Shown: positions 1 to 64,000 of the stretch, in pieces
Layout of the letters: each line of letters begins with the position of its first letter
Position numbering within the stretch: the stretch's first letter is position 1
Made by a program: the position numbers and the translations under genes
From: Clostridia bacterium
Lineage (GTDB): Bacteria > Bacillota > Clostridia > RUG12999
DNA length: 64,000 nt
Direction: 5' to 3'
Assembly: GCA_045633565.1 (NCBI GenBank)
Contig: JAZQYO010000026.1
Span: forward strand, 915 to 64,914
Notes under the pieces: generated by a model
What the model was told of the DNA's origin: nothing
Database searches by the model: none
Seen by the model: the letters and a program-made list of their open reading frames with translations, nothing else

Positions 1-272
1 GCAATTATTCCTGCAACGTGTGTACCATGACCGTTTTCATCTGTCACATCATCGCTGTCCGGTGAAGTGAAATTTCTGATTTTTTTCACTCTGCCGGCAA
101 GGTCGGGATGATAAAGGTCAACGCCTGAATCTATCACCCCAATTTTTATGCCCTCCCCCATGCTTTCGTGCCATTCAAGATTTGCGCCGGCCATGCGGAC
201 GCCATAATCCATTCGTTCACCGCCGGTATCCTGCACTATGCTTTTTACATTATATTTCAATAGTTTTTCCAT
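1..272 (-). CDS. Subtilisin-like serine protease (peptidase S8), N-terminal part; gene continues past the left edge of the window
   Basis: Reverse-strand translation from ATG at 272-270 (RBS GGAGGGG 5 nt upstream) gives ...GIKIGVIDSGVDLYHPDLAGRVKK...DENGHGTHVAGIIA, i.e. the Asp and His catalytic-motif regions of subtilases. Not in the ORF track because it is truncated by the window edge. Confidence 0.7.
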   Translation of the reverse strand, partial: MEKLLKYNVKSIVQDTGGERMDYGVRMAGANLEWHESMGEGIKIGVIDSGVDLYHPDLAGRVKKIRNFTSPDSDDVTDENGHGTHVAGII

Positions 273-805
273 ATTCCCCTCCAAAAAAAGGACTTGCTTT
301 TGCAAGTCCTACATCCTGAAAATTGATTTCACAATACCGCAAAGACATTTTGGCATTTTAATAACAACGACCTTCATATCATAACTCCTTTCCACTATTT
401 GCAAAGCAGACTAAACCCTGCCCAGATAAGCAGTATACCAAGCAAGAAAACAAGCCAGGAGGAGGGCATGCAGACAGTTATAATTACGCTCACACCCACT
501 CCTATAATAAGTATCCCCGAAGCTCCCCTGCGTCGTTTCATCTCCTCACCCGTCCTTTGTTATTATATTATTCAGACAACAGGATTTTGGTTAATAATAA
601 AGGTTGTCGAAAATTGGCGAACGAAATAAGGTATAAAAGTATTGCATTTTTTCAATTGTGGTGCTATAATAAAGATGCTAAACCAATTCAATATTTTTTG
701 ACATTGCGACATGTTTTTTTACTTATGGTAAAAATGCATGCTCTATTTCAACATGTCGTTTATGTCATATGAAATTGGTTTAGCAACCGGAGCTATGCGT
801 TTTTC

Positions 806-836
806 GTGCGTGGCTTTATGTCACGCACTTTTTTTA
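806..836 (+). terminator. Rho-independent terminator (GTGCGTG..CACGCAC + T7)
   Basis: Perfect 7-bp GC-rich stem gtgcgtg / cacgcac with 9-nt loop followed by ttttttt on the + strand; lies in a 700-bp region without long ORFs. Confidence 0.5.
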
Positions 837-898
837 ACCCATGTGCACTAAGGTTAAAATGATGCATTCTCCACAAATATTTAGATAGGAGACGAGAT

Positions 899-1012
899 AT
901 GGACAACTATAAAGAAATGTATTTGGAACTTTTTAATGTAATTACCGATACTATAACAAAACTAAAAGAAGCACAGAAAAAAGTTGAAGAAATGTATACA
1001 AATCAAGAATAA
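899..1012 (+). CDS. Small hypothetical protein, 37 aa (MDNYKEMYLELFNVITDTITKLKEAQKKVEEMYTNQE)
   Basis: ATG at 899 preceded by AGGAGACGA RBS-like sequence 5 nt upstream; ends at TAA 1010-1012 just before the A-run/hairpin at 1014-1027. Below the ORF-track size cut-off; coding status unproven. Confidence 0.3.
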   Translation: MDNYKEMYLELFNVITDTITKLKEAQKKVEEMYTNQE

Positions 1013-1019
1013 TAAAAAA

Positions 1020-1317
1020 GCACATTCTCCGGCGGTTGGTCTTAGGGAGAAATCGGTTCCCAAACCATATTTTCAGTTTATACTACATCAAAAAGCATGG
1101 TAATACGCCAGTATTACCATGCTTTTAATCTTTGTATAATTCTAAAAATCTGTATTTGGGAACTGCTTTGCATCACAAAAATCATTATTTTGTGTGCAGA
1201 ATTAGGAAAAACCATGCAAAAATCCTGTCGGATTTTAAATGGTTTTGACAACATTCTGTGCCAAAATATTGGTTTTTTGACGAATAATCCCCAACACCAA
1301 CCGCCGTCTGAATGTGC
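1020..1317 (+). repeat. Dispersed ~277-bp element (core 1030-1306) with perfect 11-bp terminal inverted repeats CGGCGGTTGGT/ACCAACCGCCG, sitting inside the loop of a bidirectional terminator hairpin (GCACATTC ... GAATGTGC flanked by A6 / T5); copy 1 of 2
   Basis: About 85% identical by eye to 54312-54610. Internal perfect hairpin 1095-1122 (GCATGGTAATAC gcca GTATTACCATGC + TTTT). Promoter-like TTGACA and TGtATAAT motifs inside. Ends abut the stop codons of convergent genes. Confidence 0.6.
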
Positions 1318-1325
1318 TTTTTATT

Positions 1326-1670
1326 TTAAAATAATCCAGGTATGTTCATTCCGCCTGTTAAGGCTCCCATTTTTTCCTGTGTGAGTGCGTCCGCTTTTGA
1401 AAGTGCATCATTTACAGCGACCATCACAAGGTCCTGAAGCATTTCAACATCATCCGGGTCAACCGCCTCGGGTTTAATGTTGATTTCAAGTATTTCTTTT
1501 TTACCGGTAGCTTTAACAGTTACCATTCCGCCGCCGGAGGATGCTTCAACCTGAGTTTCTTCTATCTCCTGCTGAGCTTTAAGCATCTGCTCCTGCATTT
1601 TCTGTGCCTGCTTCAACATGTTATTCATATTTCCGCCACCCGGAAATCCTGCAAATTTATTCGCAGCCAT
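1326..1670 (-). CDS. ybaB: YbaB/EbfC family nucleoid-associated DNA-binding protein
   Basis: ORF-track protein [28 protein letters not shown]... is typical YbaB. ATG at 1670-1668 with GAGGTG RBS 7 nt upstream; the track start at 1679 is an upstream in-frame GTG. Conserved ybaB-dnaX neighbourhood. Confidence 0.9.
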
Positions 1671-1687
1671 TTTTATCACCTCGTAAT

Positions 1688-3217
1688 TTATTCATATATT
1701 TCGACAAAATCGAAATTTTTAATTTTTTCAATAAGCTGTCCCGTCTGCTCCGCTGTCACACTCTGTTCAAATGCAATTTTGTGCGGACGTGTTCCGCAGA
1801 CTTTTTCAATGGAGCTTAAGATTATCTCCTTAAATCTTTCATTGCTGACAAAATTTATGGCGTTAGCTCCCTCTTCAGTTGAAGCAATAAGCATAAAAAC
1901 ATCACCCTCGCCTGCCGGAGTCAGCTTGTTTAAAAAGCCGGGCAGACCTGGATTTGTGTTTTTGATTTCGTCAACAATTTCCTTCCACATATCCTTATAT
2001 TTGCCATTAAACCGAATTTTCTTTTTCTCGGGAGCCTTTTCCGGTGCTTTTTCCATCTTCGGTTTTTCCTGCTGAACATTAACCACAGGAACACCCTTTT
2101 CCATTTTCTGCTCCAAAGCGGCAAGTCTGTCCGCCATGGCTTCAGCAGAATTGTCATAAATGGGCATACAAAGCTTCAAAATTCCCGTTTCAAGAACTAT
2201 CCTCGGAGATGCTGCATATTTCATATTCTGCGAGGTTTCGGAGAATATTTTTATACAGTTTACCAGCTTCTCATAGGTGAAGTTTTCGGCGGTTTCCCTA
2301 AACTTTTCACTCCCGCCGTCCGGCGTAATTTTACTCATAACCATATCACGGGTAAGTTTCATAATCCCGTCTAAAATTCTTGCCGGGCTTCTGCCCTCCT
2401 GCACACCTTCGCCAATAGCAGTCACCGCATCATAAGCGTCACCTTTTGCAATATCCGTCATAATCCGGTTTGAGAGCGCCATGTCGGGCGCACCAAGAAT
2501 ACCTATTACATCTTTGTATGAAAGCTCTTTCTGTCCGAAAGCTATACACCTGTCAAGAATACTGATGGCATCTCGCATGGAGCCATCCCCCATGGTCGCA
2601 ATGACATCCATAGCGTCATCGGCAATGGTTATTCCGTCCTGTGATGCAAGACGGGCAAGATGACCTTTTATATCATCCTGCGTAATTGAACGGAAGTCAA
2701 ACCGCTGACATCTGGACAAAATTGTCGCCGGAAGTTTGTGAACCTCGGTAGTCGCCAGGATAAAAATTACATGTTCGGGCGGTTCTTCGAGCGTTTTTAA
2801 AAGCGCATTGAATGCACCCGGCGAAAGCATGTGCACTTCGTCTATAATATAAACCTTATATTTTGTAACCGAAGCTGTGTAAATAACATCTTCCCGGATG
2901 TCCCTGATGTTATCAACACCGTTATTTGACGCAGCATCCATTTCAATAACATCCATAATACTGCCATCCAAAATGCCTTTGCAGATTTTGCACTGGTTAC
3001 AAGGATTTCCATTCTCGTTATTCTCACAGTTAATGGCACGGCTGAAAATTTTCGCCGTGGAGGTTTTACCCGTTCCTCTTATACCTGTAAAGAGATAAGC
3101 ATGGGCAAGTCTGCCGGACACTATTTCATTCTTAAGCGTCTTTGTAATATGCGTTTGACCTACCACATCGTCAAAAGTGGTTGGTCTGCTTCTACGGTAT
3201 AGCGCCTGATATGCCAT
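1688..3217 (-). CDS. dnaX: DNA polymerase III subunit gamma/tau
   Basis: 509-aa product with AAA+ P-loop [20 protein letters not shown], zinc-binding Cys cluster [15 protein letters not shown] box and clamp-loader signatures; RBS AAAGGAGGG upstream of ATG 3217. Confidence 0.95.
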
Positions 3218-3265
3218 GCTTGTCCCTCCTTTAAAGTTAAGCGGATTCCGCTTTTATGTAAAATA

Positions 3266-3540
3266 AAGCCGTACACCTTAATATCGAATTATCCCGGTTG
3301 CCCGTATCATACTTTGCGACTCAAAACCGGCATCCCTGCGGCACATAGTACAAAACCGCTTATCGCTGCTCGGTTCCCCGCCTGACGAGGTTCACGGCGC
3401 ACTATTGCGCAGGACCGATTTATCAACATCAACAAAGTATGACCGACTGCATCAGAATAACCCTCAAATAAGGAATTCCCCCTTGCTATAGCGGATTGCA
3501 AGTACAGGGCACCGCTAACTCCCCGGATAGTACGGCCAAT
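3266..3540 (-). ncRNA. ffs: Signal recognition particle RNA, long Bacillus-type with Alu domain
   Basis: Minus-strand sequence GGGGAGUUAGCGGUGCCCUGUACUUGCAAUCCGCUAUAGCAAGGG ... GUCCUGCGCAAUAGUG ... GUCAGGCGGGGAACCGAGCAGC ... GUGCCGCAGGG matches the Alu-domain and domain-IV motifs of Firmicutes scRNA. The 5'/3' ends (GCCGUAC / GUACGGC) can pair. Position directly upstream of dnaX is the conserved Firmicutes arrangement. The boundary is approximate, about 10 nt either way. Confidence 0.85.
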
Positions 3541-3713
3541 GTCAGCCTGCGAGAACTTTCGCAGGCTGAGATTGCAATAGATAGTATATCATATTTTTTT
3601 CATAATTGCAACAGTTATTCTTTAAACTTGCAACTTTATTTTTTGTGAAATAATTTTTTAGTTGGGATTTCACACAGAAATTGATTTTATGTTCTGAAAG
3701 AAAAAACAATGCT

Positions 3714-4094
3714 TTATTTAGCATTGTTTCTATACTCATTGATTATTTCTATATTTTTCAATAACAATTCCTTTTCTTTGGGTGAAAATGTTTCTGTTAA
3801 TTCTGCAACTTTTTTTACAAAATGATTGTTCCCAGATTTGTTGTTCAAATCTCCAAAAAGCAAACTATCTATTGATATTTCAAGAACATTTGCAATCTTT
3901 ACTAATGTTTCAAGTGAAGGTATTCCTTTTGCTCTTTCTATCTGTCCTATAAAGGTAGTTGATACATCAAGTTTTTCTGCTAATTGTTCCAATGTGTATT
4001 TTTTCTCTTTTCTTTGTTTCCTTATATGTTTCCCTAATAATTCATAGTTCAAAACATTAACACCTACCTTTATTTTAATTGTAACACTATACAC
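3714..4094 (-). CDS. XRE-family helix-turn-helix transcriptional regulator
   Basis: HTH segment YTLEQLAEKLDVSTTFIGQIERAKGIPSLETLVKIANVLEISIDSLL is classic HTH_XRE. The true start may be the internal TTG near 4050 (AAGGTAGGTG RBS) rather than ATG 4094. Divergent from a block of small membrane-protein genes. Confidence 0.75.
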   Translation of the reverse strand: MYSVTIKIKVGVNVLNYELLGKHIRKQRKEKKYTLEQLAEKLDVSTTFIGQIERAKGIPSLETLVKIANVLEISIDSLLFGDLNNKSGNNHFVKKVAELTETFSPKEKELLLKNIEIINEYRNNAK

Positions 4095-4202
4095 TTATCA
4101 TTGACAGAATACAGAATCTTAAAACATTAACTAAAATCTGTATTTTATATTGACAGTTATGTAGTTTTTTGTTATAATGTGTCATAATAGGAGGCGACAA
4201 AC

Positions 4203-4487
4203 TTGAAAAATAAGTCATTTTTTTCACAAATTATGCTATTAGTTATTATATCTTTAATTTCTGTAGTATTGACTGTTGGCATTGCCCTTTTGGTAGGTTC
4301 TTCTAATACAACATTGTTTGATTTTAAAAACCTTAATTTTTCCAATATGATACCTGTTTTAATATTAGGTGGTTTCATCAGTTGTGTTGTTGTTGGTATA
4401 ACGGTTCTTTTTGTTGCTAGGTCAATATTTTATAAAGTTAAAAATTATTTATCAGAAGAAGATAAAAATGGAGGAGACAAAAAATGA
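4203..4487 (+). CDS. Small membrane protein (2 predicted TM helices)
   Basis: TTG start at 4203 with AGGAGG RBS 7 nt upstream; two hydrophobic segments (LLVIISLISVVLTVGIALLV and IPVLILGGFISCVVVGITVLFV). Confidence 0.5.
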   Translation: MKNKSFFSQIMLLVIISLISVVLTVGIALLVGSSNTTLFDFKNLNFSNMIPVLILGGFISCVVVGITVLFVARSIFYKVKNYLSEEDKNGGDKK

Positions 4488-4927
4488 AATGTACTAATCA
4501 CCCAGAAATTGATGCACAAGGAATGTGTGCATACTGTGGCAAACCTTTTTGTAAAGACTGCCTTGTAGAAGTAAAAGGAAGAATGTATTGCAAAAATGAC
4601 CTTGGTAATGTTCTTGATGAAGCAAAACAATCTTCAAGTGGTCAACCAACAATTAACATTACCAATAGCAACGAGAGTGTTAATACCAACACCCATGTTA
4701 ATGGTGGTTTTTACGGTGGTCCTAGGAAGAGTAAAATGGTTGCTTTAATTTTATGTATTATTGGTTTCTTTGGTATTGGCGGTCTTCACAGAATGTATGT
4801 AGGTAAAGTAGGTAGTGGTGTTGTTCATTTCCTTACATATGGCATTTGTGCTATTGGGACAATAATTGACTTAATCTCAATTTTGTCTGGTGGATTTAGA
4901 GATAGTTATGGACAACCTTTGGTATAA
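4484..4927 (+). CDS. Zinc-ribbon plus TM2-domain membrane protein
   Basis: N-terminal CxxC...CxxC (CTNHPEIDAQGMCAYCGKPFCKDC...YCKNDL). C-terminal MVALILCIIGFFGIGGLHRMYVGKVGSGVVHFLTYGICAIG matches the TM2 domain pattern. RBS GGAGGAG; start codon overlaps the upstream stop (ATGA). Confidence 0.65.
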   Translation: MKCTNHPEIDAQGMCAYCGKPFCKDCLVEVKGRMYCKNDLGNVLDEAKQSSSGQPTINITNSNESVNTNTHVNGGFYGGPRKSKMVALILCIIGFFGIGGLHRMYVGKVGSGVVHFLTYGICAIGTIIDLISILSGGFRDSYGQPLV

Positions 4928-5312
4928 AACTAAAAACATTGACAGCAGAAAAAGACATACCTTACATTCTTTGGGTGTAGGGTTTGTCTTTTTTGTTGTA
5001 TTATTCTTATTAACAAAGCTCTTTTCTATATCTTTATGCCCTATAAAAAACATTTTTGGTGCATCTTGCTTTGGTTGTGGTATGACAAGAGGGTTCATAT
5101 CAATCTTAAATCTTGATTTCAAAACTGCATTTGAGTATAATGTTTTATCTATACCTTTATTTGTGAGTATTGCTCTATACTGTATATTCTCTTTAATAGA
5201 TTTTTTTCTTGACAAAAACTATGTATACATTATCGAAAAACAACTTGCTAAAAAATATATGTACTTGATATATATAATAATCTTGATAATGGCAACCATT
5301 TTAAATAATTAG
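4908..5312 (+). CDS. DUF2752-like membrane protein
   Basis: CPIKNIFGASCFGCGMTRGF motif (CP...C.GCG.TR) typical of DUF2752, plus three to four hydrophobic helices. The start is uncertain: the track uses GTG 4890, and the first ATG is at 4908. Confidence 0.55.
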   Translation: MDNLWYKTKNIDSRKRHTLHSLGVGFVFFVVLFLLTKLFSISLCPIKNIFGASCFGCGMTRGFISILNLDFKTAFEYNVLSIPLFVSIALYCIFSLIDFFLDKNYVYIIEKQLAKKYMYLIYIIILIMATILNN

Positions 5313-5470
5313 ATTTAATACTGTATCAAGGATGTTTCTAATAGTACACCAACACTTTTGACCATTATTTACTCTTTTGTGTCTATTAATTTTAGAAAAC
5401 TATGGGCTTTACGGGGCAAGCCCATAGAAAAGCGCGATCAAAAAATCTTCCGAAAAAAACCGACACTTAT

Positions 5471-5500
5471 AAAAAAGGCTCCCTTGTGTAAAGGGAGCTG
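5471..5500 (-). terminator. Terminator hairpin downstream of the DUF559 pseudogene (GCTCCCTTTACACAAGGGAGC + T6 on the minus strand)
   Basis: Seen directly. An inverted copy of the same hairpin, including its loop, occurs at 5899-5920. Confidence 0.55.
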
Positions 5501-5862
5501 TCAACGGAGTTGACTGAGGGATTGTTTAACTGTATTATCAATAAATACACATACTCCCTCAAAGTTTTTGTTTATATCAAGATTTGATATTCTTATAACT
5601 TTTAATCCATATTGTTCTAAAAGCTCTGTTCTTAGTGTATCTTTTTCTATTCCTCTATCATCATAATGCTGAGAACCATCAAGTTCTATGACTAGTTTTG
5701 CTTTGGCACTGTAAAAATCAACAATATATTTTCCTATAACTTTCTGCCTTATAAACCTAACAGGGTATTCCCTTAAGTAATCATACCAAAGGTGTTTTTT
5801 GTCATATTATTTCGAAGTGTTTTTGCAAGTGGTACAATTTCTTTGTTGTGTTTATAGTCCAT
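5501..5862 (-). pseudogene. DUF559 (Vsr-like endonuclease fold) gene disrupted by a frameshift in a poly-A tract
   Basis: Reverse translation gives MDYKHNKEIVPLAKTLRNNMTKNTFGMIT*. In the +1 frame it continues LWYDYLREYPVRFIRQKVIGKYIVDFYSAKAKLVIELDGSQHYDDRGIEKDTLRTELLEQYGLKVIRISNLD..., the DUF559 core. The A6 run at about 5806 would need A7 to fuse the frames. RBS GGAGGGA before ATG 5862. Missed by the ORF track, which only reports pieces of 60 aa or more. Confidence 0.6.
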
Positions 5863-5896
5863 TGCAATCCCTCCGAGTTGCTTCGCAACCCACCTC

Positions 5897-5925
5897 CCTT
5901 TACACAAGGGAGGCTTTTTAATAAT
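5897..5925 (+). terminator. Hairpin CCTCCCTTTACACAAGGGAGG + T6 (plus-strand terminator); inverted copy of the 5478-5499 hairpin
   Basis: Seen directly; lies 24 bp beyond the stop of the SNF2 helicase gene. Confidence 0.5.
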
Positions 5926-5948
5926 CTTTTCTACGAAACATCGAGTTA

Positions 5949-8768
5949 TTATTCTTTAAAGAGCCATTTAATTTCTTCATAGGAAAGCGAGGCAAGCATT
6001 GTTTCCCCTGTTTCAAGAACGCTGTCCACCATATCCTGTTTAAGTTTTTTAAGCTCACAGATTTTTTCTTCTATAGTGCCGGTGGCAATAAGCTTTGTCA
6101 CCTGGACCACCTTTGTCTGCCCAATTCTGTGGGCGCGGTCTGTTGCCTGGTTTTCCACCGCCGGATTCCACCACGGGTCATAGTGAATAACCATATCCGC
6201 ACCGGTCAGGTTAAGCCCCGTTCCGCCTGCACGCAGGGAAACAAGGAATATATCGCACATTCCCTCATTAAATGATTTTACCATGTTAAATCTCTGCTCA
6301 CTTTTGGTACTGCCGTCAAGATAATAGTGGCTTATTCCCATTTCAGAAAGCATATCGGAAATCATGCCCAGCATACTTGTAAACTGTGAGAAAATAAGTA
6401 TTCTGTGTCCTGCCTGAATTCCCGATTCAACTATGTCTTTCAAAAGATTAAGCTTGCCGCTTTCACCGTCATAATTTTCGATAAATAATGACGGGTGACA
6501 GCAAAGCTGACGCAGTCTTGTTAAAAGTGCAAGAATTCTTATACGATTTTTCTCAAACTCACCATTGTCGCCAAGCAGGAATACCTCCTCTTTGGCTTTT
6601 TCCGCAAAACCGATGTAAAGCTTCTTTTGTTCTTCGGTAAGCTCGCAGGGCAGATAGCTTTCAATTTTTTCGGGAAGCTCTGCCATAACCTCGCTTTTCA
6701 GTCTTCTGAGTATAAACGGACGGATATGCTTTTGCAGCATACCAAGTGCCTCTTTATCTTTTTCTTTTACAATGGGAAGTTCATAAACCGCCCTGAATTT
6801 ATGTCTGCTGTAAAGATATCCGGGCATGACAAAATCAAACACCGACCAAAGCTCTAAAAGTGTGTTTTCAAGCGGTGTGCCGGTAAGTGCAAAAAAGCTG
6901 TCCGCTTTTATCTGTTTAACAACTTTGGCACTTAAGGTGTTGGGGTTTTTAATATGCTGCGCCTCATCTATAAAGCAATATGCAAACTCTGTATCTGAAT
7001 AAAGATTTAAATCGTTTCTCAAAAGTCCGTAAGAGGTTATCGCAAAATGCGCATCCGCAATATTTTCCACTGCCTGCTCACGCATTTGCGGGCTTCCGCT
7101 TAATATTACCGTTTTAGCCTCAGGCGCAAACTTTGCAATTTCCGACGACCAGTTGAATATAAGCGAAGTGGGCACTACTATAAGTGTAGGCTTTTTATTA
7201 TTTTCATATTCGCTCATGACAAATGCTATGGTCTGCAGGGTTTTACCAAGTCCCATTTCGTCTGCTAAAATCCCGCCAAAACCAAGCTCTGCCAGAGATT
7301 TCATCCATTTAACACCCGTTTTCTGATATGGTCTTAAAACACTGTCAATATGCGGGGGGATTTCCACTTCAGTTTCACTTTTTTTAAATCTTTTCACAAA
7401 TTCCCTGAATTTGTCATCTCCGCTGATTTTAATGGCAGAATCACCCAAATCTTCAAGGAAAAAGGCACGTGCGAGACTTACCGTTCCGCCTGCCCTGTCT
7501 GCCTCCACATTTTCAAGCAGCTTTGCCGCCTGAGAAAGCGGTTTTGCGGAAAGGTTTACAAATGACCCCGATTTTAAGTGATAAAACTTTCTTTTTTCAC
7601 GAACTGCGTCCATTATATCGGCAAGCTCTTCATCATCTATACCTTCAATGGACAAATTAAATTCCAGCATATTTCCGGCGCCAAGGCTGACGCCGCCGTT
7701 ACCTTTTGTAGGGGTAACCACTTCTAAATTAAACCTGTCCGAATAAAAAATCTCAGACAGTTCTTTCATCTGAAAAATTCCTTCGCTCAAAAAATCGTAC
7801 AGCTTGTACTCATCTGACAGATATAAAACACCCTCCTCGGGCATAAATCCGAGACTTGCCGCAAGGCGGATAAATTCATTTTCCTTTCGCACGTCACGTA
7901 TGAGGATTTTTTCTCCCTGTGCAGGCTTTTCGCCAAGGAAATGATTGAATTCTTCACCACCATAGCAAAATCTCACCGTTGCCGAAACGGTGCCGTAATC
8001 TGTTCTGTCCAGATATGTTTTAATTTTAAGCTGACCTACCGTTACATCCTTCTTGATAGTGCTGTCAATTTCCACATGCCCTATCTGTCGAACAAAGGGA
8101 AATACCCTTGTTATAACGTCATACTTGTCCTCATTTTTAAAAACAATACTACCATCTGATGCGGCTTCTTTCAGCCGGGCAATTATTTGGGCATGGGCTC
8201 TTTTTAAAACATGAATGCTTCCTTCAAAGAAGATAACATCACAAGCTTTTGTAAGTGGCACAATACTTCCCAGTTTGTCGCAACGCAGAATTATATACCC
8301 GCCCTGCTTTAAAGCTTCAAAGGAAAGAGCCGGAAGGACAGCTGCCACACTTATGTTACCGGACATTCCTCCGATTATTTCTGTTTCTTCACCGCAGAGC
8401 TGCTGCATAACCGGCAGAATATACTTCTCAGGTAGTCTGACCTCTCTGCCGGACGGCATATTTTCGCCAAAAATCACCGTCATCAGGTTTATAAATCCCA
8501 AAATGTTCCGAGTGAATTCTACTCTTCCGGGATTAAATGTAAAACCCTTGCCGAATTTTATCGGCTCGCCTGATTTAAGCATTTTAAAAATATGCGCAAA
8601 TTCTTTTACCGAATAAAGTCTGGATGTCCCGATTTTCAGGCTGAGAAATAGTCCGTCATCATTTATTCTGAGCACAGGAACAAGTCTTACAGTCTGAGGC
8701 TGTCCACCCGGTGTCATGGTTGAAAATGCCGATATTAAATTTTTGGATTTGTCCGAATGGGCAGTCAT
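5949..8768 (-). CDS. SNF2/RAD54-family DEAD-like helicase (bacterial YwqA/RapA-like), 939 aa
   Basis: SNF2_N motifs (LADEMGLGKTLQTIAF, DEAQHIKN) and helicase-C motifs (LVSLRAGGTGLNLTGADMVIHYDPWWNPAVENQATDRAHRIGQ) in the C-terminal half; long N-terminal region. Confidence 0.85.
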   Translation of the reverse strand: MTAHSDKSKNLISAFSTMTPGGQPQTVRLVPVLRINDDGLFLSLKIGTSRLYSVKEFAHIFKMLKSGEPIKFGKGFTFNPGRVEFTRNILGFINLMTVIFGENMPSGREVRLPEKYILPVMQQLCGEETEIIGGMSGNISVAAVLPALSFEALKQGGYIILRCDKLGSIVPLTKACDVIFFEGSIHVLKRAHAQIIARLKEAASDGSIVFKNEDKYDVITRVFPFVRQIGHVEIDSTIKKDVTVGQLKIKTYLDRTDYGTVSATVRFCYGGEEFNHFLGEKPAQGEKILIRDVRKENEFIRLAASLGFMPEEGVLYLSDEYKLYDFLSEGIFQMKELSEIFYSDRFNLEVVTPTKGNGGVSLGAGNMLEFNLSIEGIDDEELADIMDAVREKRKFYHLKSGSFVNLSAKPLSQAAKLLENVEADRAGGTVSLARAFFLEDLGDSAIKISGDDKFREFVKRFKKSETEVEIPPHIDSVLRPYQKTGVKWMKSLAELGFGGILADEMGLGKTLQTIAFVMSEYENNKKPTLIVVPTSLIFNWSSEIAKFAPEAKTVILSGSPQMREQAVENIADAHFAITSYGLLRNDLNLYSDTEFAYCFIDEAQHIKNPNTLSAKVVKQIKADSFFALTGTPLENTLLELWSVFDFVMPGYLYSRHKFRAVYELPIVKEKDKEALGMLQKHIRPFILRRLKSEVMAELPEKIESYLPCELTEEQKKLYIGFAEKAKEEVFLLGDNGEFEKNRIRILALLTRLRQLCCHPSLFIENYDGESGKLNLLKDIVESGIQAGHRILIFSQFTSMLGMISDMLSEMGISHYYLDGSTKSEQRFNMVKSFNEGMCDIFLVSLRAGGTGLNLTGADMVIHYDPWWNPAVENQATDRAHRIGQTKVVQVTKLIATGTIEEKICELKKLKQDMVDSVLETGETMLASLSYEEIKWLFKE

Positions 8769-8786
8769 GTTACCAGAGCCTTTCAG

Positions 8787-10163
8787 TTAGATTTTTTCAA
8801 AGAATACTTTATATCCTTTATAAGCGGAATATATGTCAGCTTTAGCTGCAATTTCAAAAGGTGAGTGCATGGATAAAAGCGGTACACCGCAGTCAATCAC
8901 TTCAAGGTCGAGGTTTGCAATATACTGTGCAACAGTTCCTCCGCCTCCTTCATCAACCTTGCCAAGCTCTCCTATCTGCCAGAAAACTTTTTCTTCATCA
9001 AGCAGATTTCTGATTTTATAAATAAGCTCTGCAGAAGCATCGCTCGAACCGCCTTTGCCTCTTGAACCTGTATATTTCATAAAAGCAAGTCCCTGATTGA
9101 GTTTGGGTGTGTTCTGTTTTTCAAAAACACCTGCATAAAGCGGGTCAAAAGCCGCACAAACGTCTGCAGACAGACAAACTGATGCGGACAGACATTTTCT
9201 CAGCTTAAGGTCGGAATAGTTTTCTTCTGACAAAGAAATCATTTCCGCAACCGTATTTTCGAAAAATCTTGATTTCATTCCGGTGTTACCCATTGAGCCG
9301 ATTTCCTCTTTATCTGCAAGCATACAAACGGCAGTTTTCTCCCCTGCGCCGGAATCTAAAAGTGCTTTGAGTCCTGTGTATGCACACACTCTGTCGTCAT
9401 GACCGTAGCTGCCCACAAGCGACCTGTCAAATCCGACATCTTTGGGGGCTACTGCAGGGTAAATTTCAAGCTCTGCCGAAATAAAGTCCGCTTCAGTTAT
9501 GCCATACATTTCGTTCAGCAATTTTAAAAGAGCGTCCTTTAGGCTTTCTTCCTTGTCGTCAGACGGAATTGTTCCTATTATTACGCTTAAATTTTCACCT
9601 TCAATTACCTCTTTTGCCGGTTTTGTCATCTGAGACGCTGCAAGATGAGGAAGAAGATCGGATATGCACAGGCAGAAATCATCACCACTTACATGAATTT
9701 TCACCGGACCGTTTTTGGTCATCACAACACCACTCATACCAAGCGGAAGTGCCGTCCACTGATATTTTTTAATGCCACCATAATAATGTGTTTTAAAATA
9801 GGCAATTCCACCATCTTCAATTACCGGGACAGGTTTTAAATCAAGTCTTGGTGAATCAATATGTGCCGCCACAACTGCGAGTCCCGCTTCCGCCATAGGC
9901 CTTTTTCCTATTTTTGCAAGCAGAATACTTTTTTCGCGGTTAACCGCATAAACACAGTCCCCAACCGAGAGACTTTTCATATCAGAAAGCGGCCTGTAGC
10001 CTGCTTTTTCAGCCATTTTAACAATTTCTTCAACGCACAGGCGTTCTGTAACTCCTGTAGCCATGAAAGTTTTGTATCCTTCGGAAAAATTCATTATTTC
10101 CTTTTTCAAAGATTCGTCCGATTCTTTCCACACATTTTTAGGTTCATAAGAAAAGTTACCCAT
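8787..10163 (-). CDS. M18-family aminopeptidase
   Basis: 458 aa; metal-ligand regions HIDSPRLDLKP and GHDDRVCAY typical of the M18/M42 aminopeptidase fold. RBS GGAAGGAGAA lies inside the 3' end of the upstream SLT gene. Confidence 0.8.
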   Translation of the reverse strand: MGNFSYEPKNVWKESDESLKKEIMNFSEGYKTFMATGVTERLCVEEIVKMAEKAGYRPLSDMKSLSVGDCVYAVNREKSILLAKIGKRPMAEAGLAVVAAHIDSPRLDLKPVPVIEDGGIAYFKTHYYGGIKKYQWTALPLGMSGVVMTKNGPVKIHVSGDDFCLCISDLLPHLAASQMTKPAKEVIEGENLSVIIGTIPSDDKEESLKDALLKLLNEMYGITEADFISAELEIYPAVAPKDVGFDRSLVGSYGHDDRVCAYTGLKALLDSGAGEKTAVCMLADKEEIGSMGNTGMKSRFFENTVAEMISLSEENYSDLKLRKCLSASVCLSADVCAAFDPLYAGVFEKQNTPKLNQGLAFMKYTGSRGKGGSSDASAELIYKIRNLLDEEKVFWQIGELGKVDEGGGGTVAQYIANLDLEVIDCGVPLLSMHSPFEIAAKADIYSAYKGYKVFFEKI

Positions 10164-10165
10164 TT

Positions 10166-10717
10166 TTATTCTCCTTCCGTATAGAGCTTTTTGTAGTTTT
10201 CATAATACTTAAGCGTTTTATAAACATAATCGCGGGTTTCCTCAAACAAAATGTCATCTAAAACCAGCCCGCCCGCATCATTTTTCCACTGGTTTACATT
10301 TGTACTGCCTGCATTATATGCCGCCAGTGCCGCTGTCAGATTACCGTCATGGTCCAAGATAAGCTTTGCCAGATACCAGCTTCCTACCGCAATATTTATC
10401 TCCGGCGTGAAAATATCACCCTCTATGCCCATTTTTTCCATTGCCCAACCGGCAGTTTCGGGTGTTATCTGCATAAGCCCCTGCGCATCTTTGTGCGACC
10501 TGGCATCTTCATCAAACTTGCTTTCCGCCTTTATTACCGAATAAATAAGATGCTCATCAACACCAAACTTTTCAGCCGACGCCGTCACATATTCCCGGTA
10601 TTTTTTGGGATACTCAAATTTTCTCAAGTATGGTTTATATAACATAGTGGCAACCACCGCTACCACTATTAATAAAATCGCAACAAGTGCTCTTTTTTTA
10701 TTCACCAAGATAATCAA
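10166..10717 (-). CDS. Lytic transglycosylase (SLT domain) with N-terminal membrane anchor
   Basis: AESKFDEDARSHKDAQGLMQITPETAGW... matches the SLT catalytic-Glu region; N-terminal TM helix. Confidence 0.8.
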   Translation of the reverse strand: MIILVNKKRALVAILLIVVAVVATMLYKPYLRKFEYPKKYREYVTASAEKFGVDEHLIYSVIKAESKFDEDARSHKDAQGLMQITPETAGWAMEKMGIEGDIFTPEINIAVGSWYLAKLILDHDGNLTAALAAYNAGSTNVNQWKNDAGGLVLDDILFEETRDYVYKTLKYYENYKKLYTEGE

Positions 10718-11282
10718 TTATATCGCTCCTAAGACTTTCAACACTTCCGTTATTTGCAATTACTTTGTCCGCCATCTCCATCAGTTTCTCCTGGGACATC
10801 TGCGAACGCACCCGTGAGAGAGCTTCTTTAAACTCAATACCGTCACGGGCCATTATTCTATTTATACGCACATCTTCCGGTGCACATACCGCAACAGTTT
10901 CGGTGCAGAGGTCTACAATTTCCTTAACAGAAAATAAAAGCGGAGCATCTATTATTATAAGTGAATTCTCGCAGCTTTCTACCAGGTCAGCAATTTTTTC
11001 GGCAATCGCCGGGTGCAGAATTGAGTTAAGTTTTCCCAGTGCATTTTTATCATTAAATACAATTCTGCCCAATGCTTTTCTGGAAAGCTTGCCATTTTCA
11101 AAGACTTCTTCGGAAAATTCCTCTCTTATTTTTCGCAGAACTTCCATATCAGAATCGGTTATTTCATGGGAAATTTTATCTGCATCTATCACACAGGCGC
11201 CAAGAGAGGCGAAAATTTCCGCCGCAAGGGATTTGCCGCTGCCGCTACCACCTGTCAGCCCTATAACTCTATTTTGCGTCAT
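10698..11282 (-). CDS. coaE: Dephospho-CoA kinase
   Basis: IGLTGGSGSGKS P-loop, 194 aa. Conserved polA-coaE order. Confidence 0.9.
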   Translation of the reverse strand: MTQNRVIGLTGGSGSGKSLAAEIFASLGACVIDADKISHEITDSDMEVLRKIREEFSEEVFENGKLSRKALGRIVFNDKNALGKLNSILHPAIAEKIADLVESCENSLIIIDAPLLFSVKEIVDLCTETVAVCAPEDVRINRIMARDGIEFKEALSRVRSQMSQEKLMEMADKVIANNGSVESLRSDIIDYLGE

Positions 11283-13902
11283 ACCAGCTTGTTCCCTCCC
11301 CTACATCTACCGGAATGGGCACACTTAAATTTGCTGCAGTTTCCATACAGCTTTTTAAGATTTCAGCCACCTGTTTTATTTCATCCTTGTGCGCTTCAAC
11401 AATCAGCTCGTCGTGCACCTGCAGAATAAGTCTTGATTTATAACCGCCACTTCGTAGTGCTTCATGAACCTTAACCATTGCAAATTTTATAATATCTGCC
11501 GAGCTGCCCTGAATTGGCGTGTTAAGTGCCACTCTTTCTCCGAAAGAGCGTTCAATGAATTTTTGTGATTTCAGTTCGGGAATATCACGGCGTCTGCCGA
11601 AAATGGTTGTTACATACCCGTTTTCCTTCGCAAATGCTACCGTGTCCGCCATATACTGACGCACTCCCGGATATTTATCAAGATACCCTTCAATATACTC
11701 CGCAGCCGTTTTCTTTGAAACGTGCAAATCTCCGGCAAGTGCAAAATCGGAAATTCCGTAAATAATACCAAAATTAACAGCTTTCGCATTACTTCTCATC
11801 TGAGAAGTTACCTCCTCCGGTTTAACATGAAAAACCTGAGAAGCCGTTATTGTATGAATATCCTCGCCATTTATAAAAGCGTCGGTGAGTACCTCATCAC
11901 CCGAAATGTGCGCAAGTATTCTAAGTTCAATCTGTGAATAGTCTGCGTCAAGCAGCACATAGTCGCTGCTACCGGCAACAAACATTTTCCGCATCTGACT
12001 GCCTATTTCAGTTCTGACTGGGATATTCTGCAGATTTGGCTCGGTTGAGCTTATTCTGCCCGTTGCCGTAACCGTCTGATTAAACTTTGAATGAATTCTT
12101 CCGTCAGTGGGATTTATAAGAGGCAAAAGTCCGTCAATATAAGTGGATTTTAATTTCGTCAGCATACGATAATTGCTGATGCTTTCAATTATTTCATGTT
12201 TGCCCGAAAGCTTATCTAAAACGTCCGCATCGGTGGAATATCCCGTTTTTGTTTTGCGGATTACAGGAAGTCCCAGCTTTTCAAAAAGCACTTCGCCAAG
12301 CTGTTTGGGTGAATTTATGTTAAACTCACCGCCCGCCAGGTCATAAATATTCTTTGTCAGAATATCAATTGTACTCGCAAGCATTTCACCAAATTCCGAA
12401 AGTGCAGCCTTGTCCACCTTAAAACCAATTGTTTCCATGTCACTGAGTACATACGCAAGCGGAAGCTCTATTTCATAATAGAGTTTCTCCTGACCACGTT
12501 CTGAAATAATTTTCGAAAATTCTTCTTTTAATTTTAAAACGCCATTTGACAACTTTGCTGCATAACCCGCAATCTCTTCTTTGGGCAGGCTTAATGGATT
12601 TACCGACTTTTTACCTTTTCCAAACTTTTCTTCCAGCGTTTCAAACCCCAAAAGCCCACCTATATCATAACTTGACTTTACAGGATTTACAACATAACCG
12701 GCAAGTGATGTGTCAAAGCAGACATCATTAAGTTTTATCCCATAATTCTTTAAAATAAGCAAGTCTTCTTTTAAGCTATGGGTAATTTTTTTCGCATCAC
12801 ACTCAAATATATTTTTAATATCCTCAGGAACAAGCCCTGCAAAAAGTCCCGACCCGAACAGAAATACCCAATGTTTCTGAGCCGATACAGAAACGATGCA
12901 TATTTCTCCCTCAAATGTTAAAATATTATATGCAAATTCAGAAAGTCCCGAAATTTCCTCAATCGCCATTTTTGCCGCTGTGGCATCTTCTATGATTATC
13001 ACCTGTAGTTTTTCTTCCGGTTTCTCTTTTGCCGAAATGCCGAATTTATCAAGCAGCTTTGTAAACTCCAGCTTTGTGAAAACTTCAGCTAATTTTTCAT
13101 TGTCAAATTCACGGACAGTATATTTTCCCGGCTCAAAATCTATGGGCACGTCTGTGAAAATTTCTGCAAGTTCATAGCTTAAATATGCCATTTCACGGTC
13201 ATTTTCAAGCTTTGTTTTCACTGCACCTTTTATGTTTTCTATATTCTCATAAACACCATCTAAGCTACCGTATTCATTTATCAGTTTAACTGCAGTTTTT
13301 TCACCTATGCCGGCAACCCCCGGAATATTATCCGAGCTGTCACCCATCAGGCTTTTTATATCTATCATCTTTCTGGGAACTACTCCATAGTCCTCCATAA
13401 TCTTTTCGGGCGTTATAACCTTTGTTTCCGACTTACCCATACGGGTGGAAGTCAGATAAATTGAGGTTGTGTCTGATGCAAGCTGAAAAGAGTCACGGTC
13501 GCCTGTTGTGATGATACATTCTATTCCCTTTTCACTGCATTTTTTCGCAACCGTACCAATAATGTCATCTGCCTCGTATCCTGCCATTTCAAGCATGGTG
13601 ATGTTCATTGCCGAAAGCACCTCTTTTAAGAGAGGCATCTGCATAGCAAGTTCCTCCGGCATACCTTTGCGCTGAGCCTTATAGCCGTCATATCTTTTGT
13701 GACGGAAGGTTTTTTCACGCATGTCAAAGCAGACCGCCAGAAAATCCGGGCGGTCATTTTCAAGATATTTTGTCAAAATATTTAAAAATCCGTAAACAGC
13801 ATTGGTGTAAAGCCCCTCTTTTGTAGATAAAAGAGGAACTCCGTAAAAGGCACGGTTTATAATACTGTTTCCGTCAATCACCATGAATTTTTTCATGCTC
13901 AC
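11269..13902 (-). CDS. polA: DNA polymerase I
   Basis: 877 aa with 5'-3' exonuclease N-terminus (GNSIINRAFYG, DNIPGVAGIGEKTA) and family-A polymerase motifs (DYSQIELR, KAVNFGIIYG, QVHDEL). Confidence 0.95.
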   Translation of the reverse strand: MSMKKFMVIDGNSIINRAFYGVPLLSTKEGLYTNAVYGFLNILTKYLENDRPDFLAVCFDMREKTFRHKRYDGYKAQRKGMPEELAMQMPLLKEVLSAMNITMLEMAGYEADDIIGTVAKKCSEKGIECIITTGDRDSFQLASDTTSIYLTSTRMGKSETKVITPEKIMEDYGVVPRKMIDIKSLMGDSSDNIPGVAGIGEKTAVKLINEYGSLDGVYENIENIKGAVKTKLENDREMAYLSYELAEIFTDVPIDFEPGKYTVREFDNEKLAEVFTKLEFTKLLDKFGISAKEKPEEKLQVIIIEDATAAKMAIEEISGLSEFAYNILTFEGEICIVSVSAQKHWVFLFGSGLFAGLVPEDIKNIFECDAKKITHSLKEDLLILKNYGIKLNDVCFDTSLAGYVVNPVKSSYDIGGLLGFETLEEKFGKGKKSVNPLSLPKEEIAGYAAKLSNGVLKLKEEFSKIISERGQEKLYYEIELPLAYVLSDMETIGFKVDKAALSEFGEMLASTIDILTKNIYDLAGGEFNINSPKQLGEVLFEKLGLPVIRKTKTGYSTDADVLDKLSGKHEIIESISNYRMLTKLKSTYIDGLLPLINPTDGRIHSKFNQTVTATGRISSTEPNLQNIPVRTEIGSQMRKMFVAGSSDYVLLDADYSQIELRILAHISGDEVLTDAFINGEDIHTITASQVFHVKPEEVTSQMRSNAKAVNFGIIYGISDFALAGDLHVSKKTAAEYIEGYLDKYPGVRQYMADTVAFAKENGYVTTIFGRRRDIPELKSQKFIERSFGERVALNTPIQGSSADIIKFAMVKVHEALRSGGYKSRLILQVHDELIVEAHKDEIKQVAEILKSCMETAANLSVPIPVDVGEGTSWYDAK

Positions 13903-14570
13903 ACCTCAGCAGCTTTAATAACTTCCCTGTGTATTTCTTCAATGGACAGCGGCTCACCATTTCTGCCGCACATAACATGCTCCCAGCCGAATTTTTCGGC
14001 TACTTCAAGGGCAGCGCTGTATGTAGCCGCAAGATATTCTTTATTTCTTTCGTGAATATCCTTTTTCTCCGAGCCGTCAATTTTATTTGCCCTTGCCGCC
14101 ATAAGCTTTGCAGCAATATCCATAGGCATATCAAGAAAAATAACCTTGTCCGGTCTTGGAAGTCCAAGCAGAGTATATTCAAAATTATCAAGCCATTCAA
14201 GATACTTGTTTCTTTCATCAGTGTCGGTAATTTTACTTGCCTGATGGATCATATTCGAGGTTGTATATCTGTCTGCAACTATGGTGCCACCCTCGTTTAA
14301 AAACTGCTGAAAATCAGTTTTGTAGGTTGCGTATCTGTCAACCGCAAAAAAGGTGGATGCGGCATAAGCATTAACACAGTCGGGCGAATTTCCAAAATTT
14401 CCCCCAAGGTACATTCTCACCAGAGCAGATGAATCACTCTTATAGTTTGGGAACTCGATTCTTTTAACCTTTTTCCCAATAATTTCAAGATGCTCCACAA
14501 GCAGTCTGCTCTGCGTTTCCTTGCCGCTTGAATCAAGGCCTTCTATAACAATAAGTTTACCCTTATTCAT
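13899..14570 (-). CDS. tmk: Thymidylate kinase-like nucleotide kinase
   Basis: P-loop [14 protein letters not shown] resembles the Tmk consensus EG.DGSGK.TQ, plus a DRY..S motif ([16 protein letters not shown]); 223 aa. Overlaps thyX by 8 nt. Confidence 0.7.
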
Positions 14571-15291
14571 ATTTTTTCCTCATTTCAGCTATCTTGCCGC
14601 AGGACATTTTGCCTTCCGGGCAAGGACCTGCCACGCAGGACGGACCTGCTTTTTTAAATATAGTCGGTGCTATATCTTTCACAAGTCTGTACATCTGATA
14701 TGCACACTCTCTTATTTCCCACTGTGCACGGGTGCAGCATCTGTGGTGGAAAAAGTTATAAAGGCTTCTTGCGTTCATAGTAACAATCATATTTGTTTCG
14801 CAGGCGTTGGGCAGGATATATCTTGCATCCTCCTGAGCCGCTTTTTCTGCCGCTTTTTCGTCCAGACCCGCAGAAATATGCTGCTCTTTTAAAATATCAG
14901 CAAGACGGTTATAGTCCTCTACGTCCTTTTCCATTGCCTCTAGATAAATCTTTTTAGCCTCGGGGTTTTTTTCAATCTCGGGCGGAGTTACAAATGAAAA
15001 GCTTTTTTCACTCACATATCTCTGAGATTTTACACTGTAGGACGCAATTCTGTGACGTGTAAACTGAGCAAGCAGACTTCTGCTTACCCCCTCAATTCCA
15101 AAGGTAAATGAAATGTGCTCAATGGGGCTTTCATGCCCCAAATCCATGAGCATATTTAAAAATTTCTCTGTTTTTTCATTATCCAGTCCGTCCATAATGT
15201 CACTTACCTTTGCTGACGAATAGCAAAGCTTTGCAGCAGAGGCAACAATTTTCTCCGGGTTTGGTGTATATGCTAAAAGCTGTACGTTCAT
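14563..15291 (-). CDS. thyX: FAD-dependent thymidylate synthase ThyX
   Basis: ThyX signature RHRxxxxS ([16 protein letters not shown]); 242 aa. Confidence 0.9.
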
Positions 15292-15312
15292 AATATCATT
15301 ACTCCTATAAAA

Positions 15313-16047
15313 TTATTTGCCTGTAAGTTTATGCCATATAACCTTGAGCATAAATTTGGGCAGTGCAAGCATTCTGAAAAAACGTTTTGGCTCTTTCATA
15401 AGACGGTAAAACCATTCGAGTCCCAGCTTAATATAAATGTCCGGCGCACGTTTTACATTTCCGGCATAAACATCAAGGCATCCACCAAGTCCCATTGCAA
15501 CTTTTGCGTTAAGCTTTTTCCTATTTTCAAAAATCCACTTTTCCTGTTTGGGACAGCCAAGGCAAACAAAAAGAATGTCCGGTGTTTTTTCATTTATGTC
15601 CTCTATAATGCGTATTTCCTCCTGGGCATCAAAATATCCATCATGAGTTCCAACTATTTTTATGCCCGCATATTTTGTTTCAAGCACTTCTTTTGCCTTG
15701 TCTGCAACTCCCGGTGCCGCACCGAAAAGATAGAAAGTTTTACCGGAGCTTGCTGCCTTTTCCATAATTTTCAGTGAAATGTCGTAACCGGATGCTCTCT
15801 GGGCAATCGGTCTTGAAAGAATTTTTGATGCGTAAATTATCCCTATTCCGTCAGCAGTTAAAAGATTTGCACTGTTTAAAACATCTTCAAATTCTTTGTC
15901 CTTTACTGCTGCCATAACCATTTCCGAGTTGGGAGTAAAAACATAGTGAAATCCGTCCTCCTCAAGCATGCTCATTATGTAATCAGCAGAGCCGTCAACT
16001 CCGAGGCAGGAAAATTTCACACCTAAAATATCAACCGTGTTCATCAT
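15313..16047 (-). CDS. WecB/TagA/CpsF-family glycosyltransferase
   Basis: 244-aa product with the typical family fold sequence (DILGVKF..., GAAPGVADKA, CLGCPKQEKW). Confidence 0.8.
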   Translation of the reverse strand: MMNTVDILGVKFSCLGVDGSADYIMSMLEEDGFHYVFTPNSEMVMAAVKDKEFEDVLNSANLLTADGIGIIYASKILSRPIAQRASGYDISLKIMEKAASSGKTFYLFGAAPGVADKAKEVLETKYAGIKIVGTHDGYFDAQEEIRIIEDINEKTPDILFVCLGCPKQEKWIFENRKKLNAKVAMGLGGCLDVYAGNVKRAPDIYIKLGLEWFYRLMKEPKRFFRMLALPKFMLKVIWHKLTGK

Positions 16048-16183
16048 ATTTATTCACCACCGGTAATTATTTTTTCCGTAAATTTTATTATACACCAAAC
16101 TGCAAAAAAATTCAATAGAAATGATTGATTTTTATTATAAAGTATGTTAAAATATATTCTGCCGATGAAGGGGGTGATGTGCC

Positions 16184-16714
16184 GTGGCATATACTTTAAA
16201 AGACGATATGGCTGTTAAAATGGCGATTTTATATGTAATCGAAAAATTCAAAGACGGTGTTACCGGAGAGATTTTGACCGATGTGGCTATTTATGCCTGC
16301 GGCATAAATTACTTCACGCTCAGACAAATGCTTTTCTCATTGGAACAGGATGAATTTATTATTTCATTTACCAGCGAACACGGAGAAATGTTTATAATAA
16401 ACGAAAAGGGCGAAGAAGCGCTCGGTTTTTTTGTAAAAAAACTGCCTTACCATTTCCGCGAGGATGTAACAGAATATATCTACAGTCTGCGCCCTGATGA
16501 ACTTCCCGGCAATAAATTCCTGTGCGATTTTGTTCCGGCAAACGATCTTGAATATAACGTTTTCCTTGAATATAAAGAAGAGGGCACAACCACTTTAAAA
16601 ATGGAATTTAAAGCCGGTGATCGCGAAAATGCACAGAAAACCGTTAATCTGATTAACAAAAATAAAGACAAAATTTTCGGCGATATTTACAAATATATAA
16701 TGGAACTTAAATAA
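16184..16714 (+). CDS. Conserved hypothetical protein, 176 aa, no recognised family
   Basis: ORF with moderate codon bias and no recognised catalytic motif; followed by a bidirectional terminator. Confidence 0.45.
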   Translation: MAYTLKDDMAVKMAILYVIEKFKDGVTGEILTDVAIYACGINYFTLRQMLFSLEQDEFIISFTSEHGEMFIINEKGEEALGFFVKKLPYHFREDVTEYIYSLRPDELPGNKFLCDFVPANDLEYNVFLEYKEEGTTTLKMEFKAGDRENAQKTVNLINKNKDKIFGDIYKYIMELK

Positions 16715-16715
16715 A

Positions 16716-16750
16716 AAAAGCATTTTCAGACGAAAATGCTTTTTTTATTT
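16716..16750. terminator. Bidirectional rho-independent terminator (AAAAAAAGCATTTTC aga cGAAAATGCTTTTTTT)
   Basis: Perfect 10-bp stem flanked by A7 and T7; lies between convergent genes. Confidence 0.65.
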
Positions 16751-17969
16751 ATAATCTGTATGTTCCGGGAAGGTCACAACACTTGCGTGTATCAAATACA
16801 ACTTTCCCTTTGAGCCTGTCCATATTCTCCAGAATATGATTGTGGCTCACCATAATAACTACCAAATCGGTATCAGCAAGAAACTTATCAAAGTCGTGAT
16901 ACTGATTAGGTACAATATCTGCTTCAAAAAACGGGTCGTAGGACTTAATGGGCGCCGCAAGATGTCTCTCCTGGCTTTCTAAAAGCTGAATTGTGGGTGA
17001 CTCACGAGAATCATCAACATTTTCCTTATAGGAAAGACCGTATAGACCCACTCTTGAAATGTCAGAAATGTTATTTTCTTTCATAATTTCATAAATTCTG
17101 TTTAACACAAAATCAGGCATACCGTCATTGGTTTTCATTGATTCATCAATAACTTTCGCAAGACTGGGATAATCCCCAACCAAAAACCACGGGTCAACAG
17201 AAATGCAGTGCCCGCCAACACCCGGTCCCGGTTGAAGAATGTTTACCCTGGGGTGCATATTACAGATTTTTATAATTTCATAAACATCCATATTGTCATG
17301 ACGGCAGATTTTTGCAAGTTCGTTTGCAAAGGCGATGTTTACTGCCCTGTATGTGTTTTCAACAACCTTTGTCATTTCTGCAGTACGTATGTCCGTAACA
17401 ACAATATCCCCTTTACAGAAAGATGCGTAAAGATTTTTTATTTTTTCTCCCACACTTTTATCGTCTGCACCGATTGTACGATTGTTGTGCAAAAGCTCGT
17501 ACACCATATTGCCCGGAATGATTCTTTCGGGTGCGTGAACAAGATTTATGTCCCTGCCGATTTCAAATCCGCTGTCTTCTATTACAGGACGCACATATTT
17601 ATCAATCGTGCCCGGCGATACCGTGGACTCAATAACCACAGTTGCTCCTTTCGGACACAGCTCAAGAATGGTTTTAACCGCAGAAACCACATAGCAGGCA
17701 TCAACCTTTTTGCTAAATTTATCATAGGGTGTCGGAACCGATACTATGTATGTATCCGTCACCTGATATTCGGTAGTAAATTTAACCCCCGCCTTCACAG
17801 CATCTGCAAAAAGCTCATCAAGACCTTCTTCTTTAAATGTAGTTTTTCCGGCGTTTAAGGTTTCAACAAGCTGTTTATTATAGTCTGTGCCTACAACATC
17901 CACGCCATGTGCCGCAAGCATGAGAGCCGTGGGAAGTCCTATGTAACCAAGTCCTATTACATTAATCAT
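16749..17969 (-). CDS. UDP-sugar dehydrogenase, UDP-N-acetyl-D-mannosamine dehydrogenase-like
   Basis: N-terminal Rossmann INVIGLGYIGLP; 406 aa; UDP-glucose/GDP-mannose dehydrogenase family length and layout. Confidence 0.8.
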   Translation of the reverse strand: MINVIGLGYIGLPTALMLAAHGVDVVGTDYNKQLVETLNAGKTTFKEEGLDELFADAVKAGVKFTTEYQVTDTYIVSVPTPYDKFSKKVDACYVVSAVKTILELCPKGATVVIESTVSPGTIDKYVRPVIEDSGFEIGRDINLVHAPERIIPGNMVYELLHNNRTIGADDKSVGEKIKNLYASFCKGDIVVTDIRTAEMTKVVENTYRAVNIAFANELAKICRHDNMDVYEIIKICNMHPRVNILQPGPGVGGHCISVDPWFLVGDYPSLAKVIDESMKTNDGMPDFVLNRIYEIMKENNISDISRVGLYGLSYKENVDDSRESPTIQLLESQERHLAAPIKSYDPFFEADIVPNQYHDFDKFLADTDLVVIMVSHNHILENMDRLKGKVVFDTRKCCDLPGTYRL

Positions 17970-17973
17970 CTTT

Positions 17974-19128
17974 CTACTCTCCTTGTATGTTTTTTAAAAA
18001 ATCTATCAGTTTACCAAATTCGTTTTCCCAGTTTACTTCTTCGGCAAGTCTTTTTGCATTTTCGGCGCAGACATTATAAAATTCCCTGTCTGTATAAAGC
18101 TTTATTACCGCCTCTGCAAAAGCCTCCGGAGTGTTTTCCCTAAGTACAATTCCAAAATTATATTTATCATTCAAATATCTGTGTTCCGGGATATCCGACA
18201 TAATAACAGGAAGTCCCGCCGCCACATATTCAAATATTTTGTTTGAAACAGAAAGCTTGAAATTAAGACAGATGGGCTCGGTAATTGCCACACCCACATA
18301 CGATTTTGCAGCTTCAGGAACAAGCTCCTGAACGGTTACTGACGGGTAAAAAACAAACCTGTTTTTCTTATCAAGTTGTGCGACTGTATCTCGCAGTTCC
18401 TGCTCCATTGCACCAAATCCGCGTATTGCAATCCGGATATCATCATAATCGTCAAAAAGGCCGCACGATTTTGCCATTATATCGTATCCCCTGCCACGGT
18501 AAAACCATCCATGGTTAAGCACTTCAAAACCTTCATTTTTTTCATGTTGTCTGATTACCGGTATTTCTTTTTTAGGGGCACAATTGGTGATTACCATCGG
18601 CTTTTTAATTTTATATTCCTTGGCAAAGTATTCTGCTGCAGCATGGCTGACGCAAATCATCAGGTCAACCCTTTTCACCATATACCTTTCTGCCATTTTA
18701 TAAAGTATCGCAAGTTTACTTTTTTTTGCTGTGAAATTTTCAACACACACTTCGTGAGAGTCATAAATAATCCTACAGCCAAGCTTCCTTTTTGCCGCAA
18801 AAGCAGGAATAAGTGCATTAAGATCATTAGCATGAATAACGTCAGGTTTTTCTGCAATTATTGCATCACGCACCACCTCAAACGAAAGCTTTTCACGTTT
18901 GAATTTGTTTAATATTCCCTTCTGATGTCCCACATATCTTTCGTCTATTTCAGTTATAACCGTTTTGCACGGAATAAGGGAAACTTTTTCTTTATCGTAC
19001 CTTTTGCTCTTGCTCCCAATAGTCACAACATCAATTCCATGCGCAAGGTACTCATTGATTTGTTTTCTCACACGCGGGTCATACCAAACAGAATTGAGTA
19101 CCACATCACATACCTTCATCAAATTCAC
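17974..19128 (-). CDS. Glycosyltransferase family 4
   Basis: 384 aa, GT4-type C-terminal domain; sits in an operon with a dehydrogenase and a WecB-family transferase, suggesting cell-wall polysaccharide synthesis. Confidence 0.7.
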   Translation of the reverse strand: MNLMKVCDVVLNSVWYDPRVRKQINEYLAHGIDVVTIGSKSKRYDKEKVSLIPCKTVITEIDERYVGHQKGILNKFKREKLSFEVVRDAIIAEKPDVIHANDLNALIPAFAAKRKLGCRIIYDSHEVCVENFTAKKSKLAILYKMAERYMVKRVDLMICVSHAAAEYFAKEYKIKKPMVITNCAPKKEIPVIRQHEKNEGFEVLNHGWFYRGRGYDIMAKSCGLFDDYDDIRIAIRGFGAMEQELRDTVAQLDKKNRFVFYPSVTVQELVPEAAKSYVGVAITEPICLNFKLSVSNKIFEYVAAGLPVIMSDIPEHRYLNDKYNFGIVLRENTPEAFAEAVIKLYTDREFYNVCAENAKRLAEEVNWENEFGKLIDFLKNIQGE

Positions 19129-19251
19129 CTACTGTTTTTCTTATTAAACATTTCACACCAATTTAATTATATACCATATATAATAAAAAATCAATCTTTT
19201 AAATTAAAAAAATATGCACCTCCAAAAGAAAGTGCATATCATTTACCTTTT

Positions 19252-19794
19252 TTAATTTTCCATGTGTCTGCCTAAAAAGTTTGCAGCTGTCTGCGCAAGC
19301 TTGGTTTCCACCTCGCCGGGAATCCCTTTCTCGTTTGACACAACCACTACACTGCCCAGACAATCTCCCTCCGAAATAATTGGAACTGCAACGCCCATCT
19401 GATATTTGTCATTGCCTTGGGCAATATAAAGCTGTTTCCCGTCCGACTGACTTACTACATACGGCACTTTTTCATCCATAATTTTCTCCAGGTCACTGGA
19501 AACCGGCTTTTCTGAAAGCTCCTTTTTGGACGCTCCCGAAACCGCAATAATAGAGTCCTTGTCGGTAATACAAACGGGGTATCCGCTTGTTTTGGAAAGA
19601 GATTCCGCGTAGTCGGACGCAAACTCGCCAAGTTCACCTATAGGCGAATATTTTTTAAAAATCACTTCGCCGTCACGGTCTGTAAAAATCTCAAGTGGGT
19701 CTCCCTCTTTTATGCGGAGAGTACGTCTTATTTCTTTAGGTATTACAACACGACCGAGGTCATCAATTCGTCTTACAATTCCTGTCGCTTTCAT
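19252..19794 (-). CDS. spoVT: Stage V sporulation protein T (AbrB-family regulator with GAF domain)
   Basis: N-terminus MKATGIVRRIDDLGRVVIPKEIRRTLRIKEGDPLEIF is the AbrB/SpoVT swapped-hairpin domain; 180 aa. Confidence 0.9.
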   Translation of the reverse strand: MKATGIVRRIDDLGRVVIPKEIRRTLRIKEGDPLEIFTDRDGEVIFKKYSPIGELGEFASDYAESLSKTSGYPVCITDKDSIIAVSGASKKELSEKPVSSDLEKIMDEKVPYVVSQSDGKQLYIAQGNDKYQMGVAVPIISEGDCLGSVVVVSNEKGIPGEVETKLAQTAANFLGRHMEN

Positions 19795-19951
19795 ATAATA
19801 AATCTCCTTTTTGTAAATTTTACAAATTTATTATTTGAAAAAGCGTGAAATTTATCCAATGAAAATTTTGTCAATGGTAAACATCCCGTCTTGACTTTTA
19901 TAAAATATAATGATATAATTATAAAAAATAATCTTTTGGAGGCTATTTATA

Positions 19952-20098
19952 ATGACCAGAATTAAAACTATTGAAACAAGAAATATTGAAAAATCTGTTA
20001 AAAATGGTGGCTGCGGCGAATGTCAGACATCCTGCCAGTCAGCTTGTAAAACATCCTGCGGTGTTGCTAACCAGCAGTGCGAAAACAACAATAAATAA
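19952..20098 (+). CDS. scfA: SCIFF (six cysteines in forty-five residues) ribosomal peptide precursor
   Basis: 48-aa peptide MTRIKTIETRNIEKSVKNGGCGECQTSCQSACKTSCGVANQQCENNNK, near identical to the conserved GGCGECQTSCQSACKTSC SCIFF core. RBS GGAGG. Missed by the ORF track because it is under 60 aa. Confidence 0.9.
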   Translation: MTRIKTIETRNIEKSVKNGGCGECQTSCQSACKTSCGVANQQCENNNK

Positions 20099-20109
20099 TT
20101 AAAAAACAC

Positions 20110-20145
20110 TAAACCGCCGCCTTTTCAGGCGGCGGTTTTTAGTAT
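20110..20145 (+). terminator. Terminator/attenuator hairpin between SCIFF and its maturase (AAACCGCCGCCttttcaGGCGGCGGTTTTT)
   Basis: Perfect GC stem plus T-run; partial read-through of this kind is typical in SCIFF operons. Confidence 0.55.
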
Positions 20146-20151
20146 AGAGGA

Positions 20152-21534
20152 TTGAAAAATATGGTTCATCAGTATAAACTAAACGGATATAACATAGTGC
20201 TTGATACTGCAAGTGGCTCGGTTCACGTTGTGGATGAGGTGGCGTATGACATTATTGCCATGTACAAAGAAAAAAGCCGTGAGCAAATCACAGCCGAAAT
20301 TTTGAAAAAATATTCTCATCTGCCCGATGTAAATGAGGCAGAAATTTCAGAATGTCTGGACGATATCGCCTCGCTTGAAGATATGGGCAAGCTTTTTTCA
20401 GAAGACAAGTATGAAGAACTTGCAAAAAACTATAAATCTGATACTAGCGTTATAAAAGCAATGTGTTTGCACATTGCCCACACCTGTAATTTAAACTGCT
20501 CTTACTGCTTTGCAAGTCAGGGCAAATATCAGGGTGAGCGCTCGCTTATGAGTTTTGAGGTAGGCAAGCAGGCGTGTGATTTTCTTGTTGCAAACTCAGG
20601 TACCCGCAAAAACCTTGAGGTTGACTTTTTCGGCGGTGAGCCTCTTATGAACTGGGACGTTGTCAAAAAGCTTGTTGAATATGCAAGAAGCATAGAAAAA
20701 GAGCATAATAAGAATTTCCGTTTTACTCTCACCACAAATGGAGTTCTCTTAGATAACGACAAAATAGAATTTTTAAACCGCGAAATGAGCAATGTTGTTT
20801 TAAGTCTTGACGGCAGAAAAGAAATCCACGACCATTTCAGAAAAGATTATAATGGCAATGGAAGTTACGACCTTATTTTGCCCAAATTTAAAAATTTTGT
20901 AGAAAAACGTGATGGCAAAAACTATTATATGCGCGGAACTTTCACCCACAACAACACCGATTTTACAAATGATATTTTTCACATGGCAGACCTCGGATTT
21001 ACCGAGCTGAGTATGGAACCTGTTGTTTGTCCCCCATCCGACCCATATGCACTGACACTCGAGGATATGCCAAAACTTTTTGAGCAGTATGAAATTCTCG
21101 CAAAAGAAATGATAAAACGAAAAAAAGAAGGTCGTCCATTCACCTTCTATCACTATATGCTTGACCTGAAAAATGGTCCTTGCATTTACAAGCGAATTAC
21201 AGGATGTGGCTCGGGAACAGAGTACATGGCAGTTACCCCCTGGGGCGAACTTTTCCCCTGTCATCAGTTTGTAGGCGATGAAAAATACAGTCTCGGTAAC
21301 ATCTGGGATGGCGTTAAGAACACCGCTGTTCAGGACGAGTTTAAAAAATGCAACGCATATTCCCGTCCCGAATGTAACGATTGCTGGGCAAGGCTTTACT
21401 GCTCGGGCGGATGTGCCGCAAACTCCTACCATGCAACCGGCTCTATCAGTGGCATATACGAGTATGGCTGTGAGCTGTTTAAAAAACGCATTGAATGTGC
21501 AATTATGATGCAGATTGCCGAGGAAGAAGAATGA
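20152..21534 (+). CDS. scfB: SCIFF radical SAM maturase (thioether-forming, SPASM domain)
   Basis: CNLNCSYC radical-SAM cluster motif near residue 110, C-terminal Cys-rich SPASM region (CNDCWARLYCSGGCAAN); 460 aa; directly downstream of SCIFF. Confidence 0.9.
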   Translation: MKNMVHQYKLNGYNIVLDTASGSVHVVDEVAYDIIAMYKEKSREQITAEILKKYSHLPDVNEAEISECLDDIASLEDMGKLFSEDKYEELAKNYKSDTSVIKAMCLHIAHTCNLNCSYCFASQGKYQGERSLMSFEVGKQACDFLVANSGTRKNLEVDFFGGEPLMNWDVVKKLVEYARSIEKEHNKNFRFTLTTNGVLLDNDKIEFLNREMSNVVLSLDGRKEIHDHFRKDYNGNGSYDLILPKFKNFVEKRDGKNYYMRGTFTHNNTDFTNDIFHMADLGFTELSMEPVVCPPSDPYALTLEDMPKLFEQYEILAKEMIKRKKEGRPFTFYHYMLDLKNGPCIYKRITGCGSGTEYMAVTPWGELFPCHQFVGDEKYSLGNIWDGVKNTAVQDEFKKCNAYSRPECNDCWARLYCSGGCAANSYHATGSISGIYEYGCELFKKRIECAIMMQIAEEEE

Positions 21535-22841
21535 ACACTCCCATAGCAGATTTTGTAAAAAAATATTCGGAAAACGATTTTTCACGCTTTCACATGCCGG
21601 GACACAAGGGCGAAAGCTTTCTCGGATGCGAAAAATTTGATATTACAGAAATAGACGGTGCGGACGTTCTGTCCTGTGCCGACGGAATAATTTTTGAGAG
21701 CGAAAAAAACGCATCTTCCCTTTTTAAAACTGCTCACACATTTTATTCTGCCGGTGGGTCAACTGCTGCAATTTATGCGATGTTGGCACTTTCAGGTGGC
21801 AAAAAAATACTTGCGTCAAGAAATGTCCACAAGGCTTTTGTTAATGCCTGTGCACTACTTGATTATCAAGCTGTCTGGCTGATGTCGGAAGAAATTTCAG
21901 GTGTATTAAGCTGCAAGATTTCCGCAAAATCTGTAGAGGAAAAGATTTTGTCCGAAAAGCCTGCTGCCGTTTATCTTACATCCCCTGATTATCTTGGAAA
22001 CGTTCAGGATATTGCGGGAATATCGGAGGTCTGCAGAAAGTATGGCATTCCGCTTTTGGTGGATAACGCACACGGTGCATACCTTGGTTTTCTTGAAAAA
22101 TCCACGCACCCCATTTATCTGGGTGCAACCGTCTGCTGCGACTCGGCGCACAAAACTCTTCCCGTTTTGACGGGGGGTGCATATCTGCACATATCAAAGG
22201 ATGCTCCTGCAGACTACCTGTCAAACGCACGCGAAAAACTGGCACTTTTTACTTCCACAAGTCCCTCTTATCTGATTTTGAAGTCGCTCGATTTGTGCAA
22301 TGCATATCTTACAGATGGCTTTAAGAAAAAACTTGCAGATTGTATAGAAAAAACAAGTTCAGCAAAAGAATTTATCAAATCTCGTGGTTTTAGCGTGCTG
22401 GGCAGCGAGCCTCTTAAAATAACAATAGATGCCGCTGCATCCGGTTACAGCGGCTACACATTGGCGGAAAAATTGCGTGAAAACAAAATTGAGCCGGAAT
22501 TTTCTGATAATGACTATGTTGTCTTAATGGTCACTCCACAAAACTCTGATGGAGATTTTACAAGACTTGAAAATGCCTTTTCATCTATAAATCCAATGCC
22601 GGCTATTGCAAAAAAGGACCTTGTCATATCAGCGCCAAAACAGCGGATGTCCATTCGTGAAGCTGTTTTTTCAGACAGCGAAACAGTCTCTGTTTCTTCT
22701 GCCATTGGCAGAATTTGTGCGGCTGCCACTGTTTCCTGCCCGCCGGCTGTCCCAATTGCAATAAGCGGAGAGGAAATAACAAAGGAAATCGCAGAGTTGT
22801 TTTTATACTACGGAGTAGAAAAAATACGTGTTGTAAAATAA
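21531..22841 (+). CDS. Orn/Lys/Arg decarboxylase-family PLP enzyme
   Basis: From ATG 21531 (ATGA overlap with the scfB stop) the protein begins MNTPIADFVKKYSENDFSRFHMPGHKG..., the hallmark N-terminus of this decarboxylase family. The track's 21495 start is an upstream in-frame extension. Confidence 0.8.
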   Translation: MNTPIADFVKKYSENDFSRFHMPGHKGESFLGCEKFDITEIDGADVLSCADGIIFESEKNASSLFKTAHTFYSAGGSTAAIYAMLALSGGKKILASRNVHKAFVNACALLDYQAVWLMSEEISGVLSCKISAKSVEEKILSEKPAAVYLTSPDYLGNVQDIAGISEVCRKYGIPLLVDNAHGAYLGFLEKSTHPIYLGATVCCDSAHKTLPVLTGGAYLHISKDAPADYLSNAREKLALFTSTSPSYLILKSLDLCNAYLTDGFKKKLADCIEKTSSAKEFIKSRGFSVLGSEPLKITIDAAASGYSGYTLAEKLRENKIEPEFSDNDYVVLMVTPQNSDGDFTRLENAFSSINPMPAIAKKDLVISAPKQRMSIREAVFSDSETVSVSSAIGRICAAATVSCPPAVPIAISGEEITKEIAELFLYYGVEKIRVVK

Positions 22842-22842
22842 A

Positions 22843-22876
22843 AACCCGACAACTTTCGTTGTCGGGTAATTCTTTA
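22843..22876 (+). terminator. Terminator (AAAACCCGACAACtttcGTTGTCGGGTaattcttt)
   Basis: GC stem plus a T-rich tail after the decarboxylase gene. Confidence 0.55.
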
Positions 22877-22882
22877 TATTAT

Positions 22883-23212
22883 GAGTATCCCTGTAAGCCG
22901 GGTTCTGTTTTTCAGACAATTATCTATCTACGCCTGCCATTGCTGACAGGCTTTAGCCATATAAGGGGAAACGTCGGGCAAACTTAACTTCCCCAATGTT
23001 GCTCCAGGTGGGGTTTACAGCACGATACTGTCTCCAATACCGTGGGTGAGCTCTTACCTCGCCTTTCCACCCTTACCGCAAAAATGCGGCGGTATATCTC
23101 TGTTGCACTATCCTTAGAGTCGCCTCCACCGGACGTTATCCGGCACCCTTGCCCTGCGGAGCCCGGACTTTCCTCACGCACCTTCTGGTGCCCGCAATTG
23201 TCCGGAATACTC
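22883..23212 (-). ncRNA. rnpB: RNase P RNA, bacterial type A-like
   Basis: Minus-strand sequence contains GAGGAAAGUCCGGGCUCCGCAGGGCA, GGUGCCGG.UAACG.CCGG, AGUGCAACAGAGA, GGUAAGGGUGGAAAGG, GGUAAGAGCUCACC and ACAGAACCCGGCUUA. The P1 ends GAGUAUUCC / GGGAUACUC pair. Track ORFs 22984-23214(-), 23042-23497(+) and 23149-23394(+) overlapping it are spurious. Confidence 0.85.
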
Positions 23213-23219
23213 AAGTTTT

Positions 23220-24503
23220 TTATTCGTCCTCGTCCTCATCCTCGGGAACACTTAAATATTCAACCTTTGCAAAAACAACTCTGTTGTCTTCAACTTCTTC
23301 TATTTCAATTCGCAGGTTTTCATATTCAAAAAATTCTCCCGGTTCGGGGATTTTGCCTAAAACCTCTGTCACCCAGCCACCTAATGTATTGTAACGGCTT
23401 TCAATTTCATTTCCGTCAAAATCAATGGCGTCAAGCATATCGCTTGTATCCATATTACCATTCACACGGAAGCTTGTGGGTGAAAGTGTTTCTATAAGCT
23501 GAAGAACCTCGTCATGCTCGTCCCATATTTCCCCGACAAGTTCTTCAAGAATATCCTCCATTGTAACAACACCAGCCGTACCGCCATACTGGTCGGTAAC
23601 GATTGCAAGCTGAACCTTGTCCTTCTGCATTGCAGAAAGAGCATCGGAAATTTTCATTGTATCGGGCAGGTAGAGCACTTCCTGAAGAATACCTTCAACA
23701 TCCACATCCCCTTTTGTAACAAGAGCAGACAGAAAATCCTTTGCATTCAGTATACCGATAATTGTATCAATCGACTCCCTGTAAACAGGAATTCTTGTAT
23801 ATTTTTCCTCTAAAACCGCTTCCTTGATTTTTTCAATACCTTTTTCTATATCTGCAGCAACAAGGTTTACCCTCGGTGTCAGAACCTCGCCAACGGTTAT
23901 ATCGTCAAAGTCAAGAGCATTTTGGGCAAGCTCACGTTCAACCTCTTCCAAAACTCCCTCATCCTGAACCTCGTCCATAATTACCTTAAGCTCGTCCTCG
24001 GTGTATGACGGTTTTTTCTCTTCCCCGTCATCTTTTCGCGAAACAACTGCTCTCACACCGGAGAAAAGAATTGATATGGGCAAAAGCAGTTTTGTAACAA
24101 ATATGAGAGTTTTTGCAATGGAAAGAAGCAATGCTTCTGCATTTGTTTTAGCTAAACTTTTAGGCAGTATTTCGCCAAATACCAAAACAAGAACCGTCAT
24201 CACAACTGTGGCAATGAACGCTCCGTGAATTTTCCATACATTCGTTGCCAGAACTGTTGCAAGAGAAGTTGCAACAATATTTACTATGTTGTTGCCGATA
24301 AGTATTGTTGAAATTGTCTTATCGTAATTGTTTATAAGCTTCAGCGCAGTTTTTGCCTTTTTATCGCCATCATCAGCCTTTGCTTTGATTTTCAGTCTGT
24401 TCGAAGCAGTAACCGCTGTTTCCGACGATGAAAAAAACGCCGATAAAAAAATTAAAATAATAATACTGATTATGCTGATACTAAACCCCGCACTACTGTC
24501 CAA
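23220..24503 (-). CDS. CNNM/DUF21-CBS-CorC_HlyC family membrane protein (hemolysin-like, putative divalent-ion transporter)
   Basis: DUF21 transmembrane N-terminus (IISIIILIFLSAFFSSSETA), CBS pair and C-terminal CorC/HlyC domain. The track start at 24587 would put a consensus promoter inside the ORF. The likelier start is TTG 24503 (GGAGTG 10 nt upstream), which puts the first TM helix at the N-terminus. Confidence 0.8.
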   Translation of the reverse strand: MDSSAGFSISIISIIILIFLSAFFSSSETAVTASNRLKIKAKADDGDKKAKTALKLINNYDKTISTILIGNNIVNIVATSLATVLATNVWKIHGAFIATVVMTVLVLVFGEILPKSLAKTNAEALLLSIAKTLIFVTKLLLPISILFSGVRAVVSRKDDGEEKKPSYTEDELKVIMDEVQDEGVLEEVERELAQNALDFDDITVGEVLTPRVNLVAADIEKGIEKIKEAVLEEKYTRIPVYRESIDTIIGILNAKDFLSALVTKGDVDVEGILQEVLYLPDTMKISDALSAMQKDKVQLAIVTDQYGGTAGVVTMEDILEELVGEIWDEHDEVLQLIETLSPTSFRVNGNMDTSDMLDAIDFDGNEIESRYNTLGGWVTEVLGKIPEPGEFFEYENLRIEIEEVEDNRVVFAKVEYLSVPEDEDEDE

Positions 24504-24543
24504 GTTATAACCACACTCCAATAAATATATTTTTACATAATGT

Positions 24544-24572
24544 ATTATACACGACCCATCTTCTTTTGTCAA
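24544..24572 (-). promoter_or_regulatory. Consensus sigma-A promoter (TTGACA-17-TATAAT) for the CNNM-family gene
   Basis: Minus-strand ttgacaaaagaagatgggtcgtgtataat; lies inside the ORF-track version of the ORF, supporting the shorter gene model. Confidence 0.5.
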
Positions 24573-24666
24573 CATAAGAAATTTCATTTTTTTATAAATA
24601 ACTATTGCTTTTTTCTTTTTCCTGTGATATAATTTTCGTTGTTGATAAATAGCATATAAATCACAT

Positions 24667-24689
24667 GCGGATGTGGCGGAATTGGCAGA
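24667..24689 (+). other. 23-nt exact duplicate of the 5' end of the downstream tRNA-Leu (GCGGATGTGGCGGAATTGGCAGA), followed by about 150 nt of unrelated GC-rich sequence
   Basis: Identical to 24839-24861, then diverges; cannot form a tRNA. Preceded by an extended -10 (TGaTATAAT, 24625-24633). Confidence 0.5.
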
Positions 24690-24838
24690 TTTGAGCCTGA
24701 GCGCTGCCGGGGGTCAGATGTAGCGATGGCGAAAATGCGCAGTGGTCGAAACCTTTAGGTTTCGGGTACCGCAAGCCGTATCGCGGGCGCGGCTGACTTT
24801 GCAGCCACAACAGATTTTCAACTTAATATCAATTATAT

Positions 24839-24925
24839 GCGGATGTGGCGGAATTGGCAGACGCGCTAGCTTCAGGTGCTAGTGAAAGCAATTTCATGCA
24901 GGTTCAAGTCCTGTCATCCGCACCA
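24839..24925 (+). tRNA. tRNA-Leu (anticodon CAG), class II with long variable arm, CCA encoded
   Basis: Acceptor GCGGATG/CATCCGC, anticodon stem CTAGC/GCTAG with loop TTCAGGT, variable arm TGAAAGCAATTTCATGC, T arm AGGTTCAAGTCCT, 3' ACCA. Confidence 0.9.
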
Positions 24926-24930
24926 AACAG

Positions 24931-24977
24931 TAGAAATCCGAACCTTGTACCAATTGGTGAAGGGTTCGGATTTTTAT
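24931..24977 (+). terminator. tRNA operon terminator (GAAATCCGAACC ... GGTTCGGATTTTTATT)
   Basis: Long hairpin plus T-run directly after the tRNA-Leu CCA end. Confidence 0.6.
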
Positions 24978-25025
24978 TATATCTCGACTATCCTAACTTT
25001 AATAGTAAACTTAAATAGCATAAAA

Positions 25026-25049
25026 GCACTTGCATTCTTCTGCAAGTGC
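25026..25049. terminator. Bidirectional terminator hairpin AAAA-GCACTTGC-attcttct-GCAAGTGC-TTTT downstream of the RT gene
   Basis: Its 8-bp stem is identical to the stem that flanks the 277-bp element copy at 54312-54610, making it look like an unoccupied copy of that element's insertion site. Confidence 0.6.
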
Positions 25050-25053
25050 TTTT

Positions 25054-26025
25054 CTAATTTACTTTGTAGTTTTTATCAAATGCATATTTCTTTATCGTCG
25101 GAAATATTGACGAATCAACTTGTTGAGCCGCAACAACTAACCCTCTTAATCTACGTCTACTTTCTGTATCTTCAGGATTCTGTTTTAACTTTTCAAATTC
25201 ATCTTTTATATTTTTTCTCATTGAATTTCTGACGGAGACTTTTCCGGTTTTATTTATAACGGCACCAGTTATAACCTTTGGGTAAAGCTTTGAATAAGAT
25301 ACTTCTTTACCTGCCGATAACTGATACCCATATTTTTTCACAATTAATTTAATTTTAGTCTTGATTCGGTTTGATATTACATTCTTTGACGAAAAAGTAA
25401 CATCATCAACATAAATGGTCATAACCATACCATTATTATCACACAATCGTTGCAATTCGTCAAACATTTTATGATTTACCATATAAGAAAGTATTTGACT
25501 TGTCGGAGAACCGGAAATTAAATGATTTCTTGTTGTAACGCCTTTAACATTTAAGAACTCATTTATTTTATCTATATCTTTAACATTTGCAACATCTATA
25601 TCTACAGTTGATATATTTGTCAGAAACTCTGCTATATCTGATGAGGTTCGTAGCTCATCCTTAAAAAAAGAATAAACTCTTTCGCGTGGAATGCTTGGAA
25701 AGAATGCTGTAAAATCTATTTTGTATACATATTTGTTCCCTTTATGCCAATAAGCATTTTGAGCATATGACTTTCCCTTTACACCCGAAAATACATTGTC
25801 AGGCACTACAATAGCATATAATAATTTTTTTACTCTTGATTGAATTTCTTTTAATATATCGTCTGGTTTTTCTATAATCCTAGGCTTCACAGTTTCATCT
25901 ATGTATGGTTCAATTAACGAGCATACATATTTTTGTTCAAAAATGTGGTTGTCTGATATGTTCAAATAATATTTTAATAATTTTTTAGAATGAAGTTGAA
26001 ACAACTTACAGTTTGTATATATCAA
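25054..26025 (-). CDS. Retron-type reverse transcriptase, 323 aa
   Basis: RT motifs PRIIEKPDDILKEIQSRVKKLL (motif 1), FSGVKGKSYAQNAYWH-GNKYVYKIDFTAFFPSI (retron NAxxH plus the D..FF.S box), LISGSPTSQIL (QG.P.SP-like), IYVDDVTF (YxDD), GYQLSAGKEV, and PKVITGAVIN (retron VTG region). Closely parallels Ec86 RT. TTG start with GAGGTG RBS. Confidence 0.85.
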   Translation of the reverse strand: MIYTNCKLFQLHSKKLLKYYLNISDNHIFEQKYVCSLIEPYIDETVKPRIIEKPDDILKEIQSRVKKLLYAIVVPDNVFSGVKGKSYAQNAYWHKGNKYVYKIDFTAFFPSIPRERVYSFFKDELRTSSDIAEFLTNISTVDIDVANVKDIDKINEFLNVKGVTTRNHLISGSPTSQILSYMVNHKMFDELQRLCDNNGMVMTIYVDDVTFSSKNVISNRIKTKIKLIVKKYGYQLSAGKEVSYSKLYPKVITGAVINKTGKVSVRNSMRKNIKDEFEKLKQNPEDTESRRRLRGLVVAAQQVDSSIFPTIKKYAFDKNYKVN

Positions 26026-26061
26026 CAGGTTAACACCTCATTATTTTTAAGTGTGCTGGTA

Positions 26062-26247
26062 TTAGTAGTTTTCTGCTATGCTAATTAACAAACGGATAAC
26101 ATTAGCACGCAGTTCAGGACTACAAAATGATACAACCAGTGTTAGGCATACAATAGCGATGAGTGTCATTACCAAAGATTTGCCATCAATAGAAAATGTA
26201 TTACCACTAAGAATGTTAATGGTAATTTTTTTATCCGCTTTCTTCAC
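26062..26247 (-). CDS. Small single-TM protein, 61 aa, co-transcribed upstream of the RT; candidate retron effector or accessory protein
   Basis: GTG start with strong RBS AAGGAGGTG 7 nt upstream; one hydrophobic helix LVMTLIAIVCLTLVVSF with positively charged flanks. Confidence 0.5.
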   Translation of the reverse strand: MKKADKKITINILSGNTFSIDGKSLVMTLIAIVCLTLVVSFCSPELRANVIRLLISIAENY

Positions 26248-26262
26248 GAATTTTCACCTCCT

Positions 26263-26561
26263 TGTTATTTTTGGCCTCAAACAAAAGTTTAAGGACTCCC
26301 CAATCCTCTAATAACAAAGAGATAATAGCCGTATACCAATAACACCAGCACATTCTAACTCCCCATATATTAATGGAGATTATTCTACACTACAACATTC
26401 ATCACCATATCAATCGTTATAGTTATATTTTCTATAAGAATAAACGAGTGTATGATATAAAGTGTGTCTGCTGTTGTAAAAATGCATCCATGCTTTCACA
26501 CGATGCCGCCCACAAAAATTATGAGCCACATTGGGAGTAAGTCTGACTATTTTTACACTGG
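26263..26561 (-). ncRNA. About 300-nt untranslated leader of the small-ORF/RT operon; candidate retron msr-msd-like non-coding RNA
   Basis: Transcript start inferred from the promoter at 26568-26596. Contains CTTACTCCCAA (26540-26530) that can pair with GGGGAGTTAG (26363-26354) or GGGGAGTCCT (26300-26291), plus several local hairpins. No ORF of 60 aa or more. Confidence 0.3.
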
Positions 26562-26567
26562 TATATT

Positions 26568-26596
26568 CATTATATCATAAAAGTTGTTGAAATTCA
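26568..26596 (-). promoter_or_regulatory. Near-consensus sigma-A promoter TTGAAT-17-TATAAT driving the leader, small ORF and RT
   Basis: Minus-strand cttgaatttcaacaacttttatgatataatg. Confidence 0.5.
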
Positions 26597-26698
26597 AGAT
26601 TTTAACTAAAATATAGATACTTTTTTATCCGCACATTCGTCAAATTAAATGCCTTCTGATAAAATGAAGATACCAAATTTAAAGGAGGCGTTCACGCA

Positions 26699-27082
26699 AT
26701 GAAGGAAAAATTTATTGAAAACGGAATTGAGTATGTAAGAAACGGCGATTACTACATTCCAAACCTAAAAGCACCTGAAGGAACTTACAACATCGGCAAG
26801 TATGGCAGGTTGCACTCAATATTTATTAAAGAAAATCGCCCAACAGTTTACTCAATGAAAATGCTCAACGGAACTTGGCTTGCATATCTTGAAGAAATTG
26901 ACACAACTGCAAAGGAAATGATTGATAAGCTCATAAAAGATATGGCGGTCCAGCAAGGAATCACTGAAGAACTCAAAGCAAAAGACCAAATTGCGTGGGT
27001 GGGTGCTATGAACAACATTCGCCACTCAGCAGAAGAATTTGTATTGCGAGATTTTGTCTATTCGATGGAGGTACAAAAATGA
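26699..27082 (+). CDS. TnpV-like transposon-associated protein
   Basis: MKEKFIENGIEYVRNGDYYIPNLKAPEG..IGKYGRLHSIFIKENRPTVYSMKMLNGTWLAYLEEID...ITEELKAKDQIAWVGAMNNIRHSAEEFVLRDFVY follows the TnpV family pattern (GDY.IP.L, IG.YGR, EH.P, ..G.L..HL.EID, VTEELKA.DQM.WV..MNNI). RBS AAAGGAGG. Confidence 0.65.
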   Translation: MKEKFIENGIEYVRNGDYYIPNLKAPEGTYNIGKYGRLHSIFIKENRPTVYSMKMLNGTWLAYLEEIDTTAKEMIDKLIKDMAVQQGITEELKAKDQIAWVGAMNNIRHSAEEFVLRDFVYSMEVQK

Positions 27083-27375
27083 GCTTTCTTGATGAATTAT
27101 ATTACGGTAATATCAACCCAAATGAAAATCGAAACAGAAAACCTCTTCCTTATGAAAAAGCTGTGAGAACCTTTTCTGATATTGAAAGTAAACTGTCAAA
27201 GGAATTAAATGGAGAAAATTTGAAACTTTTTAATGAGCTTGTAAATGCAAGTGATGAAATAAGTGCTACAAGCGGCGTTGAAAATTTCAAAACAGGATTC
27301 AGACTTGGAATTATGATGATGTGCGACAGCTTATTGTTTGATAACAGCACCATCCTAAAAGATATTAAGTTTTAA
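27079..27375 (+). CDS. Hypothetical protein (MSFLDELYYGNINPNE...), 98 aa, translationally coupled to the tnpV-like gene
   Basis: ATGA start/stop overlap; RBS GGAGG. This N-terminal motif is, from memory, common next to tnpV-like genes in Firmicutes mobile elements. Confidence 0.5.
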   Translation: MSFLDELYYGNINPNENRNRKPLPYEKAVRTFSDIESKLSKELNGENLKLFNELVNASDEISATSGVENFKTGFRLGIMMMCDSLLFDNSTILKDIKF

Positions 27376-27390
27376 CGGAGGTATTTCAAA

Positions 27391-27957
27391 ATGAAAAAAT
27401 CAATCATATCCATCATATCAATCGTATCAGTTTTAATAAGTTCTTGTTCTGTAAATGCAGCAGAGGTGCCGAGAGAGTCGGCACCCTGCACTGCCACAAA
27501 TGATGCAATAGTTATTGTTGAAACTTTTATTGGCGATATTTTAACCGAAGTGCAGAACGGTTTGGGATATGCCGATGCAAGAGCAAAATCAAACCGCATA
27601 TTCTTCAACGCTTGGCTGAATGGTCAGACAAATGGTTACAGCTACGGTGAGCTTGTTGACATAGCCAATAATGCGATATGGCAATATCGGGATATGTATC
27701 TGCGACCTGATTTCTATGCAAACAATCTTGAAAAAGTCAGAGTTATTATTACACCTGTAATTGAAGATTATAAATCAGGCAGAATCACTTATGCAGAAGC
27801 AGAATTTGATGCCCGTGTTAAAATCTATCAATCAGTAAATCCAAACTTCAATCCCGATGTGGAATATATGAAAGACCCGATATACAGAGATATTCCATCA
27901 GTGGATAACAGCTTATTTACATTAGCAAGAAAAATACTTATTGAGAACTGCCATTAA
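27391..27957 (+). CDS. Predicted secreted lipoprotein, 188 aa
   Basis: Signal peptide MKKSIISIISIVSVLISSCS with lipobox LISSC; RBS GGAGG; terminated by a bidirectional hairpin. Confidence 0.55.
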   Translation: MKKSIISIISIVSVLISSCSVNAAEVPRESAPCTATNDAIVIVETFIGDILTEVQNGLGYADARAKSNRIFFNAWLNGQTNGYSYGELVDIANNAIWQYRDMYLRPDFYANNLEKVRVIITPVIEDYKSGRITYAEAEFDARVKIYQSVNPNFNPDVEYMKDPIYRDIPSVDNSLFTLARKILIENCH

Positions 27958-27990
27958 ACCAATAAAAGAGCGACCGTTTTGGTCGCTCTT
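27958..27990. terminator. Bidirectional terminator (AAAGAGCGACCgttttGGTCGCTCTTT)
   Basis: Perfect 11-bp stem between convergent genes. Confidence 0.6.
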
Positions 27991-27996
27991 TGAATG

Positions 27997-28191
27997 TCAT
28001 TCATTTACTTTATCTATAAAGAAATTTACACTTCCGCATTCGCCACATACAAAAGCGGCTATTTTATTGCTTTTGGGAAAAAGTTTTTTTGAGTCTTTAT
28101 TCGCAATAAAGTATAGTTTAAAACTATCAGCAGTTTGAACATCACCTAATACTAAGTTTGCTGAACCACAGCAAGAACATTTTCTTTCCAT
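27997..28191 (-). CDS. Small zinc-ribbon protein (CxxC...CxxC), 64 aa; last gene of the long minus-strand operon
   Basis: MERKCSCCGS...FVCGECGS; immediately downstream of ftsH. Confidence 0.45.
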   Translation of the reverse strand: MERKCSCCGSANLVLGDVQTADSFKLYFIANKDSKKLFPKSNKIAAFVCGECGSVNFFIDKVNE

Positions 28192-28204
28192 AAAAACCTC
28201 CTTA

Positions 28205-30016
28205 TTATTTATCCAAGTAATCCATAAATTCTTTGCCGGTAATTGTTTCTTTTTCGTATAAATGTAAACTTAATTCAGTCAATTTTTCTTTGTTTGCTTC
28301 TAAAAGTTTTATTGCATCATTGTGAGCAGACTTAATAATTGATAAAACTTCTTTGTCAATTTTTGTAGCAGTTTCTAATGAGCAATTCAAACCATATTCT
28401 GTTTGTAGATACTGAGAACTTTCTGTACTTAAAGCCATCATATCAAACTCGTCACTCATACCGAACCTTGTAACCATTCCACGAGCAATTTGAGTTGCTT
28501 TTTCCATATCATTTGCGGCTCCGGTTGTATAATAGCCGTATATCACTTCTTCCGCAGCACGACCTGCAGTTAAAGCCACAATTCTATTATACAAATCTTC
28601 TCGACTGTATAGCACTTTGTCTGCATCATCAATTTGCATTGTATATCCAAGCGCACCTGATGTTCTAGGAACAATAGTAATTTTATGTACGGGCGTTGAC
28701 TTAGTTAATAACGCAATGGCAAGTGCGTGACCAATCTCATGATATGAAACAATTAATTTATCCTTGTCAGACACTAATGCATTTTTTCTCTGATATCCAA
28801 CGGCAACAACATCTATTGCTTCATCGAAGTCCTCTTGTATAACATAATCTCTTTTCATTTTTACGGCTCTTAAAGCAGCTTCATTTACTATATTGGCAAT
28901 TTCAGCTCCTGATACACCACTCGTTGCTTTTGCGATTAGGTTAAAATCGACTTCACTATGTATTTTAACATTTTTAGTGTGAACTGTCAATATATCCAAT
29001 CTGCCATTATAGTCAGGCAACTCTAACGGAACCCTTCTATCAAATCGACCAGGTCTTAGTAAAGCTTTATCTAATGATTCAGGGCGATTTGTAGCAGCAA
29101 GTATAACGATATTACTTTTATCATTAAACCCATCCATTTCAATAAGTAATTGATTTAATGTTTGCTCTCTTTCGTCATTACCCGTATTATTTACACCACT
29201 GCCATCACGTTTTTTACCAATAGTATCTATTTCGTCAATAAAAATAATACACGGTGCTTTTTCTCTTGCTTGTTGAAATAACTTTCTTACTTTTGCAGCT
29301 CCCATTCCTACATACATTTCAACAAATGCAGAACCCGAAATAGAAAAGAAAGGAACATTCGCTTCACCTGCAACAGCTTTTGCCATTAATGTTTTTCCCG
29401 TTCCCGGTGGTCCTACCAACAGAACACCCTTCGGAATTTTAGCACCGATTGAATTGTATTTATCAGAATCATGTAAATAATCAACAATTTCAAGCAAAGT
29501 TTCTTTAGCTTCGTCTTGCCCTGCCACATCTGCAAATGTAGTTTCACAGTTTTCAATCACATCAAAGTTCTTGTCATCAAATCTAAGCTTTGTAGATTCC
29601 CAAAAGTTTTTGGTGCCATCTTGTTTTGTGATTTTTGAGATCCCTTTAAACAACGAAAGAACAACAAACCACGGAAGTATCCATTGCAAAAAGAAGTTTC
29701 TTGATTTTGTTGTTTTAGACTTCTCAGTTTTGTCATATACAACATTTTCTGTTTCTTCTAATCTTGAAATTAATCGTTCATCAGTTTCCAATTTTGCTAC
29801 TTCAAAAGCATTGTTTTCTTTGGAGTTGGTATAATATATTAATTTATCATCATGTATTTGAACTTCGGTTATAACTTTATTGTCCAAAGAATTAATAAAC
29901 TCACTGTATTCAACTTTAGTTTTGTTCTCCCCAACATTGGGGAGAACAAACATATCGAATACGATGACACTTATGGTCAATATGCACCAAATTATTACCT
30001 TTCCATATTTTTTCAT
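28205..30016 (-). CDS. ftsH: ATP-dependent zinc metalloprotease FtsH (accessory paralog in the AT-rich island)
   Basis: Two N-terminal TM helices, AAA+ Walker [19 protein letters not shown], Walker [16 protein letters not shown]41 HEIGHAL zinc site; 603 aa. Confidence 0.9.
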
Positions 30017-30037
30017 ATATTATACCTTCTTAAATAA

Positions 30038-32575
30038 TTATTTCTTCGCAGCTACAATTATTCTAATTCTTCCGCCACTTTTTTGTGATTTATCATAATA
30101 TGCTTGTATTGAATACAATTCACGCTCAGCAATTAATTCGTCTAATCCTAAAATCAAGTATGTTCCTGAATAGTTTCTTAAATAAACAACAACTTCATCA
30201 GAAATAGCATAAGATGTTTGTCCACTCTTAAGATGTGTATTGTTTATTTCTGAAACAGAACCTTTTAATAAGGTTAAAGACTGCATACTCTTCAGTTCTT
30301 CATCTTGGATAATGAATTTTGCAGGCGTTCCTCTTGATACGGAAGTAAACATCCTATCGCTTGTGGAATAAGTATATACTGTTCCGGCAATATCATACTC
30401 ATATTCACCCGACATAAAATATTCATCAGATTCATTCTTAACTTTCGTTACAATACCGTATTTAATCATATCTCCGGTAACATTATTTAGGATTAATTTT
30501 GAAACTTTATTCTTTTCATCTAATTCATAATAAGCAACACTATTTGAACTTAGTGTAACCCCATCTATACGTTGCGGATAAATAGATTTGTACAAAGTAG
30601 CGTCACTTGAAGATGTGGAATAGACATCAAGAATTTTTACATCTGTTGACAAGTCATAAGTTCCAATAGTTTTATTATCCCAATCAAGCTTGCCTGAAAT
30701 TGTATATTTATCTGTTATTCTACTTAATTTAGCTTTTTCATTTTCAAACGAAACTTTTACTATTGCATTAACATAGCTTTTGCAAGAGGTATTCGTTATA
30801 TAATCTGTTTCAGTTCCATCAGGAGCGACTAAGCAAGCATAATATGATTTTGTACTAGTATTATCAACCTTAAACTCTTTTGCTCCTGCTTCTTTAACAA
30901 AATATACCAAGTTCTGTGTTTTTGCAGACGGAGTGATTACATCTGCAACTTTACCGTCCTTACCCAACAATAGCGTTATTGTATCGCCGTAATTAACGCT
31001 ACCATTTGATGATAATTTATTAAATGCAGTTGAACTTTCTATATCATAATTCTTACCGGATACAGTAATGCTACTTGGTGTATCTTTGTTTGGTGTTGCA
31101 TTCTGATATACACCTGTATATTGCTTGTTATATGCAAATACCATGTTCAAATCATTAGAATAATATAAAATATCGTTTACTTGAACATCTGATGAACTAC
31201 ATTTTACTCCATTTCTAATAATTGATGCAGTTGAAACATCTACAGAGAATTTATTTTGCCATCCACCTGAAGCTGCCGTAACCGGACCAATATATTCACC
31301 TTTTTCTACACTAATATAAGAAATAATATTATTAGTGTATTTAACATTGAATACATCGCCAATAACAAGTTCAGACTTTATATCGCCGTAAGTATATTTG
31401 TTATTTCCTTTATATACAACAACATCATCATTTATTGTTAATTGCTGCATTGTGTTACCTTTATATACAAGAACGGAATCGTTTAATGCAGAATAATAAA
31501 CATATTTAGTCAAATCAGCCTGAGCTATGGTGTTTGAGGTAGTTTCATTAACAACTATATATTGTATAATTCCATTGTTATATCTAATAGATAAAACATC
31601 TCCCAAGTTTAATGAGTCTTTAATAGTAGCATATGTTGTTTTTGTTCCATCCTTATATGTTACAACATCATTATTAATATTTAGTTCGTATCGAACATTA
31701 TCAAGATAAGTAACTATTGTGTCATCAAGAATTGATGATACAACATATTTTTTTACTACATAATTTCCTTCTTGTTCTGTAGAAGATGATGGGGTAACCG
31801 CTACAAATCCTAGAGCATCCCCATATTGGTCTAAAAGCAATGTCCCTTTTTGACCGACATAGTTTTTGCTTAAAACATATTTAGATTCAAAAGTACCGTT
31901 ATCTGTTAATATATTTCCGGCTGCATCAATAGATATAATCTCAACATTTTCTTTTAAAGAATAGTTCAAGTCGGCAACATAATCATTGTTAGATTTATTC
32001 TTTGCTATGAGCATATTTTTTATAAGAGTTGCCACATCTCCTCTAGTCATTTCTTGACCTGCTACGCAATTTACGCCATTGAGTAGTCCTAAGTTTTGGG
32101 CGATATTTATCGGACCATAAGGCCACGAAATGGCAAAATCATCATTTGTATATCCTAACAATCTAACTATTATAGCTAAACATTCTTCAAAAACAATAGT
32201 ATTATCAGGCTTAAATGTAGCATCTTCATATCCCGATATCAAAGAATTTTCAAGTGCAACATAAATATATGGCGCTCCCCAATAGGTGTACTTTACATCT
32301 TTAAAAATAGAAACTTGAATACTGCTTGACACTAGGCTTCTATATTTTGATGCTTCTACAATTAATTTAGTAAATTCGGCTCGGTTAATTTGATTTTCTA
32401 AACGCAATTCACCGTCTTCGTACCCTGATAAAATACCTAAATTCATAAGAACTGATACATCGTTACTTGATGCAAAAACAGAAATGCTTGTGTTAGTCAG
32501 CAGAAGCAAACTTAGAATCAAACAAATTATTTTTCTTTTCATTAAATCACCTCTAACATCATAAGTTTTATTCAT
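30038..32575 (-). CDS. Large SLH-domain cell-surface protein, 845 aa, with internal beta-rich sequence repeats
   Basis: Signal peptide; three S-layer-homology segments (GILSGYEDGELRLENQINRAEF..., SLISGYEDATFKPDNTIVFEECLAII..., GLLNGVN...); two about 70-aa internal repeats (VVSSILDDTIVTYLDNVRYELNINNDVVTYKDG... and YYSALNDSVLVYKGNTMQQLTINDDVVVYKGN...). Confidence 0.8.
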   Translation of the reverse strand: MNKTYDVRGDLMKRKIICLILSLLLLTNTSISVFASSNDVSVLMNLGILSGYEDGELRLENQINRAEFTKLIVEASKYRSLVSSSIQVSIFKDVKYTYWGAPYIYVALENSLISGYEDATFKPDNTIVFEECLAIIVRLLGYTNDDFAISWPYGPINIAQNLGLLNGVNCVAGQEMTRGDVATLIKNMLIAKNKSNNDYVADLNYSLKENVEIISIDAAGNILTDNGTFESKYVLSKNYVGQKGTLLLDQYGDALGFVAVTPSSSTEQEGNYVVKKYVVSSILDDTIVTYLDNVRYELNINNDVVTYKDGTKTTYATIKDSLNLGDVLSIRYNNGIIQYIVVNETTSNTIAQADLTKYVYYSALNDSVLVYKGNTMQQLTINDDVVVYKGNNKYTYGDIKSELVIGDVFNVKYTNNIISYISVEKGEYIGPVTAASGGWQNKFSVDVSTASIIRNGVKCSSSDVQVNDILYYSNDLNMVFAYNKQYTGVYQNATPNKDTPSSITVSGKNYDIESSTAFNKLSSNGSVNYGDTITLLLGKDGKVADVITPSAKTQNLVYFVKEAGAKEFKVDNTSTKSYYACLVAPDGTETDYITNTSCKSYVNAIVKVSFENEKAKLSRITDKYTISGKLDWDNKTIGTYDLSTDVKILDVYSTSSSDATLYKSIYPQRIDGVTLSSNSVAYYELDEKNKVSKLILNNVTGDMIKYGIVTKVKNESDEYFMSGEYEYDIAGTVYTYSTSDRMFTSVSRGTPAKFIIQDEELKSMQSLTLLKGSVSEINNTHLKSGQTSYAISDEVVVYLRNYSGTYLILGLDELIAERELYSIQAYYDKSQKSGGRIRIIVAAKK

Positions 32576-33689
32576 ATCGCAGAGCTTCTATTGGATTCAT
32601 ATCAGAAGCTTTTTTAGCAGGAAGATAGCCAAACACTATACCAATGCCACAAGATACTACAACCGCTATTATTACCGCTTTAAATGATATAATTAAAGCC
32701 ATTTTCATCAATTTCGTTACAAGCCAAGACAGTCCTATTCCAAAAATAACTCCAAAAATTCCACCAATTAGACTAGTTGTAATAGCTTCAACAATAAATT
32801 GACTCATAATATCCCAAGGAGTAGCGCCAATTGATTTTCTTATGCCGATTTCTTTAATTCTTTCAGTAACAGAAACCAACATAATATTCATTATACCTAT
32901 ACCACCAACAAGCAAAGAAATAGCAGCGACTCCAACAAGAATTGCAGATATTCCATCTAATAAAGAATTCATTGTATCTTGAATATCGGTCATGCTAATA
33001 ACTGAATATGCTTCATCATCTTTAAAAATGCTAAACAGAAAATTTGAAATAAGAAACTTTGCTTTATTGTTCATTTCCGAACTAACAGTAGAAAATGAAA
33101 TACTGTCAATACTATTAGTGTGTGTTAATCTTTGCACAACAGTATATGGAATCAATATCGCATCATCGGTTGTTCCTTTTTCATTGGAACTTGCTTTATT
33201 AAGCACTCCACAAACTTTAAAGGTATAGCCCTTGATTTTAATTTCTTCACCTATAACATCTGTTTTTCCAAAAATTGTTTTTGCAGCATACGAACCAAGT
33301 ACGCAAGTGTTGATTTTCCCTTCAACATCTAAATATGAAAAAAACTTTCCACTTGCCATACTCGCTCCGTTTACCCTGCAATACATTTCACTTACACCAT
33401 TTACCGGAGTTTCATAGGATATATTGTTTTTTTTAACTTTCGGATCACCTAATGACATACTTACAGTAAAAGAATCTATCACATCTCTGTTGTCATTATA
33501 TAGATCCACTAATTGTTCCATTTCTATCGGTTTATCTATTTTTCCCGTTGTCACGGCAGAAATTTTATTTGAGCCTAATGATTGAAACGACTCGATTATC
33601 ATATTGCTAAACCCATCCATTATGGCTACTAAAGTAATTACTGCCGCTATGCCTATAATAACACCAAGCATAGTGAGAAAACTTCTCAT
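32568..33689 (-). CDS. ABC transporter permease, FtsX/MacB-type
   Basis: 373 aa; N-terminal TM, large extracytoplasmic domain, and C-terminal FtsX 4-TM block (GIRKSIGATPWDIMSQF). Confidence 0.85.
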   Translation of the reverse strand: MRSFLTMLGVIIGIAAVITLVAIMDGFSNMIIESFQSLGSNKISAVTTGKIDKPIEMEQLVDLYNDNRDVIDSFTVSMSLGDPKVKKNNISYETPVNGVSEMYCRVNGASMASGKFFSYLDVEGKINTCVLGSYAAKTIFGKTDVIGEEIKIKGYTFKVCGVLNKASSNEKGTTDDAILIPYTVVQRLTHTNSIDSISFSTVSSEMNNKAKFLISNFLFSIFKDDEAYSVISMTDIQDTMNSLLDGISAILVGVAAISLLVGGIGIMNIMLVSVTERIKEIGIRKSIGATPWDIMSQFIVEAITTSLIGGIFGVIFGIGLSWLVTKLMKMALIISFKAVIIAVVVSCGIGIVFGYLPAKKASDMNPIEALRYE

Positions 33690-33738
33690 TTTATTTACAC
33701 TTAAGCTTCTTAAGGCTAATAAAAAAGGCTGAATAATA

Positions 33739-34428
33739 TTAATTTAAACCATCTCCATTTGTATCCGCAACGATTTTTCCGTCACTTAATTGAATTATTC
33801 TATTGGTCTTATTTGCTATTGACATATCGTGGGTAATAATAATTACAGTAGAACCTTCATCGTGTAATGATTTCAAAATATTCAAAATTTCCACACCTGT
33901 TTTTGAATCCAAAGCACCCGTTGGTTCATCCGCTAATATAATTGATGGTTTTGCAACGATAGCTCTCGCTATTGCTACTCTTTGTTGCTGACCACCTGAA
34001 AGTTGTGATGGTAAATTGTTTTGCCTATCAGCCAATCCCACTATTTCCAAAGCTTCTATTGCATACTTTCTCCTTGCTTTTCGTGTTAACCCATAATACA
34101 ATAGTGGCAATTCCACATTTTCAAGTATAGTCAACTTTTGTATTAAATTGTATTGTTGAAAAATAAAACCTATTTCACGATTTCTCAAGTGAGCTTGTTC
34201 AATGGCATCCAATGTGCTAACATCTTTATTGTTTAATAAATATGTTCCGCCGGAAGGTACATCAAGACATCCCAAAATATTCATACAAGTAGATTTACCC
34301 GAACCTGATGCACCTACAATAGAAACAAACTCTCCGTCATTGATAATCAAAGAAACTCCATCTAAAGCTCTAATTTCTCTTTCTCCATCTTTATACAATT
34401 TAAAAATATTTGATAATTCTATCATCAA
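33739..34428 (-). CDS. ABC transporter ATP-binding protein, MacB/LolD/YknY-type
   Basis: Walker A GASGSGKST, signature LSGGQQQRVAIARA, Walker B ILADEPTGALD. Confidence 0.9.
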   Translation of the reverse strand: MMIELSNIFKLYKDGEREIRALDGVSLIINDGEFVSIVGASGSGKSTCMNILGCLDVPSGGTYLLNNKDVSTLDAIEQAHLRNREIGFIFQQYNLIQKLTILENVELPLLYYGLTRKARRKYAIEALEIVGLADRQNNLPSQLSGGQQQRVAIARAIVAKPSIILADEPTGALDSKTGVEILNILKSLHDEGSTVIIITHDMSIANKTNRIIQLSDGKIVADTNGDGLN

Positions 34429-34436
34429 ATCACCTA

Positions 34437-36038
34437 TTATTCTGTTTCTCCAAAGACAACTACACTATCATCTTCTTTAAGACCACTTATAATCTCGATA
34501 TATTCACCGCCATTCAAACCAACTTCAACTTCAATTTCTTTTGTTAATTGCTTGTTTGAATCTTTATTTAAAATAGTAACTATGTTACCTCTATTAACTG
34601 CATAAGAGGGAACCATAAGGACATCCTCTCTTGAATCAATTTCCATAGTTGCAGTAACATTCATACCGGGAATAAGCACCTCTGTATCTTCCGTAAGATT
34701 TATCACAATCTTCACCGGATATACCGTAACATTATCTTCTGTAATACCCACCGTACTTATGTTATCCACATATCCTGAATATGTTTCGGCATTATATGCA
34801 TCAGGAACAATGGAAACTTCTTGACCTTCATAAACATCTTTAATGTCAGTTTCATCTACATTTATGTAGAATATCAAAGAAGACAAATCCTCTATTCTTG
34901 CCATTGAACCATCGACAGTACTAGTATTAAGTTTTTCGCCCGCTTTAGCACGTTTTTCTACAACTTTGCCCGAAATAGGAGCTGTTATTTTATAATCATT
35001 TAATTGCTCATTATAGCTATCAAGAGTAAACTGAGCATCGCTTATTGCAGATTTATTATCTGAAAGTTGTTTTTCTAAAGCAGAATTATATATTGTTGCA
35101 ACATTTGTTCCTACCGAAACAGAGTCACCAACTTTTTTGCTTATCGATTTAACTGTCCCACTTGCTTCAGAACGTATTGTGTATGTTTGTGCATAGTTAA
35201 AACTACCAATTGAGTTGCAAGCATATTCACCAACTAAAGCTGAAGCTTTATCACCTGATTTTATAGCACCGGGATTCTGGACTCTGATTTCAATAGATGT
35301 CACGGGAACGCCATGTGTATTCAACAATGTACCCGTTGCTTTATATGAAACAGTTCCGTGAACTTTTTTACTTGAGCCTTGTATTTGTACAGTTGCACTT
35401 TGACCTACAGAAATATTCTGTGCATCTTCTGCAAGAAAGTCTATTGTTAGAATCATGTTATCAAAATCTATAACATCAGCAATTTCAGCACCTTCAGATA
35501 CAACATCGCCTTCTTTTATATGTAATTTAGTTATTGAACCGGAAACATTAGATGTAATTGATAGTTTAGACATTTCAGCTTGTGTTTGTCTATATGTTTC
35601 CTGAGCTTTCGCTAAATCATTTTTAGCAATTTTAATATTTTTGTCTAGTTCAGTATGACTTATCAAATATAATAAATCTCCCTTTTCAACCATTTGTCCT
35701 TCTTCAAAATAGTCCTCTAATATATCACCATCAACTAGAGAAGTAATATCGTAGTGATTGATAGCTTCAATAGTGCCACGACCTTCAACATTCCTTACAA
35801 CATCCCCACGTTTAACTTCTATGATTGTCGCATTTTCCATCTGTCTAATATTAGCATCTTGAATTGTATTCTTAATATAAATTACTAATAAAATAATTAC
35901 AATTATAGCGACTATACCAAAAGTACTTAATATACCCGTGACCAACTTGTTGTCTAGTTTAAATTTTTTATTTAATTTTTTTGTATATTTTTTGCTTTTT
36001 TTTCTTCTGAATTCGCTTTCAGGGATGTTTAATGGCAT
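34437..36038 (-). CDS. HlyD-family membrane-fusion (periplasmic adaptor) protein, 533 aa
   Basis: N-terminal TM anchor, coiled-coil and biotinyl-lipoyl-like segments; its order with the ATPase and FtsX permease mirrors B. subtilis yknXYZ and macAB. Confidence 0.8.
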   Translation of the reverse strand: MPLNIPESEFRRKKSKKYTKKLNKKFKLDNKLVTGILSTFGIVAIIVIILLVIYIKNTIQDANIRQMENATIIEVKRGDVVRNVEGRGTIEAINHYDITSLVDGDILEDYFEEGQMVEKGDLLYLISHTELDKNIKIAKNDLAKAQETYRQTQAEMSKLSITSNVSGSITKLHIKEGDVVSEGAEIADVIDFDNMILTIDFLAEDAQNISVGQSATVQIQGSSKKVHGTVSYKATGTLLNTHGVPVTSIEIRVQNPGAIKSGDKASALVGEYACNSIGSFNYAQTYTIRSEASGTVKSISKKVGDSVSVGTNVATIYNSALEKQLSDNKSAISDAQFTLDSYNEQLNDYKITAPISGKVVEKRAKAGEKLNTSTVDGSMARIEDLSSLIFYINVDETDIKDVYEGQEVSIVPDAYNAETYSGYVDNISTVGITEDNVTVYPVKIVINLTEDTEVLIPGMNVTATMEIDSREDVLMVPSYAVNRGNIVTILNKDSNKQLTKEIEVEVGLNGGEYIEIISGLKEDDSVVVFGETE

Positions 36039-36056
36039 ACTATCGTCCTCTCAAAA

Positions 36057-36893
36057 TTACTCGTTAATATCAAATCTATTAAACCAAATTGTACCAACAA
36101 CTATTGTTAGTATGCAATAAAGAGCTATCGAAATAAATGAATAAATTATCATATCCGAACTTAACTGCATACTTGAAAATTCATCCATATAAGTAGAAGG
36201 GAATATATAACCTAAATAATAGAAAGCATAACTCTTGCTTTGTAAAGTTGCGACAGTAGAAAGCAATATATTTTCTAAAATGCTGATAGCAAAATATGAA
36301 ATTACAATTATGGTTTCGTTATGTATTAATATGGAAAGTACAATAGCTAATCCTGAATATGATACATGGGATATTCCTACTCTCAGAGCAATGAATAATA
36401 TATTCAGTATTTGCATTATTGAAAATTCTGTACCCCAACCGTACATGATTGTTGCTACCAAAGTTGTAAATACAGCCATAAATAATGTTATACCAACAAC
36501 TGTAATTGAAAACGCAATATACTTACCTACAAAAATTTCATTTCTTGTTAAATCGGTAGTGAACAGATTTCTAATCGTTTTCTTAGAAAAGTCAGATGTA
36601 AAGAAAAATACAATTAGAAAAGGAATAAAATAATAAAACAACGAATTGAAGTCCATTATTGAAAATGCTTCAAATCCCGTTTTTACTATAAAAGTATCTT
36701 CTACAGTGGAATAATCAAGATTTCCCCACAAGCAGATTAACTTTACAATAGACACCATATTTAACATTACCCAAATTACAGAGAATGTCAAAAGAACTTT
36801 TATAGACTTACTTTTGAGAAACTTATAAAGCTCTGCTTTAACAATATTTGACATTTTCGTTCCCTCCTTCGGTGTAAAGCATAAACAATTCAC
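36057..36893 (-). CDS. ABC-2-type transporter permease (6 TM)
   Basis: Polytopic hydrophobic 278-aa protein directly downstream of an ABC ATPase. Confidence 0.6.
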   Translation of the reverse strand: MNCLCFTPKEGTKMSNIVKAELYKFLKSKSIKVLLTFSVIWVMLNMVSIVKLICLWGNLDYSTVEDTFIVKTGFEAFSIMDFNSLFYYFIPFLIVFFFTSDFSKKTIRNLFTTDLTRNEIFVGKYIAFSITVVGITLFMAVFTTLVATIMYGWGTEFSIMQILNILFIALRVGISHVSYSGLAIVLSILIHNETIIVISYFAISILENILLSTVATLQSKSYAFYYLGYIFPSTYMDEFSSMQLSSDMIIYSFISIALYCILTIVVGTIWFNRFDINE

Positions 36894-37758
36894 TCATTGA
36901 TACATTCGATATTCTAACATCCAATCCTATATTTTCATTTCGCAGACGCTCGGAAAAATCATTGAGTTTTTTCAATGATACTTCATCGTTTCCTTTATTA
37001 ACTAATCTTATCGTATTAGCGATACTATCTACAAAAAATATTCTTAAATCGGATTCATGTTTTTTGATAAAATCTTTTTTTGCTTCCTCATTATCAAACT
37101 GTAAATCAATACATTTTGTGACTATCTCTATTTCTTCTTTTTTAAACTCAGTCACAATTTTTGAATTATGTAAAATGGCATAGTGAGTTGCAAGATTATC
37201 TGTTTCTCGAATCAAATGACTAGAAAGGAAAATAGTAACTCCTCTTTCTTTATTTAAGCGATATAATAAATCTTTAACTTCGATAATTCCTGCAGGATCT
37301 AAACCGTTAAGAGGTTCATCTAAAATGATGAAACTCGGATTGCCCATAATTGCTCTTGCCAAAGCTAATCGCTGTTTCATTCCTAATGAGTATTTTTTTA
37401 CCTTTTTCTTATTTTTCCAATCCAACCCAAGAAATTCCAACGAAGATTTAATTTCGTCATCTCCGCATCCAATAAGCAATGCATAATACTTAAGATTTTC
37501 ATATGCATTCATATTCTCAAAAAATGTAGGTGTTTCAATGATTGCTCCGATACCGTTATCATTATCGTTATAATTAAACTCACATTCTCCTGAATCGGTT
37601 TCTACCATTCCTAATGCTATTTTCATCATAGTTGTTTTTCCGGCACCATTTAAACCAAGAAGAAAAAATATACTTCCTTCCGGTATAAATAAACTCATGT
37701 TTTTCAGGACTTCTTGTCCTTTATAATTTTTGCAGACATTGCTATATCGTATATTCAT
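36838..37758 (-). CDS. ABC transporter ATP-binding protein
   Basis: Walker A GLNGAGKTT, signature LSLGMKQRLALARA, Walker B ILDEP. Confidence 0.85.
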   Translation of the reverse strand: MNIRYSNVCKNYKGQEVLKNMSLFIPEGSIFFLLGLNGAGKTTMMKIALGMVETDSGECEFNYNDNDNGIGAIIETPTFFENMNAYENLKYYALLIGCGDDEIKSSLEFLGLDWKNKKKVKKYSLGMKQRLALARAIMGNPSFIILDEPLNGLDPAGIIEVKDLLYRLNKERGVTIFLSSHLIRETDNLATHYAILHNSKIVTEFKKEEIEIVTKCIDLQFDNEEAKKDFIKKHESDLRIFFVDSIANTIRLVNKGNDEVSLKKLNDFSERLRNENIGLDVRISNVSMSELFMLYTEGGNENVKYC

Positions 37759-37774
37759 CGTTCATCCTCCTTGT

Positions 37775-38284
37775 TTAGCTTGGTATTGTTAAGAAAATTG
37801 AAGCTATTCCAACAATTATACTTATAGCTATGTTTTTCTTTTTGCTTGTTTCATTTATTATTATAGGTAAGTACTTGTAAGTTGATATTGCCGTTAATAC
37901 ATAAAAAGGAATAAAACTTATCAACCCAACAGTTCCGTATGTATAAAAAGCATTTCCAACAGTTAAGAAACCAACCGTATTAGTTGCTATTGTTAATGGG
38001 AAATACATTAGAGAACAAGCAGAAAGATGCATGAATTTTTTTATATCAAATTCTGTTCCTAATGCAGCTCCAACAAAGTAAGCTATAACAGCCAAAGCAA
38101 CTATTGTAAGACTATGCGTAAAAATCGGTGTAATTATTGCGATTGCTATTGAAAGCAAAATTGGCAACCCCGTTCCTTTAACTACATCAAAATTTAAAAC
38201 TAAGTTCAACAACGAAAGTAGAACACTACATCCGAATGATATAAATAATTTCGTTTTTAAAGGTAATTCACTAATCTTTTTCAT
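37775..38284 (-). CDS. Polytopic membrane protein, 169 aa
   Basis: Four to five hydrophobic helices; no recognised motif. Confidence 0.5.
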   Translation of the reverse strand: MKKISELPLKTKLFISFGCSVLLSLLNLVLNFDVVKGTGLPILLSIAIAIITPIFTHSLTIVALAVIAYFVGAALGTEFDIKKFMHLSACSLMYFPLTIATNTVGFLTVGNAFYTYGTVGLISFIPFYVLTAISTYKYLPIIINETSKKKNIAISIIVGIASIFLTIPS

Positions 38285-38297
38285 GTTATCCTCCTAT

Positions 38298-38807
38298 TTA
38301 TACAATTATATTAATGAAGTATGGTGTTACAAATGCTTCAATTGCAGCACAAAATGCCACAAACAATATATGTAAAAGAAATATTAATACATATTTCTTA
38401 AAATTCGTTCTTATAAATTTTTCGCCTTTATTAACGATATAACCGGTTGCTAAAATACATGGTATTTCAAATATTCCATGTGGCAATAAAAGCAGGAGAA
38501 GTCCTATATTACTTTTAAGTATAAATCCAACTGTATAACCAAGCACCATTCCGTTAACGCCATATAGACAGTAAGCCACTCTATTCGTAAAGATAATAGA
38601 AATATAGAATACGCATATCAAAAATCCGTTGTTCTTGAACAACTCAATAAACTTATCAATTCCATATATTTCATTGAAATTATTATACCCCGTTTCCATT
38701 AACGGTTTTTCAAAAATTAATCCCACTATGATTCCCAAAGCCATTGCAAGAAAATATATTTTTGATGGATAAGCCATAAAGCCTAACTTTTTGCAAATCT
38801 TGTTCAT
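38298..38807 (-). CDS. SpoIIM/DUF95-like membrane protein
   Basis: LLLLLPHGIFEIPCILATGY matches the conserved LPHG.FE.P core of the SpoIIM/DUF95 family; 169 aa, 4-5 TM. Confidence 0.6.
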   Translation of the reverse strand: MNKICKKLGFMAYPSKIYFLAMALGIIVGLIFEKPLMETGYNNFNEIYGIDKFIELFKNNGFLICVFYISIIFTNRVAYCLYGVNGMVLGYTVGFILKSNIGLLLLLLPHGIFEIPCILATGYIVNKGEKFIRTNFKKYVLIFLLHILFVAFCAAIEAFVTPYFINIIV

Positions 38808-38936
38808 ATATAATCACACTCTTTAAATTTTGTATTTAATTTAGTAAAAGAAGCTCGACAATGGCAAGCTTGGCTCTCAAAGCTCGCCACGTCTTACTTA
38901 CATTATAATGTTGCTATGTAACTTTTTGGGTAGTGA

Positions 38937-39188
38937 TTATTCGCCAACTACTGTTAAGCCAACAAGTACTACTTTAATCCAAGTTGCAACAGGGCAGAAA
39001 ATAGCAATCAAAGTAGCTACTTTAGAAAAAGCATTTGCATATTTGATTGATAATGCTAACCACTTAGGCATCTTCTTGCCAGTGTGCTGATATACGATAT
39101 TGATGATACCGAACTGCATCATTGCACAGAGAAGAGCTGTTGCAGCCAAAGACACATTAGTTACGCTTCTTTTAATTGCGTTTGTCAT
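38937..39188 (-). CDS. 83-aa hydrophobic cationic peptide, paralog B (bacteriocin-like or small 2-TM protein)
   Basis: MTNAIKRSVTNVSLAATALLCAMMQFGIINIVYQHTGKKMPKWLALSIKYANAFSKVATLIAIFCPVATWIKVVLVGLTVVGE; RBS GGAGG 8 nt upstream; about 85% identical to the tandem neighbour. Confidence 0.55.
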   Translation of the reverse strand: MTNAIKRSVTNVSLAATALLCAMMQFGIINIVYQHTGKKMPKWLALSIKYANAFSKVATLIAIFCPVATWIKVVLVGLTVVGE

Positions 39189-39223
39189 GATCGTTTCCTC
39201 CGAACTTCAAACCGTATTAGGTA

Positions 39224-39475
39224 TTAGTCGCCAACAAGTGTTAAGCCAACAAGTACTACTTTAATCCAAGTTGCAACAGGGCAGAAAAGTGCAATTAAGG
39301 TTGAAACCTTAGAAAGAGCACTTGCGTACTTGATTGACAATGCTAACCACTTAGGCATCTTCTTACCTGTGTGCTGATACACGATATTGATGATGCCGAA
39401 CTGCATCATTGTGCAGAGAAGAGCTGTTGCAGCCATAGAAAGGTTTGTTGCGCTTCTTTTAATTGCATTTGTCAT
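39224..39475 (-). CDS. 83-aa hydrophobic cationic peptide, paralog A
   Basis: The proper start is ATG 39475 (MTNAIKRSATNLSMAATALLCTMMQ...) with GGAGG RBS; the track's 39520 start adds a non-conserved 15-aa extension that has no RBS. Confidence 0.55.
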   Translation of the reverse strand: MTNAIKRSATNLSMAATALLCTMMQFGIINIVYQHTGKKMPKWLALSIKYASALSKVSTLIALFCPVATWIKVVLVGLTLVGD

Positions 39476-39543
39476 GTTTGTTTCCTCCATTTTGAAAATG
39501 ATATATATTTTACCTGACATCTATGATGCCAGGGAGAGCCCAC

Positions 39544-40968
39544 TTATCTTAAGACTTTGTGTGAAACTCGAATTGTCATCAACACTATTATGATGTTTAT
39601 AATAGTCATAATTGCTGATGAAAAGTATTGGTTTATAGGAAATAAAAATGTTGAAACCACTATCATAAGTGATGGAGTAAATACAACAATTTTAATTATT
39701 CCATTTATAAAAAGTAACAAGTTATCAGATGTGTTTTCATTTTTATATATTCCAAAAAATATCAACTCTGAAGATAGCGAAAGCATTAAAAAACTTAAAT
39801 ATGTTACTGCTAACAATGAAGAATTTATATCATAAGCATTAAAAAAATCTATAACACCAATCATCAATAGTCCTATTGCAAATTGATTCGCCAAGTATGG
39901 AATTGATATTTTGACGAACTTCGTAATAGGTGTTTCCGGAATCAAGTGAATGTAATGTTTTTTGAATTCTGTTTCAAAAATATCCAACCCAAAAATAAAA
40001 CCGGATAATAAGGCATATACAAGCAAGAATATACATCCAATTGACGTTCCGTATGCATCACCAAATGTTTCACATAGTCCAACGCATAGAATTGCAAGTA
40101 TAATCCCAAAGATTGCAATTACAACTTGCTTAATCTGAAAGGCTTTATTACGCCACATTTCTACATATATTTTTTTACATATACTAGTGACATTTTTCTC
40201 TTTATATTCTTTTGAAGAAGTTTCCCAATCTAGTTGCGTATCTATAATAGGATTTGTTTCAGAATCACCTAAAAATACTTTTTTACAAGCTCTTAATACA
40301 AAGGTGAACAAACAAAAGCTAATGTTAGCTATTAGAAAACCAACTTGTGAATTTTTATATAATCCTATTATTCTTTCTGTCTTATTTGTAGCGAAATCGT
40401 ATTTAGAAAGATAATACCATATAAAAGACAGAAATATAACACAACAGATAGTTGAAATTACCTTTGCTAATGATTTGACACTTTTTTTATTTATTAAGCA
40501 ACTATATAACAAAGAAAAAACATTAATTTCGGCAATAATTGATAATATCGCTATACTTATCATCAGCGGAAGCTCATGTGTGTTTTCCATGCAAAAATAC
40601 AATACAAAATATGCAAAAGAAAAAACATTCGCACAAACTAAAAAAACACATTTTTTCCTAAACTCATAATTGCATATATCAATAGCTCGTATGGGAGAAG
40701 TAAGCAAAAACTGCTTGTCTGCATTTTTTATATTAAAGTTTTTTGAAAAAGCAAAATATGCGAAACCTAATAACCATAACCCAATTATGAGAATAAAATA
40801 TATAGCTATTAGCAAGTCACCGTTTTCTATTGTTATCCTCTCATTGCTAAACAAATCCGAGGCAAACGTGAACAACACAAAAGCGATTACTAAAATGTAT
40901 TTAGCCTGAAGTAAATTCTTTAGCTTATTTTTAATTGTGCATATTTCTAAAAAGCTAATAGCATCCAC
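39544..40968 (-). CDS. Large polytopic membrane protein, 474 aa, partner permease of the adjacent ABC ATPase
   Basis: Ten or more hydrophobic helices; 3-nt gap to the upstream ATPase gene. Confidence 0.6.
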   Translation of the reverse strand: MDAISFLEICTIKNKLKNLLQAKYILVIAFVLFTFASDLFSNERITIENGDLLIAIYFILIIGLWLLGFAYFAFSKNFNIKNADKQFLLTSPIRAIDICNYEFRKKCVFLVCANVFSFAYFVLYFCMENTHELPLMISIAILSIIAEINVFSLLYSCLINKKSVKSLAKVISTICCVIFLSFIWYYLSKYDFATNKTERIIGLYKNSQVGFLIANISFCLFTFVLRACKKVFLGDSETNPIIDTQLDWETSSKEYKEKNVTSICKKIYVEMWRNKAFQIKQVVIAIFGIILAILCVGLCETFGDAYGTSIGCIFLLVYALLSGFIFGLDIFETEFKKHYIHLIPETPITKFVKISIPYLANQFAIGLLMIGVIDFFNAYDINSSLLAVTYLSFLMLSLSSELIFFGIYKNENTSDNLLLFINGIIKIVVFTPSLMIVVSTFLFPINQYFSSAIMTIINIIIVLMTIRVSHKVLR

Positions 40969-40970
40969 TT

Positions 40971-41672
40971 TTATTCCTCCATTTTTATTTTTAAATTCAT
41001 AAAAATATCTTCCAATTGTTTTTGACCTGATAAAGCGCTTTTTTCATATTCAGAAAGCAACACACCGCCTGAAATTACTATTGCTTTATCCCATAGCTCC
41101 TCTACACTTTCTAAAATGTGAGTACTTATCAAAATTGTACATCCCTCATTTTTGAGTTCTTTCATAATTTCTTTTAATTCTTGTATTGCAAATATATCAA
41201 GTCCAACAAATGGCTCATCAAAAATAATTACTTTGGGGTTTATAAGCAAAGCACAACATATATTTAATTTTTGCTTCATTCCCTTTGAAAGTTCTTTGCC
41301 AATTTTTCTGCTATGTTCTGTTAAATCAAAGCGTTCAAGAAGTTTTATGGATTCCTTTTCCCAATTTTTCAACTTATAAGCCTTTGCAATAAATTGCAAA
41401 TGTTCTGATATTGTCAAATAATCATATACTTCTGCAACTTCGGGTACATAACCCAACACTTTCTTAGCTTCAATACTATTGCTTTTGTACCCGTCTATAT
41501 AAGCTTCACCTGAACAGTTAAGAGTTCCAATTATGCAATTAATGGTTGTTGTTTTTCCGGCTCCGTTTGGACCAACTAAAATGCCAATTTCACCGCTTCG
41601 CAATTCAAAACTAATATTTTCAATTATCTTCTTTTTTCTAATCGTCATAGACAGTCTTTTTGTGATTAGCAT
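40971..41672 (-). CDS. ABC transporter ATP-binding protein
   Basis: Walker A GPNGAGKTTT, signature LSKGMKQKLNICCAL, Walker B IIFDEP. Confidence 0.85.
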   Translation of the reverse strand: MLITKRLSMTIRKKKIIENISFELRSGEIGILVGPNGAGKTTTINCIIGTLNCSGEAYIDGYKSNSIEAKKVLGYVPEVAEVYDYLTISEHLQFIAKAYKLKNWEKESIKLLERFDLTEHSRKIGKELSKGMKQKLNICCALLINPKVIIFDEPFVGLDIFAIQELKEIMKELKNEGCTILISTHILESVEELWDKAIVISGGVLLSEYEKSALSGQKQLEDIFMNLKIKMEE

Positions 41673-42232
41673 GATATTCCCTCAATCTTTTGATAAATAT
41701 AATTTAATTTTTCCGAAACCAATTCACTATTTTCCCACAAGCAAAAATCATGAATCGTTGCAACAAACAACAAATAGTACGGTCTTAACATATCGTGGGG
41801 AACATGATAAATATCAGATAACTCACGAGAGTAATTCATATACTTTCCGTATATGGGTAATAATTTATCCCTGCATTTTTCGCCATATTTAGGGCTTGAA
41901 ATTACCTGATAAATATATCGCATCATTGATTTCTCATTTGATAACATTTCAAATGCTTTCACGAATAAAGTTTTTAAATTGGGTGTTTCATCAAATGATA
42001 ATGCTGCAATCTTTTTGTCAAGAGTGTTCATATATCTAACTGCACACTCAACAACAATTTCATCTTTAGAATCAAAGTAAATATACAATGCCGCTTTATA
42101 AGTTTTGCAATAATTTGCTAACTCATTAATGCTTGTATTCTCCAATCCTTGTTTTACAAATAATTCAAAGCATTTATCCAAGAGTTGATTTTTCTTTTGT
42201 TCTTTATGCTCCTCGCTAAGCACAACAAACAC
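41666..42232 (-). CDS. TetR/AcrR-family transcriptional regulator; first gene of the about 14-kb minus-strand operon
   Basis: N-terminal HTH LDKCFELFVKQGLENTSINELANYCKTYKAALYIYFDSKDEIV. Confidence 0.8.
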   Translation of the reverse strand: MFVVLSEEHKEQKKNQLLDKCFELFVKQGLENTSINELANYCKTYKAALYIYFDSKDEIVVECAVRYMNTLDKKIAALSFDETPNLKTLFVKAFEMLSNEKSMMRYIYQVISSPKYGEKCRDKLLPIYGKYMNYSRELSDIYHVPHDMLRPYYLLFVATIHDFCLWENSELVSEKLNYIYQKIEGISC

Positions 42233-42282
42233 CTCTTTTAAAAATCCATACCGACCGGTAGGTATATTTTTTGCCTAAAAAA

Positions 42283-42315
42283 AATAGTTTTCACCACATA
42301 ATTGTGATTATGTGG
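42283..42315. promoter_or_regulatory. Perfect palindrome TTTTCACCACATAATTGTGATTATGTGGTGAAAA about 50 bp upstream of the TetR gene; candidate operator
   Basis: 11-bp arms with a 4-nt centre. A related inverted version (CCACATAATcacaATTATGTGG) occurs at 42524-42556. Confidence 0.4.
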
Positions 42316-42458
42316 TGAAAACAGAACAACAAGTGTCATTTGTTTGCAAATTTAGGCACGAAAACAAGACCGATGTTAGTCAATAAAGTTTCATCGGTCA
42401 ATTTTTGATGTCTATTTTTGTGCATATCGGAGATTTTTTGTAATTTATACTAAAATTA

Positions 42459-42490
42459 TTGATTTTTTGTGTTGTGTGTGATATAATATT
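42459..42490 (+). promoter_or_regulatory. Consensus promoter TTGATT-17-TATAAT on the + strand, pointing into the 3' end of the integrase gene; would make a roughly 65-nt transcript ending at the 42524-42556 hairpin + T6
   Basis: ttgattttttgtgttgtgtgtgatataat, then the hairpin GTTCCACATAATcacaATTATGTGGTC TTTTTT. Confidence 0.4.
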
Positions 42491-42557
42491 TTATGTATTT
42501 TTAATGGTTGTTTTTATAAGTGTTCCACATAATCACAATTATGTGGTCTTTTTTATT

Positions 42558-43397
42558 TTACCACCTTAAAAGCCCGAGTTTTTGGATTTGCCTACGGTGG
42601 ACCTCGCCCGTACTCATCGTGTAAATCCTTGTAGTATTTACTGATGAGTGTCCTAAAATATCGGCAAGTCTTACGATATCTTTCTGCAAGCTGTAATAAG
42701 TTCTTGCAAAAAGATGTCTAAAACTGTGAGGGTACACTTTATCCTTTGATACTCCAGCAATTTCACATAACGCTTTTAACATCTTCCATATATGGCTTCT
42801 GTCAAGAGGCTTACCATTACGGCTCACGAAAACGGAGCCGTTTTTTATATTGTGTTCCCGAATATATCCCTTTAACATTTTACAAAGCTCTTTAGGAAGA
42901 ATTACAATACGCATTTTGCCTTTGCAATTTATTACCGCTTGTCCCGAATGAACGGCTGATGTAGTAATATAGCGTAATTCACTTACACGGATACCTGTAC
43001 TCGCTATGGTTTGTATCAGGTAATAAAGCCTTTGATTTTTCTTATCATTTGCCGCCGTGAGTAATCGCTCATATTCCGCTTTTGTCAGTTCCTTGTCTTT
43101 GCTTGAAAATATCTGCCTTTGTATTTTTAGTGCCTTTATCCGTATATCATGCCATTCCATAAATGCAAAGAAGCTATTAAGGGAAGATATTGCCGCATTG
43201 ACACTTGCAGGAGCATATTTTTCACAAAGTTCCTTTTTATACTCCAAAGCCAATACCTTTGTTACTTCCTGACCGCACAGCCAAGCCATAAAAAAGGTTA
43301 TATCACGAATATATTTTTCTATGGTATTTTCACTCTTTTCCTCCTCAATTAGATAATTTTTAAAGCTCAAAATAAGCTCATTTGTGATTTTTCTCAT
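42558..43397 (-). CDS. Tyrosine site-specific recombinase (phage-integrase/Xer-like), 279 aa
   Basis: N-terminal SAM-like domain; C-terminal catalytic box HSFRHLFARTYYSLQKDIVRLADILGHSSVNTTRIY (R...H..R...Y). Confidence 0.85.
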   Translation of the reverse strand: MRKITNELILSFKNYLIEEEKSENTIEKYIRDITFFMAWLCGQEVTKVLALEYKKELCEKYAPASVNAAISSLNSFFAFMEWHDIRIKALKIQRQIFSSKDKELTKAEYERLLTAANDKKNQRLYYLIQTIASTGIRVSELRYITTSAVHSGQAVINCKGKMRIVILPKELCKMLKGYIREHNIKNGSVFVSRNGKPLDRSHIWKMLKALCEIAGVSKDKVYPHSFRHLFARTYYSLQKDIVRLADILGHSSVNTTRIYTMSTGEVHRRQIQKLGLLRW

Positions 43398-43602
43398 TCA
43401 AATCAACTTCCTTTCCTTTATGTATTCTACCACTTACATAAACAAACTATTTAGAAGTCATCAATGAATTTTAGCATTTACACAAATCTCCACTAAAAGT
43501 CTATTTAATAAGCGGTATTTTGACAAATGTGCGGATTTACAGATACAAATTAAGCCCGAATATGCAAGCTGAATTTTGCTTGTATATTCGGGCTTTTATA
43601 TT

Positions 43603-45828
43603 TTAATAATATTTTTTTATTTCTTTAATTAATTCACTCTCATCCACATCATTAGGTACAAAATCTGTCCTAACATGCTCACCTGTAATCAAATAAGTTT
43701 GCCACGCATCTAATGCCGCCATGTAATCTTCATCTAATGTAGATAGGTTTGAATATTTTCCAACATAACAGTTTCCTGCATCCCAGGATTCATGACTTAC
43801 GGGATATGTATATCCATAACCATAATCTCTGATAACCTTTATGTATCCATCTTCGTCTATAATTAATTGATTGTGAACTCTATCGTCAGCTTTTTGCATA
43901 GCATTTTTTAGTTCTTCTTTTGTAAACAGATGCGTTGGTTTCTTTTGCCCTTGTTTAAATTCAATAGTAAACACACGTATTATCGGTTCATCATAGCCGT
44001 TGTCCCTACATAGACTGCCAACTAATTGATTAATATTGTTACTTATTTCAATAGCTGCTTCTCTGTTGGACACCCAATAACACTCATTAGAATTATCTGC
44101 GTTTTGCCTTCTAATAAATCCATCTTTGCACAAATAAAGGTGTTCCTCACACAATATATCAGAAAAATCTATTGTTCTTTCTAGAGCAAAAACAAATAAA
44201 AACTTACAACTATCACCAACATTATCTTCAACCAATAAATCTTTAAAACACCATTCTTCATAATTGTTTTCTATGAAGTCATCAGGGTAATTGTTTTTAT
44301 CGTTCGCTTTTTCTTCTTCAAAAACAAAAGGATTTTTGTCAAAAATGCGTGAGCGCAACACTTTTTCTTCGGAAAAACCTTTTGATACTGCGACTTGAGT
44401 TATATCAATTAGGCGTTCAATATATTTTCTAAATTCGTCACTAGTACATTGTCCATGCCTTCCATCATATGTTCCATTGATATGGTTGTACGGACCACCT
44501 TTTAGAACAAAAAGAAATTTGCCCCTCAAATACCTACAGAGAGTTTTAAATCCTTCGGGGAGCGGTGTTCCTTCATCATAATCATAAACACCATACTGAC
44601 TATATTGAGCAGATACATAATTTCCCGGATAATCTTCTACAAGTGTTTCTCTATCATATACATCAGCAAAAATCGGTTCTAATTCTTCGAGTTCAAGCAA
44701 AAAATAATTCCATGTATACTTTTCTGCAAAGGACTCATAAATAAGACATTTTGGTTTGCATAAATAACAGATTCCCAATGTATCATATACATAAATACAT
44801 CCGTCTTCGTTAGCTTTTTCGGCTTTCTTAAAATCCAATCCGCCTTTAGTTGATAATAGCATATGATTATATGCGGGAGAAGTACCTACTATATTCAAAA
44901 CCTCAATAATTTTGTCAAGATTTCGCCATACTGCACTTTCTTGCCCAAACGGAAATAAATATTTATTTAAAAATTCCCAATCGCTTTTTTGTGAAAGGTC
45001 ATCGTCATCTAATATAGATATATAATTTTCTAAAGCACTTTTAAACTGCTGTATGGTTGGTCTTTCTTCAGGGCTATTATTTGTGGATTTTTGTAATAAA
45101 TCTTCTAGTTCTACCAAGTGTATCATTTGAAATTTATCAATAAATCTTAAGCCATGTTGTTTATCGTTAAAATTATAAACTCCTTCAAATCCTTTTTCTT
45201 CGCCTGATAATATAATCCATAGCGTCTTAGCCAAAGAATACACATCTGCTTTTTTACCATCTGAATGTTTGGGATCTCTCTTCATCTCCGGTGCCATAGT
45301 GAAAATTGCACCTAAAGCTTTGTCAGAGCGAGTAAGGGCATTATTACTTTCAGGGAATTCAACTAACCCGAAATCCCCGAAGCAAAAACAATTATCATAA
45401 TAGTATAAGTTAGCAGGTTTTATATCTCTGTGAGCTATATTTTTTTGATGAAGTTCCGAAAGAGTTTGGGATAGTTGAATAAAAGCCGATACAACCGTTG
45501 CTATAAACTCTTTTGTATCACTATCATCTTTATGTAAAACATCAGTAATAGGTTGTGCGATGGGCATTACATATTGATATTTTCTATAGGAATAATCCAA
45601 AATAGGCAACACGCCACTAATATCTTTACATTGAAGCATTATCTTTATTTCATCAATAAAGCGAAGCTTGGGCTCTCTTTTCTTCTTGGTCAAAACTTTC
45701 AAAGCATATATATTGTTATTATTTTGATTTCTAACCTTATATACTTTAGCATTTCCACCTCCACCTAATGGCACATTTTCAATTAAGCTGTATTTTTTAT
45801 TCCATACTTTTATATATTCATCATTCAT
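43603..45828 (-). CDS. Ser/Thr protein kinase with long C-terminal domain of unknown function, 741 aa
   Basis: Glycine loop LGGGGNAKVYKV, VAIK-like YALKVL, catalytic loop HRDIKPANL, DFG, APE (MAPE). Confidence 0.8.
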   Translation of the reverse strand: MNDEYIKVWNKKYSLIENVPLGGGGNAKVYKVRNQNNNNIYALKVLTKKKREPKLRFIDEIKIMLQCKDISGVLPILDYSYRKYQYVMPIAQPITDVLHKDDSDTKEFIATVVSAFIQLSQTLSELHQKNIAHRDIKPANLYYYDNCFCFGDFGLVEFPESNNALTRSDKALGAIFTMAPEMKRDPKHSDGKKADVYSLAKTLWIILSGEEKGFEGVYNFNDKQHGLRFIDKFQMIHLVELEDLLQKSTNNSPEERPTIQQFKSALENYISILDDDDLSQKSDWEFLNKYLFPFGQESAVWRNLDKIIEVLNIVGTSPAYNHMLLSTKGGLDFKKAEKANEDGCIYVYDTLGICYLCKPKCLIYESFAEKYTWNYFLLELEELEPIFADVYDRETLVEDYPGNYVSAQYSQYGVYDYDEGTPLPEGFKTLCRYLRGKFLFVLKGGPYNHINGTYDGRHGQCTSDEFRKYIERLIDITQVAVSKGFSEEKVLRSRIFDKNPFVFEEEKANDKNNYPDDFIENNYEEWCFKDLLVEDNVGDSCKFLFVFALERTIDFSDILCEEHLYLCKDGFIRRQNADNSNECYWVSNREAAIEISNNINQLVGSLCRDNGYDEPIIRVFTIEFKQGQKKPTHLFTKEELKNAMQKADDRVHNQLIIDEDGYIKVIRDYGYGYTYPVSHESWDAGNCYVGKYSNLSTLDEDYMAALDAWQTYLITGEHVRTDFVPNDVDESELIKEIKKYY

Positions 45829-46682
45829 TTTAATTTATCTCCTATATATTTTCTCATTTTCTTTATTGCTTTTTTATATACATTTTCTATAGCATCAGGT
45901 GTAAGACATAGCTTTATTGCCATTTCCGAAAGCTTTACCTTTTTAGGCTTCAGCTTAAAGCAATCGGGACAAAATGCCAAGTATTCTGAAACGACCAATC
46001 TTTCTCTGTAATCAAGCCTTTCAAATGCTTCTTTTACATAATTAAGGCGTTCTGTTGCTAATAACACCCGAAGCGGCTCGAAATCGGTATCGCTCGTTAT
46101 ATCCGCAAGTGTTTCTTCGGATTCTTCGTCGGCATAGCTTACATAGAAATCCGCAATATTCATATTCGCAATGCCGCTTAAAAGAATTTCCTTTACATTC
46201 TTTACCGACAAATTAACCTCTTTGGATATTTTTCGGATAGCTTCGGTTGAATAGCCATATTCTCCATACAATCTCATAATCTGACGGAGAGTGCGATATT
46301 TATTTTTACTTGGAACTGTCAATCCGGTACGCATCTGCCTTATGTATTCGTGGATTTCATTCCACTCAATACGCACCTTATAGGTTATAAAGCTACCGTG
46401 TGCATCTTTATCATAACTTTGTAATGCTTTAAAAATTCCCGTTACACACGCCTGCTTTATATCTGCAAAATGACCTTTCATTGAATATCTCTCAATAGCT
46501 TCTTTTGTGGTATCGTTCAGTACGGGTTCGTAGTAGTGGAGAAACCACATTAAGTATTTGTCATCCTGCTCGGCAATATATAAATCAATATATTCCTGCA
46601 AACCATCTTTTTTAGGTGGCACCGGATATATCTGATAAATGTATAAATCCTGTTCCCAATTTTTCACGGCACTCACCTCCAT
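45825..46682 (-). CDS. Sigma-70-family RNA polymerase sigma factor, 285 aa
   Basis: Region-2-like FADIKQACVTGIFKALQSYDKDAHGSFITYKVRIEWNEIHEYIR and region-4 HTH LDYRERLVVSEYL...SEMAIKLCLTPDAIENVYKKAIKKMR. Confidence 0.7.
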   Translation of the reverse strand: MEVSAVKNWEQDLYIYQIYPVPPKKDGLQEYIDLYIAEQDDKYLMWFLHYYEPVLNDTTKEAIERYSMKGHFADIKQACVTGIFKALQSYDKDAHGSFITYKVRIEWNEIHEYIRQMRTGLTVPSKNKYRTLRQIMRLYGEYGYSTEAIRKISKEVNLSVKNVKEILLSGIANMNIADFYVSYADEESEETLADITSDTDFEPLRVLLATERLNYVKEAFERLDYRERLVVSEYLAFCPDCFKLKPKKVKLSEMAIKLCLTPDAIENVYKKAIKKMRKYIGDKLK

Positions 46683-46690
46683 TCGCCGTG

Positions 46691-47836
46691 TTACTCTTTT
46701 TTGATTCTGTTATTTACTTTTTGATATAAATTATCTCTTTCCATATCTCTTTGATACTCCTCAAAAGTATATTTTTTCTTATAATCGTATCGGGTTTTAA
46801 GTTCTTTTGCTAATTCTTTTGCTGCCTCTGCAAAATCTTCGCTTATTTTTCCTCTTGAAGCTTCGGTGCGGATGCAGGCACAACGCTTGGTATAAATATC
46901 CTTTATCGGATCATTTCCTGCAAGCTCTTTTCTTCCTACCATAGCCGCATACTGTCTGCAAGTGAGTTCTTTTCCGTCTGTTATATCAAGCGGAGCAAAT
47001 CCCGTACAGTATTTTTGCTTACGCATGCTTTCCATAAGGAAATATGTTTCGCACACTTCACATTGACGGGGATAATGTCCAAATGAAAGACCTTCAAAAA
47101 AGTCTGTAAGTATAAAGCTGTAAAAAGTTCTGAAATGAAGCCTTTTTACAATAATTTTCTTTTTGCCTTTTGTTATAGTTGCATATTCCGCTGCAATACC
47201 ATACCTTTCAACGCCGAATGTTTCATATGCGTGGGTTATAAGTTTGTTCTCGTTGTAATGCTCGGATAAATCCTCTAATCCCCATACAAACTCGGTTAGT
47301 TTTTCAAAAGCCTTTATCATATCGTTTCCGATATTTTCATAAAACTGCAAAAGTGCTTTTACACGGGAAAGTAGTTTGTTTGCTTCTTTGGAGAACTCTG
47401 CATATCCTTTGGGAAGTATGTCAAGGGACATTGCACCCTTATCTTTTAAAGAAACCTTCGCTCTCTGCTGATAGTAATTTAAAATATAATCCGCATTTTC
47501 TTTTGTAAAAGTTTCTGCTATCAGTTTTTTCTCAGCTTCAATATCTAAATACTGAAACGGACTAATACACGGAAGAATATCTAGGATATTTAATATTTCT
47601 TTTCCGGCTCTTACAAAATCGTAATCGTTTATATACCCTTTTTCCATTTGGGAGGATAGCATCCAATTATCATAACGCATTGATGCTATTCTTGCTCCGT
47701 TGTCATTTTCTTCATATTGATTAAGAAAATCTACCGCAAAACTGCCTATAAGAAACTTGTTACTTTTGATATATACGAACTTATCTCTGTAATCGGCAGT
47801 AAAAAATTTAATTTTATCAGGCATCTTTATCACCAC
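46691..47836 (-). CDS. Hypothetical protein with C-terminal multi-Cys zinc-ribbon region, 381 aa
   Basis: QCEVCETYF...YCTGF...LTCRQY...KRCACIR cysteine pairs; first gene of a three-gene minus-strand operon with the sigma factor and kinase. Confidence 0.5.
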   Translation of the reverse strand: MVIKMPDKIKFFTADYRDKFVYIKSNKFLIGSFAVDFLNQYEENDNGARIASMRYDNWMLSSQMEKGYINDYDFVRAGKEILNILDILPCISPFQYLDIEAEKKLIAETFTKENADYILNYYQQRAKVSLKDKGAMSLDILPKGYAEFSKEANKLLSRVKALLQFYENIGNDMIKAFEKLTEFVWGLEDLSEHYNENKLITHAYETFGVERYGIAAEYATITKGKKKIIVKRLHFRTFYSFILTDFFEGLSFGHYPRQCEVCETYFLMESMRKQKYCTGFAPLDITDGKELTCRQYAAMVGRKELAGNDPIKDIYTKRCACIRTEASRGKISEDFAEAAKELAKELKTRYDYKKKYTFEEYQRDMERDNLYQKVNNRIKKE

Positions 47837-48090
47837 CCAAGAAAATTATAACATATTTTGTTACGAAATACAAGATGTATAGATTTAATTGCATTGAAAA
47901 CCGCACAAATACAAGGGTTTTGATGTGTTGCGTTTTTTATTTTTAATGTGTTATGCAATACTTTGCCTATTTGAAAATCCTCACATTCTATATAGTAGAA
48001 AGGGCAAAACAAGCCATTTCTTAATACGCACGCTTCGCCGTCTGATTTTTCAGGCGGCTTTTTTCGTGCAACGAAAGTGAGGTGAAACTG

Positions 48091-48930
48091 ATGAACAGAA
48101 TGTTCAAAATCAACGAGGCGGAACGCTTCAAATTTGTCCGTGTGCCAAAGGTATTATTTGAAGCTCGGTACAAAAATTTATCTACCGATGCAAAAATTCT
48201 TTACAGCTTATTGTTTGAGCGTATGGAATTGTCAAGAAAAAACGGATGGCACGATGATGATGGAAGTGTTTACATCTATTTTACATTGGAGGAGGTGTGC
48301 GAGGTTTTAGGATGTGGACACGACAAGGCAACAAAGCTGTTTTGTGAGCTTGAAAGCTATGCACTTTTACGCCGTAAAAAACAAGGCTTCGGTAAGCCTG
48401 CAAAGCTCTATGTACTTAAATTTTATGAAGAGTGCGAAAATACCGCAGTCTTGAATGCGGATTTGCCGCAGTTTGATGTGCTGAATAACGGAAGAACAGA
48501 GTACGGTTTTTCCGCAGGTAATAATACTGATATAAATAATAATTATATTAGTAATACCAATCTATCTATCAGCAGATACGATGTCGATGCGACAGAACAA
48601 AGAATAAAAGAGCAACTTGAATATGACATCTTAATAACAAAAGTTGGCAAAGAAACGGCAGAGGAAATTGTTCTGCTTATTACCGATGTTATATGCGGCA
48701 CAAGCGAAACCGTGCGAATAGGCAAAAGTGAATTTCCAAGAGAGGTAGTTCGCTCACGGCTTTTCAAATTAAACTGTGAGCATATCGAATATGTTGTTGA
48801 TTGTATGAAAGAGAATACAACAAATGTCAGAAATATTCGCTCATATCTGCTTACCGCCTTGTATAACGCACCGGCAACCATAGACAACCACTATCGGGCA
48901 AAGGTTAATCACGACCTTTACGGAAAGTAA
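48091..48930 (+). CDS. Replication initiator RepA N-terminal-domain protein (Firmicutes plasmid/ICE type)
   Basis: VPKVLFEARYKNLSTDAKILYSLLFERMELSRKNGWHDDDGSVYIYFTLEEVCEVLGCGHDKATKLFCELESYALLRRKKQG matches the RepA_N family pattern. ATG 48091 with GAGGTGA RBS; the track start 48082 is an upstream GTG. Confidence 0.75.
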   Translation: MNRMFKINEAERFKFVRVPKVLFEARYKNLSTDAKILYSLLFERMELSRKNGWHDDDGSVYIYFTLEEVCEVLGCGHDKATKLFCELESYALLRRKKQGFGKPAKLYVLKFYEECENTAVLNADLPQFDVLNNGRTEYGFSAGNNTDINNNYISNTNLSISRYDVDATEQRIKEQLEYDILITKVGKETAEEIVLLITDVICGTSETVRIGKSEFPREVVRSRLFKLNCEHIEYVVDCMKENTTNVRNIRSYLLTALYNAPATIDNHYRAKVNHDLYGK

Positions 48931-48955
48931 ACTAAAAATACGGAGGATTTTTATT

Positions 48956-49255
48956 ATGAGAATTTTATCAAGAAATCAGTTTGCAATGTCAAACTTCAAC
49001 AGAGACGGTTATGAGTTCAATGAGATTGAAGGGACCTTCAAAGGAACTATGAGATTTGCAGTATGGGGCAGAAAATGCAACGCCATTGCTTATGTTGAAT
49101 TGGATGATGGTAGAAAAATTATGTGTACTGCTTTTCAGCAACCCGATGACTATTTAGGAATACCCGAAATAGACTTCGGAACAAGAGTGGAAGTTGTCTA
49201 TGAAAGGGGCAAACGAGGCAACATTCGCCTTAAATCAATACAAAGGGCAGAATAA
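48956..49255 (+). CDS. Hypothetical protein, 99 aa
   Basis: RBS ACGGAGGA; typical small ICE accessory ORF. Confidence 0.45.
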   Translation: MRILSRNQFAMSNFNRDGYEFNEIEGTFKGTMRFAVWGRKCNAIAYVELDDGRKIMCTAFQQPDDYLGIPEIDFGTRVEVVYERGKRGNIRLKSIQRAE

Positions 49256-49397
49256 CTGTCCGGTACTGTAACGAGCAGGGAACTTGTATTGCACAAATTC
49301 CATAAAAGGCGGGACTTCCTTTCGGAAATCCTGCCTTTTGTCTTTGGGGAGTTCCCCAATCCCCCGAAAATTACATTTTAAATAGGAGTTGATTTTA

Positions 49398-49676
49398 ATG
49401 AAAGAAAGAGCAAATTCAATTTATGTGCGTGTTACCGAAAAAGAGAAAATACGCATAAAAAACAAAGCCGACAAATGCGGCTTGACACTTTCGGAATATT
49501 TAAGAAAACGAGCTTTAGGCTATTCTCCAAAAGCTCTCTTGCCCGAAAGCTTTTATGAGTTTTCAGGTAAGCTCAGCGATTTATATGAACAGATTGATAA
49601 GGGTTACAGTGCTGAACTTGAAGAAAGAATTTTATCTCTGATTGATGAAATTCAATTAAAGCTACTCGCACCATAA
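49398..49676 (+). CDS. mobC: MobC-like relaxosome accessory protein (ribbon-helix-helix)
   Basis: RANSIYVRVTEKEKIRIKNKADKCGLTLSEYLRKRALG matches the MobC family pattern; directly upstream of the relaxase. Confidence 0.7.
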   Translation: MKERANSIYVRVTEKEKIRIKNKADKCGLTLSEYLRKRALGYSPKALLPESFYEFSGKLSDLYEQIDKGYSAELEERILSLIDEIQLKLLAP

Positions 49677-49696
49677 AGAAAGGAGATTGATGAATA

Positions 49697-51070
49697 ATGG
49701 CAACTACGGGATTTTGGCCTATTAAAGGCTCATTAAGGGACGTTATAAAATATGCAGACAATCCCGACAAGACCACTAATCCAAAGTATCTTGATGATGA
49801 CTTGGCTTCCGTACTCAAATACGCAGAAAATGATGATAAAACGGATATGAAAATGTTTGTAAGCGGTATCAACTGCTTGGCGGTACGAGCTTACGAGCAA
49901 ATGATGATAACAAAACGCTTTTACGGAAAAACGGTCGGAAATGTGGCATATCACGGCTATCAAAGTTTTAAGTCAGGGGGAGTCACACCTAAAGAAGCTC
50001 ACGACATAGGACTTGAAACTGCACGGCGTATGTGGGGTAAGGATTATGAGATTGTTGTTACAACACATCTAAACACCGACAACATACATAACCACATTGT
50101 CATAAATTCTGTATCTTTCAAAACTGGAATTAAATTTGAAAACCATATTTCAGACCATAGACGGTTAAGAGAAATATCCGATGAGATATGTAAGGAATAC
50201 GGGAAGTCGGTTCTTGAAAATGCTGACTTTTACAACGGTGACAGAAATGCATATTGGGTACATAAGCACGGTGGTAAAACCCGTAGAGATATTCTCCGTG
50301 AGGATGTTGACGATGCAATAAATAATTCTGCAAGCTATGTGGAGTTTGTCGCTCTTATGAAGCATAAAGGATATGTCTTTTCAAGGTCTGAGGCAACAGA
50401 CCATCCATCTGTTAAAGCTCCTACTTGGGAAAAAGCAATCCGTTTTGACCGATTGGGTAACGAGTATAAAAAGGACAGGATTTTAGAAAGAATCAGGCAA
50501 ACGGGCAATCGGGCTCATTTTAATCAGTTCAGCGAACCATATAAGAAAACAAGAGCTAAATATCGTCAAACACCACTTAAAGAACTTGAGTATCAACTGC
50601 GGCGTGTAAAATATATGGATACACTTGAAGCTCTGTTTTATTTGTTTATGGAACTATTAAAGCCAAGCACCCCTACACCGAAATACACGCCGCCGTTATC
50701 TCCGGAGCTCCGGCAGGAATTAAGAAAACTCGAACAATATCAAAAGCAATTCAGGCTCTTGCACGATGAAAATATTCATACCGTGCCGGAGCTTGAAGCA
50801 TTTATAGGAAAATTATCAATGCAGATATCCGAGCTTGAGGAAGAACGTTCAAAGACGGATAACAAACGAAGACGAGCTAAAACCGTTGAGGATAAAGATA
50901 TGTATTTGTCCGAAATCAGAGGTATATCCGCACAGATAAAGCCTATAAGAGATAAGCTCAAAACCGCAAAAGCCACTTTGGAAACTGTACCGAAAGTGCA
51001 ACGCCTACTTGATGTTGAACGGGAAATGGAAAGAAAAATTGAAAAGAGAAATAAGGAGAAATCACTATGA
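49697..51070 (+). CDS. Relaxase/mobilization nuclease (MobA/MobL family)
   Basis: N-terminal relaxase domain with the HxH motif (HLNTDNIHNHIVINSV) and C-terminal coiled-coil; 457 aa. Confidence 0.85.
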   Translation: MATTGFWPIKGSLRDVIKYADNPDKTTNPKYLDDDLASVLKYAENDDKTDMKMFVSGINCLAVRAYEQMMITKRFYGKTVGNVAYHGYQSFKSGGVTPKEAHDIGLETARRMWGKDYEIVVTTHLNTDNIHNHIVINSVSFKTGIKFENHISDHRRLREISDEICKEYGKSVLENADFYNGDRNAYWVHKHGGKTRRDILREDVDDAINNSASYVEFVALMKHKGYVFSRSEATDHPSVKAPTWEKAIRFDRLGNEYKKDRILERIRQTGNRAHFNQFSEPYKKTRAKYRQTPLKELEYQLRRVKYMDTLEALFYLFMELLKPSTPTPKYTPPLSPELRQELRKLEQYQKQFRLLHDENIHTVPELEAFIGKLSMQISELEEERSKTDNKRRRAKTVEDKDMYLSEIRGISAQIKPIRDKLKTAKATLETVPKVQRLLDVEREMERKIEKRNKEKSL

Positions 51071-51921
51071 GAAATGTGCAAAAACTTGATGTAACAAAAT
51101 TAAAGGAATTTGAAAATCATCCCTACAAGGTAAAACACGATGATGAAATGGAAATGCTGATTGAAAGCATAAAGGAACACGGGATTTTATCTCCTATCAT
51201 CGTCAGACCACTTGAAAATGATGAATACGAAATAATCTCAGGGCACAGAAGGTTATTTGCAAGCAAACGGGCAGGACTTACGGAAGTTCCTGCTCTTGTT
51301 GTTGAATTGGATAGAGATAACGCCGCAATAGCACTTGTTGACAGTAATCTGCACAGAGATAACATTTCACTAAGCGAAAAAGCCTTTGCCTACAAATTAA
51401 AGATGGAAGCTATGAGCAGACAAGGACATAGGACAGATTTAACTTCGGGACAACTTGTCCCGAAGTCTGATGACAACAGAACATCTGCTGAAATCGGTGA
51501 GCCATACGGTGAAAGCTATAAAACCGTGCAACGCTACATACGGCTTACTTATCTACATCCTAAACTTTTGGAATATGTGGATGAAGGGCGAATTGCTTTC
51601 ACTCCGGCAGTAGAACTTTCATATCTAAATGACATTGAACAACAAGACCTCATACAAACAATTGAGAGCGAGGATTGCACCCCTTCATTATCTCAGGCGG
51701 TTCGTATGAAAAAGTTAAGTCAGCAAGGCTTGCTTGATGACGATAAAATCTTTGAGATTATGTCGGAGGAAAAAGCAAATCAAAAGGAACGGATTAAAAT
51801 TCCGACTGAGCGTGTAAGGAAATACTTTCCCGAAAGCTATACTAAAGCACAAATCGAAGATGCTATTGTCAAGCTCTGCGAAGCCAATTTCAAACGCAAG
51901 CAAAAGCAGCAGGAACGATAA
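51067..51921 (+). CDS. ParB/Srx-like nuclease-domain protein
   Basis: ILSPIIVRPLENDEYEIISGHRRLFASKRAGLTEVPALVV is the ParB N-terminal box; ATGA overlap with the relaxase stop. Confidence 0.8.
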   Translation: MRNVQKLDVTKLKEFENHPYKVKHDDEMEMLIESIKEHGILSPIIVRPLENDEYEIISGHRRLFASKRAGLTEVPALVVELDRDNAAIALVDSNLHRDNISLSEKAFAYKLKMEAMSRQGHRTDLTSGQLVPKSDDNRTSAEIGEPYGESYKTVQRYIRLTYLHPKLLEYVDEGRIAFTPAVELSYLNDIEQQDLIQTIESEDCTPSLSQAVRMKKLSQQGLLDDDKIFEIMSEEKANQKERIKIPTERVRKYFPESYTKAQIEDAIVKLCEANFKRKQKQQER

Positions 51922-51956
51922 ATTAAATAAAATCTTGATGGAAGGAGAATGAAACA

Positions 51957-52115
51957 GTGAGTAACAAGAGCAATGTAATTCAAATTCCACAGCACGAGAT
52001 TGATGCACTTGCTCGCTGTTTATTGCCTGACCTTATGGCTTTTTACGAAAGCGAAGAAGGGCAAAAAGAATTTGAACAATGGAAAAAGGACCTTGAAAAC
52101 AAGGAAATTGAATAA
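51957..52115 (+). CDS. Small hypothetical protein, 52 aa, GTG start
   Basis: RBS GGAGAA 7 nt upstream; followed by a GC hairpin plus T-run (52121-52155). Confidence 0.3.
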   Translation: MSNKSNVIQIPQHEIDALARCLLPDLMAFYESEEGQKEFEQWKKDLENKEIE

Positions 52116-52120
52116 TTTTA

Positions 52121-52155
52121 CTAACGGGCGTCGCTGATTGCGATGCCCGTTTTGC
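52121..52155 (+). terminator. Terminator (AACGGGCgtcgctgattgcgatGCCCGTTTTG)
   Basis: Seen directly. Confidence 0.5.
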
Positions 52156-52222
52156 ATCACACATTTGTACAATTAAAAAGTTAATGATATAAAAGGTATA
52201 TACCACGAAAGGAAGTGAATTT

Positions 52223-53737
52223 ATGAATGCGGTAATATATGCACGATATTCTTCGGACAATCAGCGTGAAGAATCTATCGAAGGTCAGCTCAGGGAATGT
52301 AAAGAATTTGCCGAAGCGAATGATATGATTATAGTTGATACTTACATAGACAGAGCGTTATCAGCAAAAACTGACAATCGCCCTGAATTTCAGCGAATGA
52401 TAAAAGAAAGTGCAAAGGGAGCTTTCGAATTAGTTATAGTTTGGAAATTAGACCGCTTTGCCCGTAACCGATATGACTCTGCACATTATAAAGCGGTATT
52501 GCAGAAAAACGGCGTTAAAGTTGTTTCTGCAACAGAGAAAATCTCACAAACTCCCGAAGGCATTTTGCTTGAATCTTTGCTTGAAGGTATGGCAGAATAC
52601 TACTCAGCAGAATTGGCAGAAAAGGTTACACGAGGACTTACCGAAAATGCCTTAAAATGCAAATACAACGGCGGAACCTTGCCAATCGGGTATGCGATTG
52701 ACGAAAATCAATTCTTTGTTATAGATCCTCTTACCGCACCTGCAGTATTGGATGCTTTCAAGCATTATGCAGAAGGTGCAACAATGCAGCAAATTACCGA
52801 TGAATTAAATTTAAGAGGTGTTCGTACTAAAAAGAACACTCGGATTACATTAAATACAGTAACCCGAATGTTACACAACAGAAGATATATTGGCGAATAC
52901 AAATACAGCGATATAACTACTCCAAACGGAATACCTCCGATAGTTCCGGTAGATTTATTTGAAAGGGTACAAGATATGATGAAAGCAAACAAAAAGGCTC
53001 CGGCAAAGCATAAAGCAGAAGATGAATATTTACTTACCACAAAACTTTTTTGCGGTAAATGCAAATGTCTTATGGCAGGCGAAAGCGGTACAAGCCATAC
53101 AAAGCACGTTCATCGCTATTATAAGTGTGTCAGCGTAAAATATCACAGAGGATGCGACAAAAAGACGGTTCGCAAGGAATGGATTGAAGATATTGTAATC
53201 TCTTATTTAATGAAGATAATCTTTGATGATGACCTAATGGACAAATTGGCAGATGCACTTCTTATACATCTGCATAAAGAAAATGACACTCTGCCGATTC
53301 TTCAAAAGCAGTTTGCAGAAACTCAAAAAAGTATTGATAATATGCTTAACGCAATTCAGCAGGGTATTTTTACAACCTCAACCAAAGAACGACTTGAAGC
53401 TCTTGAAAGAGAGAAAAGCGAATTATCCGTACAGATAATGAAAGAAGAATTGAGCAGACCTAATCTTACAAAAGAGCAAATACTCTTTTGGATACACAAA
53501 TTCAGAAAACTCAATCCGAAAAAATTGGAGCATCGCAGAAGACTTATAAATAGTTTTCTCAATTCTGTTTACTTATTCGATGACAAAATTATAATTGATT
53601 GTAACTACAAAGACGGCACAGAAACTATTACTTTCGAGGAAATAGAAAATTCTGCCTTGGGTTCGGATTTAACATCACTCGCTGCACCATATCGAAGCAA
53701 AGTCAGCTTTGCTTCGATTTTTTATGGGAAAACATAG
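52223..53737 (+). CDS. Large serine recombinase (resolvase/invertase catalytic domain plus recombinase and zinc-ribbon domains), 504 aa
   Basis: N-terminus AVIYARYSSDNQREESIEGQLREC...DRFARN with catalytic Ser; C-terminal Cys-rich and coiled-coil domains, as in TnpX/TndX/SpoIVCA-type recombinases. Confidence 0.9.
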   Translation: MNAVIYARYSSDNQREESIEGQLRECKEFAEANDMIIVDTYIDRALSAKTDNRPEFQRMIKESAKGAFELVIVWKLDRFARNRYDSAHYKAVLQKNGVKVVSATEKISQTPEGILLESLLEGMAEYYSAELAEKVTRGLTENALKCKYNGGTLPIGYAIDENQFFVIDPLTAPAVLDAFKHYAEGATMQQITDELNLRGVRTKKNTRITLNTVTRMLHNRRYIGEYKYSDITTPNGIPPIVPVDLFERVQDMMKANKKAPAKHKAEDEYLLTTKLFCGKCKCLMAGESGTSHTKHVHRYYKCVSVKYHRGCDKKTVRKEWIEDIVISYLMKIIFDDDLMDKLADALLIHLHKENDTLPILQKQFAETQKSIDNMLNAIQQGIFTTSTKERLEALEREKSELSVQIMKEELSRPNLTKEQILFWIHKFRKLNPKKLEHRRRLINSFLNSVYLFDDKIIIDCNYKDGTETITFEEIENSALGSDLTSLAAPYRSKVSFASIFYGKT

Positions 53738-53762
53738 ATTTTATGGAAGAGGATTTCAAATA

Positions 53763-54299
53763 ATGAGTAAAAAAGTTCTGGTTTTATCTGGCAGTCCCCG
53801 CATAAATGGTAACTCAGATATTCTATGCGACGAATTTATGAGAGGGGCTATTGAAAATGGCAATGCTGTTGAAAAAATTCGTATTGCTGAAAAAAATATT
53901 GGCTTTTGCAGAGCCTGTTATGCTTGTAAAGATGCCGGCGTCTGTTTAGTCAAAGATGATATGGCAGAAGTTCTGCAGAAGATGATTGATGCTGATATCA
54001 TTGTTCTTGCAAGCCCCATATATTTTTATTCGGTTAATGCTCAGCTCAAGGCATTGATGGACAGAACATTTGCCCGTGGGTTGGAAATAAAAAACAAAGA
54101 GTTTTATTACATAGTAACCGCCGGTGACTCAAGAACCGAATTTTCCTCAACAGCACTTGCATGTTTCCGTGGTTATGCCGACTGTTTTGAAGGCTCCCTG
54201 GAAATGGGCATCATCCGCGGCATGGGCGTGTCCGAAAAAGGTGACGTCAAAAATACCGAGGCAATGACAGAAGCCTATGAAATGGGTAAAAAAGTATAA
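53763..54299 (+). CDS. NADPH-dependent FMN reductase / flavodoxin-like iron-sulfur flavoprotein
   Basis: MSKKVLVLSGSPRINGNS...SPIYFYSVNAQLKALMDR is the flavodoxin-like NADPH-dependent FMN reductase family fold; RBS GGAAGAGGA. Track start 53709 is an upstream extension. Confidence 0.7.
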   Translation: MSKKVLVLSGSPRINGNSDILCDEFMRGAIENGNAVEKIRIAEKNIGFCRACYACKDAGVCLVKDDMAEVLQKMIDADIIVLASPIYFYSVNAQLKALMDRTFARGLEIKNKEFYYIVTAGDSRTEFSSTALACFRGYADCFEGSLEMGIIRGMGVSEKGDVKNTEAMTEAYEMGKKV

Positions 54300-54311
54300 C
54301 CATCACAAAAA

Positions 54312-54610
54312 GCACTTGCAACGGCGGTTGGTCTTAGGGAGAAATCGGTTTCCAGACCATATTTTTAGTTTATACTTCATCAAAAAGCACCGTAATACGC
54401 CAGTATTACGGTGCTTTTAATCTTTGTCTAATTCTAAAAATCTGATTTTGTAAACTGACATTGCATCATAAAAAACATTATTTTGTGTACAGAGTTAGGA
54501 AAAACCTTGCAGAAATCCTGGTGGATTTTAAAAGGTTTTGACAACACTATGTGCCAAAATTATGCTTTTTGGACGATTAATCCCTAACACCAACCGCCGA
54601 ACGCAAGTGC
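54312..54610 (+). repeat. Copy 2 of the about 277-bp TIR element (core 54322-54599) inside a bidirectional terminator hairpin (GCACTTGC ... GCAAGTGC, A5 / T6 flanks)
   Basis: Same 11-bp TIRs as copy 1. The internal hairpin GCACCGTAATAC gcca GTATTACGGTGC shows compensatory substitutions relative to copy 1. TTGACA-17-TATGCT promoter-like motif near the 3' end. Confidence 0.6.
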
Positions 54611-54622
54611 TTTTTTCTGTAG

Positions 54623-55327
54623 TTACACATTTTCAAATGTTCCGGCGACACAGATTTCTTTTTCTTTTGTCTGCATATGCACATAAAATCCGCCGGGAAT
54701 TTCTTTTGTGCACACCTGGAGCTCATCTCCGAGGTATGCCTGTTTTTTATAGAGCAATTTAACATCGGTAAACTGAAAATCAAAGGGCAGTGCATCCATT
54801 AAAAGCTCTGCGCCTTTCTGATTATTAAGATGCCCGTTTGTGTCAATTTCCTTATTTGCTATTTTCACTGTATACTCAGGCACTTCAATTTCAAACAGGG
54901 GCGCTTTTTTATATTCAAAGAATTCATCTTCAAACTGGAAAAATTCATAAGCGTCAAACATCTCAGCAGGAATTCTACCGATTTTATTTTTCCCGGTATC
55001 AAACAAGAACCAGTTTGCAATTGATTTTGCAACAACTTCTCCATTTTGGCGGATAAAACATCCTCTTGCGGAGGTTGTTCCCTTAAGACTTTTAACCGCA
55101 GTTGCAACTTCGACCGGTTCCCCCGTCTTAACCGGTTTTTCAAACCGGGCATTTATCCCCTGCATCAGCCACGCCAAATTCATATTTTTCAGCGTCAGCA
55201 TATCATATCCGCACCGTGCAGAATCTTTGGTCGAAACATCTTGAATCATATCAAGCACCGAGCTTACCTTAATATTCTCAAAATCTTTATAATCACCGTA
55301 TCTCGTTTCATATTTAAAAGTAAACAT
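54623..55327 (-). CDS. Acyl-ACP thioesterase
   Basis: 234 aa, two hot-dog halves; family-typical NGHLNN motif. Confidence 0.75.
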   Translation of the reverse strand: MFTFKYETRYGDYKDFENIKVSSVLDMIQDVSTKDSARCGYDMLTLKNMNLAWLMQGINARFEKPVKTGEPVEVATAVKSLKGTTSARGCFIRQNGEVVAKSIANWFLFDTGKNKIGRIPAEMFDAYEFFQFEDEFFEYKKAPLFEIEVPEYTVKIANKEIDTNGHLNNQKGAELLMDALPFDFQFTDVKLLYKKQAYLGDELQVCTKEIPGGFYVHMQTKEKEICVAGTFENV

Positions 55328-55351
55328 ATTTCCTCTCTCTATTTTATTAAA

Positions 55352-56401
55352 TTACTTTAACTTTCTTCTCATTCTGTTAAGATGTCTTTCAAAATTTCCG
55401 CTTGAAATAAACTCAGCAAGGATATGCTGGTCAAGCACAGGAACAGAACATGAAAATTCTCCCAGCTTCTTTTCATAAACCGGAATAAGTGCTGTAGGCA
55501 GAATCATATACCCCATTCTCATGGACGGAGAAAGACTTTTTGAAAAAGTATTTATATATATGACAGACTCTCCTCTGTCCATCGAATACAGCGACTCTAT
55601 GGGCTGACCGGGAATGAAAAATTCGCTGTTAAAATCATCTTCCACTATATAACGGTCTTTTTTTGCCCATTTTAAGTATTCATACCGTTTTAGTGCAGAA
55701 GTTGTTACGCCCGTCGGATAACTTTTAAAAGGTGTTACATGCAGAACATTAATCACACCTCCATAAAGCTCGTTTTTGTCAATTCCGTCACTGCCCATTT
55801 TAAGCTTTTTTATCTTTGCTCCCTCGGCGGTGTAAACCGCTTCAATCTGCTCATAAGACGGATTTTCTATCCCGTACACTTTATCTCTGCCCAGTATTTT
55901 TACCACAGTTTCGTAAAGCTGCTCGGAACCCGAGCCGATAATAATCCTTTCCGGCGCTGCAACCATTCCGCGGTATCTTAACAGATAGTCCGCAATGGCA
56001 TTACGCAGCACTTCGCACCCCTTGTTGGGTGATTTTATAAACAACCGTTCTCCCTTTTCCGATATAACCTTACGGATTGTTTTAAACCACACCGAATATT
56101 CAAAATCATGCGGCTGGATTGCAGCCGTGTTTTCTTCAAGATAGGAAAATGCAGGCTCAATGTTTTTTTCTGCCGTCGGAAAAATATTAATTTCGCAGAC
56201 AAAATATCCGCTTCGCTGACGGGAAATTATATATCCCTCATCAATCAGCATGTTGTAGGCTTTTTCAACCGTTACAACGCTGCATCCCGTGCGGTCTGCC
56301 TCAGTCCGTTTTGATGGCAGCTTTTCGCCTGCTTTATATTCGCCGCTGATTATTTTATTTTTTATGGTCCTGTATATTCCCAAATACTTTTTATCTTTCA
56401 T
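55352..56401 (-). CDS. MocR/GntR-family regulator (HTH fused to aminotransferase-like domain), short 349-aa form
   Basis: N-terminal GntR HTH YRTIKNKIISGEYKAGEKLPSKRTEADRTGCSVVTVEKAYNMLIDEGYI; fold-type-I aminotransferase-like remainder; divergent from pdxK. Confidence 0.7.
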   Translation of the reverse strand: MKDKKYLGIYRTIKNKIISGEYKAGEKLPSKRTEADRTGCSVVTVEKAYNMLIDEGYIISRQRSGYFVCEINIFPTAEKNIEPAFSYLEENTAAIQPHDFEYSVWFKTIRKVISEKGERLFIKSPNKGCEVLRNAIADYLLRYRGMVAAPERIIIGSGSEQLYETVVKILGRDKVYGIENPSYEQIEAVYTAEGAKIKKLKMGSDGIDKNELYGGVINVLHVTPFKSYPTGVTTSALKRYEYLKWAKKDRYIVEDDFNSEFFIPGQPIESLYSMDRGESVIYINTFSKSLSPSMRMGYMILPTALIPVYEKKLGEFSCSVPVLDQHILAEFISSGNFERHLNRMRRKLK

Positions 56402-56494
56402 CTGGTTATATAAAAAACTCCTTTTTTGGATATTTAACTATTATCAGTTTTATATTATAATACAAAAAAATAAGCTTGTAAAGGAGTTTTTGTT

Positions 56495-57325
56495 ATGAAT
56501 TATAAAAGAATACTCACCATTCAGGATATTTCATGTGTCGGTCAGTGTTCACTGACTGTTGCACTTCCCATTCTTTCCGCCTGCGGAATTGAAACTGCGG
56601 TCCTTCCGTCGGCTGTTTTGTCGACACATACTGCGGGTTTTTCAGGCTACACCTTCCGCGACCTTACGGACGATATGCCTGAGATTGCAGCGCACTGGCA
56701 GAAGGAAAATATTAAGTTTGATGCCGTTTACACAGGCTATCTTGGCAGCGCAAAACAGATAGATTATGTTGCCGATATTTTTGCCACCTGCGGCAATAAT
56801 GTCTGCATCAAGATTGTTGACCCTGCAATGGCAGACGGCGGCAAGCTTTATCCCGGTTTTGATGAAAAGTTTGTTGATGCCATGAAAACTCTGTGCGCAA
56901 AAGCAGATTTTGTTCTTCCCAATATAACAGAAGCGTGCTTTTTAACCGGAATGGAATACAAAACCGAATATGACCGTGCATACATAGACACTCTCATAGA
57001 AAAACTTATTAATATCGGATGCAAGAACATAGTTTTAACGGGCGTTTCATATCAGGCAGGTAAAACAGGTATAGTTGTTTACGAAAACGATACCTATTCA
57101 TATTACGAGCATGAACTTCTGCCCAACAGTTGCCATGGTACGGGAGATATTTACGCTTCTGCCTTTGCAGGCGCTCTGACACGTGGCAAAAGCGCTTATG
57201 ACGCTGCAAAAATCGCAGGTGACTATGCCGTTTTATGTATTAAGGCAACCGCCGGTGATGATTCTCACTGGTATGGCGCAAAATTTGAGCCTGTGCTCGG
57301 AGAACTTATAAAATCACTTGCATAA
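56495..57325 (+). CDS. pdxK: Pyridoxal/pyridoxine/pyridoxamine kinase
   Basis: ribokinase-like PfkB fold with the PdxK/PdxY N-terminus (ILTIQDISCVGQCSLTVALPILSACG) and the C-terminal GTGDxxA anion-hole motif. Confidence 0.85.
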   Translation: MNYKRILTIQDISCVGQCSLTVALPILSACGIETAVLPSAVLSTHTAGFSGYTFRDLTDDMPEIAAHWQKENIKFDAVYTGYLGSAKQIDYVADIFATCGNNVCIKIVDPAMADGGKLYPGFDEKFVDAMKTLCAKADFVLPNITEACFLTGMEYKTEYDRAYIDTLIEKLINIGCKNIVLTGVSYQAGKTGIVVYENDTYSYYEHELLPNSCHGTGDIYASAFAGALTRGKSAYDAAKIAGDYAVLCIKATAGDDSHWYGAKFEPVLGELIKSLA

Positions 57326-57341
57326 AAAGGAGTGTAACCAA

Positions 57342-57851
57342 ATGTCACAATCAACCAGAACTACATATCGTCTTTGCTTAGCGGCTGTTTTTATGGCACT
57401 CAACATTGCTATGAGTTCATTTGGAATCCCCGTTCCGGGAGGTCATTTGTACCTGAATGACGTCATAATCTGTACTGCTGCAATCATTCTCGACCCCTTT
57501 TCCGCTTTCGCAGTAGGAGGTATAGGTGCCTTTTTGGGCGATTTACTCTTTTATCCTTTGCCTATGTTTGTATCCCTTGTAACACACGGTCTGCAGGCAG
57601 TTGTTATTTCCGTTTTTTCTCATCACGTGCTGAAAAAACATCCTGTTATTTCTTCAGGAATCGGAGTAACCTTGGGTGCAATTATAATGATTGTCGGATA
57701 TTCGTTGGGCAGAGCATTTATCTACAGCACACCTGAGTATGCAATTCTGAAACTTCCTTACCAGGTCCTTCAGGCTGTTGTAGGTGCAGTTGCAGGAATG
57801 CTCATTTGCTGGAAACTCCGTCTTGTAGCATATCTGAATAAAAACAAATAA
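57342..57851 (+). CDS. ECF-transporter substrate-capture (S) component, putatively for a vitamin B6-related substrate
   Basis: 170-aa, 5-6 TM protein; ATG 57342 with AAAGGAGTG RBS; genomic context with pdxK and a MocR regulator. Confidence 0.6.
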   Translation: MSQSTRTTYRLCLAAVFMALNIAMSSFGIPVPGGHLYLNDVIICTAAIILDPFSAFAVGGIGAFLGDLLFYPLPMFVSLVTHGLQAVVISVFSHHVLKKHPVISSGIGVTLGAIIMIVGYSLGRAFIYSTPEYAILKLPYQVLQAVVGAVAGMLICWKLRLVAYLNKNK

Positions 57852-57971
57852 TTAAACTTGATTAATTCTGCTAATTTTCAATTGTCCCCCACCTGTATTT
57901 TTTAATAAAAAAGGTTGTAAATGTAGAATTTTTGTGATATACTGTATATAATTTTCTTAGAGGTGAAAGTA

Positions 57972-58901
57972 ATGGTATATAACAATATTCTCGAAGCATT
58001 GGGAAACACACCCATGATAAAGCTCATACATATCCCCGACGCCGACTGTGCAGACATTTTAGTCAAGTTTGAAGGTCTAAATGTGGGCGGCTCAATTAAA
58101 ACACGTACCGCTTACAATATGATTTGCGCAGCAGAAAAAGCGGGTATAATAAATAAAGATACCATTATCGTTGAACCCACAAGCGGCAATCAGGGCATTG
58201 GTCTTGCGCTTGTAGGTGCGGTAAAGGGTTATAAAACAAAAATCATCATGCCCGACTCGGTTAGTGAAGAACGTCGAAAACTTGTACGCCACTATGGTGC
58301 AGAGGTTATTTTGGTTCACGATGCGGAAAACATTGGTTTATGTATTGAAGAATGTTTAAATCTTGCTCTCAAAATGCAGGCTGAGGATAAAAATGTGTTT
58401 GTCCCCCAGCAGTTTGAAAATCCTGCAAATCCGCAGATTCAGCGTGAGCAAACAGCTGTTGAGATTTTAAATCAGGTAAACGGTCCCATTCACGGGTTCT
58501 GCTCAGGAATAGGTACGGGCGGCACCATAACCGGTATTGGTGAGGTTTTAAAGGAAGCAAATCCTGACATTGAAATTTGGGCAGTTGAGCCGGAGGACGC
58601 TGCAATACTGTCGGGCGGGTCAATCGGAACGCATCTGCAGATGGGCATTGGCGACGGTATTATCCCTAAAATTTTAAATCAGGATATTATTGACGATATC
58701 TGCATTATAAACGACCGGGAAGCTATACAGACCTCTAAAGACCTTGCTTCAAGAGAAGGTATTATGTGTGGAATTTCAAGTGGCACAAACGTTGCCGCTG
58801 CAATAAAACTTGCTAAAAAGCTGGGCAGGGGTAAAACGGTTGTAACCGTCCTTCCCGATACTGCCGAAAGATACTTCTCCACACCACTTTTTGACGAATA
58901 A
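57972..58901 (+). CDS. cysK: Cysteine synthase A (O-acetylserine sulfhydrylase)
   Basis: PLP-lysine motif SIKTRTAYNMI, TSGNQGIGLA, GIGTGGTITG. ATG 57972 with GAGGTG RBS; the track start is an upstream GTG. Confidence 0.9.
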   Translation: MVYNNILEALGNTPMIKLIHIPDADCADILVKFEGLNVGGSIKTRTAYNMICAAEKAGIINKDTIIVEPTSGNQGIGLALVGAVKGYKTKIIMPDSVSEERRKLVRHYGAEVILVHDAENIGLCIEECLNLALKMQAEDKNVFVPQQFENPANPQIQREQTAVEILNQVNGPIHGFCSGIGTGGTITGIGEVLKEANPDIEIWAVEPEDAAILSGGSIGTHLQMGIGDGIIPKILNQDIIDDICIINDREAIQTSKDLASREGIMCGISSGTNVAAAIKLAKKLGRGKTVVTVLPDTAERYFSTPLFDE

Positions 58902-58930
58902 TACAGAATAAGACGGGTAACTTACCCGTC

Positions 58931-60031
58931 TTATTTTATTATCATCATACATGCGGTAAGAATAATTACAAAGCCGAAGTTGAACACTGAAAACCATGCG
59001 ATATACCTAAGTCCGCCCCCGGGATTATGTTTAACATATTCCCTGAAGGTTATAAGACTTGCAAGAGATGCAATAAGCGTCCCTGCACCGCCGATGTTTA
59101 CACCCAAAAGCAAATCCCTGTAGTTTTCAGTAAACTGGGACAGCAGTATTGCCGAGGGTACATTGCTTATAACCTGACAGGACAGGATGGAGAAAATCAG
59201 CGTGCTTTTATCAAGCAGGAAGGAGAAAAACTCTCTTACCACTCCAATCCTTGCCATGTTTCCTGAAAATATAAAGAAAAAAACAAAGGTTAAAAGCAGT
59301 GGATAGTCCACCGATTTAAGTGCTTTTCGGTCAAACAGCACAAGCGCAAACGGAATCACTATCAGCCCTGCTATATAAGAAATTCCTCGGAATACAATGG
59401 CAATTGAAAGTGCAAAAAGCAGCAGATAAACAGCCGTTCTCCACGGACTTAAAGCTATTTTTTCGTCTGAAATTTCAAGCGGTTCTGGTTTTACAAAAAG
59501 GCAACACACCGTTATAATTACAATGGAAATTATAAAAGGCGGTGCCATAATGGACATAAATTCGCCTGCCGGAATTTCAAATTTTGTGTAAAGATAAAGA
59601 TTTTGCGGATTGCCGAAAGGTGTCAGCATTCCGCCAAGATTTGCGGCAATATTCTGCATAATACAGGTGAACGCCATGTACCTTTGTTTACCACTCGTGG
59701 TCAGCACAAAATAGCCCAGAGGAAGAAATGTGAGTAGCGCCATGTCGTTGGCAATAAGCATAGAGCCAATAAAAGTTATGTAAACAAGAGCGAGTATCGC
59801 CATCCGTGCATTTTTGAAAAGGCGGACAATTTTCCGTGCAAGCATGTAGAAAAAATTAATATTTTTCAGTGCGCACACCACCGCCAGCACGCAAAAAAGG
59901 CAGGTGAGCGTCTTAAAATCAAAGTAGCTCACGTACCCTCCATCGGGCGGGATTATAAATGCCGTTATGATTGCAGCAAACATTGCCACTATCATAACAA
60001 CATTTTTCTTGACAAAATTTTTTATAATCAT
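58931..60031 (-). CDS. ArsB/NhaD-superfamily anion permease, 366 aa
   Basis: Ten or more TM helices with the family-typical internal duplication. Confidence 0.65.
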   Translation of the reverse strand: MIIKNFVKKNVVMIVAMFAAIITAFIIPPDGGYVSYFDFKTLTCLFCVLAVVCALKNINFFYMLARKIVRLFKNARMAILALVYITFIGSMLIANDMALLTFLPLGYFVLTTSGKQRYMAFTCIMQNIAANLGGMLTPFGNPQNLYLYTKFEIPAGEFMSIMAPPFIISIVIITVCCLFVKPEPLEISDEKIALSPWRTAVYLLLFALSIAIVFRGISYIAGLIVIPFALVLFDRKALKSVDYPLLLTFVFFFIFSGNMARIGVVREFFSFLLDKSTLIFSILSCQVISNVPSAILLSQFTENYRDLLLGVNIGGAGTLIASLASLITFREYVKHNPGGGLRYIAWFSVFNFGFVIILTACMMIIK

Positions 60032-60044
60032 AGCTTTTTGAACT

Positions 60045-60962
60045 TTATCCTTCTTTTTTATAATTCAGCATTATTATACCGGTGGACACAAGAACAAGTG
60101 TGATTATCAGATTAAGCGGAGCAACTGTGCTTTCTTCTGCAAGCATAAGGTTTGACAGAATTACACCGAACACGGGAGTCATAAAGGTATAGATTGTAAC
60201 TTTAGATACCGCATTGAATTTAAGGAGTACGCCCCAAAGCGAGTATGCAACCGCAGATAAAAAAGCAAGGTAAACAATCACGCCTACTGCAGCCATACTG
60301 TCGAATTTAACCATTCCGCCGGACAGTGCACCCACAAGAATCATTACAAGTCCGCCCATAAAGAACTGGTAGCCGCTTATGATAACCGGGTCCTCAAATT
60401 TTGAGTAGCGTTTTGACAAAACCGAGGATGTTGCCGATGCAATCGCAGAGAAGATTACAAATGCGTCACCGGTGAAATTCATATTAAAATCAAGACCATT
60501 TAAGTTAACAAGTACAATCCCCGCAAATCCGATTATGCAGGCGAAAATCTTTTTGAACGTAACCTTTTCAAGTCTGAATAAAAAACCTGCAATTAAAACT
60601 GCAAAAAAAGCAGTCGACCCACTTGCAATTGTGCCTTTAACGCCCGTTGTGTTGGAAAGTCCTATATAGAAAAATATGTATTGGATAACCGTCTGAAAAG
60701 CAGCTACATTTGCCACTTTAAGAAGGTTTTCTTTTTTCGGCAGCAAAAATTCTCTTCTTGCTATGCTGTAGATTATAACCGTTAAAATGCCGGCAAGGGT
60801 AAATCTTATCCCCGCAAAAAGGATAGTGGACGAAACTGTCTTTTCAGGCAGTATAAGTTGGTAGCCTATCTTTATAAAAGGTGTTGCACTTCCCCACAGC
60901 GCACAGCACAAAAGTGCAATTATCGCAACAATTATCCGGTTTTTAAATATTTTGCTTTTCAT
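60045..60962 (-). CDS. EamA/DMT-family transporter
   Basis: Ten TM helices in two EamA halves. The proper start is ATG 60962 (MKSKIFKNR...) with GGAGAGGAAAA RBS; the track extension to 61037 has no RBS and overlaps the upstream gene. Confidence 0.75.
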   Translation of the reverse strand: MKSKIFKNRIIVAIIALLCCALWGSATPFIKIGYQLILPEKTVSSTILFAGIRFTLAGILTVIIYSIARREFLLPKKENLLKVANVAAFQTVIQYIFFYIGLSNTTGVKGTIASGSTAFFAVLIAGFLFRLEKVTFKKIFACIIGFAGIVLVNLNGLDFNMNFTGDAFVIFSAIASATSSVLSKRYSKFEDPVIISGYQFFMGGLVMILVGALSGGMVKFDSMAAVGVIVYLAFLSAVAYSLWGVLLKFNAVSKVTIYTFMTPVFGVILSNLMLAEESTVAPLNLIITLVLVSTGIIMLNYKKEG

Positions 60963-61902
60963 TTTTCCTCTCCGTAATTTTACTTTCTGTGTATTTTTTC
61001 GGAACAACAAAGTTAACTGCCGACGGCACAATTTCAAACTCAGTTCTTCCGGCTGTTATAATCTCTCCGTCAATGCAGATTTTCATTTCACCGTCAAGCG
61101 GAGTTAAAACCACTTTTTTGCATTTGGTATTATGAATCACCTTTTCAATCCCCGCCAGATTTATATGCGTGCCTTTCATATAATGGGGCAAAAGTGATAA
61201 AAATTTCAGCCTTGAAACGTTATAAACAACATTTATATTAATCAGTCCGTCATATATTGAAGCAAGAGGATTGCTCAAAATCCCTCCACCGCAGTATGAG
61301 CCGTTAGCTATAGAGGCGAGCAGCAGTCTGCCACTATAGAACTCTTCATCGTCAATCTCAATTTTTAAATTTGCACCTTTTTTCTTTATAAGGTTTGCAA
61401 AAATAGAAAGAAGATATGCAAACGGGCCCGAAATAAACGGCTTTTTCTTCATATTTGCTGTAAGGTCAGCGACATTGCAGTCAAACCCGATGTTGAACAT
61501 ATTAATGCAGTATCCCGACACTTCTTTACCGCCCAAAACAGTTTTGTATTTTATTGCATCACATTTTATCGTGCCTCCGGAAAGCTGACTTTTTATGTCG
61601 GCAAAATCCCCCGCCATTTTAAAATTACGGCAAAAATCATTCCCTGTACCTTTTGGCAACACGCCAATTTGGGCTTCTGTGCAGTCTGCCAAACCGTTTA
61701 ACACTTCGCTCAGCGTACCGTCACCACCACAGGCAATAAACCTTGCCGGTCCGTTTTTTTGGCAGTATTCTTTCACAAACCATGTGGCGTCGCCTTCGCA
61801 TTTTGTTATGTATATTTCCGCCGACTTTGCGGCATCAGAAATAAGTTTTTCCGTCTCTTTTCCTGTGCCCGCCCTGGGGTTTATAACAAAAACTGTTTTC
61901 AT
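60943..61902 (-). CDS. Diacylglycerol/lipid kinase catalytic-domain protein (YegS/DagK family)
   Basis: MKTVFVINPRAGTGKE...ACGGDGTLSEVLNGL DAGK_cat motifs. Start ATG 61902 with GGAGGTG RBS; the track start 61953 is an upstream extension. Confidence 0.8.
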   Translation of the reverse strand: MKTVFVINPRAGTGKETEKLISDAAKSAEIYITKCEGDATWFVKEYCQKNGPARFIACGGDGTLSEVLNGLADCTEAQIGVLPKGTGNDFCRNFKMAGDFADIKSQLSGGTIKCDAIKYKTVLGGKEVSGYCINMFNIGFDCNVADLTANMKKKPFISGPFAYLLSIFANLIKKKGANLKIEIDDEEFYSGRLLLASIANGSYCGGGILSNPLASIYDGLININVVYNVSRLKFLSLLPHYMKGTHINLAGIEKVIHNTKCKKVVLTPLDGEMKICIDGEIITAGRTEFEIVPSAVNFVVPKKYTESKITERKNEKQNI

Positions 61903-61976
61903 GTGCGGCACCTCCAAAAAACAAATCCTTTTACATTTTATCACAAAATCCATCAGGTTTCAAGGGCATTAGCGGT

Positions 61977-62777
61977 TTACTGTTTCCTACAGACCTCCGT
62001 CAGCATAAATGCATGATTCATCGGACCTGAACCCTTGCCTAAATTGAGCATTGCCGAAAGGGCGCCCGTAATATAATCCTTTGCTCTCTTTACCGATTCT
62101 ATAAGGTCAAATCCATTGGCAAGGTTTGATGCAATAGCACTCGAAAGGGTGCATCCTGTTCCGTGGGTGTTTGGATTATCTATTCGTTTGCTTTTAAACC
62201 AATAATAGTCTCCGTTTTCATATAATAGGTCATTGGCATCATTGATGTTGTGACCACCCTTTAACAGAACGACACATCCGTATGCATCGCTTAATTTTTC
62301 TGCCACAGTCAACATATCATCTTTGCTTTTAATTGAAAGCCCTGATAAAACTTCTGCTTCAGGAATATTCGGCGTAACAATAGTTGATATGGGTAAAAGT
62401 TCATTTGTTAAAGCCTTTACTGCATCTGCTTTCATAAGCCTCGACCCGCTTGTAGCTACCATAACAGGGTCTACAACTATATTTTTCGCCTCATAATGTT
62501 TTAGTCTGTCAGCTATTACACTTATCAGCTCACTTGAAGGTACCATTCCGATTTTCACCGCATCAGGAAAAATGTCCTCAAATACGGCGTCAAGCTGCTC
62601 GCCTAAAAATTCTGGTGTCACTTTGGAAATAGCTCTTACGCCGGTAGTGTTCTGTGCCGTAAGTGCGGTTATGGCACTCATAGCGTACACCCCATTCATG
62701 GTCATTGTTTTAATATCTGCCTGAATACCTGCGCCGCCGGAGCAATCACTACCTGCGATTGTTAATGCTGTTTTCAT
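61977..62777 (-). CDS. thiD: Hydroxymethylpyrimidine/phosphomethylpyrimidine kinase
   Basis: LTIAGSDCSGGAGIQADIKT N-terminus and C-terminal GTGCTLSSAIA anion-hole motif. Confidence 0.85.
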   Translation of the reverse strand: MKTALTIAGSDCSGGAGIQADIKTMTMNGVYAMSAITALTAQNTTGVRAISKVTPEFLGEQLDAVFEDIFPDAVKIGMVPSSELISVIADRLKHYEAKNIVVDPVMVATSGSRLMKADAVKALTNELLPISTIVTPNIPEAEVLSGLSIKSKDDMLTVAEKLSDAYGCVVLLKGGHNINDANDLLYENGDYYWFKSKRIDNPNTHGTGCTLSSAIASNLANGFDLIESVKRAKDYITGALSAMLNLGKGSGPMNHAFMLTEVCRKQ

Positions 62778-63403
62778 AATATTCCTTTCACCGCCTCTTT
62801 AATCTCCCGTGCCGCATTTTGGGGGCTATCCGCCTTCATTATGGCTGAAACCACACATATTCCAGCTGTACCAATGCCTTTTAACACATCTATATTATCC
62901 TTATTTAATCCACCGATAGCGTTGACCGGAATGGGTACGGCACGGCAGATTTTTTCAAGGGTTTGTGTTGAAGTAAGAACCGTTTTCACCTTTGTGGTGG
63001 TGGGGTAAATTGCCCCCACCCCCAGGTAATCTGCACCTTGACGGCAAGCACGGATTGCCTGCGGAACGGTTTTTGCGGTTGCTCCTATTATCATATCTTT
63101 ACCGCAGATTTTCCTTGCAATATCAATTGGCATATCACTTTGACCCAGATGAACTCCCTCAGCCCCGATTGCCATTGCAACGTCAATTCTGTCATCAATA
63201 ATCAGCGGAACATTATATTTCCTTGCCAATGTATGAACTTTTTCAGCCAGATCAATATATTCCCTTATGGTTTTATCCTTTTCACGAAGCTGCAAAAGGG
63301 TAACTCCGCCTTTCAGCGCCTCTTCAATTCTGCACAAAAACTCCTTTTCGTCAAAAACTGTGCTGTCGGTAATAAAATATAATTCCGGGTTAAATTTCTT
63401 CAA
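62774..63403 (-). CDS. thiE: Thiamine-phosphate synthase
   Basis: 209 aa with the TIM-barrel ThiE fold (LYFITDS..., GADYLGVGAIYPTTTK). Confidence 0.9.
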   Translation of the reverse strand: MKKFNPELYFITDSTVFDEKEFLCRIEEALKGGVTLLQLREKDKTIREYIDLAEKVHTLARKYNVPLIIDDRIDVAMAIGAEGVHLGQSDMPIDIARKICGKDMIIGATAKTVPQAIRACRQGADYLGVGAIYPTTTKVKTVLTSTQTLEKICRAVPIPVNAIGGLNKDNIDVLKGIGTAGICVVSAIMKADSPQNAAREIKEAVKGIL

Positions 63404-64000
63404 GAATTTGTTCCTCCATTTTCAAATATTTTTCCACATTGGTCAGCGTGGACAGGTTATCCAGAAGGCTTATCATAAAACTTCCGTTTCCCTTTTCGGT
63501 TTCGGCAAGCTCACCACACACGCCCAAAACCGCACAAGCCGCAACTGCTGCTTCCGTACCAGCTGCAGCTGATAAATAGGTTGCACAAAGTGCTCCAAGC
63601 ATACATCCCGTGCCGGTAACTTTTGAAAGCTTTTCACATCCGTTTTTTATCCGGGTTACTCTTTTGCCATTTGTAATAATATCAATTTTTCCGCTTGCAA
63701 GAACTACTGCTCCGTTTTTTTCTGCCAACTTTGCTCCAATGCCACTGATATCCCCCAACTTTTCAGCATCCACTCCCGCAGAATAATATTCCGGATTCTG
63801 CAAAGCGACAATTTCCGAATAATTTCCCTTTATTATAGCCGGACGATATTTCTCTATAAGCTTTAACGCCAGTCTTCTTCGCAATCCGGAGCAGGCAACT
63901 CCCACAACATCAATAACAATCGGGATACCTTTTTCTGCCGCTGTAGCTGCCGCTATCTGCATGGATTTTATCCTGACTTCGGTAATATTTCCAAAGTTTA
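63390..64000 (-). CDS. thiM: Hydroxyethylthiazole kinase, 5'-truncated by the window end
   Basis: IPIVIDVVGVACSGLRR...VTGTGCMLGALCA matches the ThiM core. The reading frame stays open to position 64000, so the true N-terminus lies outside the window. thiM-thiE-thiD operon. Confidence 0.85.
   Translation of the reverse strand, partial: NFGNITEVRIKSMQIAAATAAEKGIPIVIDVVGVACSGLRRRLALKLIEKYRPAIIKGNYSEIVALQNPEYYSAGVDAEKLGDISGIGAKLAEKNGAVVLASGKIDIITNGKRVTRIKNGCEKLSKVTGTGCMLGALCATYLSAAAGTEAAVAACAVLGVCGELAETEKGNGSFMISLLDNLSTLTNVEKYLKMEEQILEEI

Follow-up and report, generated by a model that had tools for sequence, protein, structure and literature searches.

In the 64-kb window (i.e., the whole stretch of DNA that was analysed), one element occurs twice. 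Its two copies share the same orientation and 88% identity, and each was inserted into a bidirectional terminator that already existed, within its 3-nt loop. The combination of terminal inverted repeats (TIRs), a 2-bp duplication that varies from site to site, presence/absence polymorphism and the lack of coding capacity makes it probable that the element is a non-autonomous DNA transposon (MITE) belonging to an undescribed family. It is a familiar kind of selfish DNA in uncultured gut-type Clostridia and not a new system.

Element copies and their ends

Copy 2 lies at positions 54322-54599 of the window (+ strand, 278 bp, non-coding; nhmmer E = 7.8e-95) and copy 1 at positions 1030-1306 (+ strand, 277 bp), between an open reading frame (ORF) of 37 aa on the + strand and ybaB on the - strand. 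Both window copies start with CGGCGGTTGGT and close with ACCAACCGCCG, which form perfect 11-bp TIRs. In copy 2, the left TIR (54322-54347, + strand) is perfect over 11 bp at 54322-54332 and continues imperfectly to ~26 nt, and the right TIR (54574-54599, + strand) is perfect at 54589-54599. When the end pattern was searched as a 19-mer with up to three mismatches, the four element ends were the sole matches in the window, with 0.01 expected by chance, and the left 29 nt of the element show no variation among all copies. An alignment of copies 1 and 2 shows 33 differing positions. The element lacks coding capacity, as stops interrupt all six reading frames (6/6) at positions that differ between the copies. 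With an nhmmer profile of the element, neither the window nor the other loci analysed yielded additional copies, intact or degenerate. The identity between the copies and their perfect 11-bp ends bear out the original prediction that the sequence at 54322-54599 is the second copy of a dispersed, TIR-bounded element.

Note that the window also contains other repeats. A 271-nt tandem direct repeat (38931-39488, 88% identical) corresponds to a pair of small paralogous ORFs, arranged in tandem on the minus strand, which encode hydrophobic peptides of ~80-odd aa starting with MTNAIKRS and gave no Rfam match. In addition, a 40-nt inverted repeat (42293-42332 and 42508-42547, 80% complementary), the arms of which contain the palindrome CCACATAATTGTGATTATGTGG, encloses 175 nt in an intergenic region.

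Insertion into the loops of host terminators

Comparison of filled and empty sites established the insertion pattern for both window copies. Copy 2 is located between two convergent genes, encoding an FMN-reductase (53763-54299, + strand) and an acyl-ACP thioesterase (54623-55327, - strand). From left to right, its site consists of the left arm of the host bidirectional terminator (54307-54319), made of an A-run and GCACTTGC (54312-54319), the left target-site duplication AA (54320-54321), the element, the right duplication AA with the third loop nucleotide C (54600-54602), and the right terminator arm (54603-54616), made of GCAAGTGC (54603-54610) and a T-run. The site thus reads GCACTTGC-AA[278 bp]AAC-GCAAGTGC. 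In the related contig L005, where the gene order is kept, the thioesterase is 86% identical to that of the window and only 41 bp (3477-3517) separate the two genes, the two arms are contiguous and form an uninterrupted hairpin with a 3-nt loop, AAAAAAGCACTTGC-GTT-GCAAGTGCTTTTT. Another contig, L009, ends within the hairpin and was left out of the empty/filled comparison, and exact look-ups of the window thioesterase and FMN reductase returned no identical record.

The copy-1 site displays the same organization, with a TC/TC duplication (1028-1029 and 1307-1308) between host arms at 1014-1027 and 1310-1322, and reads GCACATTC-TC[277 bp]TCT-GAATGTGC. Among contigs encoding an identical YbaB, this site is filled in three (L010-L012) and empty in one (L013), in which the sequence is AAAAAAAGCACATTC-TCT-GAATGTGCTTTTTT; the copies of L010 and L011 are identical to window copy 1 at 272 of 277 positions. 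At both copy 1 (compared with L013) and copy 2 (compared with L005), the difference between the filled and the empty site is the element plus 2 bp. For both window copies, the empty sites prove that the element does not include the outer stem, which is the terminator of the host, as originally predicted, and the outer stems of the two copies are indeed different while each is complementary (GCACTTGC/GCAAGTGC for copy 2, GCACATTC/GAATGTGC for copy 1).

It should be noticed that relatives carry the terminator loop of the copy-2 site in opposite orientations, GTT in L005 and AAC in the window. Judged from these sequences, the inverted loop most simply suggests a flip between the stem arms, possibly taking the element along. 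In more distant relatives (L006 810-1035, L007 2163-2414 and L008 808-1059), a different terminator and a tRNA-like gene come after the thioesterase gene; L007 and L008 diverge from L006 inside this stretch, which suggests an integration there.

Each copy has its own 2-bp duplication (TC for copy 1, AA for copy 2) and its own empty site, and housekeeping genes and RNAs lie between the copies, which together argue for independent insertions. Indeed, the RNase P RNA (class A, 22878-23213), the large SRP RNA (3269-3535) and a tRNA (24839-24922) are all found between the element copies, so the intervening DNA is core chromosome. We therefore rejected the possibility that the two copies mark the att-site boundaries of a genomic island, given that both are complete elements and that the RNase P RNA, the SRP RNA and dnaX lie between them, and the earlier view of the copies as dispersed repeats rather than att sites holds.

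A distinct block, resembling an integrative mobilisable element, occupies positions 46691-53737 of the window. It encodes a DUF6076 protein, a RepA_N/DUF6017 replication protein, a MobA/VirD2 relaxase, a ParB-like protein and a large serine recombinase, the gene of which ends just before the FMN-reductase gene. L005 is devoid of this block and has a CNNM/CorC gene in its place.

Further loci and the target rule

Further copies were found by exact-pattern scans (25-26-mers) of 185,579 species genomes and a metagenome collection, which gave only three more loci, outside this species and in other contexts (L001, L002 and L003), the sources of L001 and L002 being labelled ‘Clostridia bacterium’. 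L001 is a full copy between an acyl-carrier-protein gene and an mgtC-like gene (flanks CCTCTGCATT[..]AATGCAGAGG), L003 is a full copy between pyrR and a homologue of the 37-aa ORF (flanks GAGATGTGA-TT[..]TTG-TCACATCTC), and L002 is an internally deleted copy of 163 bp (4404-4566; flanks GACTTGC-AA[..]AAATC-GCAAGTC). What remains of the L002 copy is the left end, the first internal hairpin domain including its terminator hairpin, and the final ~10 nt on the right, with the deletion junction at a short AAAAC(C) repeat, and it is located ~50 bp upstream of an apparently truncated serine recombinase gene. Overall, the family seems to occur rarely and only within a narrow lineage of uncultured Clostridia.

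All five independent insertion sites (5/5) are loops of terminators with an A-run, a hairpin and a T-run, the stems of which are unrelated in sequence, and all full-length copies (4/4) are located between convergent genes. Since the five target stems all differ, the target would be recognized by its geometry or by symmetric A/T tracts and not by its sequence. Identical dinucleotides are present on both sides of the element at four of the five sites (TC, AA, AA and TT), and at these sites (4/4) the duplicated dinucleotide corresponds to the first two loop nucleotides in the orientation of the element, a regularity that is suggestive, not significant. The exception is L001, which has TT/AA flanks and no duplication. 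Relatives of this locus (L015 and L017) are empty at the site, but their stems and loops differ, so the ancestral L001 loop cannot be reconstructed. In L001, the flanks ATT (left) and AAT (right) are perfect complements of each other, and this complementarity may result from a later palindrome-templated correction.

As an additional observation on the targets, the 37-aa ORF (MDNYKEMYLELFNV..., no Pfam match; window 899-1012) has its end in the terminator occupied by copy 1, as does the homologous small ORF of L003 (~705-815, minus strand) in the terminator occupied by the L003 copy. The gene context of the L003 copy differs from that of window copy 1, and its orientation relative to the small ORF is opposite. 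That the terminator of this small ORF was hit twice may be a coincidence, or it may be a favoured target.

The 2-bp repeat at both element junctions may also be read in another way, namely that a serine recombinase moves the element and that the apparent duplication is the crossover dinucleotide common to the element and the target. Serine recombinases leave a 2-bp repeat at both junctions. Moreover, the large serine recombinase gene of the window (52223-53737) is ~600 bp from copy 2, and another such gene lies ~50 bp downstream of the L002 copy. However, this mechanism needs identical crossover dinucleotides in both partners, yet the sites differ (TC, AA, TT); the two recombinases share only 27% identity, the one in the window is part of the relaxase/RepA/ParB mobile block, and no recombinase gene adjoins copy 1, L001 or L003. 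We consider this explanation very improbable, and the link with the serine recombinase was rejected on the varying dinucleotides, the 27% identity and the separate relaxase/RepA/ParB block.

The nature of the targets raises a second alternative, in which the element would transpose as a single-stranded DNA hairpin, either of a palindromic type derived from IS200/IS605 or in the manner of integron attC sites, and would insert in exposed loops. The targets are hairpin loops, and the element is widely self-complementary with internal hairpins that are structurally conserved, as this reading would have it. In contrast, HUH transposition yields neither true TIRs nor a variable 2-bp duplication, and there is no shared 4-5-nt motif before the left end, where the flanks are TCTC, GCAA, CATT, GCAA and GATT. 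Transposition of the IS200/IS605 type was thus rejected, as TIRs and a duplication are present and the flank motif is absent. Likewise, an integron-type G/TT junction fits copy 2 but not copy 1, and an integron-like crossover was rejected since it would hold for copy 2 only. Single-strand transposition is therefore an improbable reading of these sites, and insertion of a MITE with a 2-bp duplication remains the preferred one.

Folding and covariation of the element

The element with its flanks folds far better than shuffled sequence on both strands (z = -13.0 and -12.5). In the RNAalifold consensus of the four full-length copies (n = 4), the fold comprises a terminal stem (columns 1-26 with 253-278), domain A, a small hairpin and domain B. 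The two interior hairpins, each of ~100 nt, are domain A (54348-54455, + strand; columns 27-134) and domain B (54470-54570, + strand; columns 149-249), and each contains seven pairs with compensatory changes; the predicted stability of domain B is -32.0 kcal/mol on the + strand and -28.3 kcal/mol on the - strand. Altogether, compensatory changes were found in 14 of the 103 pairs among the four full copies, compared to 5.4±1.6 in shuffles, none of which reached 14 (0/500), and only 0-2 covarying pairs were obtained when the partners were slid, versus 14 in the true alignment. A comparison restricted to copies 1 and 2 gives five compensated pairs (69:90, 70:89, 30:131, 173:226 and 186:212). The changes had been predicted to be compensatory beyond a single hairpin, and three of these five pairs (30:131, 173:226 and 186:212) are indeed located outside the hairpin recognized at that time (69:90 and 70:89).

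The covarying pairs are all located in domains A and B. None (0) lies in the terminal stem, where the few changes disrupt pairing. Variation is also lowest in the terminal stem region (11.5% of columns vs 22-30% inside), and paired columns vary less than unpaired ones (20% vs 36%, p = 0.01). Invariant ends that do not covary, together with a covarying interior, fit with ends constrained by sequence, as for protein binding, and an interior constrained by structure; this division is read from the alignment. Regarding the strand, G-U pairs were found at ~6 independent sites versus 2 for A-C, which are too few sites for choosing a strand, and the folding energy is equal on both strands.

Such a structure could also be that of a chromosomal structured ncRNA gene or 3′-UTR element that was duplicated and is immobile. 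An exceptionally stable fold (z = -13) and covariation are what such a gene would display. However, the exact presence/absence with a 2-bp duplication, the occurrence at three loci and the insertion into unrelated terminators do not agree with an immobile gene, nor do the lack of a conserved promoter and of an Rfam match, and this explanation thus appears extremely improbable. With Rfam 15 at gathering thresholds, the only matches in the whole window were RNase P, SRP and a tRNA, with none for the element, and in a permissive Rfam scan every match was far below the gathering score of its family.

A more serious rival concerns the meaning of the covariation and leaves the element a MITE. The compensatory pairs could be a mutational by-product of intrastrand template switching in quasi-palindromes, with no RNA or terminator function. 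Indeed, both strands fold equally well, the ATT flank of L001 is complementary to AAT at the place where a 2-bp duplication is expected, and the loop inversion between L005 (GTT) and the window (AAC) indicates that palindromes rearrange. On the other hand, uncompensated mismatches occur in 3 of the 18 terminal stem pairs and not in the internal hairpins, although a purely mutational process should treat both alike, and the G-U pairs 167:232 and 168:231 persist on the + strand without being corrected to Watson-Crick pairs. We regard template switching as a rather unlikely source of the compensatory pairs, and a structural constraint on the interior fits these observations.

A predicted internal terminator in the first hairpin domain

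The hairpin at the apex of domain A (54383-54418, + strand; 16-bp stem, 4-nt loop) stands between an A-run on its left and TTTTAATCTTT on its right, and thus resembles a bidirectional intrinsic terminator. Terminator scans scored this hairpin as an intrinsic terminator in both window copies, its predicted stability is -24.4 kcal/mol, and it displays four covarying pairs and no broken pair (0) in the four copies. The apex is therefore a predicted terminator, which most likely restores termination for both convergent genes after their own terminator was split. As the termination of the flanking genes would be replaced, the insertion would be nearly harmless. IS200 has a terminator that blocks read-through, and the apex terminator of the present element may go back to a parent element in which it served against read-through.

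A promoter-like box specific to copy 2

The original prediction of an outward promoter-like box stands in part. The motif (TTGACA-17-TATGCT, 54538-54566, + strand, 33 nt from the right end) is present in copy 2 and matches 10/12 positions, but it is not supported as a feature of the element. Indeed, the -10 hexamer TATGCT is found in copy 2 only and is replaced by ATTGGT or AATGGT in copy 1, L001 and L003, and the -35 hexamer, though conserved, is part of a conserved helix. An outward promoter as a feature of the family was rejected, as the -10 box is not conserved across the four full copies. In addition, the AT-rich DNA of the window contains many matches of 10/12 or better (41 on both strands, i.e., ~0.64 per kb). 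Since the -10 hexamer is specific to copy 2 and such matches are frequent, the box is probably a chance feature of this copy. The motif leaves room for antisense transcription of the thioesterase gene, though at copy 2 only.

Comparison with known elements

Several known systems share part of these properties. The bcr1 repeat (group A bcr, B. cereus group) is MITE-like, ~155 bp in size, flanked by 5-bp direct repeats and variably distributed between strains, and its transcript has a cruciform-like predicted fold with two independent stem-loops kept by compensatory changes (PMC3184786). Compared by description, both are small non-coding mobile repeats of Firmicutes with two stem-loops and compensatory changes; in contrast, bcr1 is shorter (~155 bp), generates 5-bp repeats and is found in the B. 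cereus group only, and no targeting of terminator loops has been reported for it.

IS1272, a member of the IS1182 family, targets stem-loops of varied sequence that are often located just downstream of genes (PMC5678879). Pathway c of the model proposed for this IS, in which the attack occurs at the loops of a cruciform and the loop sequence is duplicated (PMC5678879), matches the insertion pattern of the present element, and both are Firmicute elements with stem-loop targets. However, IS1272, compared here by description, is an autonomous element of 1.9 kb that is reported to delete (‘replace’) its target stem-loop and to generate no duplication, whereas the present element retains the stem-loop, splits it in two and duplicates 2 bp.

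A precise preference for palindromic extragenic targets is shared with IS1397 and ISKpn1, which insert into REP/palindromic units (PMC1525189; PMC3184786). These ISs use one specific repeat family (REP/PU) in Gammaproteobacteria, whereas the targets found here are unrelated, unique terminators and the insert is non-autonomous. Finally, SPRITE is a Firmicute repeat of ~105 bp that is terminator-like, strongly enriched between convergent genes near their 3′ ends and without a known matching IS (PMC3049150). Its ‘inverted repeats’ are only AAAA/TTTT, and neither an empty site nor a duplication has been established for it, whereas the present element has 11-bp repeats, a demonstrated duplication and a terminator carried internally.

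The search for an autonomous parent with the same ends was negative in genome, metagenome, viral, plasmid and phage collections. End-pattern scans of the genome, metagenome and viral collections gave short copies or a chance coding match only, and of the viral contig scans, one was empty and one gave a chance match inside a coding region; note that such exact-match scans could overlook a parent with diverged ends. BLAST of the whole element and of its left end against plasmids and phages found nothing, and neither did a search of a six-frame pseudo-protein of the element against predicted proteins, which sought contigs with spurious ORF calls.

Proposed mechanism and significance

The insertion pattern suggests the following mechanism. 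A transposase acting in trans, probably of the DDE type, would bind the conserved ends and make a 2-bp staggered cut. Its target would be recognized by shape or symmetry, i.e., a hairpin or cruciform with flanking A/T tracts, and the element would insert in the terminator loop and duplicate two loop nucleotides. The interior would be kept as two long hairpins, the first of which has a strong bidirectional terminator at its apex, and this internal terminator would serve both convergent genes once the host terminator is split. In its strongest form, which we put forward tentatively, the element would be a ‘stealth’ transposon, the transposase of which reads the geometry of the terminator and cuts in its 3-5-nt loop, and the own selected terminator of which replaces the disrupted one. 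As far as we found in the literature, the combination of structure-guided safe-site targeting and built-in signal replacement has not been described for a MITE.

In practical terms, the 278-bp units could be mistaken in annotation for small-RNA genes, giant terminators or island boundaries, and as dispersed repeats they may break metagenome assemblies. The pairs of empty and filled sites, which can be set against each other base by base, would provide a clean natural example of a mobile element that chooses its target by DNA shape, here terminator hairpin loops with unrelated sequences. If a transposase is found, the element would be a candidate for the study and use of structure-directed insertion at nearly host-neutral sites, and its covarying internal terminator would be an example of a selfish element reducing the cost that it imposes.
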